A DNA stretch of 64,000 nucleotides, from contig OZ024740.1 of NCBI GenBank assembly GCA_964016885.1, forward strand, positions 374,790,001 through 374,854,000, given 5' to 3'. The position numbers and the translations under genes were made by a program. Source of the DNA: Eledone cirrhosa. Its lineage: Eukaryota. Each line of letters opens with the position of its first letter. Positions within the stretch are counted from its first letter, which is position 1. Positions 1 through 64,000 of the stretch are shown piece after piece. The notes below the pieces were generated by a model that was not told the origin of the DNA, ran no database searches, and saw nothing but the letters and a program-made list of their open reading frames with translations.

Positions 1-693
1 AAGGGGTCTTCTAATTGTTCTTTAAGTTTAAATTTAATTCTACTTTCCCACCATACCATGAATAAGTTAGCTATGTCGCCTGCAATGCTAACACCAATGG
101 CTGCTCCTTCCTCTTGGGCATATGTTTTTCCATTAAATGTGAACATATGTTCCTTAAGGGTTAGTTGTATGCTGGCCCCTACCGCATGTGCAATCATTTT
201 CTTCAGTTCATCGTGCTTTTCGGGTGTCCGTATGGCTCTGGTCCACCCGTTCCATCTATCTGTGTGGGTTTTCTTGGCGATTGAGGTAATGGTAGGTGGT
301 CTGCCTCTTGCTGGTCTTGTACGGCACAGGTTGCTAAGGTCATATGAGTCTAGGTAATTATTACTATAGGTAAGTTTATGTAGGAGTCCCAGCTCACTGG
401 TATCAATCCCACGGAACTCAACATTGCTCTCATTGATCATTTCTACACATTTCTCCACAGCAAAATCCACGTCAATAGATGGATACAGGGACACAACATC
501 CATACTACCTATTATGCAGTTTGTTAGGTCCCTAGATCGGTTACTCTCGCCGATTCTGCTGAGGAGGTCCCCTGTGCTGTCACATACATCTGGGTACATT
601 TCAATGATGGGGCGTATGATGAGGGAGAGGAGGTAGGACAGTCTGTAGTTACTAGCAATGTTAGCTCCACAGACTGGCCGTGTTGGTGGTCCC
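1..693 (-). mobile_element. Penelope-like element RT fragment, Naiad-type; open frame runs off the left edge
   Basis: Manual minus-strand translation without stops: PTRPVCGA...IGSMDVVSLYPSIDVDFAVEKC...RGRPPTIT...EHMFTFNGKTYAQEEGAAIGVSIAGDIANLFM. These are RT motifs A and B with a long intervening insert. Absent from the ORF track because it has no stop inside the window. Confidence 0.85.
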
Positions 694-879
694 GTGAAGT
701 ATAGAAGTGGTTACACAACAGTTATTTTACCGTACCGAGAACAATTGTTCCACCTTAGCGGATCCTCAGCTCGTAATGCGCATGGTTATACGTAACAGGT
801 AGGACAACCGTACGAATACGCAAGCGCAGAAACCCATCACTTCAACAGGCAATACTAAAATGCGTGCAAGAGGTGTAAG

Positions 880-1545
880 GGAGATAACTGCGAAAGTTCG
901 AAAAGTGTTTAGTTGATAAGAAAAACTATTGATGGTGTTACAATAATTCGCTTTAGAATATGTATTCCTTCGTCAATAAACAGTTCACACGATGCTATTC
1001 CCCTTGCATATGGTTTGGACTTAGTGAAGGCTTTCCATTGAATGGAGTAGTCTATACGTGAGTCTTCGAGGAACCATACGAGGCTCGCGTGTTTCGTGGA
1101 TGAACGTCTGGCCGGGTACTTAAGGTCAACTGATGATTCAGGAAACGTTCCTTAAATCGGCCCTCCGCCATGCCCAAATAGGATTTGACCTCCTGTGGTT
1201 GGTTTAGTCGGTTGGAAGTGACCACAGCTTCATAAATTGCAGCTGGTGTGTTGCATTGCTGTTGGAGGGGGGAAGCTTCGGGCTTAGGGCAAGAGCACCC
1301 TGGTGGGGTGTTTCTCCTAGGGTTGATGGTGACGTGGGCCTTCATGTTCTTAGCGCAGGAGTATCCTAGTTTTAGTCTGTGTAGGTTAAAGATAGAGCAG
1401 TATTTATGGCCTATGGGAAAGTGTCTATCTAAGAGGGCTAGAAAATGTTTGCCTACATTGGTTTTAACGTTGAGTGAGAATGTAGGAGAGAACCAGATAG
1501 TTTGTCTATTGTTGCGTTTCTTTTCTCATTGGTGTTGTTGATGTT
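880..1545 (-). mobile_element. Decayed PLE 3' fragment (linker + GIY-YIG endonuclease)
   Basis: Minus strand reads IWFSPTFSLNVKTNVGKHFLALLDRHFP...LGYSC, then AIYEAVV...SYLGMAEGRFKERFLNH (GIY-YIG), with frameshifts. Confidence 0.85.
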
Positions 1546-2245
1546 GGGAGAGTAAGTGATAGGTTGTGACCAATCTTATAGAGAGAGATGGAGATAGGAG
1601 AGGAGAGGGGAGAGGAGAGATTGGTGAATTAGTTAGAAGCCAAAGCGTAAAGGCAATGCGTAAAGCTCAATGTGCAATATGCAGTGGAAAGCAGCTAGGT
1701 GGCTGGGTTCATGCAGAAGTTAGGTGCTCAGAGCTGGAAATATTCATTAGTTAAGCAAAACAAGACCACAAATTTCACAAGGAAGACATTATTAAAAGAT
1801 TGTCAACACATTTTAGTTTGATGTAAGGAATGTAGAGAATAAAAATATGAATAATAATAATGTCCATTTACAATTGTTTCTCTACTCCATATAATATTTC
1901 TGGAGCAAATGATTATATATCATTATTGATCTGGTTTAGTTGAAAATAATTAACATACGTAAAGATAGATCAGCTCATCGGAACTTCAAAGGAATATAAT
2001 TTAAAATAAGGAAATAATGTTACATAAATGTAATGTTCCATATATTGGTATTTAACTATGGTGTCCTGGGTATATCAATTATCTGCCATAGTCGAACAGT
2101 ATTTTTCTGTCGAGGCTGCATTGTGTAACGGACATTATTATTATTAATATTATTATTGTTATTCTATACATCAATCTAAAATATGTTGACAATCTTTTAA
2201 TAATGTATTTCTTGGGGAATGCGTGGTCTTGCTTTGCTTAACTAA

Positions 2246-2248
<3 letters not shown>

Positions 2249-2306
<58 letters not shown>
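2249..2306. repeat. (TA)n microsatellite
   Basis: Direct observation. Similar (TA)n tracts lie near 9483, 29961, 30327, 33280-33830, 37620-38120, 39332-39615, 48677 and 61247. Confidence 0.95.
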
Positions 2307-2308
<2 letters not shown>

Positions 2309-2879
2309 AGGAAGTTATAGTTCACTTGACGCTTTATGTAATGAGGTATAAACGTTTGTATATGTATAATAAACCCAAAACAATGCAGGTATGGACATAG
2401 AATAAAGAATGCAAATGTAAAAGAAGTTGTTGACAATTAGTCTTTTATCTTAGATTTATTTAAACGTCCTTAATTTTCGAGATAATATCTCTTCTTTGGA
2501 GGGAAGTAAAGCGGTTAAACCAGTGTTCTAAATAGCTTGCCAAGTCATGCTGACAGGAAATGGTATAGAGTATCTGTTCTATCTCTAATGTCAAAGAGTT
2601 AGGTTAGGTGGATAAAGAGTAGCCTCCCTTTAACAGTTTTTTTTGTACATGCCTGTTTAAGTGTGTGGGAGAATGCATGAATGTGTAAGTATGTGAGTGT
2701 GTGTGAGTGTGAGAAGATATGTATATACGTAAATGTGGGTGATAGATGTTATCTCGTGTTAGAACTGGTCTTTGTGTATGTGTGTGTGTGAGAGAAAATA
2801 AGTGGAGGTGTAAGTGTGTGTGTGTGTGTGTGTGTGCATGCGTGTGTGTGTGCGTGTGTGTGTGGGAAGTGTAAATATG

Positions 2880-3445
2880 GGGCTAGATGTTCTATCAAGT
2901 GGGTGTTGAGTTCTAGTCTATTATTGATTGGTGGTTGTGTTTTGTCTATAATTAGTGCTTCCTTAATTCTAAGATTGCCGAGGTTTCTTTCCTTAGTTTC
3001 TATCCTAACTGTTATGGTTTTGTCGGTGTTTTTGCATCTAACTGGATGTTTATTAAATGAGGAAGCGTTAGTATTGAGGTGTTCTTTTATTCTTATGTGG
3101 TGTGGTCTGGTGGTGCTACCTATATAGAAGCTGCTGCATTTGTCAGTCTAGTCTGTATACAACGTAAGCCTGGTGGCATAGATCTGTGTCGTTGATGGGC
3201 AGTTGGCTAGCCTGCAGCAGTTGTCATGTCTGGTGGAGTGTATTTTGGTTAGCTGTCCGCGTAGAGAAGGAACTGAGTGGGCCAGTTGGATATCTAGTCC
3301 CTCTCGTGTGATAGCTCTGCGGATGGTTGTTGTTGTTTCGTCACTGAAGTGTGGGAGCTTCAGGGAGCTAGTGTTAGTGCCTCGGGTGTGGTGTCCTCTG
3401 TTATTTCTGGCACGGTTTGTGGTGGATGTCGTGTATCCGTTCAGA
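2880..3445 (-). mobile_element. 5'-truncated PLE (thumb/linker + GIY-YIG)
   Basis: Minus strand LNGY...LKLPHFSD...REGLDIQLAH, then YIGSTTRPHHIRIKEHL...LRIKEALIIDKTQPPINNR. Its 5' end terminates in a perfect palindrome. Confidence 0.85.
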
Positions 3446-3691
3446 CTGAACGGATACACGACATCGACCACGACAATAATTTAAATTGTTTGAATCTCTA
3501 ACAGTTATGTAAATTGCTGTTATGTATTTTTAAGCTTTCTCACACGCACCCTCTGTATTATATGTATTATATGTAAGTTTTTTCATGTCTCAATCTTAAG
3601 TTATGTAAATATTAAGTGTTGTCATATCTTACTCACTACCATGACTGAATCTTAACCATTTACTATGTGAGGGTATGTCATGCATCATCTC

Positions 3692-3756
3692 ATTTTATCT
3701 GATGAGGACGTACTGTTGAAGTTAGCTCAGTACATTTGAAATATGTATAATAAAAT
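3692..3756 (+). ncRNA. Type I minimal hammerhead ribozyme in an inverted PLE pLTR
   Basis: Stem I ATTTTAT/ATAAAAT, core CTGATGA (3699), stem II GTACTG/CAGTAC, GAAA (3738), short near-palindromic stem III TATGTA, AUA cleavage triplet. Confidence 0.8.
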
Positions 3757-4410
3757 ATACTTGATCACAAGAATGTCTATTTTTGTTAATATTTTGAATT
3801 AATATTAATGTTTTCAGTGATTTCGGTTGGCTTCTGCTTTTGATAATTTTGTATGTTTCAAGCGAAAATTTAATGAAAATGTGTTCACGTGACAGCCGTA
3901 ATTTCATTTATAAACAATCAAATTATGTTTATTAAAAAAAAGCCTTCGTGAGCCCCTTTTTTAAGTAAAAAGAAATTCAAACACTCATATATGAAAACAC
4001 AACCTGTGACACCTCCCGCCCTCACCCCCGTTGTTTGAAGAACTTTGTAACACGAACTGGTGCGAAATTTATTATAATTATTGAACAACCAATCAAATTA
4101 CTTCTCTAAAAACCTGGCATTTCGAGCCACTTTTTCCATATAAAACAAGCAACATTCAGAGACCAACCAGATGTGAGAAAAACCACAGACACTCTATCTC
4201 AACTCTACTTTTAAAAAGCAGAAAAACTGCGAAACCGGTAAAGGAACCAAATAAATATATATATATATTTTTAAATAAGACTCCAGTTGCATTTTCGATT
4301 TCATATTTTGTTCTTTATACTTTCACTCGTGTAGGACACCTCGGTTATTTTTTTTATTTTGTAAAATAAACCTCCCTTTCTAATATATACCCACCACACG
4401 AAGACCGAAA

Positions 4411-6805
4411 ATGCCACCAAAGTCTCAACAAAACAACAACTCACTAAACCAGGACAACTTAAATGAACTCAAAGAGATTTCCTCTAAACTCTCAATTTTG
4501 ACCAACAAAGTGGACCAAATACACATCTATAAAAAAGGACCCCACGAAGAAACAGAAAATACGCAAGAGACGAATATTACTCCAGCATTAACTAAGCTAA
4601 TCGAAACCATTGAAACAGCAATGCTCCAAAAGCTGGAACAACCGTTAGAACCCAATCTACGAAATGTCGACTCAGTGAAAAACACCCTAATCGACATATG
4701 GACTCAAAAGCTCACAGCCCGCAAATTCGCCCTTTGAAATCACCTAAAAACTAATGGCAAGGCAGACATATATGAAAATTGGTTAAACTCTACCCCAATC
4801 ATCCTCCCCAAAAAACTCTAAATAAAACCCATCCCGAATGAACCAGAAAACCAACAAAGAGTTAGGGAAAACATGGCGTTGGAAACATTTTAAATAGAAA
4901 TAAAACTGTTCCGATTAAGAGCCAACTCCAACGAAGAAAAATTCGAGTCACTCGACCAAAAGATGGACACAGAAATCTCAAAGCACTCCGAAGGCCTACT
5001 CTACGAAAACACCTTAAAACTTTGGCAAGAAAACTGTGAGGATGAAGAACTAACATCCCTCCAGGGATGGGAAAAAAATGCCACCTGGTTCAACAACTAC
5101 GAAATGGACTTCAAAAATGAACAATATACAGGTAACCTATTTTAAAAACAAACTAAAACTCACACACCACATGCACAACAAATAACAAAAAAAGTAACAA
5201 AACGTCCAACATACCCCCAGCAAAACTATAACGATAATCCCAGAAACCATAGACAAAACTATAACCCTACTAACAAAAACCGAAGATGCCCGAACACAAG
5301 GCAGGACCAGATCCGCAGATCACAACCCACACAAAACCTATTCCAAAACCGTAGTCCCCTGCCCACACAGATCCTGTTCCAAAACCGTATATCCCAACCC
5401 ACACAAATGAACAAAATCTACAACCCGGACTATCAACAAACCGAACCTCAATTCGTCCGAAACTTCTATACAAGACCACACAACAACAGGGGAAATACCA
5501 TTAGATATAATAATACCATTGAAAAAACATTCCAGAAAAATCACTTTTAGATCAAGGCTACAGGACCCACGACACCCGGTGGCACAAACCGATTTTGAAA
5601 AACCGAAAATAATCAAACTTTCAAATACAAACCCCTCAGCCCAACAAGTAAAAATTCTCTCCAAAGGACTGAAATTCACACCAACACCACAATACTCTAA
5701 CCCCAATGAGATAAATGACGATATCTCACACTTCTGTAGAAAATTACGTCTCACAGAAGAATTCTTTGACAAGGAGATTAACGATGAATCAATTGTACGG
5801 AATAAAAGCAGCTACAACCCAACAAAAGGTAGAAACAGAGTTCTGGACAAATTTTGTGACCACCTAGCTACCTTCCCATATCATTAACTACCGCAACATA
5901 AACCCAAACCCAACACGAGTCGAAGGGAATGGGAGATTATTCATGAACTAAAAAACAATACGGACATTATAATTAAGGAAGCGGACAAGGGTAGTACTCT
6001 TGTCATTATGGAGGCTAAAAAATATGAAAATTCTATGTTCTCTCTCTTACAAAATACTAATTACTATGAAAGAGTAAAAAACTACCAGCACTCAAAAACA
6101 AGGACCGTATTAATCACAATGATTCATCGATACCAGGAAGACCTAACTAAAAAGGAACGCGATTATTTAACACGTTTTGAATACAAAACCAACAACCATT
6201 ACGGACTTCCGAAGATCCACAAGTGTAAAATAATTAACGATGCCTGTAAACAATCCACCTCAGCCTGCGTGAATACACAATACCCCCACAGACCTTAAAT
6301 TAAGAACAATTGTAGCGGGCCCACAATGTGAAACACACAGACTAAGCAACTTTATAGACATACTACTAAAACCAATTCTCAAACACATACCAAGCCTTAT
6401 AAGAGACGATCTGGACTTCTTAAACCACCTCCCCAAACATGTCAACAACGACACTATTCTGGTGTCTTTCAATGTAGTGAATCTCTACTCAACGATCCCA
6501 CACCAATACGGACTAGAAGCAATAGGATTCTGGCTAGAGAAATATCCCAATGAGATACCTGACAGAATAGAAAAAAAATTCATCAATGAGGGATTAAAAT
6601 TCATCTTACAGAACAACTTTTTTTGTTTCGATGGCAGTAATTACAAGCAATATCGGGGACTGCAATGGGTACAAAAGCCGCTCCAACTTATGCCAACTTA
6701 GTCATGGCATACTTAAAAGTCCAGATATATCGACAGTCCAAATCAAAATACGGATTGAACTTCCACAAATATTTATCAGAGAATTGGCAAGAGATTTGGC
6801 AGAGA
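4411..6805 (+). mobile_element. PLE (Neptune-like) ORF with N-terminal region and RT up to motif C; frameshifted
   Basis: IIKLSN...ILSKGLKFTPTP, IIIKEADKG, YGLPKIHK, RTIVAGP, SFNVVNLYSTIPH, ILQNNFF, MGTKAAPTYANL. Confidence 0.9.
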
Positions 6806-9478
6806 TTTTTGATTTACAAATCCAATTTTCGGAAAAAACCCTCTATTCGGCTTATTAACCCTACGAAGTCCGATTTAGGTAGACTTAGTAATACGATTCT
6901 TGATAGAATTATACCTGAAATTAGAAGTTTGGCCCCTCTTACACTGTGGAACAATTCCTTCGCGGTGATTGATTGGTTCAACGGCATATGTAACAAGGAA
7001 CATTGCCATTTTATCCAATTCGACATCAACAATTACTACTCCTCCATCAGTTTACCACTTCTCCTTAGAGCTATCAATTTCGCTAAAACACTCACAGTGG
7101 TTAAGGATTTCGAAGTTGATGTCATCCTCAATGCCCGAAAGTCGGTGATTAATTTCGACGATTCTATTTGGATTAAAAAATCCAATAGTACCCCATTCGA
7201 CGTGAGTATGGGCGCCAGTGATTTTGCGGAGGTTACTGATCTTATCGGCCTTTTCCTTCTTTTCTCCATCAAGGACGAATTCCCCAACGCGGGCGGTGGT
7301 TTGTACTGTGACGATGGTATTTTGACCATGACTAAGTGCGGACCTCGTGCTTGCGACAGGTTCAGAAAAGAACTCACAGCCTCTTAAAGGCTTCAACCTC
7401 TCTATACAGGTTGAGGCCAATCTCTCGGTCGTTAATTACCTCGACGTTACCCTCAACTTATTGAATGGGTTGTATTACCCGTATAGAAAGCCGAATGATA
7501 CGCTTAATTACATAAGTAAGCATTCCAACCATCCTGCCAGCATAACCAAGAACCTGGTAAGAAACGTTTCGTTGAGGCTTTCCCGTCTTTCCACCAACGA
7601 GCGTATTTTCAACGACCATTTCACTTATTACAATGAAACTCTTGCTCGAAGTGGATTTGTCGATAAGGTAGCACATACAGAGTACGAAAATAGACCTAGA
7701 AGAAATAGATCCTGTCGCATTTGTTGGTATAACCCACCATATAATATGGAGGTGGCTACACCATTAGCTAAGATCTTTCTTTCCCTTATTACGAATCATT
7801 TTCCCCCTACACATAAACATAGTAAAATTTTTAATAGAAATACTATTAAAATATCTTACTCTACGACTCCTAAACTTGCACATAACATCACAGCTTCAAA
7901 TTTAGCCAAACTACCTAGCCGTAGGAACACGCGCAACCCTGTAGTTAGTACGAACTGTAATTGTAGGAATCGGGTTGATTGCCCCCTATCCGGGAAATGC
8001 CTCTCTAGTAACATTGTCTACATATGTAAGGTTGTAACACCCACGTCCCGTAGGGCCTACATAGGGTTAACTGCCAATATATTCAAGCAACGTCTTTACA
8101 TGCATACCCATTCTTTTCGTTACCCTCTAAGAAGGAATATGACGTCACTTTCAGCTTATATCTGGAGTCTAAAAGACAACCAGACCCAATATAATTTACA
8201 CTGGGAGATCCTAGCTAGGGCTAGATCGTATAACATAAATAAAAGACCATCTGACCTCTGCGCCGCTGAGGCCCTGGAAATACTGTACGTCACAGACCAC
8301 ATCTTAAACAAAAAATTTGAGGCAATTTTGGCTTGTAAACATAAATTGCACAAAACTTTCCTGTATTACAGCCCCACGTTATACCCTAACGGATAGTACG
8401 ATCTATACGTGGACATTTTACGTCTCGATGTGGGAGCTAAGTATATGTTTTGTTTATACCTTTACTTATTTACATAGGTAAGTATATATTATCCGTATGT
8501 TTTGTGAAGGTACGTATACCTTCTCGTACGTATATTTGATTGTTATGGGGTATACTTTTTTTTATATATTCTGGTACGGCTATGTGTATTCGGGAGTTTT
8601 GCGTCTGTGTGAGTATGCAGGTTCGTACGTATGTAGGGCGTGTGTATATGTGTACTTCATGTTTTGGTCGACTTACGTCTCCGAACATTCGTGTATTTAC
8701 ATGTAGGTATGTGTGTGCGCTTGTTATATACGTATTTATTTATTTATATACGTTTATATAATTATTTATTTATTTGTATACACGCTTACACACACACATA
8801 TTTATATGTGCGTGGTTTTGTTTACGTATGGTAAGTTTTTGCGTATGTTTGTGTATGTACGTATTTGTTTGCGTGTATGTATTTATTTATTTCTATTACT
8901 TCTGTATTGTATTTATTTACTTTGTTCTTAACTCTGTAGCGGAGATTCATTCGGTCTCCTAGTTAGAATTTAGTCTACGACTTCTGCTATACCATTTACG
9001 CGGTTTTGTCTTTGCGTGCTATTGTTTCTCCACGCTCCACATATGACGTATTATCTTCGTTTTTTTTTCGTTCATTGCCAGAGAACGTCTCTATGCACCA
9101 CATAAGAGAACATTAGTCTACGACCTCTTTTATACCATAAACGTGGTTCTGTCTTTGCGCGTAATTGTTTTTCACCGCTCCTATTAATGACGTATTATAT
9201 TCGTTTTTTCCCGTTCTGAGCCAGCGAACCTTTCCACGAACCAAAGTATCGTCTTCCCGTCTTCCTCCGGTTGCAACGTTTTTTGAAATATCCAGTTCTG
9301 CGTTTACATATTGACTTTGTTAGTTTCAGAAGATCCCGTTAAGGGTGAAAGCAGCGATTCTTTGCTTAAACTTAATCTGTTATTTTAATAAATATTTGCT
9401 CTACGGTTCTTATATATTTGATATATATTTATCCTTATCGAGCCCTCTTTGGATTTTAGTCTTCAAATTTATTATTAT

Positions 9479-9483
<5 letters not shown>
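6806..9483 (+). mobile_element. Second PLE family: RT + GIY-YIG + 3'UTR/pLTR
   Basis: KSNF..KPSIRLINPTKSDLG, FDINNYYSSI, FDVSMGA, GLYCDDG, WYNPPYN, CNCRNRVDCPL, AYIGLTAN (ORFs 6665-7387 and 7347-8396). The AT-rich 3'UTR has a ~145-nt imperfect tandem repeat and an HHR, and ends in (TA)n. Confidence 0.9.
9322..9372 (+). ncRNA. Hammerhead ribozyme variant in PLE 3' pLTR
   Basis: Stem I AGTTT/AAACT, core CAGAAGA (U4 changed to A), stem II CCC/GGG, GAAA, stem III GCA/TGC, CUU triplet. Confidence 0.65.
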
Positions 9484-9550
<67 letters not shown>

Positions 9551-10674
9551 TTGTGCGTGTGTATGGTTTATTAGTCATAGTTTAGAAACAGGTAAATTGT
9601 TTAAACTTCCACTCTAATTAACGTAAACCGAGACGTCTTGAAATATTGCCATTAATATCTCAGGAATACGTATAATTATTTGAGGCGTATTTATTAAAAA
9701 TAATATTACAACACTTAATATACACTTGTGTAAAATATGTGTAACACATAGTTACATTGTGAACACATGGTTATAATTAGACCATTATTAACACTATGAA
9801 TTATATTTATTTAGCATACGTGAAGTATGGGTGGGGTATTTCACTATTGGATGATGATGGATATTTTGAAATATATTGTAAACAGTGTTGTTGATTGGTA
9901 CATTAAGAAATATCTATTCAATATGAAAACATACAAGCAGACGTTTGTTGTTTTAATATTTCACAAATCAATAATTTGTTGCCTTTATTTATCATCTTAT
10001 TGTTCAGTATTTATTATTGAGCGATTGAGTCTATATAGGTATATTTTGGATGATTGTGTTAAAATGTTCGTTGATTATATTACAATATGGGTGGCTTTAA
10101 CAAAGTTGTTAATGTTGTTGTATATTCGTGTAGTGACAAACATACAGCGATATATAAATCTCAAACCATGCGAGATATATTACGTCTCATACGCTTTCTA
10201 GATTGAGTGATATGTTTCATTTTTTATATATTGTCGAGGGGTAGAAATATGACACATAAAAAGATGTTGTCTTGGACATATAAAATACATCTTACTCATA
10301 CGTCTATTATAACCTGATTCCGCACAGAATATTCTTGAAGAAAATAAAGCAAGTCAGCTGTGAGCCAGACAATTTATAAGCACTAAAATCTAACTAAATC
10401 TAATTACATGCATGCATTTGAAGCAATAGGCTAAGATCATGGATGCATATTCCTTTCAAGCTGACACATCTAATAATCCCATTTCATATTCTTCCGACAT
10501 TTGTATGATATAGTCACTACAATTTTGATGTTGTTTGTTTGCATTCAGGAAATCAATTTTTTCATGTTTTACGTTTCATGGCTTCGTGGAATTCACAGAT
10601 GTGAAATCAAAATAGAACATTATAAACTTTTAACAGAAAAATTCCCCAACGCAGTTGGAGAATTCAGAGGGTCG

Positions 10675-11283
10675 GTTACCAAAAGGATATAGACCGACAT
10701 CATCTTGGATACACCCATGACCGTCGTACCTTGCCACCGCCCAACTCTGACCAGAACGGAGAGCCTTCTCTTCCGCTTTTTGTGGAAGGGATGTGCTCCC
10801 ATGGCCAGTCGATCCATTTTCTGTCAACATCCGTTGCGTGGAGGACTAGGCATGCCATGGCTGATGATGCGCAAACATGCGCTGAGGCTGCGACATCTAT
10901 GGTGCTTCCTTGACGGTGAACAGGTGTGGTCGCCGTTTGTTAGACGCGCTTTTCACCAGCTCATCTCCCTGACGGAACTTGTGGCTAGCCTTGACGGTGA
11001 AAGTGGCGAGTAGACTGAGAAATGGGAAAACTGAGAGAGGGTGCTTGCACTGGTGGTCAGGGTGGCCGTGGTCATTTGTGTGCTTCTCGCCATAAGGGAC
11101 TATCGGAGTGTTCCCCCTTTTGTGGGAATTTTTGTTGTTTGAGTTTTGTTTATATCTATCCTAATTTCTATCTTGTTATAACCTGTTTACACGACCAAAA
11201 CCCACTTTATATTGTCCTGTACTGTTCTGTGCCGTCTCTAATGTTTTGCTTCGTTTTAGCCCTTGTGGCCAATAAAGAAACAA
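10675..11283 (+). mobile_element. Tx1/L1 LINE 3' fragment with internal deletion
   Basis: LLFRFLWKG...HPLRGGLGMP. Homologous to ~16100-16370, then jumps to the 3'UTR seen at ~17070-17360. Ends CCTTGTGGCCAATAAAG followed by (ATT)n. Confidence 0.85.
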
Positions 11284-11309
11284 TTATTATTATTATTATT
11301 ATTATAGTT

Positions 11310-13766
11310 GGATTTATCTTGCTTTATGTTCATACGAGTTATCACCAAGTCACGACCAGTGACCTCAAGAGACAATAAGGTCCGCCATGTTCAAGAAAGA
11401 ACATACATATTCACACATGCATCTTTAGTGTTTAGACTTGTGATGTAATTATTGACAGAATCTTCCTTACTATATGGGCAGTTCCCATTAGTTCTATCTT
11501 TTGTATTTCTCCTATACGCGGGTTTCCTGGGATTTGCGATATGTAATCATTAGACCCCTTAGGTATCATTCCCAGAGCGCCTACAACCACTGGTATTGTT
11601 TTAGTTCTCAATTTCACCATTTTTCCAATTTCTATCTCCAGGTCCTTATACTTGCTCAATTTTTCAAATGTTTTTATAGATACATTCTTGTCTATTGGAA
11701 CAGACATATCAATTAGCAGGCATACCCTCTTTTGAAAGTCCTTCAATATTATATCAGGTCTATTTGCATCTATTTTTCGGTCTGTTTGGATGCTAAAGTT
11801 CCACAAGATTGAGATGTGATCTTTTTCAAGTATGGGAGGTGGTAGATGCTCCCACCAATTCTTTTGATGGGGCAGGTCAAAATGCTTATACATTATCCAA
11901 TGTATGTATTGTGCAGCTCTGTCATGCCTGTGTAGGTATTCGGTTGGAGCTATAGGACTGCACATTGAAATGATATGGTCAATTGTCTCTGGTTGTTTTT
12001 GGCATACACGGCATAATGGGCTGCACCCATTTTTTATTATGTTGGCTTGGCAATTTTTTGTTGGCAGACACTGATCTTGTGCTGATATAATCAGTCTTCA
12101 GTCTCCGATTTCAGTCCATAGGATGCCAACCACTGATGGGTTAATGTTTTGTCAACATCAGGATTGTTAGCTCGCTCTGGGTATTTTCCATACAGAGGCT
12201 TTTCTTGCCATTTCTTAGCCAGTTTCTGTAGCAGTTCTTTCTTTGCAGTTACTTTTACTTGCTTTGCTTTTTCTGTGTTTTCCATTTCAGCAGTAAATGG
12301 GACTTCTGAAATTTGTACTCCATTACTGTATCTTTGTGCATCTTTTGTAATGGAATATGATCTTTTGATGCTTTCGTGTTTCAAAACGAGTCTAATCATC
12401 CAATCATGTGATTCCCTTAGATATGTAGATAATCCAATTGTTGCAGTTTTCAACGCAATGTCTAACTGGATTAACCCACGTCCTCCTTCTTTCCTAGGGA
12501 GATATATTCTATCTATATCTGACTTAGGGTGATGCATTCTGTGCATGGTTAAGAATTTTCGAATTTTTGTATCGAGCCTACGGATCTCTGTGCTTGACCA
12601 GTTGATGACATTGTAACTGTAGGTTACTACTGGTATGGAAAGCGTGTTTATGGCATCGATCCTATTCCTTGCATTCAATTCCGTTCTTAAGATTGCTCTT
12701 ACTCTGCGGTAACATTCCTTCCTTATCCTTTCCCTCATTGTCGAGTGCTTGATTCCGTCTCCTTCACAAACACCTAGATATTTGTAAGATTTTTCTTGAT
12801 CAAGTTCTCTTATCACGTTCCCCCGATCAAGATTAATGTCTGAACTCTTCAGCAGCTTTCCTCTGGTGAACGTTGCTTCGGCGCATATATCTAGTCCAAA
12901 CTCCATTTTAATGTCATCACTGAACTGCTCCACAGTGGATAATAGCCCTTGCAATTGTTCATCATTTTTTGCAAATAGTTTCAGGTCATCCATGTAGAAC
13001 AGTTGATTAATGGTTTTGTCACAGACTTTATATCCATGTTTTGTTTAATTGGGCATTTTACTTAATGATATAAGTGCGATGCAGAATAAAAGTGGTGATA
13101 AAGAGTCACCCTGAAAAATTCCACAATTAATATTAACTTCTCCAGCTTCCAGTGATTTTGTTTCACTATTCAAAAGGAGTGTCGTTTTCCATGTCTTCAT
13201 ACTGAATGACAAAAACCTCCTGACAACGGGGGATATTTTGAAAATCTCTAAACATTTTTCAATCCAACTGTGTGGCAAACTATCGAACGCTTTTTTATAA
13301 TCTATCCAAGCAATCGATAGATGTTTGTGTCTATTATGACAATCTTCCAGTATCATTTTGTTAACCAGAAACTGATCCTTACAGCCATATGAGCCTCGTT
13401 TACACCCTTTTCTGCTCAATGGGAAATAGGTCATTTGTTATCAGGTGGTCATATGTGTATTCAGTTAGGACTGATGTTAAAATGTTATACATTGTGGTCA
13501 AGCAAGTTATCGGTCTGTAATTTTTGGGATTGTTTGTCTCATCATTCTGCGGAAGCAGGAATGTAATGCCGTTAACTAGCCATGATGGTATCTTTTCTGG
13601 CTCCTTAACTATTTCATTGTAAAGTTGGGCTAACAGATCATGAGACTCTGTGAAGGCATTTATCCAGAAGATTTGTATTTTGTCTTTTCCTGGGGATTTC
13701 CATTTGCTGGTTTTTCTTAGAGCGAAGCGCAACTGTTCAACTGTTATATTTTCCCATATTTGTTCC

Positions 13767-13768
<2 letters not shown>
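11310..13768 (-). mobile_element. R4/Dong-type LINE (RT + CCHC + restriction-like endonuclease), 5'-interrupted
   Basis: [78 protein letters not shown] (ORFs 13400-13732, 13045-13434, 12091-12993, 11432-11965). Confidence 0.92.

Positions 13769-13797
<29 letters not shown>
13769..13797. repeat. (ATT)n microsatellite
   Basis: Direct observation. Other (ATT)n tracts at 11283-11305, 17361-17406 and 22502-22595. Confidence 0.9.
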
Positions 13798-14454
13798 GAA
13801 TGCTATGGTTGACGGAGGCTCGGCTCTGTAGGGTATTGTAAATTTTGACCGCTATAACAATTGTAAATTGTTTAAAATGTTAACCAACTTGTAGACAAAA
13901 ACACCCTCCTCCTCGTGAGAGGGGTTTTTCTGCCCGTTATTTGGCCCTTCGAGGTTAAATAACCGCTCATTGGGGTGTTGTGCCCAATATTTACTTGAAA
14001 CAACAAACAACATGGCTACGAAAAAGAATTTTCATAGGTCACTCCCACTCATTCCGTCTTCTTCCTCAATCGTCACTACAGCAGAGAGAAGATTGTCTCT
14101 CTCCCTCCCTTCTCTAAATGTGTCTCTCTCCCTGCCTTCTCTTTCGCAATCAACGCCAGAAAAGAAAAATCACGTGCAAAGCGAGCAAGATTTCTCCACG
14201 ACGACGACAACAACAAAAAAGATGTGCGGGAAATACGAAAACCCATTTCATTCGTCTGACGTCAGGAATAATAGCAGTAGCAGCCGTAATAACAACAGCA
14301 ACAGTGACAATGAAAACAACAGTTGCAGCCGCAACAGCATCAGCAGCAGCAGCATAAACAACAACAGCATTAGCAGCAACAACAATAGCAGCAGCAGAAA
14401 CAACAACAACAACCACAGCAACATGATATATGTCTGTTCTGTATTCGATATATT

Positions 14455-14865
14455 TTATGGGTAGTACATGGCAGTCTCGAAAGCCTCAAGGACTTCTTTA
14501 TTGTCTTCCTTGAACATTTTTCTCTCCTTTTCTTTGGATTTCTTGGTGGTGATGATGGAGGGCCAACAGTAGGAGTATTCCGGTTATGGGACGTCACCAG
14601 CTCCGAAGTGATGGGAGGGTTTGAACCATTAGCTGATTTTTCGACCCAAGTCTGGTACCTCTCTGAGGGACGCGGCACTCTTTGACCCGGGTGACGGCCG
14701 ATCCGGTATGAGATTTTATCATTTGACATTTACTTTATTTTGTCGCGTTTTATCCTTAACCGCCAAGGGGTAATCATTTCGTGTTACCACTTCTAGGACG
14801 AGTTTCAACCAAGACTAGAGGGGTCGTCCTCGCCTAGACACACGGCTTTTCCTCGCCGGCCGCCA
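14455..14865 (-). mobile_element. 5' end (UTR + N-terminus) of an R4/Dong-type LINE
   Basis: MSNDKISYRIGRHPG..., then after a frameshift EDNKEVLEAFETAMYYP, resembling the KW..E.N..V N-terminal motif of this clade. Preceded by a GC-rich structured UTR. Confidence 0.6.
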
Positions 14866-15375
14866 AACTATCAAATGCTTTTTTTTATAATCTATCCAAG
14901 CAATTGATTTTTGTGTCTATTATGACAATCTTCCAGTATCATTTTGTTAACCAAAAGCTGATACATACAGCCATTTGAGCCTCGTTTACACCCTTTCTGC
15001 TAATTGGGAAATAGGTCATTTGTTATCAGGTGGTCATATGTATATTCAGTTGGGACTAATGTTAACATTTTATACATTGTGGTCAAGCAAGTTATCGGTC
15101 TGTAATTTTTTGGGATTATTTGTCTCATCATTCTTCGGAAGCAGGAATGTAATGCCGTTAAGTAACCATTATGGTATCTTTTCTGGCTCCTTAAGTATTT
15201 CATTGTAAAGTTGGGCTAAGAGCTCATGTGTCTCTGTGAAGGTATTTATACAAATATTTGTTATTTTGTCTTTTCCTGGGGATTTCCATTTGCTGGTTTT
15301 TCTAAGAGCCAATCGCAACTGTTCAACTGTTATATTTTCCCATATTTGTTCCTCAAGGTGAGCTATATATTACAT
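14866..15375 (-). mobile_element. Second copy of the R4/Dong RT segment 13277-13768
   Basis: Colinear and highly similar to 13277-13768 (NYRPITCLTTMY, YTYDHLITNDLFP), with small indels. Confidence 0.9.
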
Positions 15376-15389
15376 TTGTCTGTCTCCAC

Positions 15390-17360
15390 CTCATGCGATA
15401 CATCGTGGAGCGGGTAGCGAGGGAACCCGGCATGGGTGGGTCCTCGATCAATTTAGATCAGTCGAAAGCTTTCGATAGGGTCGACCTCGTTAACTGGCGG
15501 CAGTCCTCAGGGCGGCTGGCTTCGGGCCCGTCTTCAGAGGCTGGTACGGGGTCATGCACAGCGACCTCTTCACTGTGGTGAGAGTGAACGGTCACCTTTC
15601 GGAACCGTTCAACATCATGCGTTCGGTCCGCGAAGGATGTCCCCACTAGTCCCTCTTGTACATATTGACTCTCCAGCCATTACTGCACAAACTGGAGATG
15701 TTGAGATGGTCCCGCGCGAACTAGGATGCAGAAAATCCGTGGCAGCATATGCGGACGATGTCAGCGTAGTGGTGTCGAACGCCAAACACATCCAGGCGAT
15801 CGGCATTGGACTAAGAGAATGCGAAGCGGTGACAGAGCAATGATCAACCAGGAAAAGTCAGTGAGCCTGCAGCTCGGCACCTGGAGAGGCAGGTCCATGC
15901 CGTCCAACGGCGTCGTCGGGCGCTGGACGGACGGACCAATTAAATTGTTAGGGGTCTGGGTCGGTCCGGACATCTAGACCGACAAAAACTGGGACGAGGT
16001 GACGAGCAGGGTGGCTTCTCTCACCCAGAAATGGGCGGAGAGGAAGCTATCCCAGAAAGGTAGAGCGGAGGTGGCTAACACGTACATCGCGTCCGACATC
16101 TACTACCGCCTGGCCGTCGTGCCTTGTCCTAAGCCTCGCCTGACTGCCCTGGAGCGTTTGCTCTTTCGCATTTTGTGGAAGGGAAGCGCTCCGATGGTCA
16201 GGGGGTCCATCTGCTGTTAACACCCGTTGCGTGGAGGGCTGGGCATGTCGTGGCTATTGATGCACAGACACGCGCTCAGGCTACAACATCTCCACATCTG
16301 TCTCGACGGTGATCAGATGTGGTAGCCGTTTGCTAGACGCGTCTTTCCCCAGCTCATCTCCTTGATGGAGCTGCAATCCTGGGTCAAGCGAAGACCGTGA
16401 GGGAGCGCTTGGAGACTGGAATGTCTTCAGGCGCTTACAGCCCTCGACCAATCGGGCAAAGTGATCGGTGGAAACTCCACATTGGCGTTCTATAGAAGAT
16501 TAGTGGAGTGAAGAGCGACGTCGTACTTGGGGAAACTCTAGGCGTCGATGAAAATCAAATAGCCAATTTCTTCGGAAGAATTTTCGACCGGTGCCTATGG
16601 ACAACTTCCAGAAATCCCTGGCTTGGCAGTGCTACCGAGGAGCATTGTCAGTTCAGGATAAATTCTACAGGAATGGAGGTGCCGTCAGCCGGGCATGTCC
16701 GCGATGCGCGCAGGGCGACGAAACCGTCCTGCACGCACTCGTCCATTGTCCGAGCATTGCTGACTTGTCTGTTTATGTAGAACACCTGCTGTCGCGCGTA
16801 GAACGGATCCGACTATCAGCTGAGTCTATTGTGTGGATTGCCCCGCCCTCTTCCTTTAGCCGGGAAGGGCAGGCAGTTTGTATCTCCCTGGTGGCCATGG
16901 CAAAAGAGATAGTATGGTGGACACGTCTGAAACGGCTGAGGACGAGCACTTAACTCTTCGGTGATGCCCTGGTTAACTTTTTCAATTTTCATTTGAAAGG
17001 GAAAATCAGGGTATAGAGGGAAGTGCTCTTTTCCCAGCATTTTGTTGAAAGATGGGTCAGAGAAGCAAGTATGGCCCGAGTGAATGGGCCTACACTTAGT
17101 ATGTGTCTGTAAATTAAAGGTGGAAAACGGGGAGAGGGCACTTGCCCTGGTGGTCACGTTCACTGTGGCGTTTTAATGGGCTTCCTCCAATGTCCCTCGG
17201 AAGTCTCTCCCTATTGGGGAATTTTTCATTGTTATTTTTTTGTTACATCCTCTGTTTTTCTTTTTTTACACGGAGAAATGCCCATTTGTACCGTCCTGTA
17301 TTGTCCTGTACTCTCCTTAATGTCTACTTTATGTAAACCCTTGTGGTTAATAAAGAAAGC
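15390..17360 (+). mobile_element. Tx1/L1 LINE ORF2 (RT + C-terminal zinc finger) and 3'UTR, decayed
   Basis: LDQSKAFDRVD, AYADDVSV, IKLLGVW, LSQKGRAEVAN, CPRC...ETVLHALVHC. Ends in an (ATT)n tail. Confidence 0.92.
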
Positions 17361-17364
17361 ATTA

Positions 17365-17399
<35 letters not shown>

Positions 17400-17409
17400 G
17401 TTATTACTC

Positions 17410-20400
17410 TTTGAGTCTCAGTCATTGATGTTAGTTAAATGGAAAGTTTGTTGAAATGAATATCAAGCCACTACCTGCAGCCTCAGATATTCAGGACGTA
17501 TCGGAGGGTTCTTGCTGTTCCCAGCAAGCATGCCTTTTGAAGAGTTCCAAAAAGCGTGGCGGGGCCAATTTTCTTTAACTATCCCTGGAAACCTTTTGAG
17601 ATAGTCCCTAGTGCGCCTATGGCAATCGGGATCACTTTGACTTCATGGCAGTTCCTAATCCTTTTTACCTCCCACTTGAAGTCCTGGTATCGGTTAATTT
17701 TCTCCCTCTCCTTCTCTTGCACTCTCGTCTCGAATGCGCAGGCCACATCCTCAATCAGGCACGATCTTTTTTTCTTTGTCCACAACCACCAGATCAGGTC
17801 TATTGTATTCCAGTTTCTTGTCCGTCTGTATCCTAAAATCTCACAGCACCTTCACCTGATCGTTTTCTATCACCGCCTCTGGCTTATGCTCATACCACTT
17901 CACAGAATGTGGTAAATTGTTTATTTGCATAGGTGCCAGTGGGTCACCCTGCCCATCACATCATGTCTCCAGCCCTTATAGTGAGTCTGGGATAGGTGTT
18001 TACACTCGGATACCATGTGAGCCACAGTCTCCTCTCTCTCTCCACAGATCCTGCACAGTGGGCTAGCCTCCTCCTTGTAAATATGGTGTTTCAACCACTT
18101 CGTTTTGAGGGCCTGCTCCTGCGCTGCCATTAACATTCCTGCTGTACATTTTTTAAGGTCTCCTCTTTTCAACCAGTTCCATGTCTGTGGATCTCTAAAT
18201 GCAGTTTTCTCAAAGAAGGTACTATGAAGGGAATTTTCCTGAAGGCTGCTCTTTCTCCTTGATGTTATTTCCTCCTTGGACATTCCCTGGCCTATTGTCC
18301 CATCCTTCAGTACAGTTCTGAGCATTGGCTCCTTACCATCAGTCATGTATTTGTGTAGGTTGTTTTTCTCCATCTAAACACAGTCCTCTATGCTGATAAG
18401 ACCTCTTCCACCCTCAGATCTCCTTAAGTAGAGTCTATCGACATCACTCCTCTTGTGGAACATGTTGTAGATAGTCAATAGCTTCCTAGTCTTCCTATCC
18501 ATTTCTTTCTGTTCAGCAACATTCCATCTCAGAATTCCCGCACTGTACTTAATAATAGACAGAGCTCGGGAATTTACTGCACTTATGGCATTCCTACTGT
18601 TCAGATGTGACTTTAATACGCTCCTTATTCTCCGAATGTATTTAGTTCTTATCAATTCCTTCATTTTTTTTCTTCTTGATGTCATCAGCCTCCAGAACGC
18701 CCAAATACTTGTATCCTTCTTCAGAGTCAATTTCCTTTATCATCTCACCCGTTGGTACCTGGAATCCGTTACTTCTGCTCAACTTACAATGACTCCACAC
18801 TTACTAATACCAAATTGCATACATATATCATTGCTGAAAATACGGACAGTGTCAACAAGCACATCCAACTCCTTCTCACTCTTCCCGAAGAGCATAAGAT
18901 CGTCCATGAAGCGGAGGTGATTGATGGTAAGCTCTCCCTTTCCCAACCTGTATCCTGCTCTCACTTTTCGCAGGGGTATCAGGGCAAGGACAAACAACAG
19001 AGGGGACAGACTATCTCCCTGGAAGATACCTCTCTTGATCTTCACGCTTCCCAAGGATTCTCCAGTTAATGTTAACTCTGTTTCCCAGGACTTCATACTT
19101 TTGCCCAACAACTGTCTGATGTTATCTGCCACCTTCAAGATCTCCAGGCTTTTGGTGATCCAAGAATGAGGCACCATGTCAAATGCCTTTTTGTAGTCTA
19201 TCCATCCCATGGCAAGACCAGTGTGTCTCCTCTTGCAATTCCTCATTAGCATCTTGTCAATAAGTATCTGGTCCTTTGTACCACGTGACTTCTTTCGACA
19301 TCCTTTCTGTTCGTCCGGTAACAAATTGTATTTGTGGAGGTGAAGGTAGATTTCGTCAGACATAATTGTTTCTACTTTAGGCACAAGGCCAGCAATTACC
19401 CAGTGCATTACTGGTACTTTATTTTATCGACCCCGTAAGGATGAAAGGCAAAGTCAACCTCGGCGGGATTTGAACTCAGATCGTAAAGGGACGTAACTAT
19501 GCTGGAAAGCATGGCGTCCGACCCTCTACCGATACTGCCACAGACATAATGCGTGTCAACAGTTTCCACATTAAGGACAGCCATGTGATAGGTCTATAGT
19601 TGGTAACATCATTACCCTTGATTCGATCTTTCATCATCAGAACTGTGTTACCTTTTGTCAACCACTCTGGTACCTCACCTGACATCAAGCAGTCATTGAA
19701 CATGGTTGTCAGTTTCGGGTGGAGGGATGTCATATTTTTAATCCAATACCCCTGCACACCATCTGGGCCTGGTGATTTCCAGTTGATTAGTTTTTCGGCC
19801 TGCCTCTTAAGAGTGTCAACTGTGATACTCAAGTCTGTTTGTTGGTGGGCCTGTTCACTAATCTCTTTCTGTACTGTCTCAATCCACACTGCCTGGTCAT
19901 TATGTTTAACATCCTGCTCCCATATTCCTCATGTATCAAGTCGTTGCCTCTTTCTTTCCCTTCAAGCTGTCCAAACAGCATCTTCTGGTTGTTGTCGAAA
20001 ATGCGGTTCTGTCTATACTGGCTGATTCTGTTCTCGTATCGCCTGATTTGTGCACTCTTTGCTGCAATGCGTTGCTTCAGTTCTTCTATGATAATATTTA
20101 GCTTTTTCCTCCTAGTTTTGTACTTTATTTCCAGTCTATTTTTAGTGTCTATGTTTTTTAGTGTCCCATTCAGTAGGGACTCAAGCTTTCCAATGTCATT
20201 TATCATTTCCCTGATTTGACCACTCAGTCGTTTCTTCCACCAAGGCTCTGCTCTTTCTTGTCTGTTGCTTCCTCTCGCTTTTATACCAAGTAGTTTCCTC
20301 AGCGTATTTGCTGTTGCTTTGAGGATATTGTTGCACTGGTGAAGGCTTCTCGCCTCAAGGTATGGGATAACTTTGTTTACCTTAGCTGTTGTTTCTTTTA

Positions 20401-21120
20401 ACTTTTTCCTGTCTACAAATCTTAGGTTCATAGGTCTCCCACTATCATTGTTCAATTCATCTACCACTAACTTTAGGATATCAACCAAATATTGTCCTAG
20501 CCCATCAGCATTCATCTCCTCAGTGGCCGTATCTCTGTTCGAGGTATTATTTATCTCAGCGTTCAGATCATTGTCTGCTTCGGTTGGTTCCTCCGTTCTC
20601 TCGACCTCTTCACCTTCATTTCCCACTGGCTCATTTGCCTGGCATACTCCACTCTCCATCTCCAAGCTAATCTCTCTGCTCAGTTCCTCCAGTTCCAGCT
20701 CGCTTATCCACCCATTAGTTCTTATTACCCGAACCTGCCCGGCCAATTTTTGTTCATCTAATTTAAATAGACCAATCTCGTTCCAGATGTTATGCATCCG
20801 TTTCCTATAGCCTTTCTCCATGGGGTTACTCTTCAGGTAACATTGCATAACAGTTCTATTCAATTATTTCGTCCAGTTGGTTCTGGTCCCTTTCCTTCTT
20901 CTTCTTCCTCCGACACCAGCAGTATTTGGTTGACAGCCAGGTCCCTGCTGCTGAGCCAGGGAGCACCTGTAGGGTGAGAGTCTGTCACATGACATTCTAG
21001 TCTCCATTTCACCGTTATTCGAAATGTTTAGGTTCGACATTTAAACACTCTTATCGAGGATTGGCGAATGTATGGTTACATAACCACCGGTGAATTCATC
21101 GTCTCCGGTGGTTCCGTCAC
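17410..21120 (-). mobile_element. Near full-length R4/Dong-type LINE, decayed, with a SINE inserted
   Basis: N-terminal [100 protein letters not shown]. Confidence 0.93.
19367..19540 (-). mobile_element. tRNA-derived SINE with 10-bp TSD, inserted in the R4 ORF
   Basis: CAGACATAAT flanks it at 19357-19366 and 19541-19550. A box TGGCAGTATCGG and B box GAGTTCAAATCC. Removing it restores [18 protein letters not shown]. Confidence 0.93.
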
Positions 21121-22501
21121 ACCACGTGATTTTTGTGTGGCATTATCACGCTGTAGACGAACATAAATAAACAAACAAACAAACAGCCCCCCCCCCGCCC
21201 CAAAAAAAGAAATGAATAAGCATAAGTTTCATTGTAACGTAGTGTTTGAATGCTTGACTTAGTTTTTGCCTTCCCTTCTCGGTCCGTCTGTTTGTTTTTC
21301 TCTTCATTCTTATTTTCTTTACGTTTTTCATTGTTGCTGTGCTGCTTTGATTTTGATTTTTGTTTTTCTGATTTTGACCGGGTCATCAATTTAGTCTATT
21401 TATATATTTTGATGCCTTCCTCTTTTAGTGGGTGTTCTACGATGTAGCAGGGGGTAGCGGGAGAGAATATAGGCGGTAGTGATAATCAGGCAGTGGTGGT
21501 GGTGGTGATGGCGGTGCTGTGCGAGCAGCAACTAGCAGGGCGTAGTGGGAGAGAATAGCGTCGGTAGCGATAAATCATTATTAGACAGTGGTGGTGGTGA
21601 TGTGGTCGTATTACTGTAGTGATGGTGTTGAAGTTGGAGTAGAAATAGCGGTTGAATCGACTTAACCAGAGTTTTCATCGTGGTAGTGGTGGTGGTGTGG
21701 GTGGTGAATTATCTTTAGTTATTTAGTCATTTTGTCATTTTCCTCCTTTCGACTCTAACATTCCTGATCGAAAATTAAATATTAATCTTGTTTATTAATA
21801 TTGTCTAGTGATACCGCCATCTTCCCCTTTCGGAAGTTAACAGAAGGTAATGGGGGGATAGCGGTGGTAGCAATGAAGAAGTGGTGGCGGCGGTGATGGG
21901 ATAGTGGTAGTAATGATGGATGGGCGGCTGTGGCGGTGATTGTAGTGATAGCATTGTCGTTACTGAGTTTTGTTGAATGAACTGTATTTTTGTTTGATCG
22001 GTGAATCTATTGGGTTAGTCGCGTATATGTGTTGATATATTTACTTAATATTGGAATTAAACATTTTGTTAAAACTTGAGACAATAATAATAGTAATTAC
22101 TATTATTATGCTGAGATTGGTGGCGGTGGTGGTGAAATTGCCGTTATCTGGCTGATGTGTTTAGTGTACACAGAGTGGTGATGGGGTAGGTGGTGTATCT
22201 AGTTTCTGGTGTTGGTGAAATTGCTGTTATTTGGCTGTTCTATATAGTGTAGACAGAGGGGGTTTTCTTCCATTTATAACCATTTTCTTTTTTGAATATA
22301 AAACGTATAATACAAAATTGAATATTTGAGTGATATAACAATATATTATGGATCCGAATTTTTTTTGGGACTCAAGCAGGATGTTTTATGTATCATTTGT
22401 ACTAAGAATTGTTATTTCACAATTGATTTAAATATGTTAAAAAATCAAAACTTACGAGAGCGATTTCACGACCTTCTATCCACCATGTGCGTCTTCTTCC
22501 C

Positions 22502-22597
<96 letters not shown>

Positions 22598-22797
22598 GAG
22601 GTCGGTGGATTGGCAGTATCGGTAGAGGGTCGGACGCCATGCTTTGCAGAGTTACGGCCCTTTATGGTCTGATTTCATATCCGGCCGATGTTAACTGTGC
22701 CATTCATCCTTACGTTGTCGATAAAATAAAGTAACAGTAGTACACTGGCGTAATTGTTGGCCTTGTACCAATAGTAGAAACAATTATTATTATTATA
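22598..22797 (+). mobile_element. tRNA-derived SINE copy
   Basis: Same head and core (...CATCCTTACG..GTCGATAAAATAAAGTA..AGT...AGAAACAATTATT), sitting between (ATT)n tracts. Confidence 0.9.
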
Positions 22798-25299
22798 TAT
22801 GACAGCTTCAGTCTTAGCACTGCCTTCACCACAAGATATGCGGCACATCAAATCACATAAAAGGAAGAACACCAAATTGACATCATCGCACCCACTACAA
22901 CTACAAAGAGTCACGCGAAAACAGACAATATGCACAATAAGAGCAACAATTACAACACTACCACAACCAACAAGAAAAGAAGAAACAGCGGCAACAACAA
23001 CATCAAGGAAGAAACAGTGGCGGCAACAACAACATCAAAGTCAATACAAACAAAAATAATGGTGGCTTTCCTTGCCGACGTCGAAAAAAGCACATTGATC
23101 TTGGACATCACTGAGAACAAAGAAGAAGCCTAGATAGGATCAGAGATGGAGAGGCTAATACAAATGGAACAAAAAAGCACAGATGCCGCCCACGATGTTA
23201 TTTAGCGAATTGAATAAACACACCTGCCCTTGGCTGTCGATAGTAGAAATCTAAGATGTCTCGTGTGTGGAAACACAACACACTTAAAAGCCTTCTCGGC
23301 AAATCAAAAGAATGTGGGAGTAAAGCACCCACGTCTCCTTACGACATGACCCATGATGGGAATAACAAAACTGTTTCGGCAACTGTATCTGTAACAGACC
23401 CGGCAACAACCCTAGGGTTGGCATCAGCACTTGCACTAGCAATGGCACCAGCATTGGAACCAGCACCGAAAACTTCAAAAACGAAACGCCCACCTCCCTA
23501 ATTATCAACAACAACAATGCAAGTGGAAACCTTACTCCTCCCTGACAGTAGACGGTTCGAAACTGAGTTTAATGATGGCGATATGTAGCAAACCGTAGAC
23601 TCAAGACAAGCCAAAAGAAAAAATGCACCCACTTCGCTTTCAAATCTCGTCCAATCAGTTGTTGCCACCCATACTACAGCAGCTGTTATCCGCTTTTCGC
23701 AAAGCTACACTAACATTTTTCTGAATTAGCCGAAAATCTACCAAAGAACTTCGCAAAATCTTTATATTTTTCGCAATAATTTCATTTACTTTCCAAAATA
23801 CTCCATCAAAGTTTCCCCAAAAGTTCTCAACAATTTTCATGAGAATGTGATCATAGATTTTGAAAATGTTTCCCCGAACATTTCCTGAAATATTTTCCAT
23901 AAAATCACTTACAAAATTCATATATATTTTACCGCATCAAGCATTCTCCAAATAAACACCCAGTCATAGATTACCCGCACTAGGCACAGAACTCTGGCTG
24001 GCAAATCATCCACTCGCATTATGCCAAACCCAAGATCTCCAAATACCTGATTCACCGAAACGTATCTGTTTCGGGTCACATAAATATCTATAGACTGATT
24101 GCGGACTTAGTCACGAGGAACTTCTTAAGCATGTGCAACCCTAAAGAATTAGAGAGACACATAAACCACTTCATCCACCGCATGCAGTTCTCTGGCTAGA
24201 ATAAGAGACACACGTTCAGGGTATATAAAGGAGCCAGGACCAAATGGGCAAAGACTGTAGAAAATAATGCAAATGGGACCTGTCCCATGTATAGGAGCAC
24301 ATTTTGGAACTGAATATAAATATTAGGAATAAGGCAAATAAAACCATCTCATGGGTTAAATACCAGAGGGAAATGTTCGACAATACGACTACTAGAGGCG
24401 AAATAGATTATAGATTTAGTAAGCCCTAGACAAGATCAAATTAAATATTAAGATATTTGGAAAAAACAAGTATTCCCATATAAACACTAATTAGTAAAAC
24501 TTACCCATTCGAAAGAACGCCCTGCACTGGTAGGACATGCATAGTCTGCACGGTAAGCCCGGACACTAAATGCAAAACTAGGAACGTGGTATATAGCATG
24601 AGATGTACTGAGGGACAATGTAGGAATAAGAATATAACAACATAGGTAAAACAGCAAAGGAGAAAGGATAAGTGAACACTGGCGAGAACACCAGAATGGG
24701 AAAAACTCACCAGCACTCCGCCAATATAGCACAATAGAAGATGGGGGTACATTACAAAAAATAGAGATAAAAAGTATATCCACACACAGAACAGATACAA
24801 CACTTAGACATATCACAGAGGCGACACACATAAACGAACTCCAACCAAAATCAGAAAGAAACCATGGGTGGAATAGCAATATAAAAAGTAGTAAGTATGG
24901 ACAAAATGAAGACATACAGACACATAAAAACCAAACTAAGAAAATAAATCAGACACACACAAACAAACAACCAACTTGTGGCAAGTAAATAAACACATAA
25001 ATAAATATATTAAAAGCACACATGTGCGAACTAAGCAAAGAACAGACAACACACAAAAGCAAGATGGTGAAGAACAGAACAACGGAGAGGCACAAAATAA
25101 AAACCCAGTCACTGAAGTGATCACATAATGTGTGACGAAGGAACATTGACATTATACAACCAAACCATCCGGTTATCGAAGCAACTAGCCAACTGATAAC
25201 AAATTGAAGTGAAGTCCAACAGGTTCGTGTGTTTTTATTTGCAGCATGACGCTCCCAAAGTATAACAACATATGTTTCAATACGTTTTCAGATAAGAAA

Positions 25300-27000
25300 T
25301 CTTGCAAAACAAACACAAAAACGAAATTCTCAAAAATATTTTATGAACATTTTTAACAAAAATTTCATACTAAATCTTCCAAAAGTTTTCTTTGAAGATT
25401 TAAAAGAAAAAGATTCCCCAAATTACTGCAAAGTGTTTTTATATTATTCCAAATGTTTCGTAAATTTGTATGTAAATATTGAAAAACAGAAGGAAATAAG
25501 TTTCATTAATCATGTTTCTGTCGAGTACTTATATTTTTAATTTGTATGACTAACTATGAATTTTCAATAACATTTTCCCTAAAAATTTGAAAAAAGATTT
25601 CCTAAAAATATTTCAAGTTTTCATTAAAAATCAATCAAAAAGTTTTCTCAAACCTTTTCTAAATTCGAAATGTTTTCAATCTCATTCCAAATGCTTGCTG
25701 AAATTCTACCAAACAATTTTGCAAAATCTTTAAATATTACCGATAAATACTCCAGAATTTTCTTTAAAGTTCCATCAAATTTTCTTTAAAATTTTACGCC
25801 CGAAATGTAATCAAATACTTTCCATAAAAGCACTTACAATGTTCAGTAATTGTTTTATATCAATTTCATTAAACATTTCCCAAAAAATGTTATGAAGAAT
25901 TTTCCCCATAATTTTATCATAGATTTTCCCCAACATGTCATTGAAGTTCTCAACAAAACATTTCTTTTAAAATATCTGCGAAATTTTTCAATATATTTTT
26001 TCAAAGTTTCGTAAAGATTTTCGTAAACACTTTCGTAATTATTGAAAAACAGAAGGAAATAAGCTTCATTAATCATGTTTTTGTCGGCTACTTATATTTT
26101 TAATTTGTACGACTAACTATGAATTTTCAATAAAATTTTCCCTAAAAATTTGATAAAGATAGTTCCTAAAATTTCAAGTTTTCATTAAAAATCATTCAAA
26201 AAGTTTTCTCAACCTTTTCGAAATTCGAAATTTTCTCAATCTTATTCCAAATGATTGCCGAAATTCTACCAAACAAATTTCGTAAAGATTTTCCTAAACA
26301 CTTTCGTAAATATTGAAAATCAGAAGGAAATAAGTTCCATTTATCATGTTTTGGCCGGGTACTTATATTTCAAATAGTCCGACTAGCTACAAATTTTGAA
26401 TGAAATTTTACCTAAAACTTTCTATGACATAGTTTTTACATAGTACGACTCAAGTTTTATTGAAGTTTATAAAAAGGTTTCTCCCAAGATTTCATCAAAT
26501 ATTGTCCATCTCTTAAGAAATGCCCTTAACGTTTCCTGAAAGATTTTCCCCAAAATTTCATTATACGTCTTCCACAAATTATCATTGATGATTTCAACAA
26601 AGGTTTTACCAAATATTACTGCAACGTTTCTCCCAATAAGGCATCGAATATTTTGTTGATGATTATGTTTAAATTAGTACGCCTAGCTCCAAATTTTCAG
26701 TAAAATCTCTCATGAAAATTTCTCGAAAATATCATCATAAATTTTGCCCCAAATTATTGCAAATTTGTTTTAGATATTTTCCAAATATGGAAATACAGAA
26801 GGAAATAAGTTTATTTAATTATTGTTTTCTCAGGTGCTTATGTATAAATTAGTACGACTAGCACAAATATTTCAGTAAATTTTTCTCTAGAAATTTCTAA
26901 AATGGTTTTCTAAAATTTTCCCCAAATTATCATAAATATTTTCACCAAAATGTTTTCAAAAATGTTATATATAAATTACTACAACTAGCTCCACACTTTC
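25300..27000. repeat. Degenerate AT-rich satellite-like array
   Basis: GAAAA.CAGAAGGAAATAAG recurs near 25481, 26044, 26315 and 26789. 25480-25720 is duplicated at 26040-26280. Built from short AAAATTTTCC-like motifs; related sequence at 23700-23930. Confidence 0.75.
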
Positions 27001-28150
27001 GTTAGACCGTTAGGTAGGCACTTGATCCATCCGACTCACTGCTACCTCCGAACAGCTGTGCAAAGTGTCGTTTGAAAGCAGCACACATTTGCTCGCGATT
27101 GAATGACATGGGCCTGTTGTGCTCCTCAAAAGACTGCATCGTGGATTTCTTGCCATGACGCGCCTCCACCACATGTCCAAGAGCATATGGCCTAGCTCTG
27201 ACAACGTAGCCGACGTCAGCTGCGTTGAAGAATTGTTTAAGGGCCATCCTCTCCGCAAGAACGTCGGCGCGATGTCTTACTGAGCGCCTCGTCTAATTTT
27301 CTAACATGTTCTCCTTCTACCTTGTTTTTCTGTATTGTTAAAGCCTAACGGAAAATAATGGACTCTATTCAACTACCCCGCTTAACTATTTCTCTAACTA
27401 GGTTTCTGTAGCATTTGCACGCCGATAATGACTCGGTCAGCTGCTACGTCTATCAAGCCTATATAAGCTTAGACATATATCAAGCCTATCTAATTCAACC
27501 ACACGGATCAGAAATTTGTGTGGACAACATATGCTAGAACTATCTATATTCTTAAAAAAAAACTCTTTGTAGATTCGATGCGGTTTGTAAGATTCGGTGC
27601 GGTTTGTCCATGTCCATTCGCGAAATCTAGACTGAATCATTTACACAGGTAGAAACGTCTGAACAGTTTTGCGGGGATTGTGCACCCTCCTCTAAAATCT
27701 GCTATTTCTAAACAGGCCCAGCGTGAATCCAATGTCCTGTTCCAATCACCCACCAAATTTAAAGAGTTGGAGGTTCCTAGGAAGGTCTCCAGTCACCTGA
27801 AGAAATAAGACCATCCTGTACCTGTCGGGGTATACATAGCCTTCGCTGCTGGTGACGTCCAGCACCACCGCTTCCTTTTTGGATCCAGGAGGATCGTTCG
27901 TATCACGAGATCCAGGCCTTTCTTGGCAGTCTTGGAGTTGTGTACACCTCGTAACCGTTGAAAATCGGTGCGAAGGCTTGTGCCACGGACATGCTAGTCT
28001 CAATGATGGTCACCACATCTATATTCATTGACTTCAGGTCGTTGAGCAAGTGAGCCTGCTTCCTGCAACCACTGTCCACGTGCATTTATGCTTCCTATTC
28101 GGAGTAAGGTCTTGTTGAACATTTGTTGGAAAAGGTGGGACATTTTTTTA
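27000..28150 (-). mobile_element. Tx1/L1 LINE ORF2 5' part (AP endonuclease), decayed
   Basis: LRIGSINARG...RKQAHLLNDLKSMNIDVVTIIET (APE motif I), and downstream REQMCAAFKRHFAQLF. Confidence 0.8.
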
Positions 28151-28310
28151 AAAGAATAAAGTTCAAATATTTGGGCCTTATGAGTGTCTTTATATATAAA
28201 CTTATTAACAGTTAACAACAAAAATTCTCCACAAATAACGATTCAAGACCACTTTCGGGGCTAACAATAACACATCTTCAAAATCAGTCGCCTATTGAAT
28301 TTTCCTTTAG

Positions 28311-28460
28311 ACATAAGGCCAGCAATTTGAAGTGTAGTGGAAAGTTGATTAAATCGACCTCAGTGCATTACTAGTGCTTTATTTTATAGACCCCGTAAGG
28401 ATGAAAGGCAGAGATAATATCCACGGTATTTGGACTCAGATCGTAATGGGCCATAACTCT
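28311..28460 (-). mobile_element. Diverged SINE fragment
   Basis: ACATAAGGCCAGCAAT...TTTATAGACCCCGTAAGGATGAAAGGCA core. Confidence 0.75.
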
Positions 28461-28510
28461 ATGTTTAATAATTCCTATGCTTCAAAACATAATCATTATC
28501 ATCATAATTA

Positions 28511-28601
<91 letters not shown>

Positions 28602-29958
28602 TGTAGGAGAAGTGTTTGTTGTTGATGTTGTTATATATATATATTTTATTTATTTTTTTAGTTGCTGTTCTACTTCTATTTCATATACTTCTTGCCGTTT
28701 TACTAATTCATATACATCCGGAGATAAATTACTTTTTCGAAATTAATATAATTACTTTAAGACTAGACAGCCACTAATAAATTAAATTAGCGTAGATCTG
28801 GAGACTATGGTAAGATGCTTGATGAGAGTAGCAAAACACAATAAAAGTAAAAGTATATTAACAAATAAAGAAACACACAAGAAAGAATTTGTGATCAAGA
28901 TATTCAATTAATAACAATACAATATAAAGTGGGAAAATTAAGTTAAAGTGTCTGAAACATTAGCATATTGGTTGAACAAGGTTTGAGGTATAGTTTCAAT
29001 GGCGCCCCTAGAGATTCAATATCATGTGTCAATCCCTCTTGAGATGCGTTGAATGAGGTTGAGATGTCTGAAATAGACACACAGTGCAGTTAGAAGAGTT
29101 GATTAATGATTGTTGAAAAACCTCCGAGGCCCGACGGAAAATCGATAAATTTGTACTTAGATAAACACCATTTTACGCTCAAATAGATATTTTTACATTA
29201 ACTTTGTGTGGTATTATAAGTTGGAATATTATATATAACCTTCCACATATCATTGTCTCTCAATCTGTCTGCGTATGTTTCTCTCTCTCTCTCTCACTAT
29301 CTATATTTCTCCTTCTCCTTATATATATGTCTGTATTTATATACACATACTCATGTATATTATTCTGTTTTATAAATCTCTATCAGAGTTCAAATACATC
29401 TCAATGCATATTCTTCCTCTGCATGACCTCATAAACAGATATTGATATATAAATGAAACTATGATGCGTATGTTGTGCTCAAGGTCATACAGTTGCTGGA
29501 TAATTGTGATGAATTCGCTTCAAAAGGAAATATAAATTATTTTGTAATCGGAACACTTGTCATCTGCTTGATGTCTTTAAAGATGGCTTTAAATATTGTT
29601 TTGAACGTCTTCGAGTTACTGTTTTATTACTGTTTTATGCAAGCTTGCATTTATGTGTTTATATGTGCATGTATATGCATGCATATATTTTATCTTTCCT
29701 TTTAATTATATGAATTGGGCCAATAAAGAAAGGGACTAAATTTAATATAATAACGAAAAGTGATTTACTAATAAGTATAAGAACAAGGAGGAAGAATTGC
29801 AAGTTGTACTTTAAAAATGATATGTGTGATTTTAATCTTCCGCTTACAGAATATATTTGCACATCGACTACTGGTTCGTCCATTTCGTCTCCTGAAAGTT
29901 ACAGCCATTAAAGAAAGCCAGTGGCCTAGCTATATACTAAAGATAGAACGACCTTCTC

Positions 29959-30004
<46 letters not shown>

Positions 30005-30252
30005 GGTTTGTATATATATATATACAAACCTGCTTGCATTTGGGCGTGTCTGAGTCCGTGAATATACAGTAGGAGTAAAGTAGGTGTTGGTTTTGAAACA
30101 TTTACGCATAAATACTCCCATTTTTACAGATTCTCATGTTCACATAAGCATAGAAGGTTTCCGTTGTATTAAATGATTGATTATACACATACATAGCTAT
30201 AGCATGGAGCTGTTCTGCATATGTAAACATTACACACGCGCGCGCACAAGTA

Positions 30253-30297
<45 letters not shown>

Positions 30298-30320
30298 ACA
30301 CACACACACCACACATACGC

Positions 30321-30360
<40 letters not shown>

Positions 30361-31527
30361 ATATATGAATCTATTCTGTTTGATAACCATACAAGTGTAT
30401 CAGGCATGCTTAGCTTATATTTGGCTAAAGTTTTAAAAGGGAAATGTTTAAGTGTTACTATGTCAAGGAGTGTTTTCATAATCATAATTGTGTATATTGA
30501 TTTTTTACAACAATACCGCATTTAGAGTTAGTACCTTTATGAAAATGTTGGTCAGTTGTATACAAAATATCTGATAGAAAAATGACACAATCAATAATTT
30601 CGATAGCTTCGTATGGGGTTTAGGATTCCATAGTTTATTTTAGTATATTTGTTTATAAGTATGTATCAATCTTCATATCTACGAATAACTCACACGAGCC
30701 TAAGAGATTACTCATATTTTCTAGCACAATTTTCCAAATCGTCAAAAATGAGAAGAAAAAAAGACAATTCAGCAATCTAACTACTATATACACATACATG
30801 CAGCCAAACCAAAAAATAAAAAATCGATTGAAATTTAACATACTTTCATGTGATGTTTCTTCGTTCTAGCAACGTAAGAAAATCTTTAAAAAAACAGGTT
30901 GCAAATGATAATATAGAAGTCTATTCATTTGTGTTTCAACATAGAATAGATAATAGCATTAAAAGCATGGCTACCCTTAAAGGATCGCATGGGTGGTTTA
31001 ACTAGCATTGGATGTTGATTAATAAATTCAACTGAAAATGAATATCAAAAATGAATTATACAAGGATTAATACATTCTGAATTTATATAAGCTTATATAT
31101 ATATTGGCTTACTCCTATCAATTATGAGCATATGGGAAATACGTAGGAAATACGTAGGTTGCTCATCGATCGAAACCTGGCGCGATTGAATTTCGGTTGA
31201 CTAAGCCTGGCGCGATTGAATTTGAGTTGACTAAATAGAGGTGCGTCTTTACGGAGTCAGAGAGAAGCGAGTCTGCAAAAAATTGCCTGTTGATGGTTAT
31301 GTACCTAGTGCGAATTGTTATTGATGCAAATGCACTTACAGATGGTTAATTAGAAAATTACGGTCAAGTAAACAGGGTATTTCCCTGGTTCTCTTTTGTT
31401 GTCGTTTTCTGTATGGAGCATACACGTGGTCTATAACATTTTTCGACGGCACACCTTTCGAAATTGAATATGTTGCCATGCTGAAAAGATGAATTCAATT
31501 ATAGCGAAAGGGACTAAGATAAATAAT

Positions 31528-31691
31528 TGTTTCTACTTTAGGCACAAGGCCAGCAACTACCCAGTACATTACTGGTACTTTATTTTATCGACCCCGTAAG
31601 GATGAAAGGCAAAGTTAACCTCGGCGGGATTTGAACTCAGACTGTAAAGGGACGTAACTATGCTAGAAAGCATGGCGTCCAACCCTCTACC
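31528..31691 (-). mobile_element. tRNA-derived SINE with 18-bp TSD
   Basis: GGGACTAAGATAAATAAT at 31510-31527 and 31692-31709 flanks a 5'-truncated copy. Confidence 0.93.
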
Positions 31692-31931
31692 GGGACTAAG
31701 ATAAATAATATATGGAAGTTGGACTTCAATATATTTCTGGACATAGTTGGCCTGAGGTCTGGATACAAATTTGGGTATGTAACCTAATTTGAAAATGCTT
31801 GAATAGAAAGAATATCGGTAACTCACCGTGGCAATTCGTTGCCACACCCTCTTTCTTTTTCTCTCTCTCCCTTTATCACTCTCTCTCTCTCACTCTCTCT
31901 CTATCTCTCTCTCTCTCTCTGTATATATATA

Positions 31932-32648
31932 TATACTAGGATCGGAAATAAGAGTATTCCGCAGTAATAATAATAATATTAGCTCAAAGAAGAAAAGAGA
32001 ATTTTCTTCTGAGCTCAGATACAAATATATTACACAAAGAGAAGTGTGGTACACAGTGATATGTGTGTAAAGAATTATTACAAGTGACTTTTACCGTTAC
32101 TGTATAGAAAACAATGTCTACGGGTTTAGCAATTAAATAAGAAAACAACTAAGTCAGAATCACATCTCTGAAGTAGAGTTATAAATTACCAACCTTATAA
32201 CTATAAGTTTGCTGATACGAATCAATTTCGTTTCCCCACAGAAACGTGCAGTTTAACAGCCACAAGTTCATCAGTCAGCAATTGTGGATTCTGTTTACTA
32301 CACATCTAACCTCATGGATAGATAGATAGCTAATATACCTGCTGCCCAGGGTAGGGCGAAATCACGTGTTATTTACATAAAAAAACTACTCTCAAAGATT
32401 GGGGAAAATGCTAGAGAGTTCGCCCAACCATTCGAATGTATTAGCTCAACAATTTGGAGCTCGTTAAGTATACTAGGATCGGAATTAAGAGTATTCCGCA
32501 GTTCACAGTAATAATAATAATATTAGATCAAAGAAGAATAGAGAATTTTCTTCTGAGATCAGATACAAATATATTACACAAAGAGAAGTATGTTACACAG
32601 TGAGATGTGTGTAAAGAATTATTACAAGTGAGTTTTACCGTTACTGTA
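31932..32648 (-). repeat. ~537-nt non-coding unit in ~1.3 tandem copies carrying an HHR (retrozyme/pLTR-like)
   Basis: 31932-32104 recurs at 32469-32648 (offset 537-544). The unit contains the HHR listed next. Confidence 0.8.
32209..32281 (-). ncRNA. Type I hammerhead ribozyme with canonical core
   Basis: Minus strand: TTGCTGA-CTGATGA-A-CTTGTGG...CTGTGGG-GAAA-CGAA(ATTGA)TTCG-TA-TCAGCAA. 7-bp perfect stem I, 5-bp stem III, GUA triplet. Confidence 0.88.
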
Positions 32649-33276
32649 ATGGAAAAGAATGAAACGAATTTTCATTTGTCACTCTACTGCATAATTCGGG
32701 CTGTTTGTTTACAAACACACCGAGCATTATAATACATTTTCGATAAACCCATACGTACATATATATAGATGTGTGCATGTATGTATATATATATATATTA
32801 CTACTGTGCGTCCGTACACATATATGTATGTACATATACCTACTTATATTTAGGTATCAGCCGTGCTGGGAATGAGAAATGAAAATTCGTTTCATTCTTA
32901 ATATTTTTGGTATTCCCGGCCGACTAACTCCCTCGATATGCAAATTAGGCTGATCAGCCGTTAATATGCATAAGGAAAGTATATATTTTCAGACGTTCAA
33001 TCATCTGACAGAAAGGTATACGATGCTGACGATAGCTAATAAGCTTGAAATTAGAACATCGCTCCTGTGTCAGTGATGAACAAAATGGCGACGATGGTTC
33101 CGAGAACTGTGCGCGATAATTCGGGCTGTTTGTTTACAAACAAACCGAGCATTATAATAAATGTTCGGTAAACCCATACGTTCACACACATATATATATA
33201 TATATATATATGCATGTATGTATATATATATACAACTGTGCGTCTGTAGACATGTATGTATGTACGTATACATACT

Positions 33277-33364
<88 letters not shown>

Positions 33365-33371
<7 letters not shown>

Positions 33372-33460
33372 CAAAATATTAACAAATGAAATATATTTTA
33401 TTATATATATATCAAAGTTACAATGGTGTTTAAGTACGTTTTCATCAGACACAATATAAG
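33365..33460 (-). mobile_element. PLE pLTR fragment with decayed HHR (same family as 3692-3800)
   Basis: Minus strand CTGATGAAAACGTAC...TTTGATATAT..ATAATAAAA...AATATTTTGAAT aligns with 3699-3800. GAAA is changed to GATA. Confidence 0.7.
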
Positions 33461-33463
33461 ATT

Positions 33464-33578
<115 letters not shown>

Positions 33579-33644
33579 CAAGGTTTAGCAAATAATGAAA
33601 AAGTTTCAAAATAAATTTTAAAAAATTAACTTTACCTACTATAG

Positions 33645-33690
33645 TTACCTTTACCGATCGGTTTCGAATCCCCGTAATAAACGGGGGCCT
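33645..33690 (-). ncRNA. 3' half of a minimal HHR (truncated)
   Basis: Minus strand CCCCGT(TTATT)ACGGGG-ATTC-GAAA-CCGATCGG-TA: palindromic stem III and GUA triplet. The CUGANGA half is missing. Confidence 0.6.
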
Positions 33691-33830
<140 letters not shown>

Positions 33831-33849
33831 CTTTTCCCCACCTTAAGTT

Positions 33850-35890
33850 GGTTTATATCGTGATGACTGTCTTCTTCGTTCCACTAACATTAGCCTATCA
33901 GAAATTGAAAAAATAAAACACGTATTAGAAATTTCCTCAAAGACTATTATAGTCTCACTATTACATTTGAAAACACGAATAAAGTACTTATTTTCCTTAA
34001 TATAACTTTAGACTTATCTACGTGTATCTACCAACCTTACCATAAACCTAACCAAAACTTACATTACATACACTCACAATCCAATCACCCTAGAACTATC
34101 CTTAAAAACCTGGCATATAATATCTCACTCAGAATTTCTAACCTTTCATCTAACCACGATATATTCGATAAAAATGCAACCTTTGATAACGAAGCTTTAG
34201 CTAGAAGCGGCCACAAAATCAAATTAGTCTATATACCTTGTACCAATAATACTACAAACATACAACCCAATATTACCAACAAACACCAAATGAAAAATAC
34301 AAACCTAAATGCCACTCACACTATACCCGAAAATACCAACTTAAAACTTAATTTCTCTACCTCTTCTCACATACAATATAATAACTTTCAAAAAACCTTT
34401 CATCCTAATACTCCAATATATGTTAATAACATTACTAACAACATTCCTAATAATCAGAATAAAACACCTAAATCAGTGAATCTAACTAAACATATGTATA
34501 ATAAATTCACTAATGCTAACTCTCTTAGTAAACATCAGGATACATCATATAAAATAAAAAATCAGCATCGAAACCGTAATAGACGAGTTACTTGGTATAA
34601 TGCTCCATTTAATCTACACATTAAAGAGAATATCCCTATAAAGTTTTTTTTACTATTCTGGAGAAATCCTTCCCGCCAAACCATAAATACCATCAAATTT
34701 TAAATAGATCAACGGTCAAATTTTCCTACTCCACTACCAAAAATATACAACAAAATATAAGTGCCTACAATGCAAATAAATGTAAAACAAACCATGAATA
34801 TACCACCAACACATCAAACTAACCATAATACTAAAATAAACCGCAGCAAACCACCATCTCCTTCAAATACAACAAGTCGAGAAAATTCCACACCTAATTT
34901 GACTAACTCCCCTGATATAATATACACGAATGGTTGTGACTGTAGAAACAAAGCAAATTGCCCATTAAAAGGAAATTGCCTTATTAATAACATAGTATAT
35001 AAATGTAAAATTAGCACTAAAGACTCAACTTATTCATATATAGGAGCTACTTCTAACCAATTTAACGTAAGATTTAATACCCACAAACACAGTTTTAAAA
35101 ATGCCGCATTAGCTAATACAACATCCGTGGCTGAAATAATTAATAATTATAGAAAAATGAATATCGATTATAACCCGACCTGGAGTGTGCTGAAAAGGGC
35201 TAGCCCTTATCAACATAACAGATATGAGTGTAGATTATGTTCCCAGGAACTTTTTGAAATAATGAAATCTAAGGATATCCTATTAAATAAGCGACAAGAA
35301 TTAATTATATCGTGCAATCATAAAATTAGAAGAACTTTCAAATATTATAAGCCTAATTAATATACACTTTTATTTTACAAATTATTATAATTTTTTTTTT
35401 CTTTTTTAAATTTATTTAACCTACAATTAGTATTTTACTAATGAGAACATCATAATTTTATTTCCCTTTTACAGCTATCTTTTCCTAAAATTAATACCTA
35501 TAAGTATACATATAAACTATTTTAATTTCCTGTTATGAATCTAAATTCCTTGTAGTCTATATAAGTTTGTTATTTCTCACTAATACATTTATGCCCCCCA
35601 CAATTTTTTCCTTCGTTTTTAACAAAATTATTTAATAACATCTAACTCTTATTTATCACATCTATATGAATTAATATAAATGTATCCCTATAAGTATACC
35701 TATCAATTAAGTTAATTTAATTTCATTTTATAGATCTAAATTCCTTATGTTTTTAATAAGATTGGTTTTTCTCACTAACACATTTATCCTAAAATGTTAT
35801 TCTCCTTCGATTTTAACATTAGCATTATTATTTAATAACATCAAATTTTCGTGTACCTTTCACCGTCTTGACACCTTTTCATCCCCAAAG
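33850..35890 (+). mobile_element. 5'-truncated PLE (RT end, N-rich linker, GIY-YIG, 3'UTR)
   Basis: YQPYHKPNQNLHYIHSQSNHP, VTWYNAPFN, CDCRNKANCPLKGNCL, SYIGATSNQF, CRLCSQEL, LNKRQEL. Confidence 0.9.
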
Positions 35891-36638
35891 TTGACAACAC
35901 ACACACTCACATACTTGTGAAAAAATATGTGTATATATATACATGTGTATGTATGTATGCACATATATGTGCGTACCTCTCATTATATATATATATAAAC
36001 GATTCTCTAACTGTATTGTCAAACGCTCAATATCGAATTGTCGTGGATTATGTGAGGGGCATATAATCGAAAAATACACTCCCCTGACCATGAAAATGTC
36101 GAAGTACATGAAATACTTGACATCCCTTCGCTGTGCATCTCCAATACTTTTAACACTTTTAATGCTTGCACTATTTGTAATGCTTATAACATTTCTCCAC
36201 ACACAGACTATATCAATCATATAAAGAATTTGCCACCAGATCTACCAACCTAACACTCTTGTTTACCTGCCTAAGTGCCTCTACCACACATATCTCTCTG
36301 CCACACTATATAAACAAGAAGCACATGCTTGCCACACATATAACATTTGCACTATATAACCGCTTATCTTCATGTTGTATTTTAACCTGTATTTTTGATG
36401 TAATCATGTTGTATTTGAACCTGTATATTTGAATGTAATCTCGAAGTGTGTACTGCCACTCTAAATTCTGTAATGAATGTTGACCCACAATATTTGCATA
36501 TGTATCTGTATGTCTCTTGGCTGAAAAGGAGGTCATATAACTGTCCATGCATTAATAAATTGCTCCAAAGAATCCAAACCTCGGTTTGGAGGAAACAGCT
36601 GTAAGCACAATAATGTTTTGAACAGTTCTTTGATTCTT

Positions 36639-36669
<31 letters not shown>

Positions 36670-36821
36670 CGATTCACAATCGTGAGATTGTGAGTTCGAT
36701 TCCCGAACCGAGCGTTGCTCCTTCTACCTGGAGTTGCGACCGATAGATAGTATTAGCAATTGGAAAGACCAATGGAAACATTGTTTCCTCGGTCCGATTT
36801 GACGAAAGTCGATCGACTGTC

Positions 36822-36853
<32 letters not shown>

Positions 36854-36959
36854 ACTTTGACAACTTTAATAGCTTTGATATATTTCGGCCAGTATTGGAC
36901 GAGGCTTTGTCTAACTTATTAGCATCACCTGGCGAAGTCTTACTAATTAGTGTTTGGGC

Positions 36960-37490
36960 ACCATGGCCCACTCGAGCAGATAATTATTGTTTACGGAGGC
37001 ATATCCGGGTGTAGAAGGCTTATCCGGCATTTCTTGGAGGAATTTATCCAAAGACTTCTTGAACTTATTGTGGTCTGTCTCTGTTTTGATGTGTTTTGGT
37101 GTAATGTTAAAAAGTCCAGGGCAATTGAGGTGAAATAATTGTGCCGTATTGTTGTTATGAGATGAGAGTCAGATTTTGTCGTGGGCGGATAGCACGTGGC
37201 CCAAGTCTTGGGTGTACACTAAATGTGAAGCCAACATCATTTGGGCAAAGCTGATGGAATAGTTTCCAACTCATGCAGATAATGTTGCGCTCACAGCGAC
37301 GTTGAAGAGAATAAAGTTTGAGCTTTTCTAATCGACCTCAATAGTCAAGGCCTGTCATGCCATCTATCTTTTTTGTAATTGACCTTTGGGGTGCTTCAAC
37401 TTTCATGGTACTTTGTTTGGTGTGGGGTGACCACAGTGGACAACAGTATTCAAGGTCGGGTCGGGCAGAAGTGGAGAAGAGAAGGATAAC
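36960..37490 (-). mobile_element. CR1/Jockey-group LINE 3' fragment
   Basis: Minus strand LEYCCPLWSP, RLEKLKLYSLQRR, FKKSLDKFLQEMPDKPSTPGY. Confidence 0.75.
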
Positions 37491-37529
37491 TGTGGATATA
37501 TATATATATATGTGTATCTCTCTATCTCA

Positions 37530-37564
<35 letters not shown>

Positions 37565-37614
37565 GTAATAATAAATTTGAAGACTAAAATCCAAAGAGGG
37601 CTCGATATTTATAT

Positions 37615-37666
<52 letters not shown>

Positions 37667-37745
37667 TTATATATACATATTCTTATATATTTGATATATA
37701 TTTATCCTTATCGAGCCCTCTTTGGATTTTGGTCTTCAAATTTAT

Positions 37746-37892
<147 letters not shown>

Positions 37893-38129
37893 TGCTATCC
37901 TTCTCCTCTCCACCTTTATATATATATATGTATATTTATATATATATATGTATATATACATATATATATGTGTATATATGTATATATACATATATATATG
38001 TACATATATGTGCATGTACGTATATATATATATATATACATACTACTGTGCGGCTGTACACATATATGTATATACGTATACATACTTATATGTATATATA
38101 TATATATGTATATATATAGAGATATATAT

Positions 38130-38390
38130 TATTCAAAATATTAATAAATGAAATAAATTCTCATAATCAATATACATATTTTATTATACATATATCAAAG
38201 TTACAGTGGTGTTTAAGTACGTTTTCATCAGACAAAATATAATGTTTTTAATAAGATTGGTACTTCTCACTAACACATTTATCCTAAAATTTTATTCACC
38301 TTCGATTTTAACATTATTTTAGCATTATTCTTTAATAACATCAAATTTTCATGTACCTTTCACCGTCTTGACCTCTGTTCATCCCCAAAG
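38130..38390. mobile_element. Inverted pLTR fragment (decayed HHR) fused to a copy of the PLE 3'UTR at 35750-35890
   Basis: 38040-38241 matches 33235-33460, and 38243-38390 matches 35750-35890. Confidence 0.75.
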
Positions 38391-38593
38391 TATTATTTTC
38401 ATTCAAAGTATTATTTCCATTCAAAACTGAAGTCTGCATTCCTCGACCCCTAAATTAAATTTCTACTACTACTATTCTATCAACCTGAACACTTACTACT
38501 CTTCTATTGGTCAATTCAAAACCTGTTCCCAAACAGACCTATTATATAAAATCTTTTTTGGTGTTTTTCAATAAACAAATATCATTATTTCTG

Positions 38594-39120
38594 AAAACAA
38601 AGAAACAGTTCCTTATATTAAAAAATTCATCATTTTACGATGGTTTCTAGGATATATATCAGTGTGTTGGTATGTATATCATATAGATCTATGTAAAACT
38701 TTTACAAACTATCAGAGGGAATATACATACCTAGACATATATATATATGCTGTCTTCAGAAATAATTGTTTCTACTTTAGGCACAAGTACCAGTAATGCA
38801 GTGGATAATTGCAGCAATTACCCAGTGCATTACCGGTACTTTATTTTATGGACCCCGTAAGGATGAAAGGCAAAGTCCCCCCGAGGTTGACTTTGCCTTT
38901 CATCCTTACGGGTCGATAAAATAAAGTACCAGTAATGCACTGCGTTATTGCTGGCCTTGTGCCTAACATAGAAACAATTATTTCTGAAGACAGCATATAT
39001 ATGTGTAGGTATGTATATTCCCTCTGATAGTTGGTAAAATACCAATACACACACATATATATCCTAGAAACGATCGTAAAATGATGAATTTTTTAATATA
39101 AGGAACTCTTTCTTTGTTTT
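38594..39120. repeat. Fold-back inverted duplication centred in a SINE
   Basis: 38594-38877 is the approximate reverse complement of 38889-39120, and includes non-SINE flanking sequence. Confidence 0.9.
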
Positions 39121-39278
39121 TATTCATTGTTTTTATTAAATTATCTTGACTCTGTTTTCCTGTGATTTTCATCGAAAGAATTTTTGAATACATCTTTTCT
39201 TTTCATGATATTTTGATTACACGGATTGGACACTACCGTATATTTTGGTAGATTTATCTACACACACACACACACACA

Positions 39279-39377
<99 letters not shown>

Positions 39378-39569
39378 ATAATAATAAATTTGAAGACTAA
39401 AATACATATATATATATGTGTGTGTATGTATATACATGTATATACATGTATATATATAGACATATATATATATACATATATATACACATATATATACATG
39501 TATAAATATGTATAATATATATATAAATATATATACATACATACACACATACGCACATACATACACGCT

Positions 39570-39621
<52 letters not shown>

Positions 39622-39855
39622 TAATATATATGAGTAATATATATGATGAAACAGATACCAACATATCTGTATTTATATTGCAAAAGAAAGTTAGCCAGAC
39701 TGAAGAATATTAATTATTTTACCACAGTTCGTCCACATCGATTTAAAATAATAATAATAATAAATCGACAAAAACTAGCTGTGCTGCCAAATGGCTATGA
39801 TGTTTATACATATTTAAATTTCAAAGTCAAACCTGTTCAGTAGATAAGTTTAAAC

Positions 39856-39940
39856 CTCAAAATCCAAACATGTTTCGAGATGGATAAGTGTATAAGTGTA
39901 GGAATATCTTGCCACTGCTCTCCTCAGTAAACATCCAGAG
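39856..39940 (-). ncRNA. Minimal hammerhead ribozyme (HHR-A), forward-arm copy
   Basis: Reverse complement of the motif at 40522-40606. Confidence 0.72.
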
Positions 39941-40065
39941 ACAATTGATAAGCTTCACTTCTAAATAATTTAAAAGACTGTGTGACGCACATGGGTTCAC
40001 AGATTCAGGCTAGTCTCATAACCGTACTGCTAGAAATAACAGTCGTATATATGAGGCGAATTTTA

Positions 40066-40143
40066 GCTCGACGAAGAGCCGTTATATTAAGTGTAAGGAA
40101 TTCTTTTACAATGGAATTAGCTCGAAAGGAAATATTCCTGAGC
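40066..40143 (+). ncRNA. Non-canonical hammerhead-like fold (HHR-B), opposite polarity to HHR-A
   Basis: GCT-CGACGA-A-GAGC...GCTC-GAAA-GGAA(ATA)TTCC-TG-AGC. The three-stem topology is intact, but the core lacks U4 and position 17 is G. Confidence 0.5.
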
Positions 40144-40521
40144 CGTGTATAAAAGTAATATATATGAGTAATATATATGATGAAACAGATACCAACATAT
40201 CTGTATTTATATTGCAAAAGAAAGTTAGCCAGACTGAAGAATATTAATTATTTTACCACAGTTCGTCCACATCGATTTAAAATAATAATAATAATAAATC
40301 GAGAAAAACTAGCTGTGCTGCCAGGAATATTTCCGTTCGAGCTAATTCCATTGTAAAAGAATTCCTTACACTTAATATAACGGCTCTTCGTCGAGCTAAA
40401 ATTCGCCTCATATATACGACTGTTATTTCTAGCAGTACGGTTATGAGACTAGCCTGAATCTGTGAACCCATGTGCGTCACACAGTCTTTTAAATTATTTA
40501 GAAGTGAAGCTTATCAATTGT

Positions 40522-40606
40522 CTCTGGATGTTTACTGAGGAGAGCAGTGGCAAGATATTCCTACACTTATAAACTTATCCATCTCGAAACATGTTTGGAT
40601 TTTGAG
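40522..40606 (+). ncRNA. Minimal hammerhead ribozyme (HHR-A), inverted-arm copy
   Basis: CTGAGGA (40535)-GAG..GTGG.AAG...CTT..CCAT-CTC-GAAA (40586)-CATG-TT. Palindromic stem III ACATGT, GUU triplet, G-U-rich stem I. Confidence 0.75.
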
Positions 40607-42179
40607 GTTTAAACTTATCTACTGAACAGGTTTGACTTTGAAATTTAAATATGTATAAACATCATAGCCATTTGGCAGCGCAGCTAGTTTTTGTCGATTT
40701 ATTATTATTATTATTTTAAATCGATGTAGACGAACTGTGGTAAAATAATTAATATTCTTCAGTCTGGCTAACTTTCTTTTGCAATATAAATACAGATATG
40801 TTGGTATCTGTTTCATCATATATATTACTCATATATATTACTTTTATACACGGCTCAGGAATATTTCCTTTCGAGCTAATTCCATTGTAAAAGAATTCCT
40901 TACACTTAATATATATATATATATATATACACACAAACATTATATACATATATATTTATTTATTTATATGCCCTCACTCATTGCGATAATCTTAATTCTA
41001 CATGTTCACCTCTCATATGATGTTGAGGATGTTTAGTGAATGGCTAAGAAATGCGCTTCGCAATCATTCAGCCCCTAGTTCAGTCTCGCGATGCAACATA
41101 TTTTTTTTTATCATAACACTAGATATCAGTGAAAGTTTTTAGACTGTAACTGTGTGTCACTCGTTGCATGTGCTCTAAATCCTCGTCATCAACACCGAAG
41201 CATGATTGATCAGTCGTATGGTTTTAAATGATTTGTACTAATAATTCATATGGTGAAAAGCATAATAATTACTTCCCCACATTTCCTAAACTAAAGAGGA
41301 TGTATGTCAATGTCAATATTCGGTGTTAAAGCCAAGTCAAATGTATTACTTTTTAGACAATATTTCCGTCAAGACGAATACATTGTACTCATAGCATTTA
41401 CAGCAACTCTCCTCCAGATCCGGAAGATAAACGTGGCTCAGTCACTTCCTGAGCAGATTTAAGTTGAGGCAACTCAAAGACAATTAGTTACTGCGAGCTG
41501 ATGACTAGATAAAACAATGACTAAAGAGAGAAGGAGAGAAGATTGTTGGTGAAACTATGACTAGAAATAGGACTAGGACAGGTTGCCATGGAATATACCC
41601 GGAATGCTTATATATTGGTAAAAAAAAAACAGTATAAACAAACACAAGCTCGTATGTGGGGTTTATGCTGGGATGTGCTTCACGGGGGCAGAACTTGATG
41701 CAAATATGTTTAATGAATTTTATAAATGAATCCTGTGATGGTTATATATGTAGTAGCAATATCAACTCGCTGCGTACGTTATATTCTATCGTATGTCTCA
41801 AGTTTTGCTATATTTGGATTATCATTTCTTTATCATTTAATTACAATTATTAGCAATAAGGGATGAATATAGACTGAAATTAATATGTGTTATGCATTCC
41901 TTCTTTATATTGTCTATGACCACGTGCGTGTGTGTGTGTGTGTAAGGGGGGGGGTATATTAGTTACTGACCACTTTGATTAAAAACCATGCATTGGTCTG
42001 AATTTTTGTATTTCTACCCTGCTATCTTTATTCCTACCATCCCCTTCCTTCTTAAAATAATTCCTGGAATTTAGTCATTTATCTTTATACATCTCACGAA
42101 TAATAATTTTGTAGGACAACTTTAAATTGTGCACAATATCCTTTCTTGGTTGTCCATCGTAAACGATGATGACATCTTC

Positions 42180-42275
42180 TTTATTGTTGTTTCCATCTGC
42201 TGTGGGCACAAAGGTAGCTGTGGAGGCCGATCCTTGACTTGCAGGTCCAGAGACAGTGGGGACAAGGGAAGAGAC
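42180..42275 (-). mobile_element. RTE LINE extreme 3' remnant
   Basis: Minus strand PHCLWTCKSRIGLHSYLCAH, matching the RTE terminal zinc-finger-like motif. Confidence 0.6.
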
Positions 42276-44016
42276 CGGAGTCAGACTGGCAACTCCCAGA
42301 GGTTACCTCCACCTCTCGCCCATCGCCGCAGGGCTTTGCAAGTGCACGCTAAAGAAGAAACCTGTGCGGGAAAGGTTTATAGTGGGAGGGCCAGTGCACA
42401 GTGACAGCCCCACTCACTCGGCCACAGGAGCCAGAATCCGGAGTTACGGAGGATCGTCACGACCAGGGACTTCCTTGGCTGCAGTGGATGGCCACAGCGT
42501 CTGTAGTTCCTTGTCGTTCCCTAGCGCTCCACACCGCTTGCTGTCGCCGCCTTTGTGACCGTTGGGACGATGTTGTCCTCCTCCACTCACTCCCTCGGGT
42601 CCAGTCTTCGCATGCAGGGCAGGCATTCCCTATCTAACTCACCAGAAATTTCAGACCCGTCCGGCTGCCCTCAACCTGGTTCGGCCCGCCAGCCAAGGCG
42701 GTTTTCCGAGGTGTGGCCGCTGTCGCACGCTACAGCTTCTTGGGGCCACAGGTGAGAGCCGAGTGTCAAATGGGACCCAATGCAGGACGAGCTGTCCTGA
42801 AAAGGGCATGGCTAGCCCTCCCTACATATGTAAATGCCCCTCCCTGACACCCCAGGCATATACACCCGCATATACATACACATACGTACATGTGTATATA
42901 CATATTTACGCAATTTTGTATGGCTGTCGAATCTTCTGAGTTCTTCCGCCCTTTGTCAGGTTTTGTTTTTTGTACTGCAGTGTGTCCAAAATCACCCTCC
43001 TCCCCAAGTAAACTTTGTGGGGTTGCTAGTTTAGTCACCGACGACCCAACCATACGACAGGTTGTACTAGTTTACATGTTACCAGTAGCACTCAAGAGTG
43101 ACCTGACACTTATGCATAATATACTCTGTTTATATACCGAGTATATAAACATAACATATCTTCAATTACACTTGATAATGGCAACTTCCAATAACCTCAT
43201 ATTCATTCTAAATAGCGTTATTGATAATTGTCCCAAGTACGTATATGAAACCTTTTACGATATAAACATTTATTGAATGATATTTTTTTTCGTATGGATT
43301 ATAATGTTGCCAAAGTTTAAAGAGAAGTGAAAATATATTCTATTGTATAATTATTATATTACTAAGTACTGATTTTACGTATATTTTATTTCTAAACCTC
43401 ACTATGATGCAAATTAAAATTGATACCGATTTGATTTTCTTTAAAGGAAAGTAGACCAAATATTAGACCTGTTCTATATTTAAAAAAAAACGTCTACATA
43501 TCACTACCGGCATTCCAGGTTATTTGTAGCATTGTCACATATTTGAGAATTAATGGACTCATCATATATGTTTATGTGTCATGAAATAACGTAGATGAAC
43601 TATTATTTGCTTTTGCATTTAATTTTGCATAACCATTTGTCCAATATTACCTTAACAACGACCTGCAAATGATTCATCCATACATTCTTTCTCTCAGTAT
43701 TTTCTATACCGTCTGCAATGATCCTTTCCGACCAAACCCACAGGATTAATCTGTTTAATATTTGTTATCCATTTCCGACTTACGGTTTAACAGTTGCCTA
43801 ATTTTTCGAAATCATTCTTTTGTAGATCTGCATATATCTAGTACTGTTATTCAAGTTGTACATCAAATGCAATGTTCTCGTTATTGCGAGAAGTATGACA
43901 TATAACCTATTTAAATGTCACAACATTCATACAATGTTTTCTAATGTTGGTACAAGGGTAGCAATTGGGGAGGGGGTTCAACACCAGTCCTTTACAGTTT
44001 CATTATTTTTAACATA

Positions 44017-44200
44017 TTGGCAGTATCGGTAGAGGGTCAGACGCCATGCTTTGCAGCAAAGAGTTACGGCCCGTTATGGTCTGAGTTCAAATCCCGCCGA
44101 GGTTAACTTTGCCTTTCATCCCTACGGGGTCGATAAAATAAAGTACCAGTAATACACTGTGATAATTGCAGGCCTTGTGCCAAAAGTAGAAACAATTATT
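44017..44200 (+). mobile_element. tRNA-derived SINE copy
   Basis: TTGGCAGTATCGGTAGAGGG...GAGTTCAAATCCCGCCGAGGTTAACTTTGCCTTTCATCC...AGAAACAATTATT. Confidence 0.92.
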
Positions 44201-44999
44201 TTAACGACGCGAATATTTATACACAACACGGCGTAGACGAGAAAATATATGATAAATTTAATTTATTTGTTAATCAAATATGAAAAACATGTCGTTATTT
44301 TCTTTGTTCCCGAAGAAACAGTGATTGCCTACACATGTTTTACGATATCTGGCTGTTTATTAGAAAAAGAAACTATACTACGAGAAATATGGCAAATCAC
44401 TTTTTACATTAAACGCAAAATAGGGCGTATATGGAATGAAAAATATAACAACGAACCATATATGTTGTACATATCTAATCAAAACTTCATCAGGTTAGTC
44501 TTAATCAACCAGGTGTAACTAAGTGCATTCCATCATTGATCAACCGTGAACAAAATTGACAAATGTAAATATGTGTGCATTGAAAAACAAGACTAGCGAC
44601 TGCATATGAAGTGCCTCTGTTAAATGACTCGACAGGCGTAATGAAGGTATTTGGGAGTTACAGTGAACAATCATTTTAAGCAAATAAAATATATTAAACT
44701 CAACAAATTGATATAAAGTATATCTCATGGAGCTCATTTAACATCAAATTCTTTTTTAGATTATTTGTCGCAACTATCATTTAATATTGTGTATTATTTG
44801 TGCATTCAATTCCTCTGAACAAATTCAAATAAAAAGATTACGATATCAAATTATCCACTCACAAGTGGTACAAATAGTTTGTTATCGAATTATTGTTTTC
44901 CTCTGAGCATAGGAAACGGGTTAAAAAAGTAACTATTATATATTTTGCAAATGCTATTACTGGCACAGTCATTTCCACATGAGCTGTAAATTATACCGC

Positions 45000-46040
45000 C
45001 TCTACCTAAATCCGAAACCACAAAATTGAGAGTTAACATCGTGTCAAATGGCTATTGATTGTCAACATCAACTAATCCATTATAGCCCGAATAAAATGTC
45101 TGTAGACATCAGGCAGCTAACAATATGATTTGTGGGAAATAGTTTATTGAGAGATCTTCTCTGGTCGATAGGCCCAAAAACATACATCTAGATAGGTTAC
45201 GCAGCATTACCGCATCAGGTTAACAGATGGAAAGCTGGACGTTTATCACGAGAAAGTCATGCATGACTAATTTGTTATATGGTTTCGAAATGAGAGAAAT
45301 ATAGATAAGCAAAACAGTCTATCCCGAGCAAAGAGGCGGTATACTCGTTCTTGTTTTGAAGAATATGTTTTTGCAATCATCCAGGAATAGGAGATACCAA
45401 CGAATAACATGTTGCACGAAATGATGATGCAGGTAAATCACTTAAGTGAGACGAGGTATAGAATCATGATGAGGTTGTCACCCACATTGTTAGTTTTTCG
45501 AAGATTTCCTCTCAGAACTATTTACCTAAAAGACATATAACGGCCAAAACACTTTACAATGCAATCCGTAGGAAGGAAAATCCTGAAGATGAACATATAA
45601 AAATGTTAAAGAGATCTGGATGGCATACTCACTCATAATTCGAAAGAGCAAGGGTGGAATATCCCAGTCAAATACGATGCGAAGCGTAGACAAAGCAGAC
45701 AGGTTATAATGGCATGGGAGAGAGAAAAAACATGCACAGTTGTGGAAATAAGCTGTCTAACAGATGCTAATGCTGTATTAAAGTTTAATGAAAATTAGAT
45801 ATTCTATGCCAAACTAATCAGAGATCTGCATATACTCCAGTCGGTGTATACATTTAGAATCGTACCCGTGGTCATTGGGACAATTGAATCTGTTACTATC
45901 CTTCTCATTGCAAAGCATGAGAATCTGGGGTTTACAGAACAAGAATGAGCATGGCCGATAGGGAGATTACAAATATAGTCCATTAATAGAACTGTGAAAA
46001 CGTGTAAAAGATTCAATAATATTAACATGTGATAATAGCA
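45000..46040 (+). mobile_element. Highly decayed R4/Dong C-terminal (REL) fragment
   Basis: Colinear similarity to 47300-48300 (TTTGCAAT..CCAGGAA, TGTCACCCA, TACAATGCAATCC, GTGGAA.TAAGCTGTC). Confidence 0.65.
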
Positions 46041-46180
46041 TATGTACGCTTAACGACATATAAAAATTATGCATGTGCACATATGAATAAACTCATACAG
46101 ATCTGCGAATAACATTTAGATACATATATGCCCCCCCCCCCTCCCCTACCCAGATACATAATTCACCCATCCACCCATCC

Positions 46181-46296
46181 ATACATTCATACATACATAC
46201 ATACATACATACATACATGAATACATACATACATACATACATACATACATACATACATACATACATACATACATACATACATACATACATACATAC
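46181..46296. repeat. (CATA)n microsatellite
   Basis: Direct observation. Confidence 0.95.
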
Positions 46297-46297
46297 G

Positions 46298-48300
46298 TAT
46301 AGCCTGATGTATAAGATGTATACAGCCTGCCTGAACCTATTCCTCCAAGATCACTGTGAAAATAATAACATCATCACAGATGAACAAGAAGCTGGAAAGA
46401 AAGGGGTTTGGGGATGTGCTGAACAATCCTAATCAACAAAACTGCGATGTCGGAGGTGCGACAACTTAGGAGGAATATGGCTACAATCTGGCTGGACTAC
46501 GTGAAAGCTTTCGATTCTGTTCCCCACTCTTGGGTGATAGAGGCCCTCCGACATAGTAAAGTCCCAGACATTATTAGCAGAGCCATAGATAAACTGTCCT
46601 CTTCTTGGGCTACTATCCTAAAGATAAGGACAGAGTATGAAGACTCTATTTTCACTGATAAAATAAAGTATCGCAGCGGTATATTTCAGGGAGACAGTCT
46701 CTCATCCTGTCATTAAACCCCTTGTCCTTTCTGCTCAGGAAATGTGAAGGATACATCATTGGCTCACAGGAGGATGGAAATACGAACCTAACTCATAATT
46801 TCTTTGTGGATGATCTGAAATGATATGCTAAGAACATGGAGGGAAGAAGAAAACTCTTGACCTGGTTACAACATTCTCAAAGGATATAGGAATGGAGTTT
46901 GGCCAAGATAAATGCTCATATAAGACTGTAAAGCGGGGAAAAACAACAACCCAATCTAGCAACATTTGTATCAATGGCCTAACTGTTTCACCAATATCTG
47001 ATGAGGACTGCTACAGATAACTGGGGATAGATGAGAACATATCCTATAATGGTATCTGTAATAAGGAACGCGTAACCAGGGAATACTACACCCGATTAAG
47101 AAAGATATGGTCAATGGAACTCTCTGCGTAAAACAAAACAGTAGCTCACAATGTGTTTGCTGTGCCTGTCCTAACACCAACTTTTGGAATACTTAATTGG
47201 ACGATAGACGAAATCCGAATGATTGATGTTAGAACTCGAAATATACTAAACAACACCGGAGTCTTCCACATCAACAGTGATATAAACCGCCTTTACTTGA
47301 AACGTAAGCAGTGAAGCAGAGGCCTAACATCAGTTCAGACCTCATTTGAATGTTGCATCATATCGCTCCGACATCTATGAACCTCAAACGTAGGAGCCTC
47401 TCTCCCGAGCAGGTTTATCTGCATGAAACAGATAAGATCATGAGAGTTGGGAAGTTATTCCTCGAGAGGTATTCCTTGTGTGATAATCAAAACTCACACC
47501 CAGGGAAGTCGCTCAGCAGTATCGCAGTGAATCCATGGATGAAAAACTGCATGCTTATTAGCCCCCCAAAAATGCAAGGATATGTTGCCAGAAAGCTCCA
47601 GAGTGAGAGTAGTATAGATAAAGAAAGTAGTCTATCTTCGACCAACAACCGCTATATTGACTCCCACTATGAAGAATACGCTTTTGCAATCCAAGAACAG
47701 GAAATCAACACGAAATTCCTAATTCACAAAAGAGAGAGGGATGCAGGCAAAACACCTAGATGTGATAACAAGTGCAGACTCTGCAGAATAAAGATGGAAG
47801 ATGTCACCCATGTCATAAGCAGTTGTCCAAATATGTCATCGCGGTACTATCTTCCTATGAGTCATGATGTAGTGGCCAAAACATTGTACAATGCAATCCA
47901 TAGAAAATATAGCCCCGATAATAAACGCATTAAAATCTACAGCAATGTGGAAGACATCCATATACATAATATGACAGAGTACTGGTGGAATGTTCCAGTA
48001 AAAACCCCAATAAAATGCAGGCATAACAGACCAGATATAATGGTATGGAACAGAGAAGAGAAGGCATGCACGGGAGTGGAAGTTAGCTGTCCAGCAGATG
48101 CAAATATAATATCAAAGATTATGCAGAACTAATGAGAAATATACAGATACTCCACCAAGATTATTCCTTCAGATTTATGCCTGTGACTATTGGGGCACTG
48201 CGATATGTTAGTAACTGCCTCAATACATATCTTGAGAAGCTGGGCTTCACAGGAACAGAAAGAACACCACTAGTTCGAAAATTACAAGTACAAATTTGTC
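46298..48300 (+). mobile_element. R4/Dong-type LINE (RT + CCHC + REL), decayed
   Basis: [39 protein letters not shown]...EDVTHVISSC, HNRPDI, VEVSCP, MPVTIGAL. Confidence 0.9.
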
Positions 48301-48672
48301 GAAATTATAGTAAAAATATGATAAAAAATGTTGCATCTAATAACTGCATATACACATCTACAGATACTAATTATATACACATGCAAACATACAACACAAA
48401 GCATCCACATCCACGCATACAATAACATCCATATCTACACATGCAGTCATGTATATATATATATCTAGTTGATTTGTAAATTCCAATGAGAGAGTCTTGA
48501 GTCTATGTGAGAAACCGACTCTCTCTCTCTTGCCATAAATTTGTGAAATTATAAAACCAGTGTAACATACATACATACATACATGATGGCTGGACCCTCG
48601 TTATCGAGTATGGTCATTTCAAGAGGAGAAAAAAAAATTAATAACTAATTAAAAAGTAAAATTAAAAAAAAA

Positions 48673-48731
<59 letters not shown>

Positions 48732-49119
48732 GGAGGTGAGTTTTATTGTAGTACAATAAAGCAATGCAGATATCGGATAAGAAGCACTCTACAGTTTGTA
48801 GGACTGGAGTATACATAATATATAAGACCAAAAGATGAATGCGCATAATAAAATACATGGAACACTTTTAACAATCTTTTGTTCTTATATATTATATATA
48901 TATATATGTGTGTATATATATATATATACATACATATACACATATACACACACATATATATACACACACACATATACATTAATAACAACAATAATAATAA
49001 TAATAACAACAATAATAATAACGACAGCAACAATAAAAATAGGCATATACATATATATATACACATACACGCACACATAAACATATATATACACACGCAC
49101 ACACACACGATAGCAACTA

Positions 49120-51400
49120 ACAGCGCTGCGATCGAATGTGGCTTTTTAGCCCAGCCTATGATCTAAAATGTCTTGCACAGAGTCGGCAACCAAAACATTC
49201 ACTGGGAATAGTCGGCTGTGGTTGGAGTTCATGTACTTTTGAATGTCGCTTGAGCCCTCCTGCTGATGTACATTCTCTACCACGTGTTTGGCAAGCATGA
49301 TGAGTAGCATCTCCAACAGCAGCCTGGTAGTCAACCACTGGTCTTACTTTATGACTGCGAAGATGACTTTCGAGTCCAGCTTTGCTTAGGCAGTGTCTCG
49401 CACATACGCTCGATGTCAGCACCATAGGAGGACCCTCGCCCTCTGGAAGTGCAACAGCAATGCCCTTCCTCACATCCCGCTTTACTTTCTCGTATGCGAT
49501 TCGAGATGCATCAAAGGCAACTTTTCCCTCATATACAGTCTTTCTCCATTTATTACGATCAGCAGCAATATTTTCCCATGTATCAGCAGAGATGTTATCG
49601 CCTTTCAATGAGGCTTTCAAGGAATCCTTATACCTCTTTTTTGGTTTATGTGGCGGTCGTTTTCCTTTAACCAACTCTCCATAAAAGAGTTGTTTTGTTA
49701 TTCTAGAATCCTTCATCCTGGCAAGGTGACGACTCCAACGGAGTCGTTGCTTAAGCACAAGAGCTTCTATACTGTTACACATACAGCTTTCCAAAATCTC
49801 GCCATCACTGATGTGGTCCCTCTAGTGAACGCCATGGATCCGTCTGAGACACATCTGCTGGAAAAGCTCCAATTTCTTAAGGTGGTGTCGATATGTGACC
49901 CAGGTCTCGCAGGCATAAAGAAAACAATTGAGCACACATGCCTTGTACACCTTTACATTTGTCCTCCTGCATATGTCTCGCCGACGCCAGAGTCGCCTTT
50001 CTAGCTTTCCGAAAGCATCACTTGCTTTCCTAATCCTAAGTGAGATTTCACTGTCAAGGTCGCCGTATCGATTAACAGTGCTTCCCTGGTATACAAACTG
50101 ACCAACCACTCCAAGATGTTTACCTTACACATAGATATTTGGTTCAGTGTACTGCTTACCAGGGGCAGGTTGGTACATTACGACGGTTTTCTTGAGACTG
50201 ACAGTCAATCCTAGGGCAGTGCAAGCGTCAGAAAATGCATTCAAAATGTGCTGCATATCACTCTCTGTGTGCGCTACAAGATCGCAATCATCTGCATACA
50301 AGAGGTCCCTTATGATTGATGTAAATACTTTTGTCTTTGCAGCAAAGCGCCTGATGTTGAATATGCTACCTGAGGTTCGATATCGGATTTAAACACCATG
50401 CTCGCATTCCTGAATGCAATACAGAAAACCATTGCAAAGTATATGGCAAACAGGGTCGGTGGTGGAATATCCCCCTGTTCCACTCCATTTTTTACTGAGA
50501 TAGACTCCGTCATGTTACCTCCGACATTAACCCAAGCCTTCATGTTATCATGGAAAGACCTTATTAAAGCAAGGAACTTATCAGGGCAACCAAGTTTCTG
50601 GAGAACCTTCCATAATGCAACTCTGTTAACAGTATCGAAAGCTTTTGTCAGATCGACAAAAACCTGATACAGATGCAAGCCTTGTTCCATGCATTTATCC
50701 TGGAGCTGTCTAGCTGAGAAGATCATATCAGTAATGCCGCGTCCAGCACGAAAACCAGATTGACTTTCAGGAAGAACACAATCTGCAATATGTGTCAGCA
50801 GACGGTCCAGAAGCACCCTACATAAAACTTTCCCTACGACAGAAAGCAATGATATACCTCTGTAGTTCCCACAATCATTCCTGTTACCCTTTCCCTTGCA
50901 CAAGACCACCATTACTGCATCTCTCCAGTCCTCAGATACGGATTCCTTAGCCCATATCCTGCCAAACAGAGAGAGAAGATGTTGCAGGAGTCTCCCACCA
51001 CCATATTGTAGGAGCTCAGCATGTATGCCATCTATATCTGGAGATCTTCCACTGTTCAGCTTCGAAATAGCCACTGCAACCTCCACAAGCGTCGGACGTT
51101 CTGCGAGAGGTACTTTCACAGGACTTTCTGGAATGAGATTGAGGAAATCTTCACTGACGACATACTGCTGATTCAAAAGATCATCAACGTGCTCTCACCA
51201 CATTCGTAGAATTCCTTGTGAGTCACGAAGAAGTTATTTGCCATCGTTGCTGCGAAGCGGTGTCACCAGAGAAGAAGACGGTCCATAAACCTCACGCAAG
51301 AGACTGTACAGCAGCTTTGTGTTATTGGAATCTGACGCAGTTTGTATCTCACCAGCCTTCTCACTCCACCACTGATCCTTCATCTGAGAAAGACTCCGCC
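49120..51400 (-). mobile_element. RTE-clade LINE (RT + C-terminal zinc fingers), decayed
   Basis: NYRGISLLSVVGK, LPESQSGFR, FVDLTKAFDTV, GVEQGD, LYADD, FVYQGS, YACETW, QRLRWSRH, QLFYGEL. Confidence 0.93.
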
Positions 51401-53199
51401 TAACACGTGATTATACATACATACATATATACATACATACATATATACATACACACGCTTTAATGAATACGATCTCCAGTATTAATGTCACATAAATGGG
51501 TGTTTCTTAAAATCTCATTCATTGAAAAAGTATTTTATACAATATCAAAACGCTGTTTGTCACAAATCTAAATTTAACATAATGAGATTTACTTCATATG
51601 TCATGATTAATAGAAACTACAGCTACATCAACCACATGAGGAACGAGCAACAAAAAAGGCGCTAAATGAATATATTGATATAAGCAAAATCTGGTTAATT
51701 ACGGAAGCATATTTATATTATAACTTACATTTGTTTAGTTAATAACACTCTATTGACTGATGCAGTTGCTATGCAATCTGGAATACATTCTTGATTTTGA
51801 ATATATGAATATAATGGAATATACTGGCGGGAACAAAATTAGGAACAGATTTAATTCACAGCCAAACTGTTGCGACAAAAGAAGCATTTGTTGTACATTA
51901 GAGGAAAGCGCCTAGTGTAATTATATTCCCCAAAATGAGAACTGTATACAAATACCTTTACATGAATTCCATATCCCGGCAATTACAACAAAATTGAATA
52001 TCGTGACTATGATTGGTAACAGCAAGCCTCTAGCAGTGGTAGTCACAATGTGAACTCACAGTATGCCTGAACGTGGACACGTAATTATCGATGATCATAG
52101 CACAAACCACAATAAATATGCGCGGCGTGAGCGAGAAGAGCAAATATTATAAAGCATTGAACAATTTTCTGAACTAAATGTTTCAAGAGAAAATTGATTA
52201 TTACCGGCTACTACACAACTATGGCTGCTGGAGAGGTCTTATTTAATTACTACTGATATCAGACCGAGAGAACTGATGATGGCAGTGATTAACGATATCA
52301 GAAGGGAATATATTCAAAAAAGTAATGAGCCATTCAAACAACATATCTAACATACGTGAAAAATAAGCATACTCAAAGTAATTCAAAACACAGCATAACG
52401 AATCTGTATCACAGAAGAAAATGATTTGATCTACAACAGATCATCAACTACATGTCGACACCTATATACTGTCAACAAAGAAAAAGCGGCAACGCTCGCT
52501 AGTATACTTTAAAAATAGACTACAAACATTTAGAGATATCAAGAAGACTTAAATATACATTAATCAGACCCAAACACGATTTCCACCCGCTAAGTGATAA
52601 AGTACGACTAACGAAAAGGAAGAATAATTAGACTGAAGAAATTTGGTTGAAATCAAGAAGCAGGTGTTATTTAGATGAAGTGATGTAAATAGAATTACGG
52701 AGCTTCTGCTTGTTTGAGAAACAACTGGAGTGATAAAAGGGAGATTAACTCTTTATCTGTCATTACACTGCAGACGTATAGAATAAAAGGATTTATATAT
52801 AGATAGCGTAAATAAAAGCCTTCCAAATTTTAAAGAACATGGTATCAGTACTATTGGGACTAATACTGCAACATATGTTAATAGGCGATAACTAATTAAT
52901 GTTTACTCTCTACGTTGTTCGGGAGAGAACGCACACGTATCTAATTGTTTATGAATATGTGAGATAGCATATGTCGTGTACGTGTTGGTAGGTGGCTACT
53001 GCTGTTCTTAGACAGTGTTGTGCAGCCTTTATTCAGTTTCTCGTATTCGACTTGATTATATGGTCTTTACAGCACTGACTACCATGGTCGCTAAACAATA
53101 TTACTGTTTCACCTTCTCTTTGGATTCGATACGTCATAATCCAGCGGCCTCAACAGAAATCGACTCAACAATTGATCTTCACGTGGGTCTGTCGTTCAA

Positions 53200-54420
53200 T
53201 GTCGTTGCCATGTCCTGAATTTCAATACCCGAATCTCTGGAGATGACATCCGGATAAGAGAGCTTGCACCCCCTATTATTCGTGACTGTTTGTAGTTTCC
53301 AACAAATATATTCTACTAATACAGTATATCCCTATCGTTATCCAGTTTGCAGAGCAGATTGAACATGAATCGGGATTAGGATTTTCAAACATTTTATTGA
53401 GATTCAATTTCTGCGTATACAATACCGACCATTTTACATGCAGTATGACTTGCTACTTAATGTCCCTAAACTGCTATGTATGTGTACGGTGGAAGGAGTG
53501 GCTGTAATTTACCAGAAGCATTATGTGTGATGTAGAAAGTAGGCTACGAAAATGTTCGGTATTCGGTGGCCGCTAGTTCAATACAGTGCATGGAATGCTT
53601 GACTCGTTCATTTTGGGTTAATTTTGGATACGTGTGAGTTAATTACTTATATAACGGTGTTAACACCAACATGGAAAGGTCAATTCATAATGAACAAACT
53701 GGTCTTCTGTTATACTTAATTTCAAGTAGCGTGGGCTCAGGGATCCAATGCAATCCTCATGTTCTACGTTGAACCGTAAGGTTTCGTTCATATTTTCGTC
53801 TATGTTGACGGCCTCTACATGGGAGCACGTGAGGATAAGTATATCATCTCTGTACTTGGATTTGAAAGGAAGGTAACGGCGTGTGTTGAGAGCTCGAAGG
53901 TTTCGCTTCTCCATGTAGAGATTCCTAAAATTATAGAAGACAACGGATACCCTAACCCATCGTGAGTTGCATTAGGGGCCCAAAATCCTAGAGACATAAG
54001 ACTAGCTTCAACACTGCTTTCGAAAGTTACCGCGCTTCAGTTAAAGAATAACCACGGCTAAAAAAGTGGCCCAGAGAAGACAATAACCAGTGCATACTGT
54101 TAAAATGCTCCATTCGAAAAAAAACAGAAAAGATATGAGCTAGCGGGGATGCGTAATATGTTTTATTCAAAGCGATAACATTTGATTTAAGTAGTACCAT
54201 TAGGCTGCTTTCCATCCATATTAGAGAACATCTCAGCACACATCTGTCCTCATTTAAGAAACACATTGGCGAATTCAAATTCAATACCAGAATTAAAACC
54301 ATTATTATTGAAGCAGCAATAGAAATAAAGGCAAAATTAGAATCAATGATTAAATATTAATAGCTAAGCTTAACACAAAGAAACAAAAAACAATAGACAG
54401 ACCTCAGCACACGGTATTTA
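53200..54420 (-). mobile_element. Highly decayed PLE RT remnant
   Basis: Minus strand DGLGYPLSSI and KYRDDILIL...LRFNVEHE (motif B/C-like). Confidence 0.5.
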
Positions 54421-54948
54421 TTATGAATTGCGCACACTTAACTTTTGACATAGAAATTCACACACACACGAACAATAGCCAAATTAAAAAGACCATAACA
54501 ACTAGACATAGAATATTTGACATACACACGCAATAACACACCACCCAAACGTATAATTGATTCTAGAATTGCTAAGAGAATGTTCGTTCGAAATACATAT
54601 TTAGTGGACACATTAGATCCATAGAAATCTTCTTCGAGTACGGCAAGTGGCTGTACATATATTGCGTGTTTATGCATACATATAGATTTGAGAATATTAT
54701 GTATCCTCAGCTGTTCCAGGCAGTAGCTAACAAGCAGAATACACAAACTTAACAAGGAGCAAGACATTTCAAAAACAATTAATTGTAAATTCCCGGTTGT
54801 TTTCTGTCGTCTCTACCACGAGGCGTTTTAAGAGGATGTTTACTTGTAAACTATCCGGATATTAATAATATGATATTGTTATGATATTATTATTCACTCA
54901 CAAATAGACATATATATATATGCATTCAAATAAACACATATACATACA

Positions 54949-54984
<36 letters not shown>

Positions 54985-54986
54985 AT

Positions 54987-55171
54987 TGTTTCCACTTTTG
55001 GCACAAGGCCAGCAATTACCCAGTACATTACTGGTACTTTATTTTATCGACCCCTTAAGGATGAAAGGCAAAGTTAACCTCGGCGGGATTTGAACACAAA
55101 CCGTAAAGGGAAGTAACTATGCTGGAAAGCATGGCGTCCTACTCTCTACTGATACTGCCAATCCACCGCCC
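54987..55171 (-). mobile_element. Full-length tRNA-derived SINE
   Basis: Starts GGGCGGTGGATTGGCAGTATC on the minus strand. Flanked on both sides by TATATATATATAATAAT (likely TSD). Confidence 0.92.
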
Positions 55172-55384
55172 TATATATATATAATAATAAAAGGTTACAG
55201 TGTCGTAAAGGAGGAGAGAAAGAGAAGGTATAAAGAGGTGCGATACAGAATATTACATGCCAAAAGCGGGTGCATATATATATATATATATATAATAGAA
55301 ACATTTGAACAGGGACAAAACAGAGAGGCAGTACAACAAATGTTTATTAATTTCACGCTCTGGAGAGTGGGGTGTTGGTGGGGG

Positions 55385-55416
55385 ACGACGTTTCGGGCAT
55401 ACGCCCTTCCTCGGGT
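55385..55416 (-). ncRNA. Minimal HHR variant in PLE pLTR
   Basis: Minus strand CCGAGGA-A-GGGC(GTAT)GCCC-GAAA-CG-TC. U4 is changed to C; GUC triplet; stem I eroded. Confidence 0.65.
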
Positions 55417-58400
55417 GGGAAGTGTGTGGCAACAGAGTTCAAAGGGTGTGTAGGGGAGTGGTGGAGAGACATATAGCGAAAGGAAACGGTGCGAATGAAA
55501 AAATAAAAAATAAAGATAAAAATAAAAATAAAGCATGATCAAAATACAAGGAATAAGATAAATTTAAAAATAAAGGCATGATCAAAATAAACTGAAATTA
55601 AAAGGGGGTTAAACAGGTGCTGGAAGGGTGTGGGGTGTGTAGGGATGGTGGCGTGGGGAGAGGGAGACGGGGTGTCCGAGCGGGGAGGGCTGAAGGTGGT
55701 GTGTAGGTGTGCGTGTGTGTGTGTGTGTGTATGTGAAAGTAAGGGTTGGGGGAAGAACGGGGTTGCATGTTCAGGAAGAGGTGTGTGTGGGGGGGAAGTT
55801 TGTGGGTCGGAGTGTCTGTGCGTGTGTGGATAGAGGGGTGGGGGAGAGGAATCAGGAGGCTGAGGGTGTAGATATGTGGTGGAAAGCACGTGTGTGGGGT
55901 TTAAGCGTGTTGTCGGTGTAGGTGGCGTGTGGAGAGAAAAAAAATTATTTGGGGTGTGTGTGTGGGTGAGTTATACAGGTGGGTACGTAAGAGGATGGTT
56001 GAAAAGTTGATAAATTCCGGAGATGTTTAGTGGATTAGTGACTGGTCAATTTCTGCGTGTGTGTATTCCATGAAGCGATGGTCCGAAGAGGAGAGATGTG
56101 GGGTGCGCGCGCAACAGGAAGTGGTCATCAGTGGGAGTGCTGTGGTCTGTTCGTGCTGGGAGCTGGTCAGAGGGCATAGCAGCAGTCGGTGGAATGGTAA
56201 AGGGGCGAGGATGGGTAGGTGTGAAAGTTGGAGTGAGGAGGGGGTGTGTGTGTGTATTAGTAGGGGTGTTAGTGGGATGAGTGAGTGTTGAGCGAGGGTG
56301 TGGGTGGAGCGGGGAGAGAAGGGTGTGTGTGGTTCTATGGAGGGAGTGTGGTGTACCGGTGTGTGTAGTTTGATGAAGAGGTGTTAGTGGGTGTTAGTAT
56401 ACGGGAGGTGGGGAGGGGTTGAATGCAGGTGTGAGTGGGGGTACGTGGTGGTAGGGTGTGTAGTGTTGGTGGTGTACGAGGGTGTGTGGGTACGTGTGCG
56501 TGGGGTTGGGGGTGTTAGTGATGTAAGTTGCGTGTGGGGTGGGTGGTGTAAGTGGGTGCGTGTGTTCGTGTGCTTGGGGTTAGGGGGTGCTAGTGAGGTT
56601 AGTTGCGGGGTGGTGGGATGGAGGTGTGGGGTGAGAGGTGTGGGGTGAGGGTTAGTGGTGGTAGTAGGGTGTGTGTTTAGTGTGAACGCGTGTATATATG
56701 TGCCGGTGGGTGTGTGCGTGTGATAAGGGGGGGAGGAGAAGAGGGGAGGGAAGGGATGTTAGTATGTTAGTTGGGGAAGGGTGGTCAGATGAGGGGTGGA
56801 GTGGAGGTGTTAGTTGTGGGGTGGGCGGTGAAAAGGAGGGGTGTGTTAGTAGTGTTAGTGGGGGATGAGTGTGGGGGGAGGGGGGCGGTCGAAGGCTAAA
56901 GGAATAAGGCTGGGGTGTTCAGGCCGGGGGGAGTGTGGGTCTGTAATAGTTCGTTGTTCGACCGTAAGGCGGTGGGCGGGGGTTCCGTGGCACTGGAGTA
57001 GGCCACAGACTGTGAGATGGCGTGCGGAATGTCCAGGGTCACCAAAGTGGCGGGCGATGGAGGAACTGCCCCCGAGACGAATATCCCGGAGGTGTATGTG
57101 ACTCGGTCCGCCAGGCGACGTCTCGTCTGTCCGACATAAGTCGCGCTGCACTACGTGCAGCGAAGTTCCTAGACTAGGTTGGAGGAGGTGCAGCGGAAGG
57201 CATGCCGGACCGAGAGAGTGGCCGTTGGGACCCTGGAAGGTGGTGGTGTTGGTGATGCGGGGACAGGTGTTGCAGCGGTGCCTAGAACAGGGAAATGAAC
57301 CGGGGGGGGGGGAACATACGTGGGTTGGGGGGTAGGGAACTGTGGACGAGGAGGGTGCGGAGATTGCGTGCGCGTTTGAAGGAGGGGAGTGGTGGGGTTG
57401 GGAAGATGTGGGAGGTGGAGGAGTCGGACTGGAGGCGTCGGAAGAGGCGGCGGATGGTGCGGTGGAGGGGTAAGTGGGAGGGGTGGTAGGTGATGGGGAA
57501 GGGGAGACGGTGGGTGGGTGTGCGGTGGCGTGGGGTGAGGGTGGTGGAGCGGGGGACAGTACGGGCGCGGGTGAGAGCGGTGTGTACGAGAGAGGGGGCG
57601 TAACCTCTGCGGATGAAATGGCTGACTAGGGAAAGGGCCTGGGACTCAAAGTCAGCATCACCGCTACAGAGGCGGCGGATCCTGAGAAGTTGGGAGTAGG
57701 GAATGGAGTGTTTAATGTGGGTGGGTGGGAAGAGGTGAAGTCGAGGTAAGAGTGGGAGTCGGTGGGTTTGAAGAAGGCGGAGGTGACGAGGGAGTGGTGG
57801 GAGGGGTCGAAGGCGACGGAGATGTCTAAGAAGTGGACGTGGGTAGTGGAGATGAGGTGGTGAAGTGGAGGGAGGGGTGGATGGAGCAGAAGAAGGAGAG
57901 AAAGGAGTCGAGCTATTCTCGGGTGAGGGTCGTGGCTCCGATACAGTCGTCAATCTAACGACTGTACAGTTCGGGCGTGGGGCCGGTGTACTGGGCAAAG
58001 ATTTGGGCCTCAACATGGCCAACAAAAAGGTTGGCATAGTTCGGGCCCATTCTTGTACCCATGGCTACCCCCGTGACCTGTTGGTAAAACTCACCCGAGA
58101 AGGAGAAACAATTCAGGGTGAGTACCAGCTCGGCGAGGCGAAGGAGGGTGGAAGGAATGGGGGAGGGGCGAAGGTCGAGGTAGTGTTTGAGGGCGCGAAG
58201 GCCGTCGGCGTGGGTGATGACTGTATAGAGGGACTTGATGTCTAGGGTTAAGATGAAGGGCTGTGGGCTGGGTGGGTAGGTGAAGGAGTCGAAAAGGCGC
58301 AGGGCGTGGTTGGTGTCGGAGATGTGGGAGGGGAGGGTGGTGACAAGGGGGGCGAGGAGGGAGTCGAGAAAGGCGGAGATGAGTTCGGTGGAGCAGTTGC

Positions 58401-59130
58401 AAGCGGAGACGATGGGGCGGCCGGGGTTGTCGGGTTTGTGGAGTTTGGGGAAGAAGTAGACGGTGGGGGTGCGGGGGGTGCGGACAATGAGGTGGGAAGC
58501 GGTGGGTGGAGGGGGGAGGAGGCGATAAGGTCTTTGATGGTGGAGGAGACTTGTTGTTGGTAGAGGGGTGGGATCGGAGGGTAGAGGGCGGTAAAAGAGG
58601 GGGTTACATCTCGGCTACGGAGGGAGCGGAGAGCGAGGAGTTCGCCCCGTGAAATATTGTACCGTTTGGAACGGTGGCGGAAGTCGAAACAATTTACAGC
58701 GCTACGGCTGGCATCGACGAAGGCGTCCAGGGTGCTAAATTGCCCTGGGGCCGGCGTCCAAGAAGATGGTCGTCGGCCCAGGGCAAGAAACGGGTCTGGG
58801 GCGTCCGGAGCCGGTGGCGTTCGGCTGAAATGGGCCTGTAGCTTAGTGCGTCGCACGAATCGCTCGACTTCCGTTCGGGTGCGGAACTCGTCGCTGTGCG
58901 GAGTGTGGGGTATGAAGCGAAGGCCTCTACTAAGGAGTGAGCGCTCAGGTGCGGAGAGGGGGAGGTCAGGGGGTATGGTGACAACAAGGGGTGTGGTTTG
59001 GATGTTTGGGGGGCAATGGAGGGTGTGTGAGGGGTGAGGTGGATGGTGGAGATTGGGTAGGGGTGTGGGTCAAGGGAGAGGTGGAGAGTGGTGGGCGTAT
59101 GGGGATGGGCGGGTGGTGGTGGATGGGAGT

Positions 59131-59158
59131 GGGGGGGGGGGGGGGGGGGGGGGGGGGT
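59131..59158 (+). repeat. Poly-G tract (~28 nt)
   Basis: Direct observation. Confidence 0.9.
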
Positions 59159-59779
59159 GTAGCTTGCGGGCTTTGGTGGAGCTGAGGAACGAGAAGAGGT
59201 TGTGGTTGAGGTTTTGGAATATATATATATATATATATATCTGTCTCTTTGTGGGTTGTATGCACCAAAAAAGATGTCCGGAAATACATGTTAAGGAGTC
59301 ATTAGAAGGCATTGCGAGGCCCATGTAAATACGAATGGGGAGGCCTTATATTACTTTTATTGTAGCAATGGACTCTCTATTATGAACACCTTCTATACCT
59401 GAGATATCCATAAATATTCATGGTATAAGGGGAATCAGGGAAATATATCAATAATTGATTTTATTATTGTCTCTGATCTCATCGATTCTATGTTGGATGT
59501 CCGTGATAAGTGTGGGGCCGTGCTGTCAATTAATCACCATTAATTCAATCAAGAGGTCAATTATACCATCCGAGCGAAAAAGATTGACTACGGAGTTCGG
59601 GTTAGAAATAATTCTGTCTTCTTACACTTGTGGTACAGCAGAGATAGTAAATGCGTCCAAAGTTTAGACAAGGAATGACTTTTGGGTTAAGATGGAATTC
59701 GACTTCAGATCAGCAAATAACGTGCCAATGCACACCAGCCCCGGTTCGTAATAATAAGGCATCTCCCATAAGAGTAATG

Positions 59780-60400
59780 GATAAGATGAAATCCAGCCCG
59801 AGATGTTAAGCACATTAAATAGAGAAGGGATTATATGGCTGACTCGTGTGCCGGATGTCCTGTATCTCTGGAGAAACATCTAAATAATGACAATCAGGAG
59901 TGATAATCCTTATTTTCAAATCGGCAGACAAGAGAGATTGTTCAAATTGAAGAAGAATCTCATTGTTTAGTATCCACGGTAAAGGGTTAGGTTCGAATGA
60001 AGTGTCTGTCAATGATATGCAAAGAGATTGTCGAGCCAAAGCTAGCTGATGAACTGTGCGGTATTCAGACTGCAGCAGGTCGTCTAGAAATAGTCGGATT
60101 ATTGCCAAGATGTGTATACTTGTTTTGTCGACCTTGAAAAGGCAAATCAATGCGTTCCTCGGGATTTGCAGTGTAAGATTGTGCAGTAATATGGGATCGC
60201 ATGGGGATGCAGCCTGATCAGTTGGAGAAGTTGCTTCTGATAGCCCCACCTGGAATGAGTGTTTGAGGACTCTGCTCCCACGACGCTCTCAGAAATAAGT
60301 TGGGGAGAAGAAGCCTTGAGGGCGGCTGACCGGCCTAGAAGTTGCCAAATGTTCGGCCGCCCTCATGTCTCTGATTATTAGCCCCATGGATTTTGTCTAA
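59780..60400 (+). mobile_element. Decayed RTE LINE fragment
   Basis: GVIILIFKSADKRDCSN*RRISLFSIHGKG, followed by CFVDLEK. Confidence 0.65.
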
Positions 60401-60421
60401 TATATACGTTTGTTATATTTC

Positions 60422-60485
60422 GAATTCCTGATGATGTCACCGGATTCATACTGAACCCGGTCATTGAAATGATCATAGTATAATA
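60422..60485 (+). ncRNA. Minimal HHR in an orphan pLTR
   Basis: CTGATGA (60428)...ACCGG.TTCA(TAC)TGAA.CCGGT...GAAA (60466)-TGATCA-TA. Palindromic stem III, followed by AATAAA; stem I is weak. Confidence 0.7.
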
Positions 60486-61243
60486 AACCTTTTAAGGAAT
60501 TACACCAGTCCAGCCTCCTGTTATCTTATAATAATTAACTCCGTACTCGCACCACCAACAACACAAACGAAGACGGGTGAGTTGCATTACGTCGAGTGCT
60601 CTCCATAATATATCGAGGTTGACCATACAGAATGACCAGTCCTATCCTGTGGTGAACCAACAAACTTAAATAAATATATATATATATGTTTTAAACACTT
60701 TTGATACTTCTCCCCAGCTAATTTCTGAGAGCGTCGTGGGACTAATAAAACTATGATTGTGTGTTTGTCTGTAATGAATACAGCCAAAAAAAAAACGCAT
60801 AATGTGAAAATACTTTAAAAGGAGGTTGCCCCTAAAATAGGAATACAAATAGATTAAAACAATTTTCGTGTAAATCGGAACACGAGTTCCCGAGAAACGG
60901 GGTTTTTCTGGGTACCTTCATAAATAGAGAGACAGAAAGTTATAGAGAAAGAGGTAGTGATTCAGAGAGAGTAGAATGAAAAAGAGACATAGAGAGATAT
61001 AGAGAAGGAGCCAGAGAAGTAAATTGGAAAAGAGAGAAAGAGCTGTCGGTGTTGTTGAGTGCAATTATATCCCGTGATTTCAAAGAAACGAATACAGCAA
61101 TATTGTATCTAATTCGAATTTGGAGGCTGAATATTAAGTCATGTGTATCATATAATCTTTTCTTAGGACAAGGAAGGGTTTCTAAGTGGGTGTTTATATG
61201 TGTGTATCTCTAACCAGTATGCATAGTTCGCAGACCCCCGCCC

Positions 61244-61310
<67 letters not shown>

Positions 61311-62109
61311 CACACACACCCGCCCACACAGATATATATATATATATATTTCATTTTACATTATATACGTATGTCTATATTTTAATCATTTACTCCCTCC
61401 TCCACATCTTCCTCCTCATCCTCTTCCTCTCATCATCATCCCTCTTCTTCTTCTTCTTCTTCTTCTTCTTCTTCTTCTTCTTCTTCTTCTTCTTCTTCTT
61501 CTTCTTCTTCACCTACTTGTCCTGAGAATATTGAGGAGACAGTGTCCTTAAACACACCTGTTACTCCTCCTATAGCTTCTTCTCTCGTGTTTCTTTTTGA
61601 TATTATTCTTATTCTTATTGTCCTTCTAATTCTTCTAAGTAGCGGATTTTGGAATGAGCGGTTACCAAAACATAAAATCTGCTACCCTTGCTGTCAATTG
61701 CGACGATGATGATGCCGGTGCGGCTGTCATTTTTGTCGTGAATATTGTTGTTGTTGGTGTTTTCCTTGATGATTTTGTTGTTGGTGCAGAAGACACACCG
61801 AGAGTGAACCAAACTTAATGTCAAAAAAGAATGCCTAAAATAATCGCCACTGAATGTAAAACCATCAGAATCAGTGGTGCGAAACGATATCGAATGTTTT
61901 ATTTTCTACAAATTGTCTTTGCAATCCTTTCCTTTTTATCTCCATTTCTCTTCTCCAATTGTTTATATTCTTTCTTTCTTCTTCTCTTTATCTTTTTCTC
62001 CTCTTCTCCTTTTCACTGCTATTATACCTCCTTTTTTCAACTCGTTTCCTGTACCTATACCCGTTGATTAGTTATCATTAAGTAGAAATTTACTGTTGTT
62101 ATTTTACTT

Positions 62110-62300
62110 GGCAGTGGATTGGCAGTATCCGTAAAGGGTCAGACGCCATGCTTTGCAGCATAGAGTTATGCCCTTTGCGATCTGAGTTCAAATCCCACCG
62201 AGGTTAACTTTGCCTGTCATCCTTACAGGATCGATAGAATAAAGTACCAGTAATTGCACTGGGTTAATTGCTTGCCTTGTGCCAAAAGTAGAAGCAATCA
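62110..62300 (+). mobile_element. tRNA-derived SINE copy
   Basis: GGCAGTGGATTGGCAGTATC...GAGTTCAAATCCC...AAAGTACCAGT...AAAGTAGAAGCAAT. Confidence 0.9.
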
Positions 62301-64000
62301 TTTCTTAATGATGTACAAATGCGATCATCGTATTTGGCATGCTGAAATACGGAGGTGTGAAACATCTTTGAGTTTTATAAACAAAATATTTATTTTAATC
62401 TTATTTACATATAATGCAAATTCTAATAGTCATAGGTCAACATCAACATGATTCCGAATAAAGGTGTATATGAGGCCATATTTAATATATTTATTTATGT
62501 TAAACGTACATTACGCCATAATATAAATATTTGATAATGGTATAATGATAAATTCTTCATAATAAATGCGTGAATATCTAATTTTGACATGTGCGTGTAA
62601 TCTGTAAAGTAATGTTTAAAATATATGTCACTCGAGCTCAACTAGGGCCGTAATTTATAATGTTATTAATTCAATATATTCACACTTGATGAATGTCAGG
62701 AAAGTTAGTCTTCACGTATAAAAAGATATGCATGAAAGGTCTTATTAATTTAATGATGGATTGTATACCCGGTATTTACTGTCGCCAAATCTGTTAAATA
62801 AAGCACCTATTGGCATATATCGTAATGACCATTGTCCTTCCCTATTGCTTAACATAATGTAAAAAGTGTATTTATCTAAATACAGAAATTAATGCAGAAA
62901 ATAATAGTAAAATTTATTCTACGAAAATTGTTACACATAACTTTTTTCTTCAGGACATATATGATAAGTTTGTGGGGGCTTTCTATTCTGAAATGATCAA
63001 CATATAATTGACCATGTAAGAAACAGCCCTCTTCTTTATTGAGGACGGACCACCATCAGTGTTTTATCTAGGGACTAGTTAATAGTCATTATGTAACTGA
63101 TTCTCACTGGGAATTGCAATCGTTTGAAACAAAAAGGGACCTATGCTGGTATTAGTGATATTCTAGGTATAAAAACGATATCGCACTTACTATATCCAGT
63201 GAAGACTTTGCTTTGATAATGTAAGGTTGTAGTTGAGTCACAAGCATACTCGTCCCATTGCACAATCATGACTTACACATGTTTCTGAGAAGCATGATGA
63301 CTCTGCGCTTATTCAAGTGAAGTTAGTGATTTATCTTCAAATGAATCTGATGTTTATATTTCTGAAATTTCGTCCAATGATGATTGTTGTTTTGAAAGTG
63401 AAAACGAAGGTCTCCATATCTCCTCTCCCTCACTCTCTTTATAAGGATTGTCAATAAAGTTTGTTATCTCCCTTACATCATGGACTTTAGAACACATAAT
63501 ATTTGCTATCGATAATTTTGCTATCGATTTTTTATTGTTCAACGTAGATCGATTTGAAAAGGGTTTGTGGTATGACCATCTTAGCGAGATGTACAACGTT
63601 CACAGAACATTTGGTCAATTTCGGTTGGGAATTGTAAAAGCCTTAGGTATCCAAATTTGTACACAGACACACAAATAGAAAGTATACACATATTGGCTCT
63701 CGGACTTTTACCTCTTGGTCGAAGAAAACAATGCGTGTAAATGACGCTCCGCCGATAACCGAAAATAGACAATCACAAAATGCGGTGAGTACAGTTATTG
63801 CAACATCTTCGTCCGCCGCTGAGCCTCGCTTAGTGCAGAGAACCGATAATGCTAAAGCAACTGCTGCAGCATGAGCTGGAGAGACTACAGAGCAACACGC
63901 CTTGCTATGGATGCTACAGCTACTACTGCAGCAAGATCTGTAGAGACAGTAAACAAATATGAAACACGCCATGCGCGTAATGCTTCAGCTAATTCTGCAG

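Follow-up and report, generated by a model that had tools for sequence, protein, structure and literature searches.

The DNA at positions 39614-40913 of the window (the whole 64,000-nt stretch of Eledone cirrhosa DNA analysed here) is likely to be one insertion of a multi-copy, non-coding hammerhead repeat, a non-LTR retrozyme mobilised by a Penelope-like element (PLE). Membership of the family among retrozyme-type, non-autonomous PLEs can be stated with high confidence. The insertion folds back on itself, and this fold-back is the ordinary head-to-head form of a PLE insertion. Such copies were probably made by two-site target-primed reverse transcription, with a PLE protein acting on one circular or homogeneous multimeric RNA.

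The initial annotation described a 534-nt unit present as 1.33 forward and 1.11 inverted copies within (TA)n, and this anatomy held when both arms were realigned. Positions 39614-39789 recur at 40148-40323 with 1 mismatch in 176, and the inverted arm, 40322-40913, is identical at 588 of 592 positions to the other strand of the circularly extended unit; the same alignment bore out the earlier statement that both arms run across the monomer junction. There is (TA)n on both sides of the array, within which a target-site duplication is unreadable, and, since the unit itself closes with TATA, the left (TA)n boundary is known only to within a few nt. The features are as follows.

39588-39613, no strand: left-flank (TA)n target
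39614-40323, minus strand: arm 1, 1.33 units, ribozyme sense on the minus strand
39614: 3' end of arm 1, at fixed site S1, no tail
39799-39935, minus strand: predicted type I hammerhead of arm 1, predicted cut between 39807 and 39806
40065-40145, minus strand: hairpins 1 and 2 of arm 1, separated by the tail; read as the reverse complement, the 'second hammerhead' of the initial annotation
5' end of arm 1: 18 nt past a hammerhead cut site
40322-40323, no strand: head-to-head (5'-5') junction, 2-nt microhomology (CA)
40322-40913, plus strand: arm 2, 1.11 units, ribozyme sense on the plus strand
40381-40397, plus strand: hairpin 2 (CGGCTC TTCGTC GAGCT), beginning 2 nt past the internal S2 position
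40527-40663, plus strand: predicted type I hammerhead of arm 2
40527-40534/40656-40663, plus strand: stem I of the arm 2 hammerhead, 8 bp
40535-40541 (CTGAGGA) and 40586-40589 (GAAA), plus strand: core of the arm 2 hammerhead
After 40655 (GUA), plus strand: predicted cut of the arm 2 hammerhead
40849-40913, plus strand: tail, 65 nt from S1 to S2, on the outer end of arm 2 only
40851-40877, plus strand: hairpin 1 (CGGCTC...GAGCT, with an inner stem), beginning 3 nt past S1
40913: 3' end of arm 2, at fixed site S2, with tail
40914-40929, no strand: right-flank (TA)n target

This copy has one hammerhead per arm and would therefore release no unit-length RNA, so it is likely a dead end; a read-through transcript of the array would be expected to fold into a hairpin of about 530 bp.

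Each repeat unit is predicted from its sequence to hold a type I hammerhead, in one polarity. The core reported in the initial annotation (CTGAGGA...GAAAC) is present, while the form is the full type I and not the minimal one first described, which was seen because the distant 3' strands had been missed. The subfamily A ribozyme has a stem I of 8 bp (GATGTTTA/TAAACATC), a stem II of 3 bp that carries a long loop, and a stem III of 21 pairs. When constrained to this form the domain folds at -31.1 kcal/mol, compared with -32.1 kcal/mol unconstrained, and thus lies 1.0 kcal/mol above the minimum. An Rfam scan for hammerheads, proposed in the initial annotation for both strands, gave nothing at E<=5 across 38000-42500, the sense ribozyme included, nor did any other ribozyme family score at that threshold in this interval; the sense hammerhead was probably missed because its stem III is long.

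Stem I varies in sequence across subfamilies A to D and keeps its pairing, i.e. it shows covariation: GGTGCTTG/CAAGCACC in subfamily B, GGTACCTG/CAGGTACC or GGTACCTA/TAGGTACC in C, and GATACCCG/CGGGTATC in D. The C3-G8 pair is swapped for U3-A8 in 36 of 38 subfamily C matches; the position 3-8 pair is a known tertiary contact, backed by a rescue mutant in the available text of PMC11167929. The cut triplet is GUA in 118/118 matches of A and GUC in 33/35 of B and 35/38 of C, overlapping loci being counted twice in these figures. Of 9 subfamily D matches, 2 of them spurious, 6 have CAGAAGA as the core, and the subfamily D ribozyme may therefore be inactive. Subfamily D loci (L140, L158 and others; 2604 candidates) combine a perfect stem I with a core that is mostly CAGAAGA, and judging by these sequences the subfamily may have spread without an active ribozyme, which counts against the mechanism proposed below.

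The view that this is a multi-copy retroelement carrying a hammerhead was supported by a search of the 3.0-Gb genome, which returned 165 matches to the 534-nt unit, at up to 100% identity, among the 39 of 1236 candidates that were scored. A 23-nt hammerhead motif common to subfamilies A and F occurs in 330 exact copies (control, 0). Related subfamilies in the same genome have units of about 547 nt (B), 560 nt (C) and 498 nt (D), and of 516-518 nt (F), and the family as a whole consists of dispersed, multi-copy, non-coding tandem units with a GC content of 31-33%. No description of the 534-nt family was found in the main texts of the open literature; it may already be catalogued, for example in repeat libraries such as Repbase.

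Other elements of related appearance were encountered. Family E (L068, 900-2205; 2442 candidates) is a fold-back, non-coding family with a minimal palindromic hammerhead, and its similarity to the present family is limited to a short, weak match in the segment that follows hairpin 2. A non-coding tandem unit of 459 nt in (TA)n, with the motif CTGAAGA...GAAA, lies at L057 6511-7400 and possibly represents an unrelated retrozyme family. At L181 2048-2680 a short palindromic element with GGCTGAGCTCAAG repeats sits beside family E in (TA)n, and its end sequence recurs in L172 and L074. Within the window, a motif resembling a minimal type I hammerhead (CTGATGA...GAAA, with a stem I of 7 bp) at 3692-3757 on the plus strand is similar to motifs in L061 and L062 near GIY-YIG ORFs. 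The window also holds a 527-bp imperfect palindrome (76%) at 38593-39119, with a short hairpin repeat (38854-38912) at its centre; the core of that repeat is found again at 44070-44201, and we presume the palindrome to be the fold-back insertion of a SINE-like element.

The ends of the insertions are the most regular feature of the family. Ninety insertions were mapped (35 A, 28 B, 27 C) after overlapping duplicates had been dropped; three near-identical neighbours were treated as one, and for two compound loci the outer ends were scored. Sixty are head-to-head with ribozyme-sense 3' ends outward, 29 are single-strand and 1 is mixed. These 3' ends fall at two sites, S1 directly 5' of hairpin 1 and S2 directly 5' of hairpin 2, with a spacing of 65 nt in A and of 82-85 nt in B and C, and 134 of the 138 outer ends at S1 or S2 abut (TA)n. 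Both ends lie at S1/S2 in 50 of the 60 fold-backs, the other 10 having one end elsewhere, and these 50 comprise 49 S1+S2, 1 S1+S1 and 0 S2+S2 (p about 5e-14 against a coin flip). Because the 90 mapped loci had been picked as best matches, loci from a pattern search were also taken in order of position; both ends were at S1/S2 in 10/20 and 5/12 of them, and 15/15, read by eye, were S1+S2. Across both samples, 64 of 65 fold-backs with both outer ends at fixed sites use one S1 and one S2. The array at 39614-40913 obeys the same rule, with arm 1 at S1, arm 2 at S2 and a 2-nt overlap between them; at head-to-head junctions throughout the family the overlap is mostly 0-6 nt. Hairpins 1 and 2 are candidate docking signals for the reverse transcriptase. 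Neither hairpin-marked twin starts nor a one-arm-per-site rule was found reported in the main texts of the open literature.

Two-site priming is inferred because the biochemistry of the anole PLE, the traits of PLE insertions and the layout of a coding PLE in this genome agree. According to the available text, the PLE protein of the anole, which is predicted to be dimeric and favours AT-rich DNA, both nicks and extends the two strands of its target, and it begins reverse transcription at two internal sites that lie as far apart as the genomic tail is long (PMC11167929). Inverted, 5'-truncated copies, a one-sided tail and (TA)n targets are among the PLE traits described in the accessible parts of two further sources (10.1101/2021.04.23.441226, PMC3846280). 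The coding PLE (L058, 370-7618) lies in (TA)n and has an unbroken ORF of about 1000 codons, pLTRs in both direct and inverted orientation, a head-to-head layout like that of the family and a 36-nt tail on one end. Counting against the PLE model, the family tail of 65-85 nt is longer than PLE tails, which are given as 30-40 bp in the available text of 10.1101/2021.04.23.441226.

On this model, multi-unit loci would be transcribed, the hammerhead would cut the RNA, and the monomers would be joined into a circle. A PLE protein, probably a dimer, would bind the two paralogous hairpins, and its GIY-YIG nuclease would cut both strands of a (TA)n tract. Each DNA end would then prime reverse transcription on the same RNA, one at S1 and the other at S2, and both cDNAs would run past the ribozyme site for variable distances before their 3' ends joined at a microhomology of a few bases and the second strands were filled in. 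The product would be a head-to-head insertion with a tail on one end. Our confidence in the full two-site mechanism on a circle differs from step to step, from tentative to reasonably good. That a circular ribozyme RNA uses two paralogous hairpins to dock the two subunits of an RT-endonuclease dimer, while both (TA)n ends copy the circle at once, is put forward as a tentative proposal. The broader suggestion of the initial annotation, that an RNA in circular or multimeric form was reverse-transcribed, probably by a PLE enzyme, is supported as likely.

The nature of the template can be read from the units themselves. At 23 polymorphic sites in subfamily A, in pairwise counts that are not independent, discordance is 4/1382 within arms and 4/1394 between arms of an insertion, against 24178/83088 between insertions, i.e. 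about 0.3% compared with 29%. The figures within and between arms are 3.3% and 5.3% in subfamily B, against 31% between insertions, and 7.1% and 1.9% in subfamily C, against 34.5%. The insertion at 39614-40913 is one of two in subfamily A whose arms differ at a family-polymorphic site (one site). Shared haplotypes could also come from gene conversion or from a transcript pool dominated by one source. Among 12 insertions with at least 4 overlapping copies the variants are star-like, with 65 singletons, 6 variants common to some of the units and, relative to the yardstick copy, 90 differences present in every unit. The star-like pattern fits one-event synthesis from one template better than stepwise expansion, and new variants carried by all units of an insertion imply a monomer bottleneck. 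At least one ribozyme cut site is crossed by 115 of 139 arms and two are crossed by 29, so the templates were mostly uncut or re-joined. Arm 5' ends within 3 nt of a cut site number 0, against 0.75 expected. Within the 21 nt after it there are 15, against 5.4 expected, an excess that is significant in subfamily A only and uses a window chosen after inspecting the data; it suggests that some templates were cut and linear, or that the RT stalls there.

The same family and enzyme might instead have used a linear template, an uncut or partly cut multimeric transcript of a homogeneous array, with no circle involved; we consider this unlikely. The enrichment of 5' ends just past the cut site and the homogeneity of the source arrays would both suit such a template, as would the observation that the anole PLE mainly uses uncut RNA in vitro (PMC11167929, as far as its available text goes). 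Copying linear multimers, however, can only shorten arrays, yet arms of the family reach 6.9 units, and the contrast between the 90 sites carried by all units in the 12 multi-unit insertions and the 6 that are partly shared also speaks against it. A monomer circle accounts best for the long arrays, of up to 6.9 units, in which every such variant is fixed.

A second possibility, which we consider very unlikely, is that one cDNA folds back and primes itself to give the second arm, or that this arm comes from an antisense template, and/or that an endonuclease trims the tail after synthesis. Self-priming has been proposed for head-to-head Penelope junctions (PMC3846280) and endonuclease resolution for the PLE tail (10.1101/2021.04.23.441226), both according to the available text. 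The two-arm S1+S2 insertions divide on the first point. Arms are nested in 35 of the 45, as self-priming would have them, and are not nestable in the other 10, which include 39614-40913 and for which fold-back of a single cDNA is thereby excluded. Near-symmetric junctions number 10/45 against about 5 expected (p=0.025), so fold-back may contribute, while in 35/45 the offset exceeds 30 nt. The position of hairpin 2, past the S2 end, means that it is missing from the DNA end that it marks; it would need to act in the RNA, which counts against both self-priming and trimming, as do the two RT start sites measured in vitro (PMC11167929, available text).

The initial annotation also read the locus as an ambisense, viroid-like replicon with ribozymes in both polarities, and this part was not borne out; integration of such a circular RNA into the genome is extremely unlikely. 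In subfamily A a strict descriptor found 1 site, on the ribozyme strand, compared with 0 on the opposite strand and 0 among 40 shuffled sequences; in B and C both strands gave 0, the sense ribozyme being missed there because stems II/III are shorter. A relaxed descriptor recovered the homologous sense site in A, B and C; its matches on the opposite strand have stems II/III of 2-4 bp and non-canonical or mismatched cores, vary by subfamily, and are equally found in 22-29 of 40 shuffles at one mismatch. The second hammerhead-like fold described at 40066-40143 thus lies on a strand that scores like shuffled sequence. As a hammerhead it would have no stem I, its cut position would be occupied by G and its core would carry U3-C4, and GAAA is missing from the B and C copies compared; it is the reverse complement of the two paralogous CGGCTC...GAGCT hairpins with the spacer between them. 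Opposite-strand ribozymes of other or unknown class were covered by the Rfam scan alone. The opposite strand is more stable than its shuffles (z -2.0 to -3.7), which would favour an ambisense RNA but is expected from complementarity, and hammerheads occur on both DNA strands of the locus only because one arm is inverted. No opposite-strand hammerhead is conserved in A, B or C, and every fixed end is the 3' end of one polarity. Folded as a circle, as had been proposed, the unit is branched (11-13 hairpin loops, 52-66% paired) and not a rod, which again counts against the ambisense reading; some viroids are also branched, so this test is the weaker one.

Logan contigs from four runs of one study, compared with 40180-40670, were short fragments (from three of the four runs, the fourth giving none), and 0 bridged the 40322 junction; loose ends at 40378-40379 extend into (TA)n, and subfamily F was reached from one loose end. 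The absence of a bridging contig would suit an assembly chimera, but this, like satellite DNA grown by unequal crossing-over, is scarcely credible given dispersed insertions with common fixed ends but private breakpoints, star-like variants, and arms at 39614-40913 that differ from each other at 4 positions. As a class, the fold-backs are not assembly artefacts, a concern raised in the initial annotation, since they make up 60 of 90 insertions and their breakpoints differ.

The family stands close to several known systems. Among these, animal non-LTR retrozymes consist of type I hammerhead units in tandem that are expressed as circles, with PLEs as the proposed mobilisers (PMC7229834), and the family resembles them in its non-coding tandem type I hammerhead units without an LTR, its low GC (31-33%) and its co-occurrence with PLEs, as far as the available text describes them (Cervera and de la Pena, 2020; PMC7229834). 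Its units are longer than the 150-450 bp at which retrozymes were first described in that text, and fall within the range of 51-972 bp given for retrozymes linked to pLTRs in the accessible part of a later study (Li et al., 2026; 10.64898/2026.07.22.740005). In the same study 1 of 9 predicted frog retrozyme dimers cleaved in vitro and 8 did not. The family differs from animal retrozymes in its very long stem III, its dispersed short arrays in (TA)n, the head-to-head inversion of about two thirds of its insertions, and its two fixed, hairpin-marked ends; no such end features appear in the available descriptions of retrozymes.

With PLE insertions, as available texts portray them (PMC11167929; PMC3846280; 10.1101/2021.04.23.441226), the family shares an inverted 5'-truncated copy, a tail at one end, two internal start sites, an AT-rich or (TA)n target, and a hammerhead upstream of the starts. 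It departs from them in having no ORF, a full rather than minimal hammerhead and a tail of 65-85 nt. Among the 45 GIY-YIG loci examined (of 10596 candidates), no homologous coding-element pLTR was found. These loci, which form six protein clusters at 60% identity, were compared with the unit by BLAST and nhmmer, and none held an autonomous partner with a homologous end; the unit matches at them are separate family insertions or distant relatives. Listing the ORFs around family loci in the hunt for a partner revealed only neighbouring or nested insertions. The arrangement of a downstream CxxC and GIY-YIG in the L058 element presumably places it in the Neptune clade. In the window, two adjacent ORFs of 264 and 199 aa at 33909-35360 (plus strand) resemble the C-terminal part of a broken PLE, with a weak GIY-YIG match (E 0.009) below the cut-off.

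In LINE-1 twin priming, one RNA is copied from primers on the two strands of the target, and the resulting cDNAs meet at microhomology to leave an inversion. The mechanism proposed for the family is alike in joining two cDNAs from one RNA at microhomology to form an inversion, and unlike in that both starts are at fixed, internal positions marked by hairpins, poly(A) is absent, and the arms overlap and exceed the unit length. The Avsunviroidae and other ambisense ribozyme circles are small, non-coding hammerhead units with multimeric read-through. The family shares all of these traits but carries its ribozyme in one polarity only, is genome-encoded and has retrotransposon-type ends.

How inverted and tailed PLE insertions are assembled, and whether PLEs truly mobilise animal retrozymes through circles, are stated to be open questions in the available text of the literature. 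A young family such as this one offers many near-identical natural insertion products, which turn a descriptive oddity into a defined in vitro question: it shows a near-absolute rule of one arm per start, a candidate RNA signal for each start, and one template haplotype per insertion. If the proposed mechanism is true, one step would explain the inverted repeats and one-sided tail of PLEs together with the tandem arrays of retrozymes, and the 534-nt unit would be a minimal template for two-site copying.
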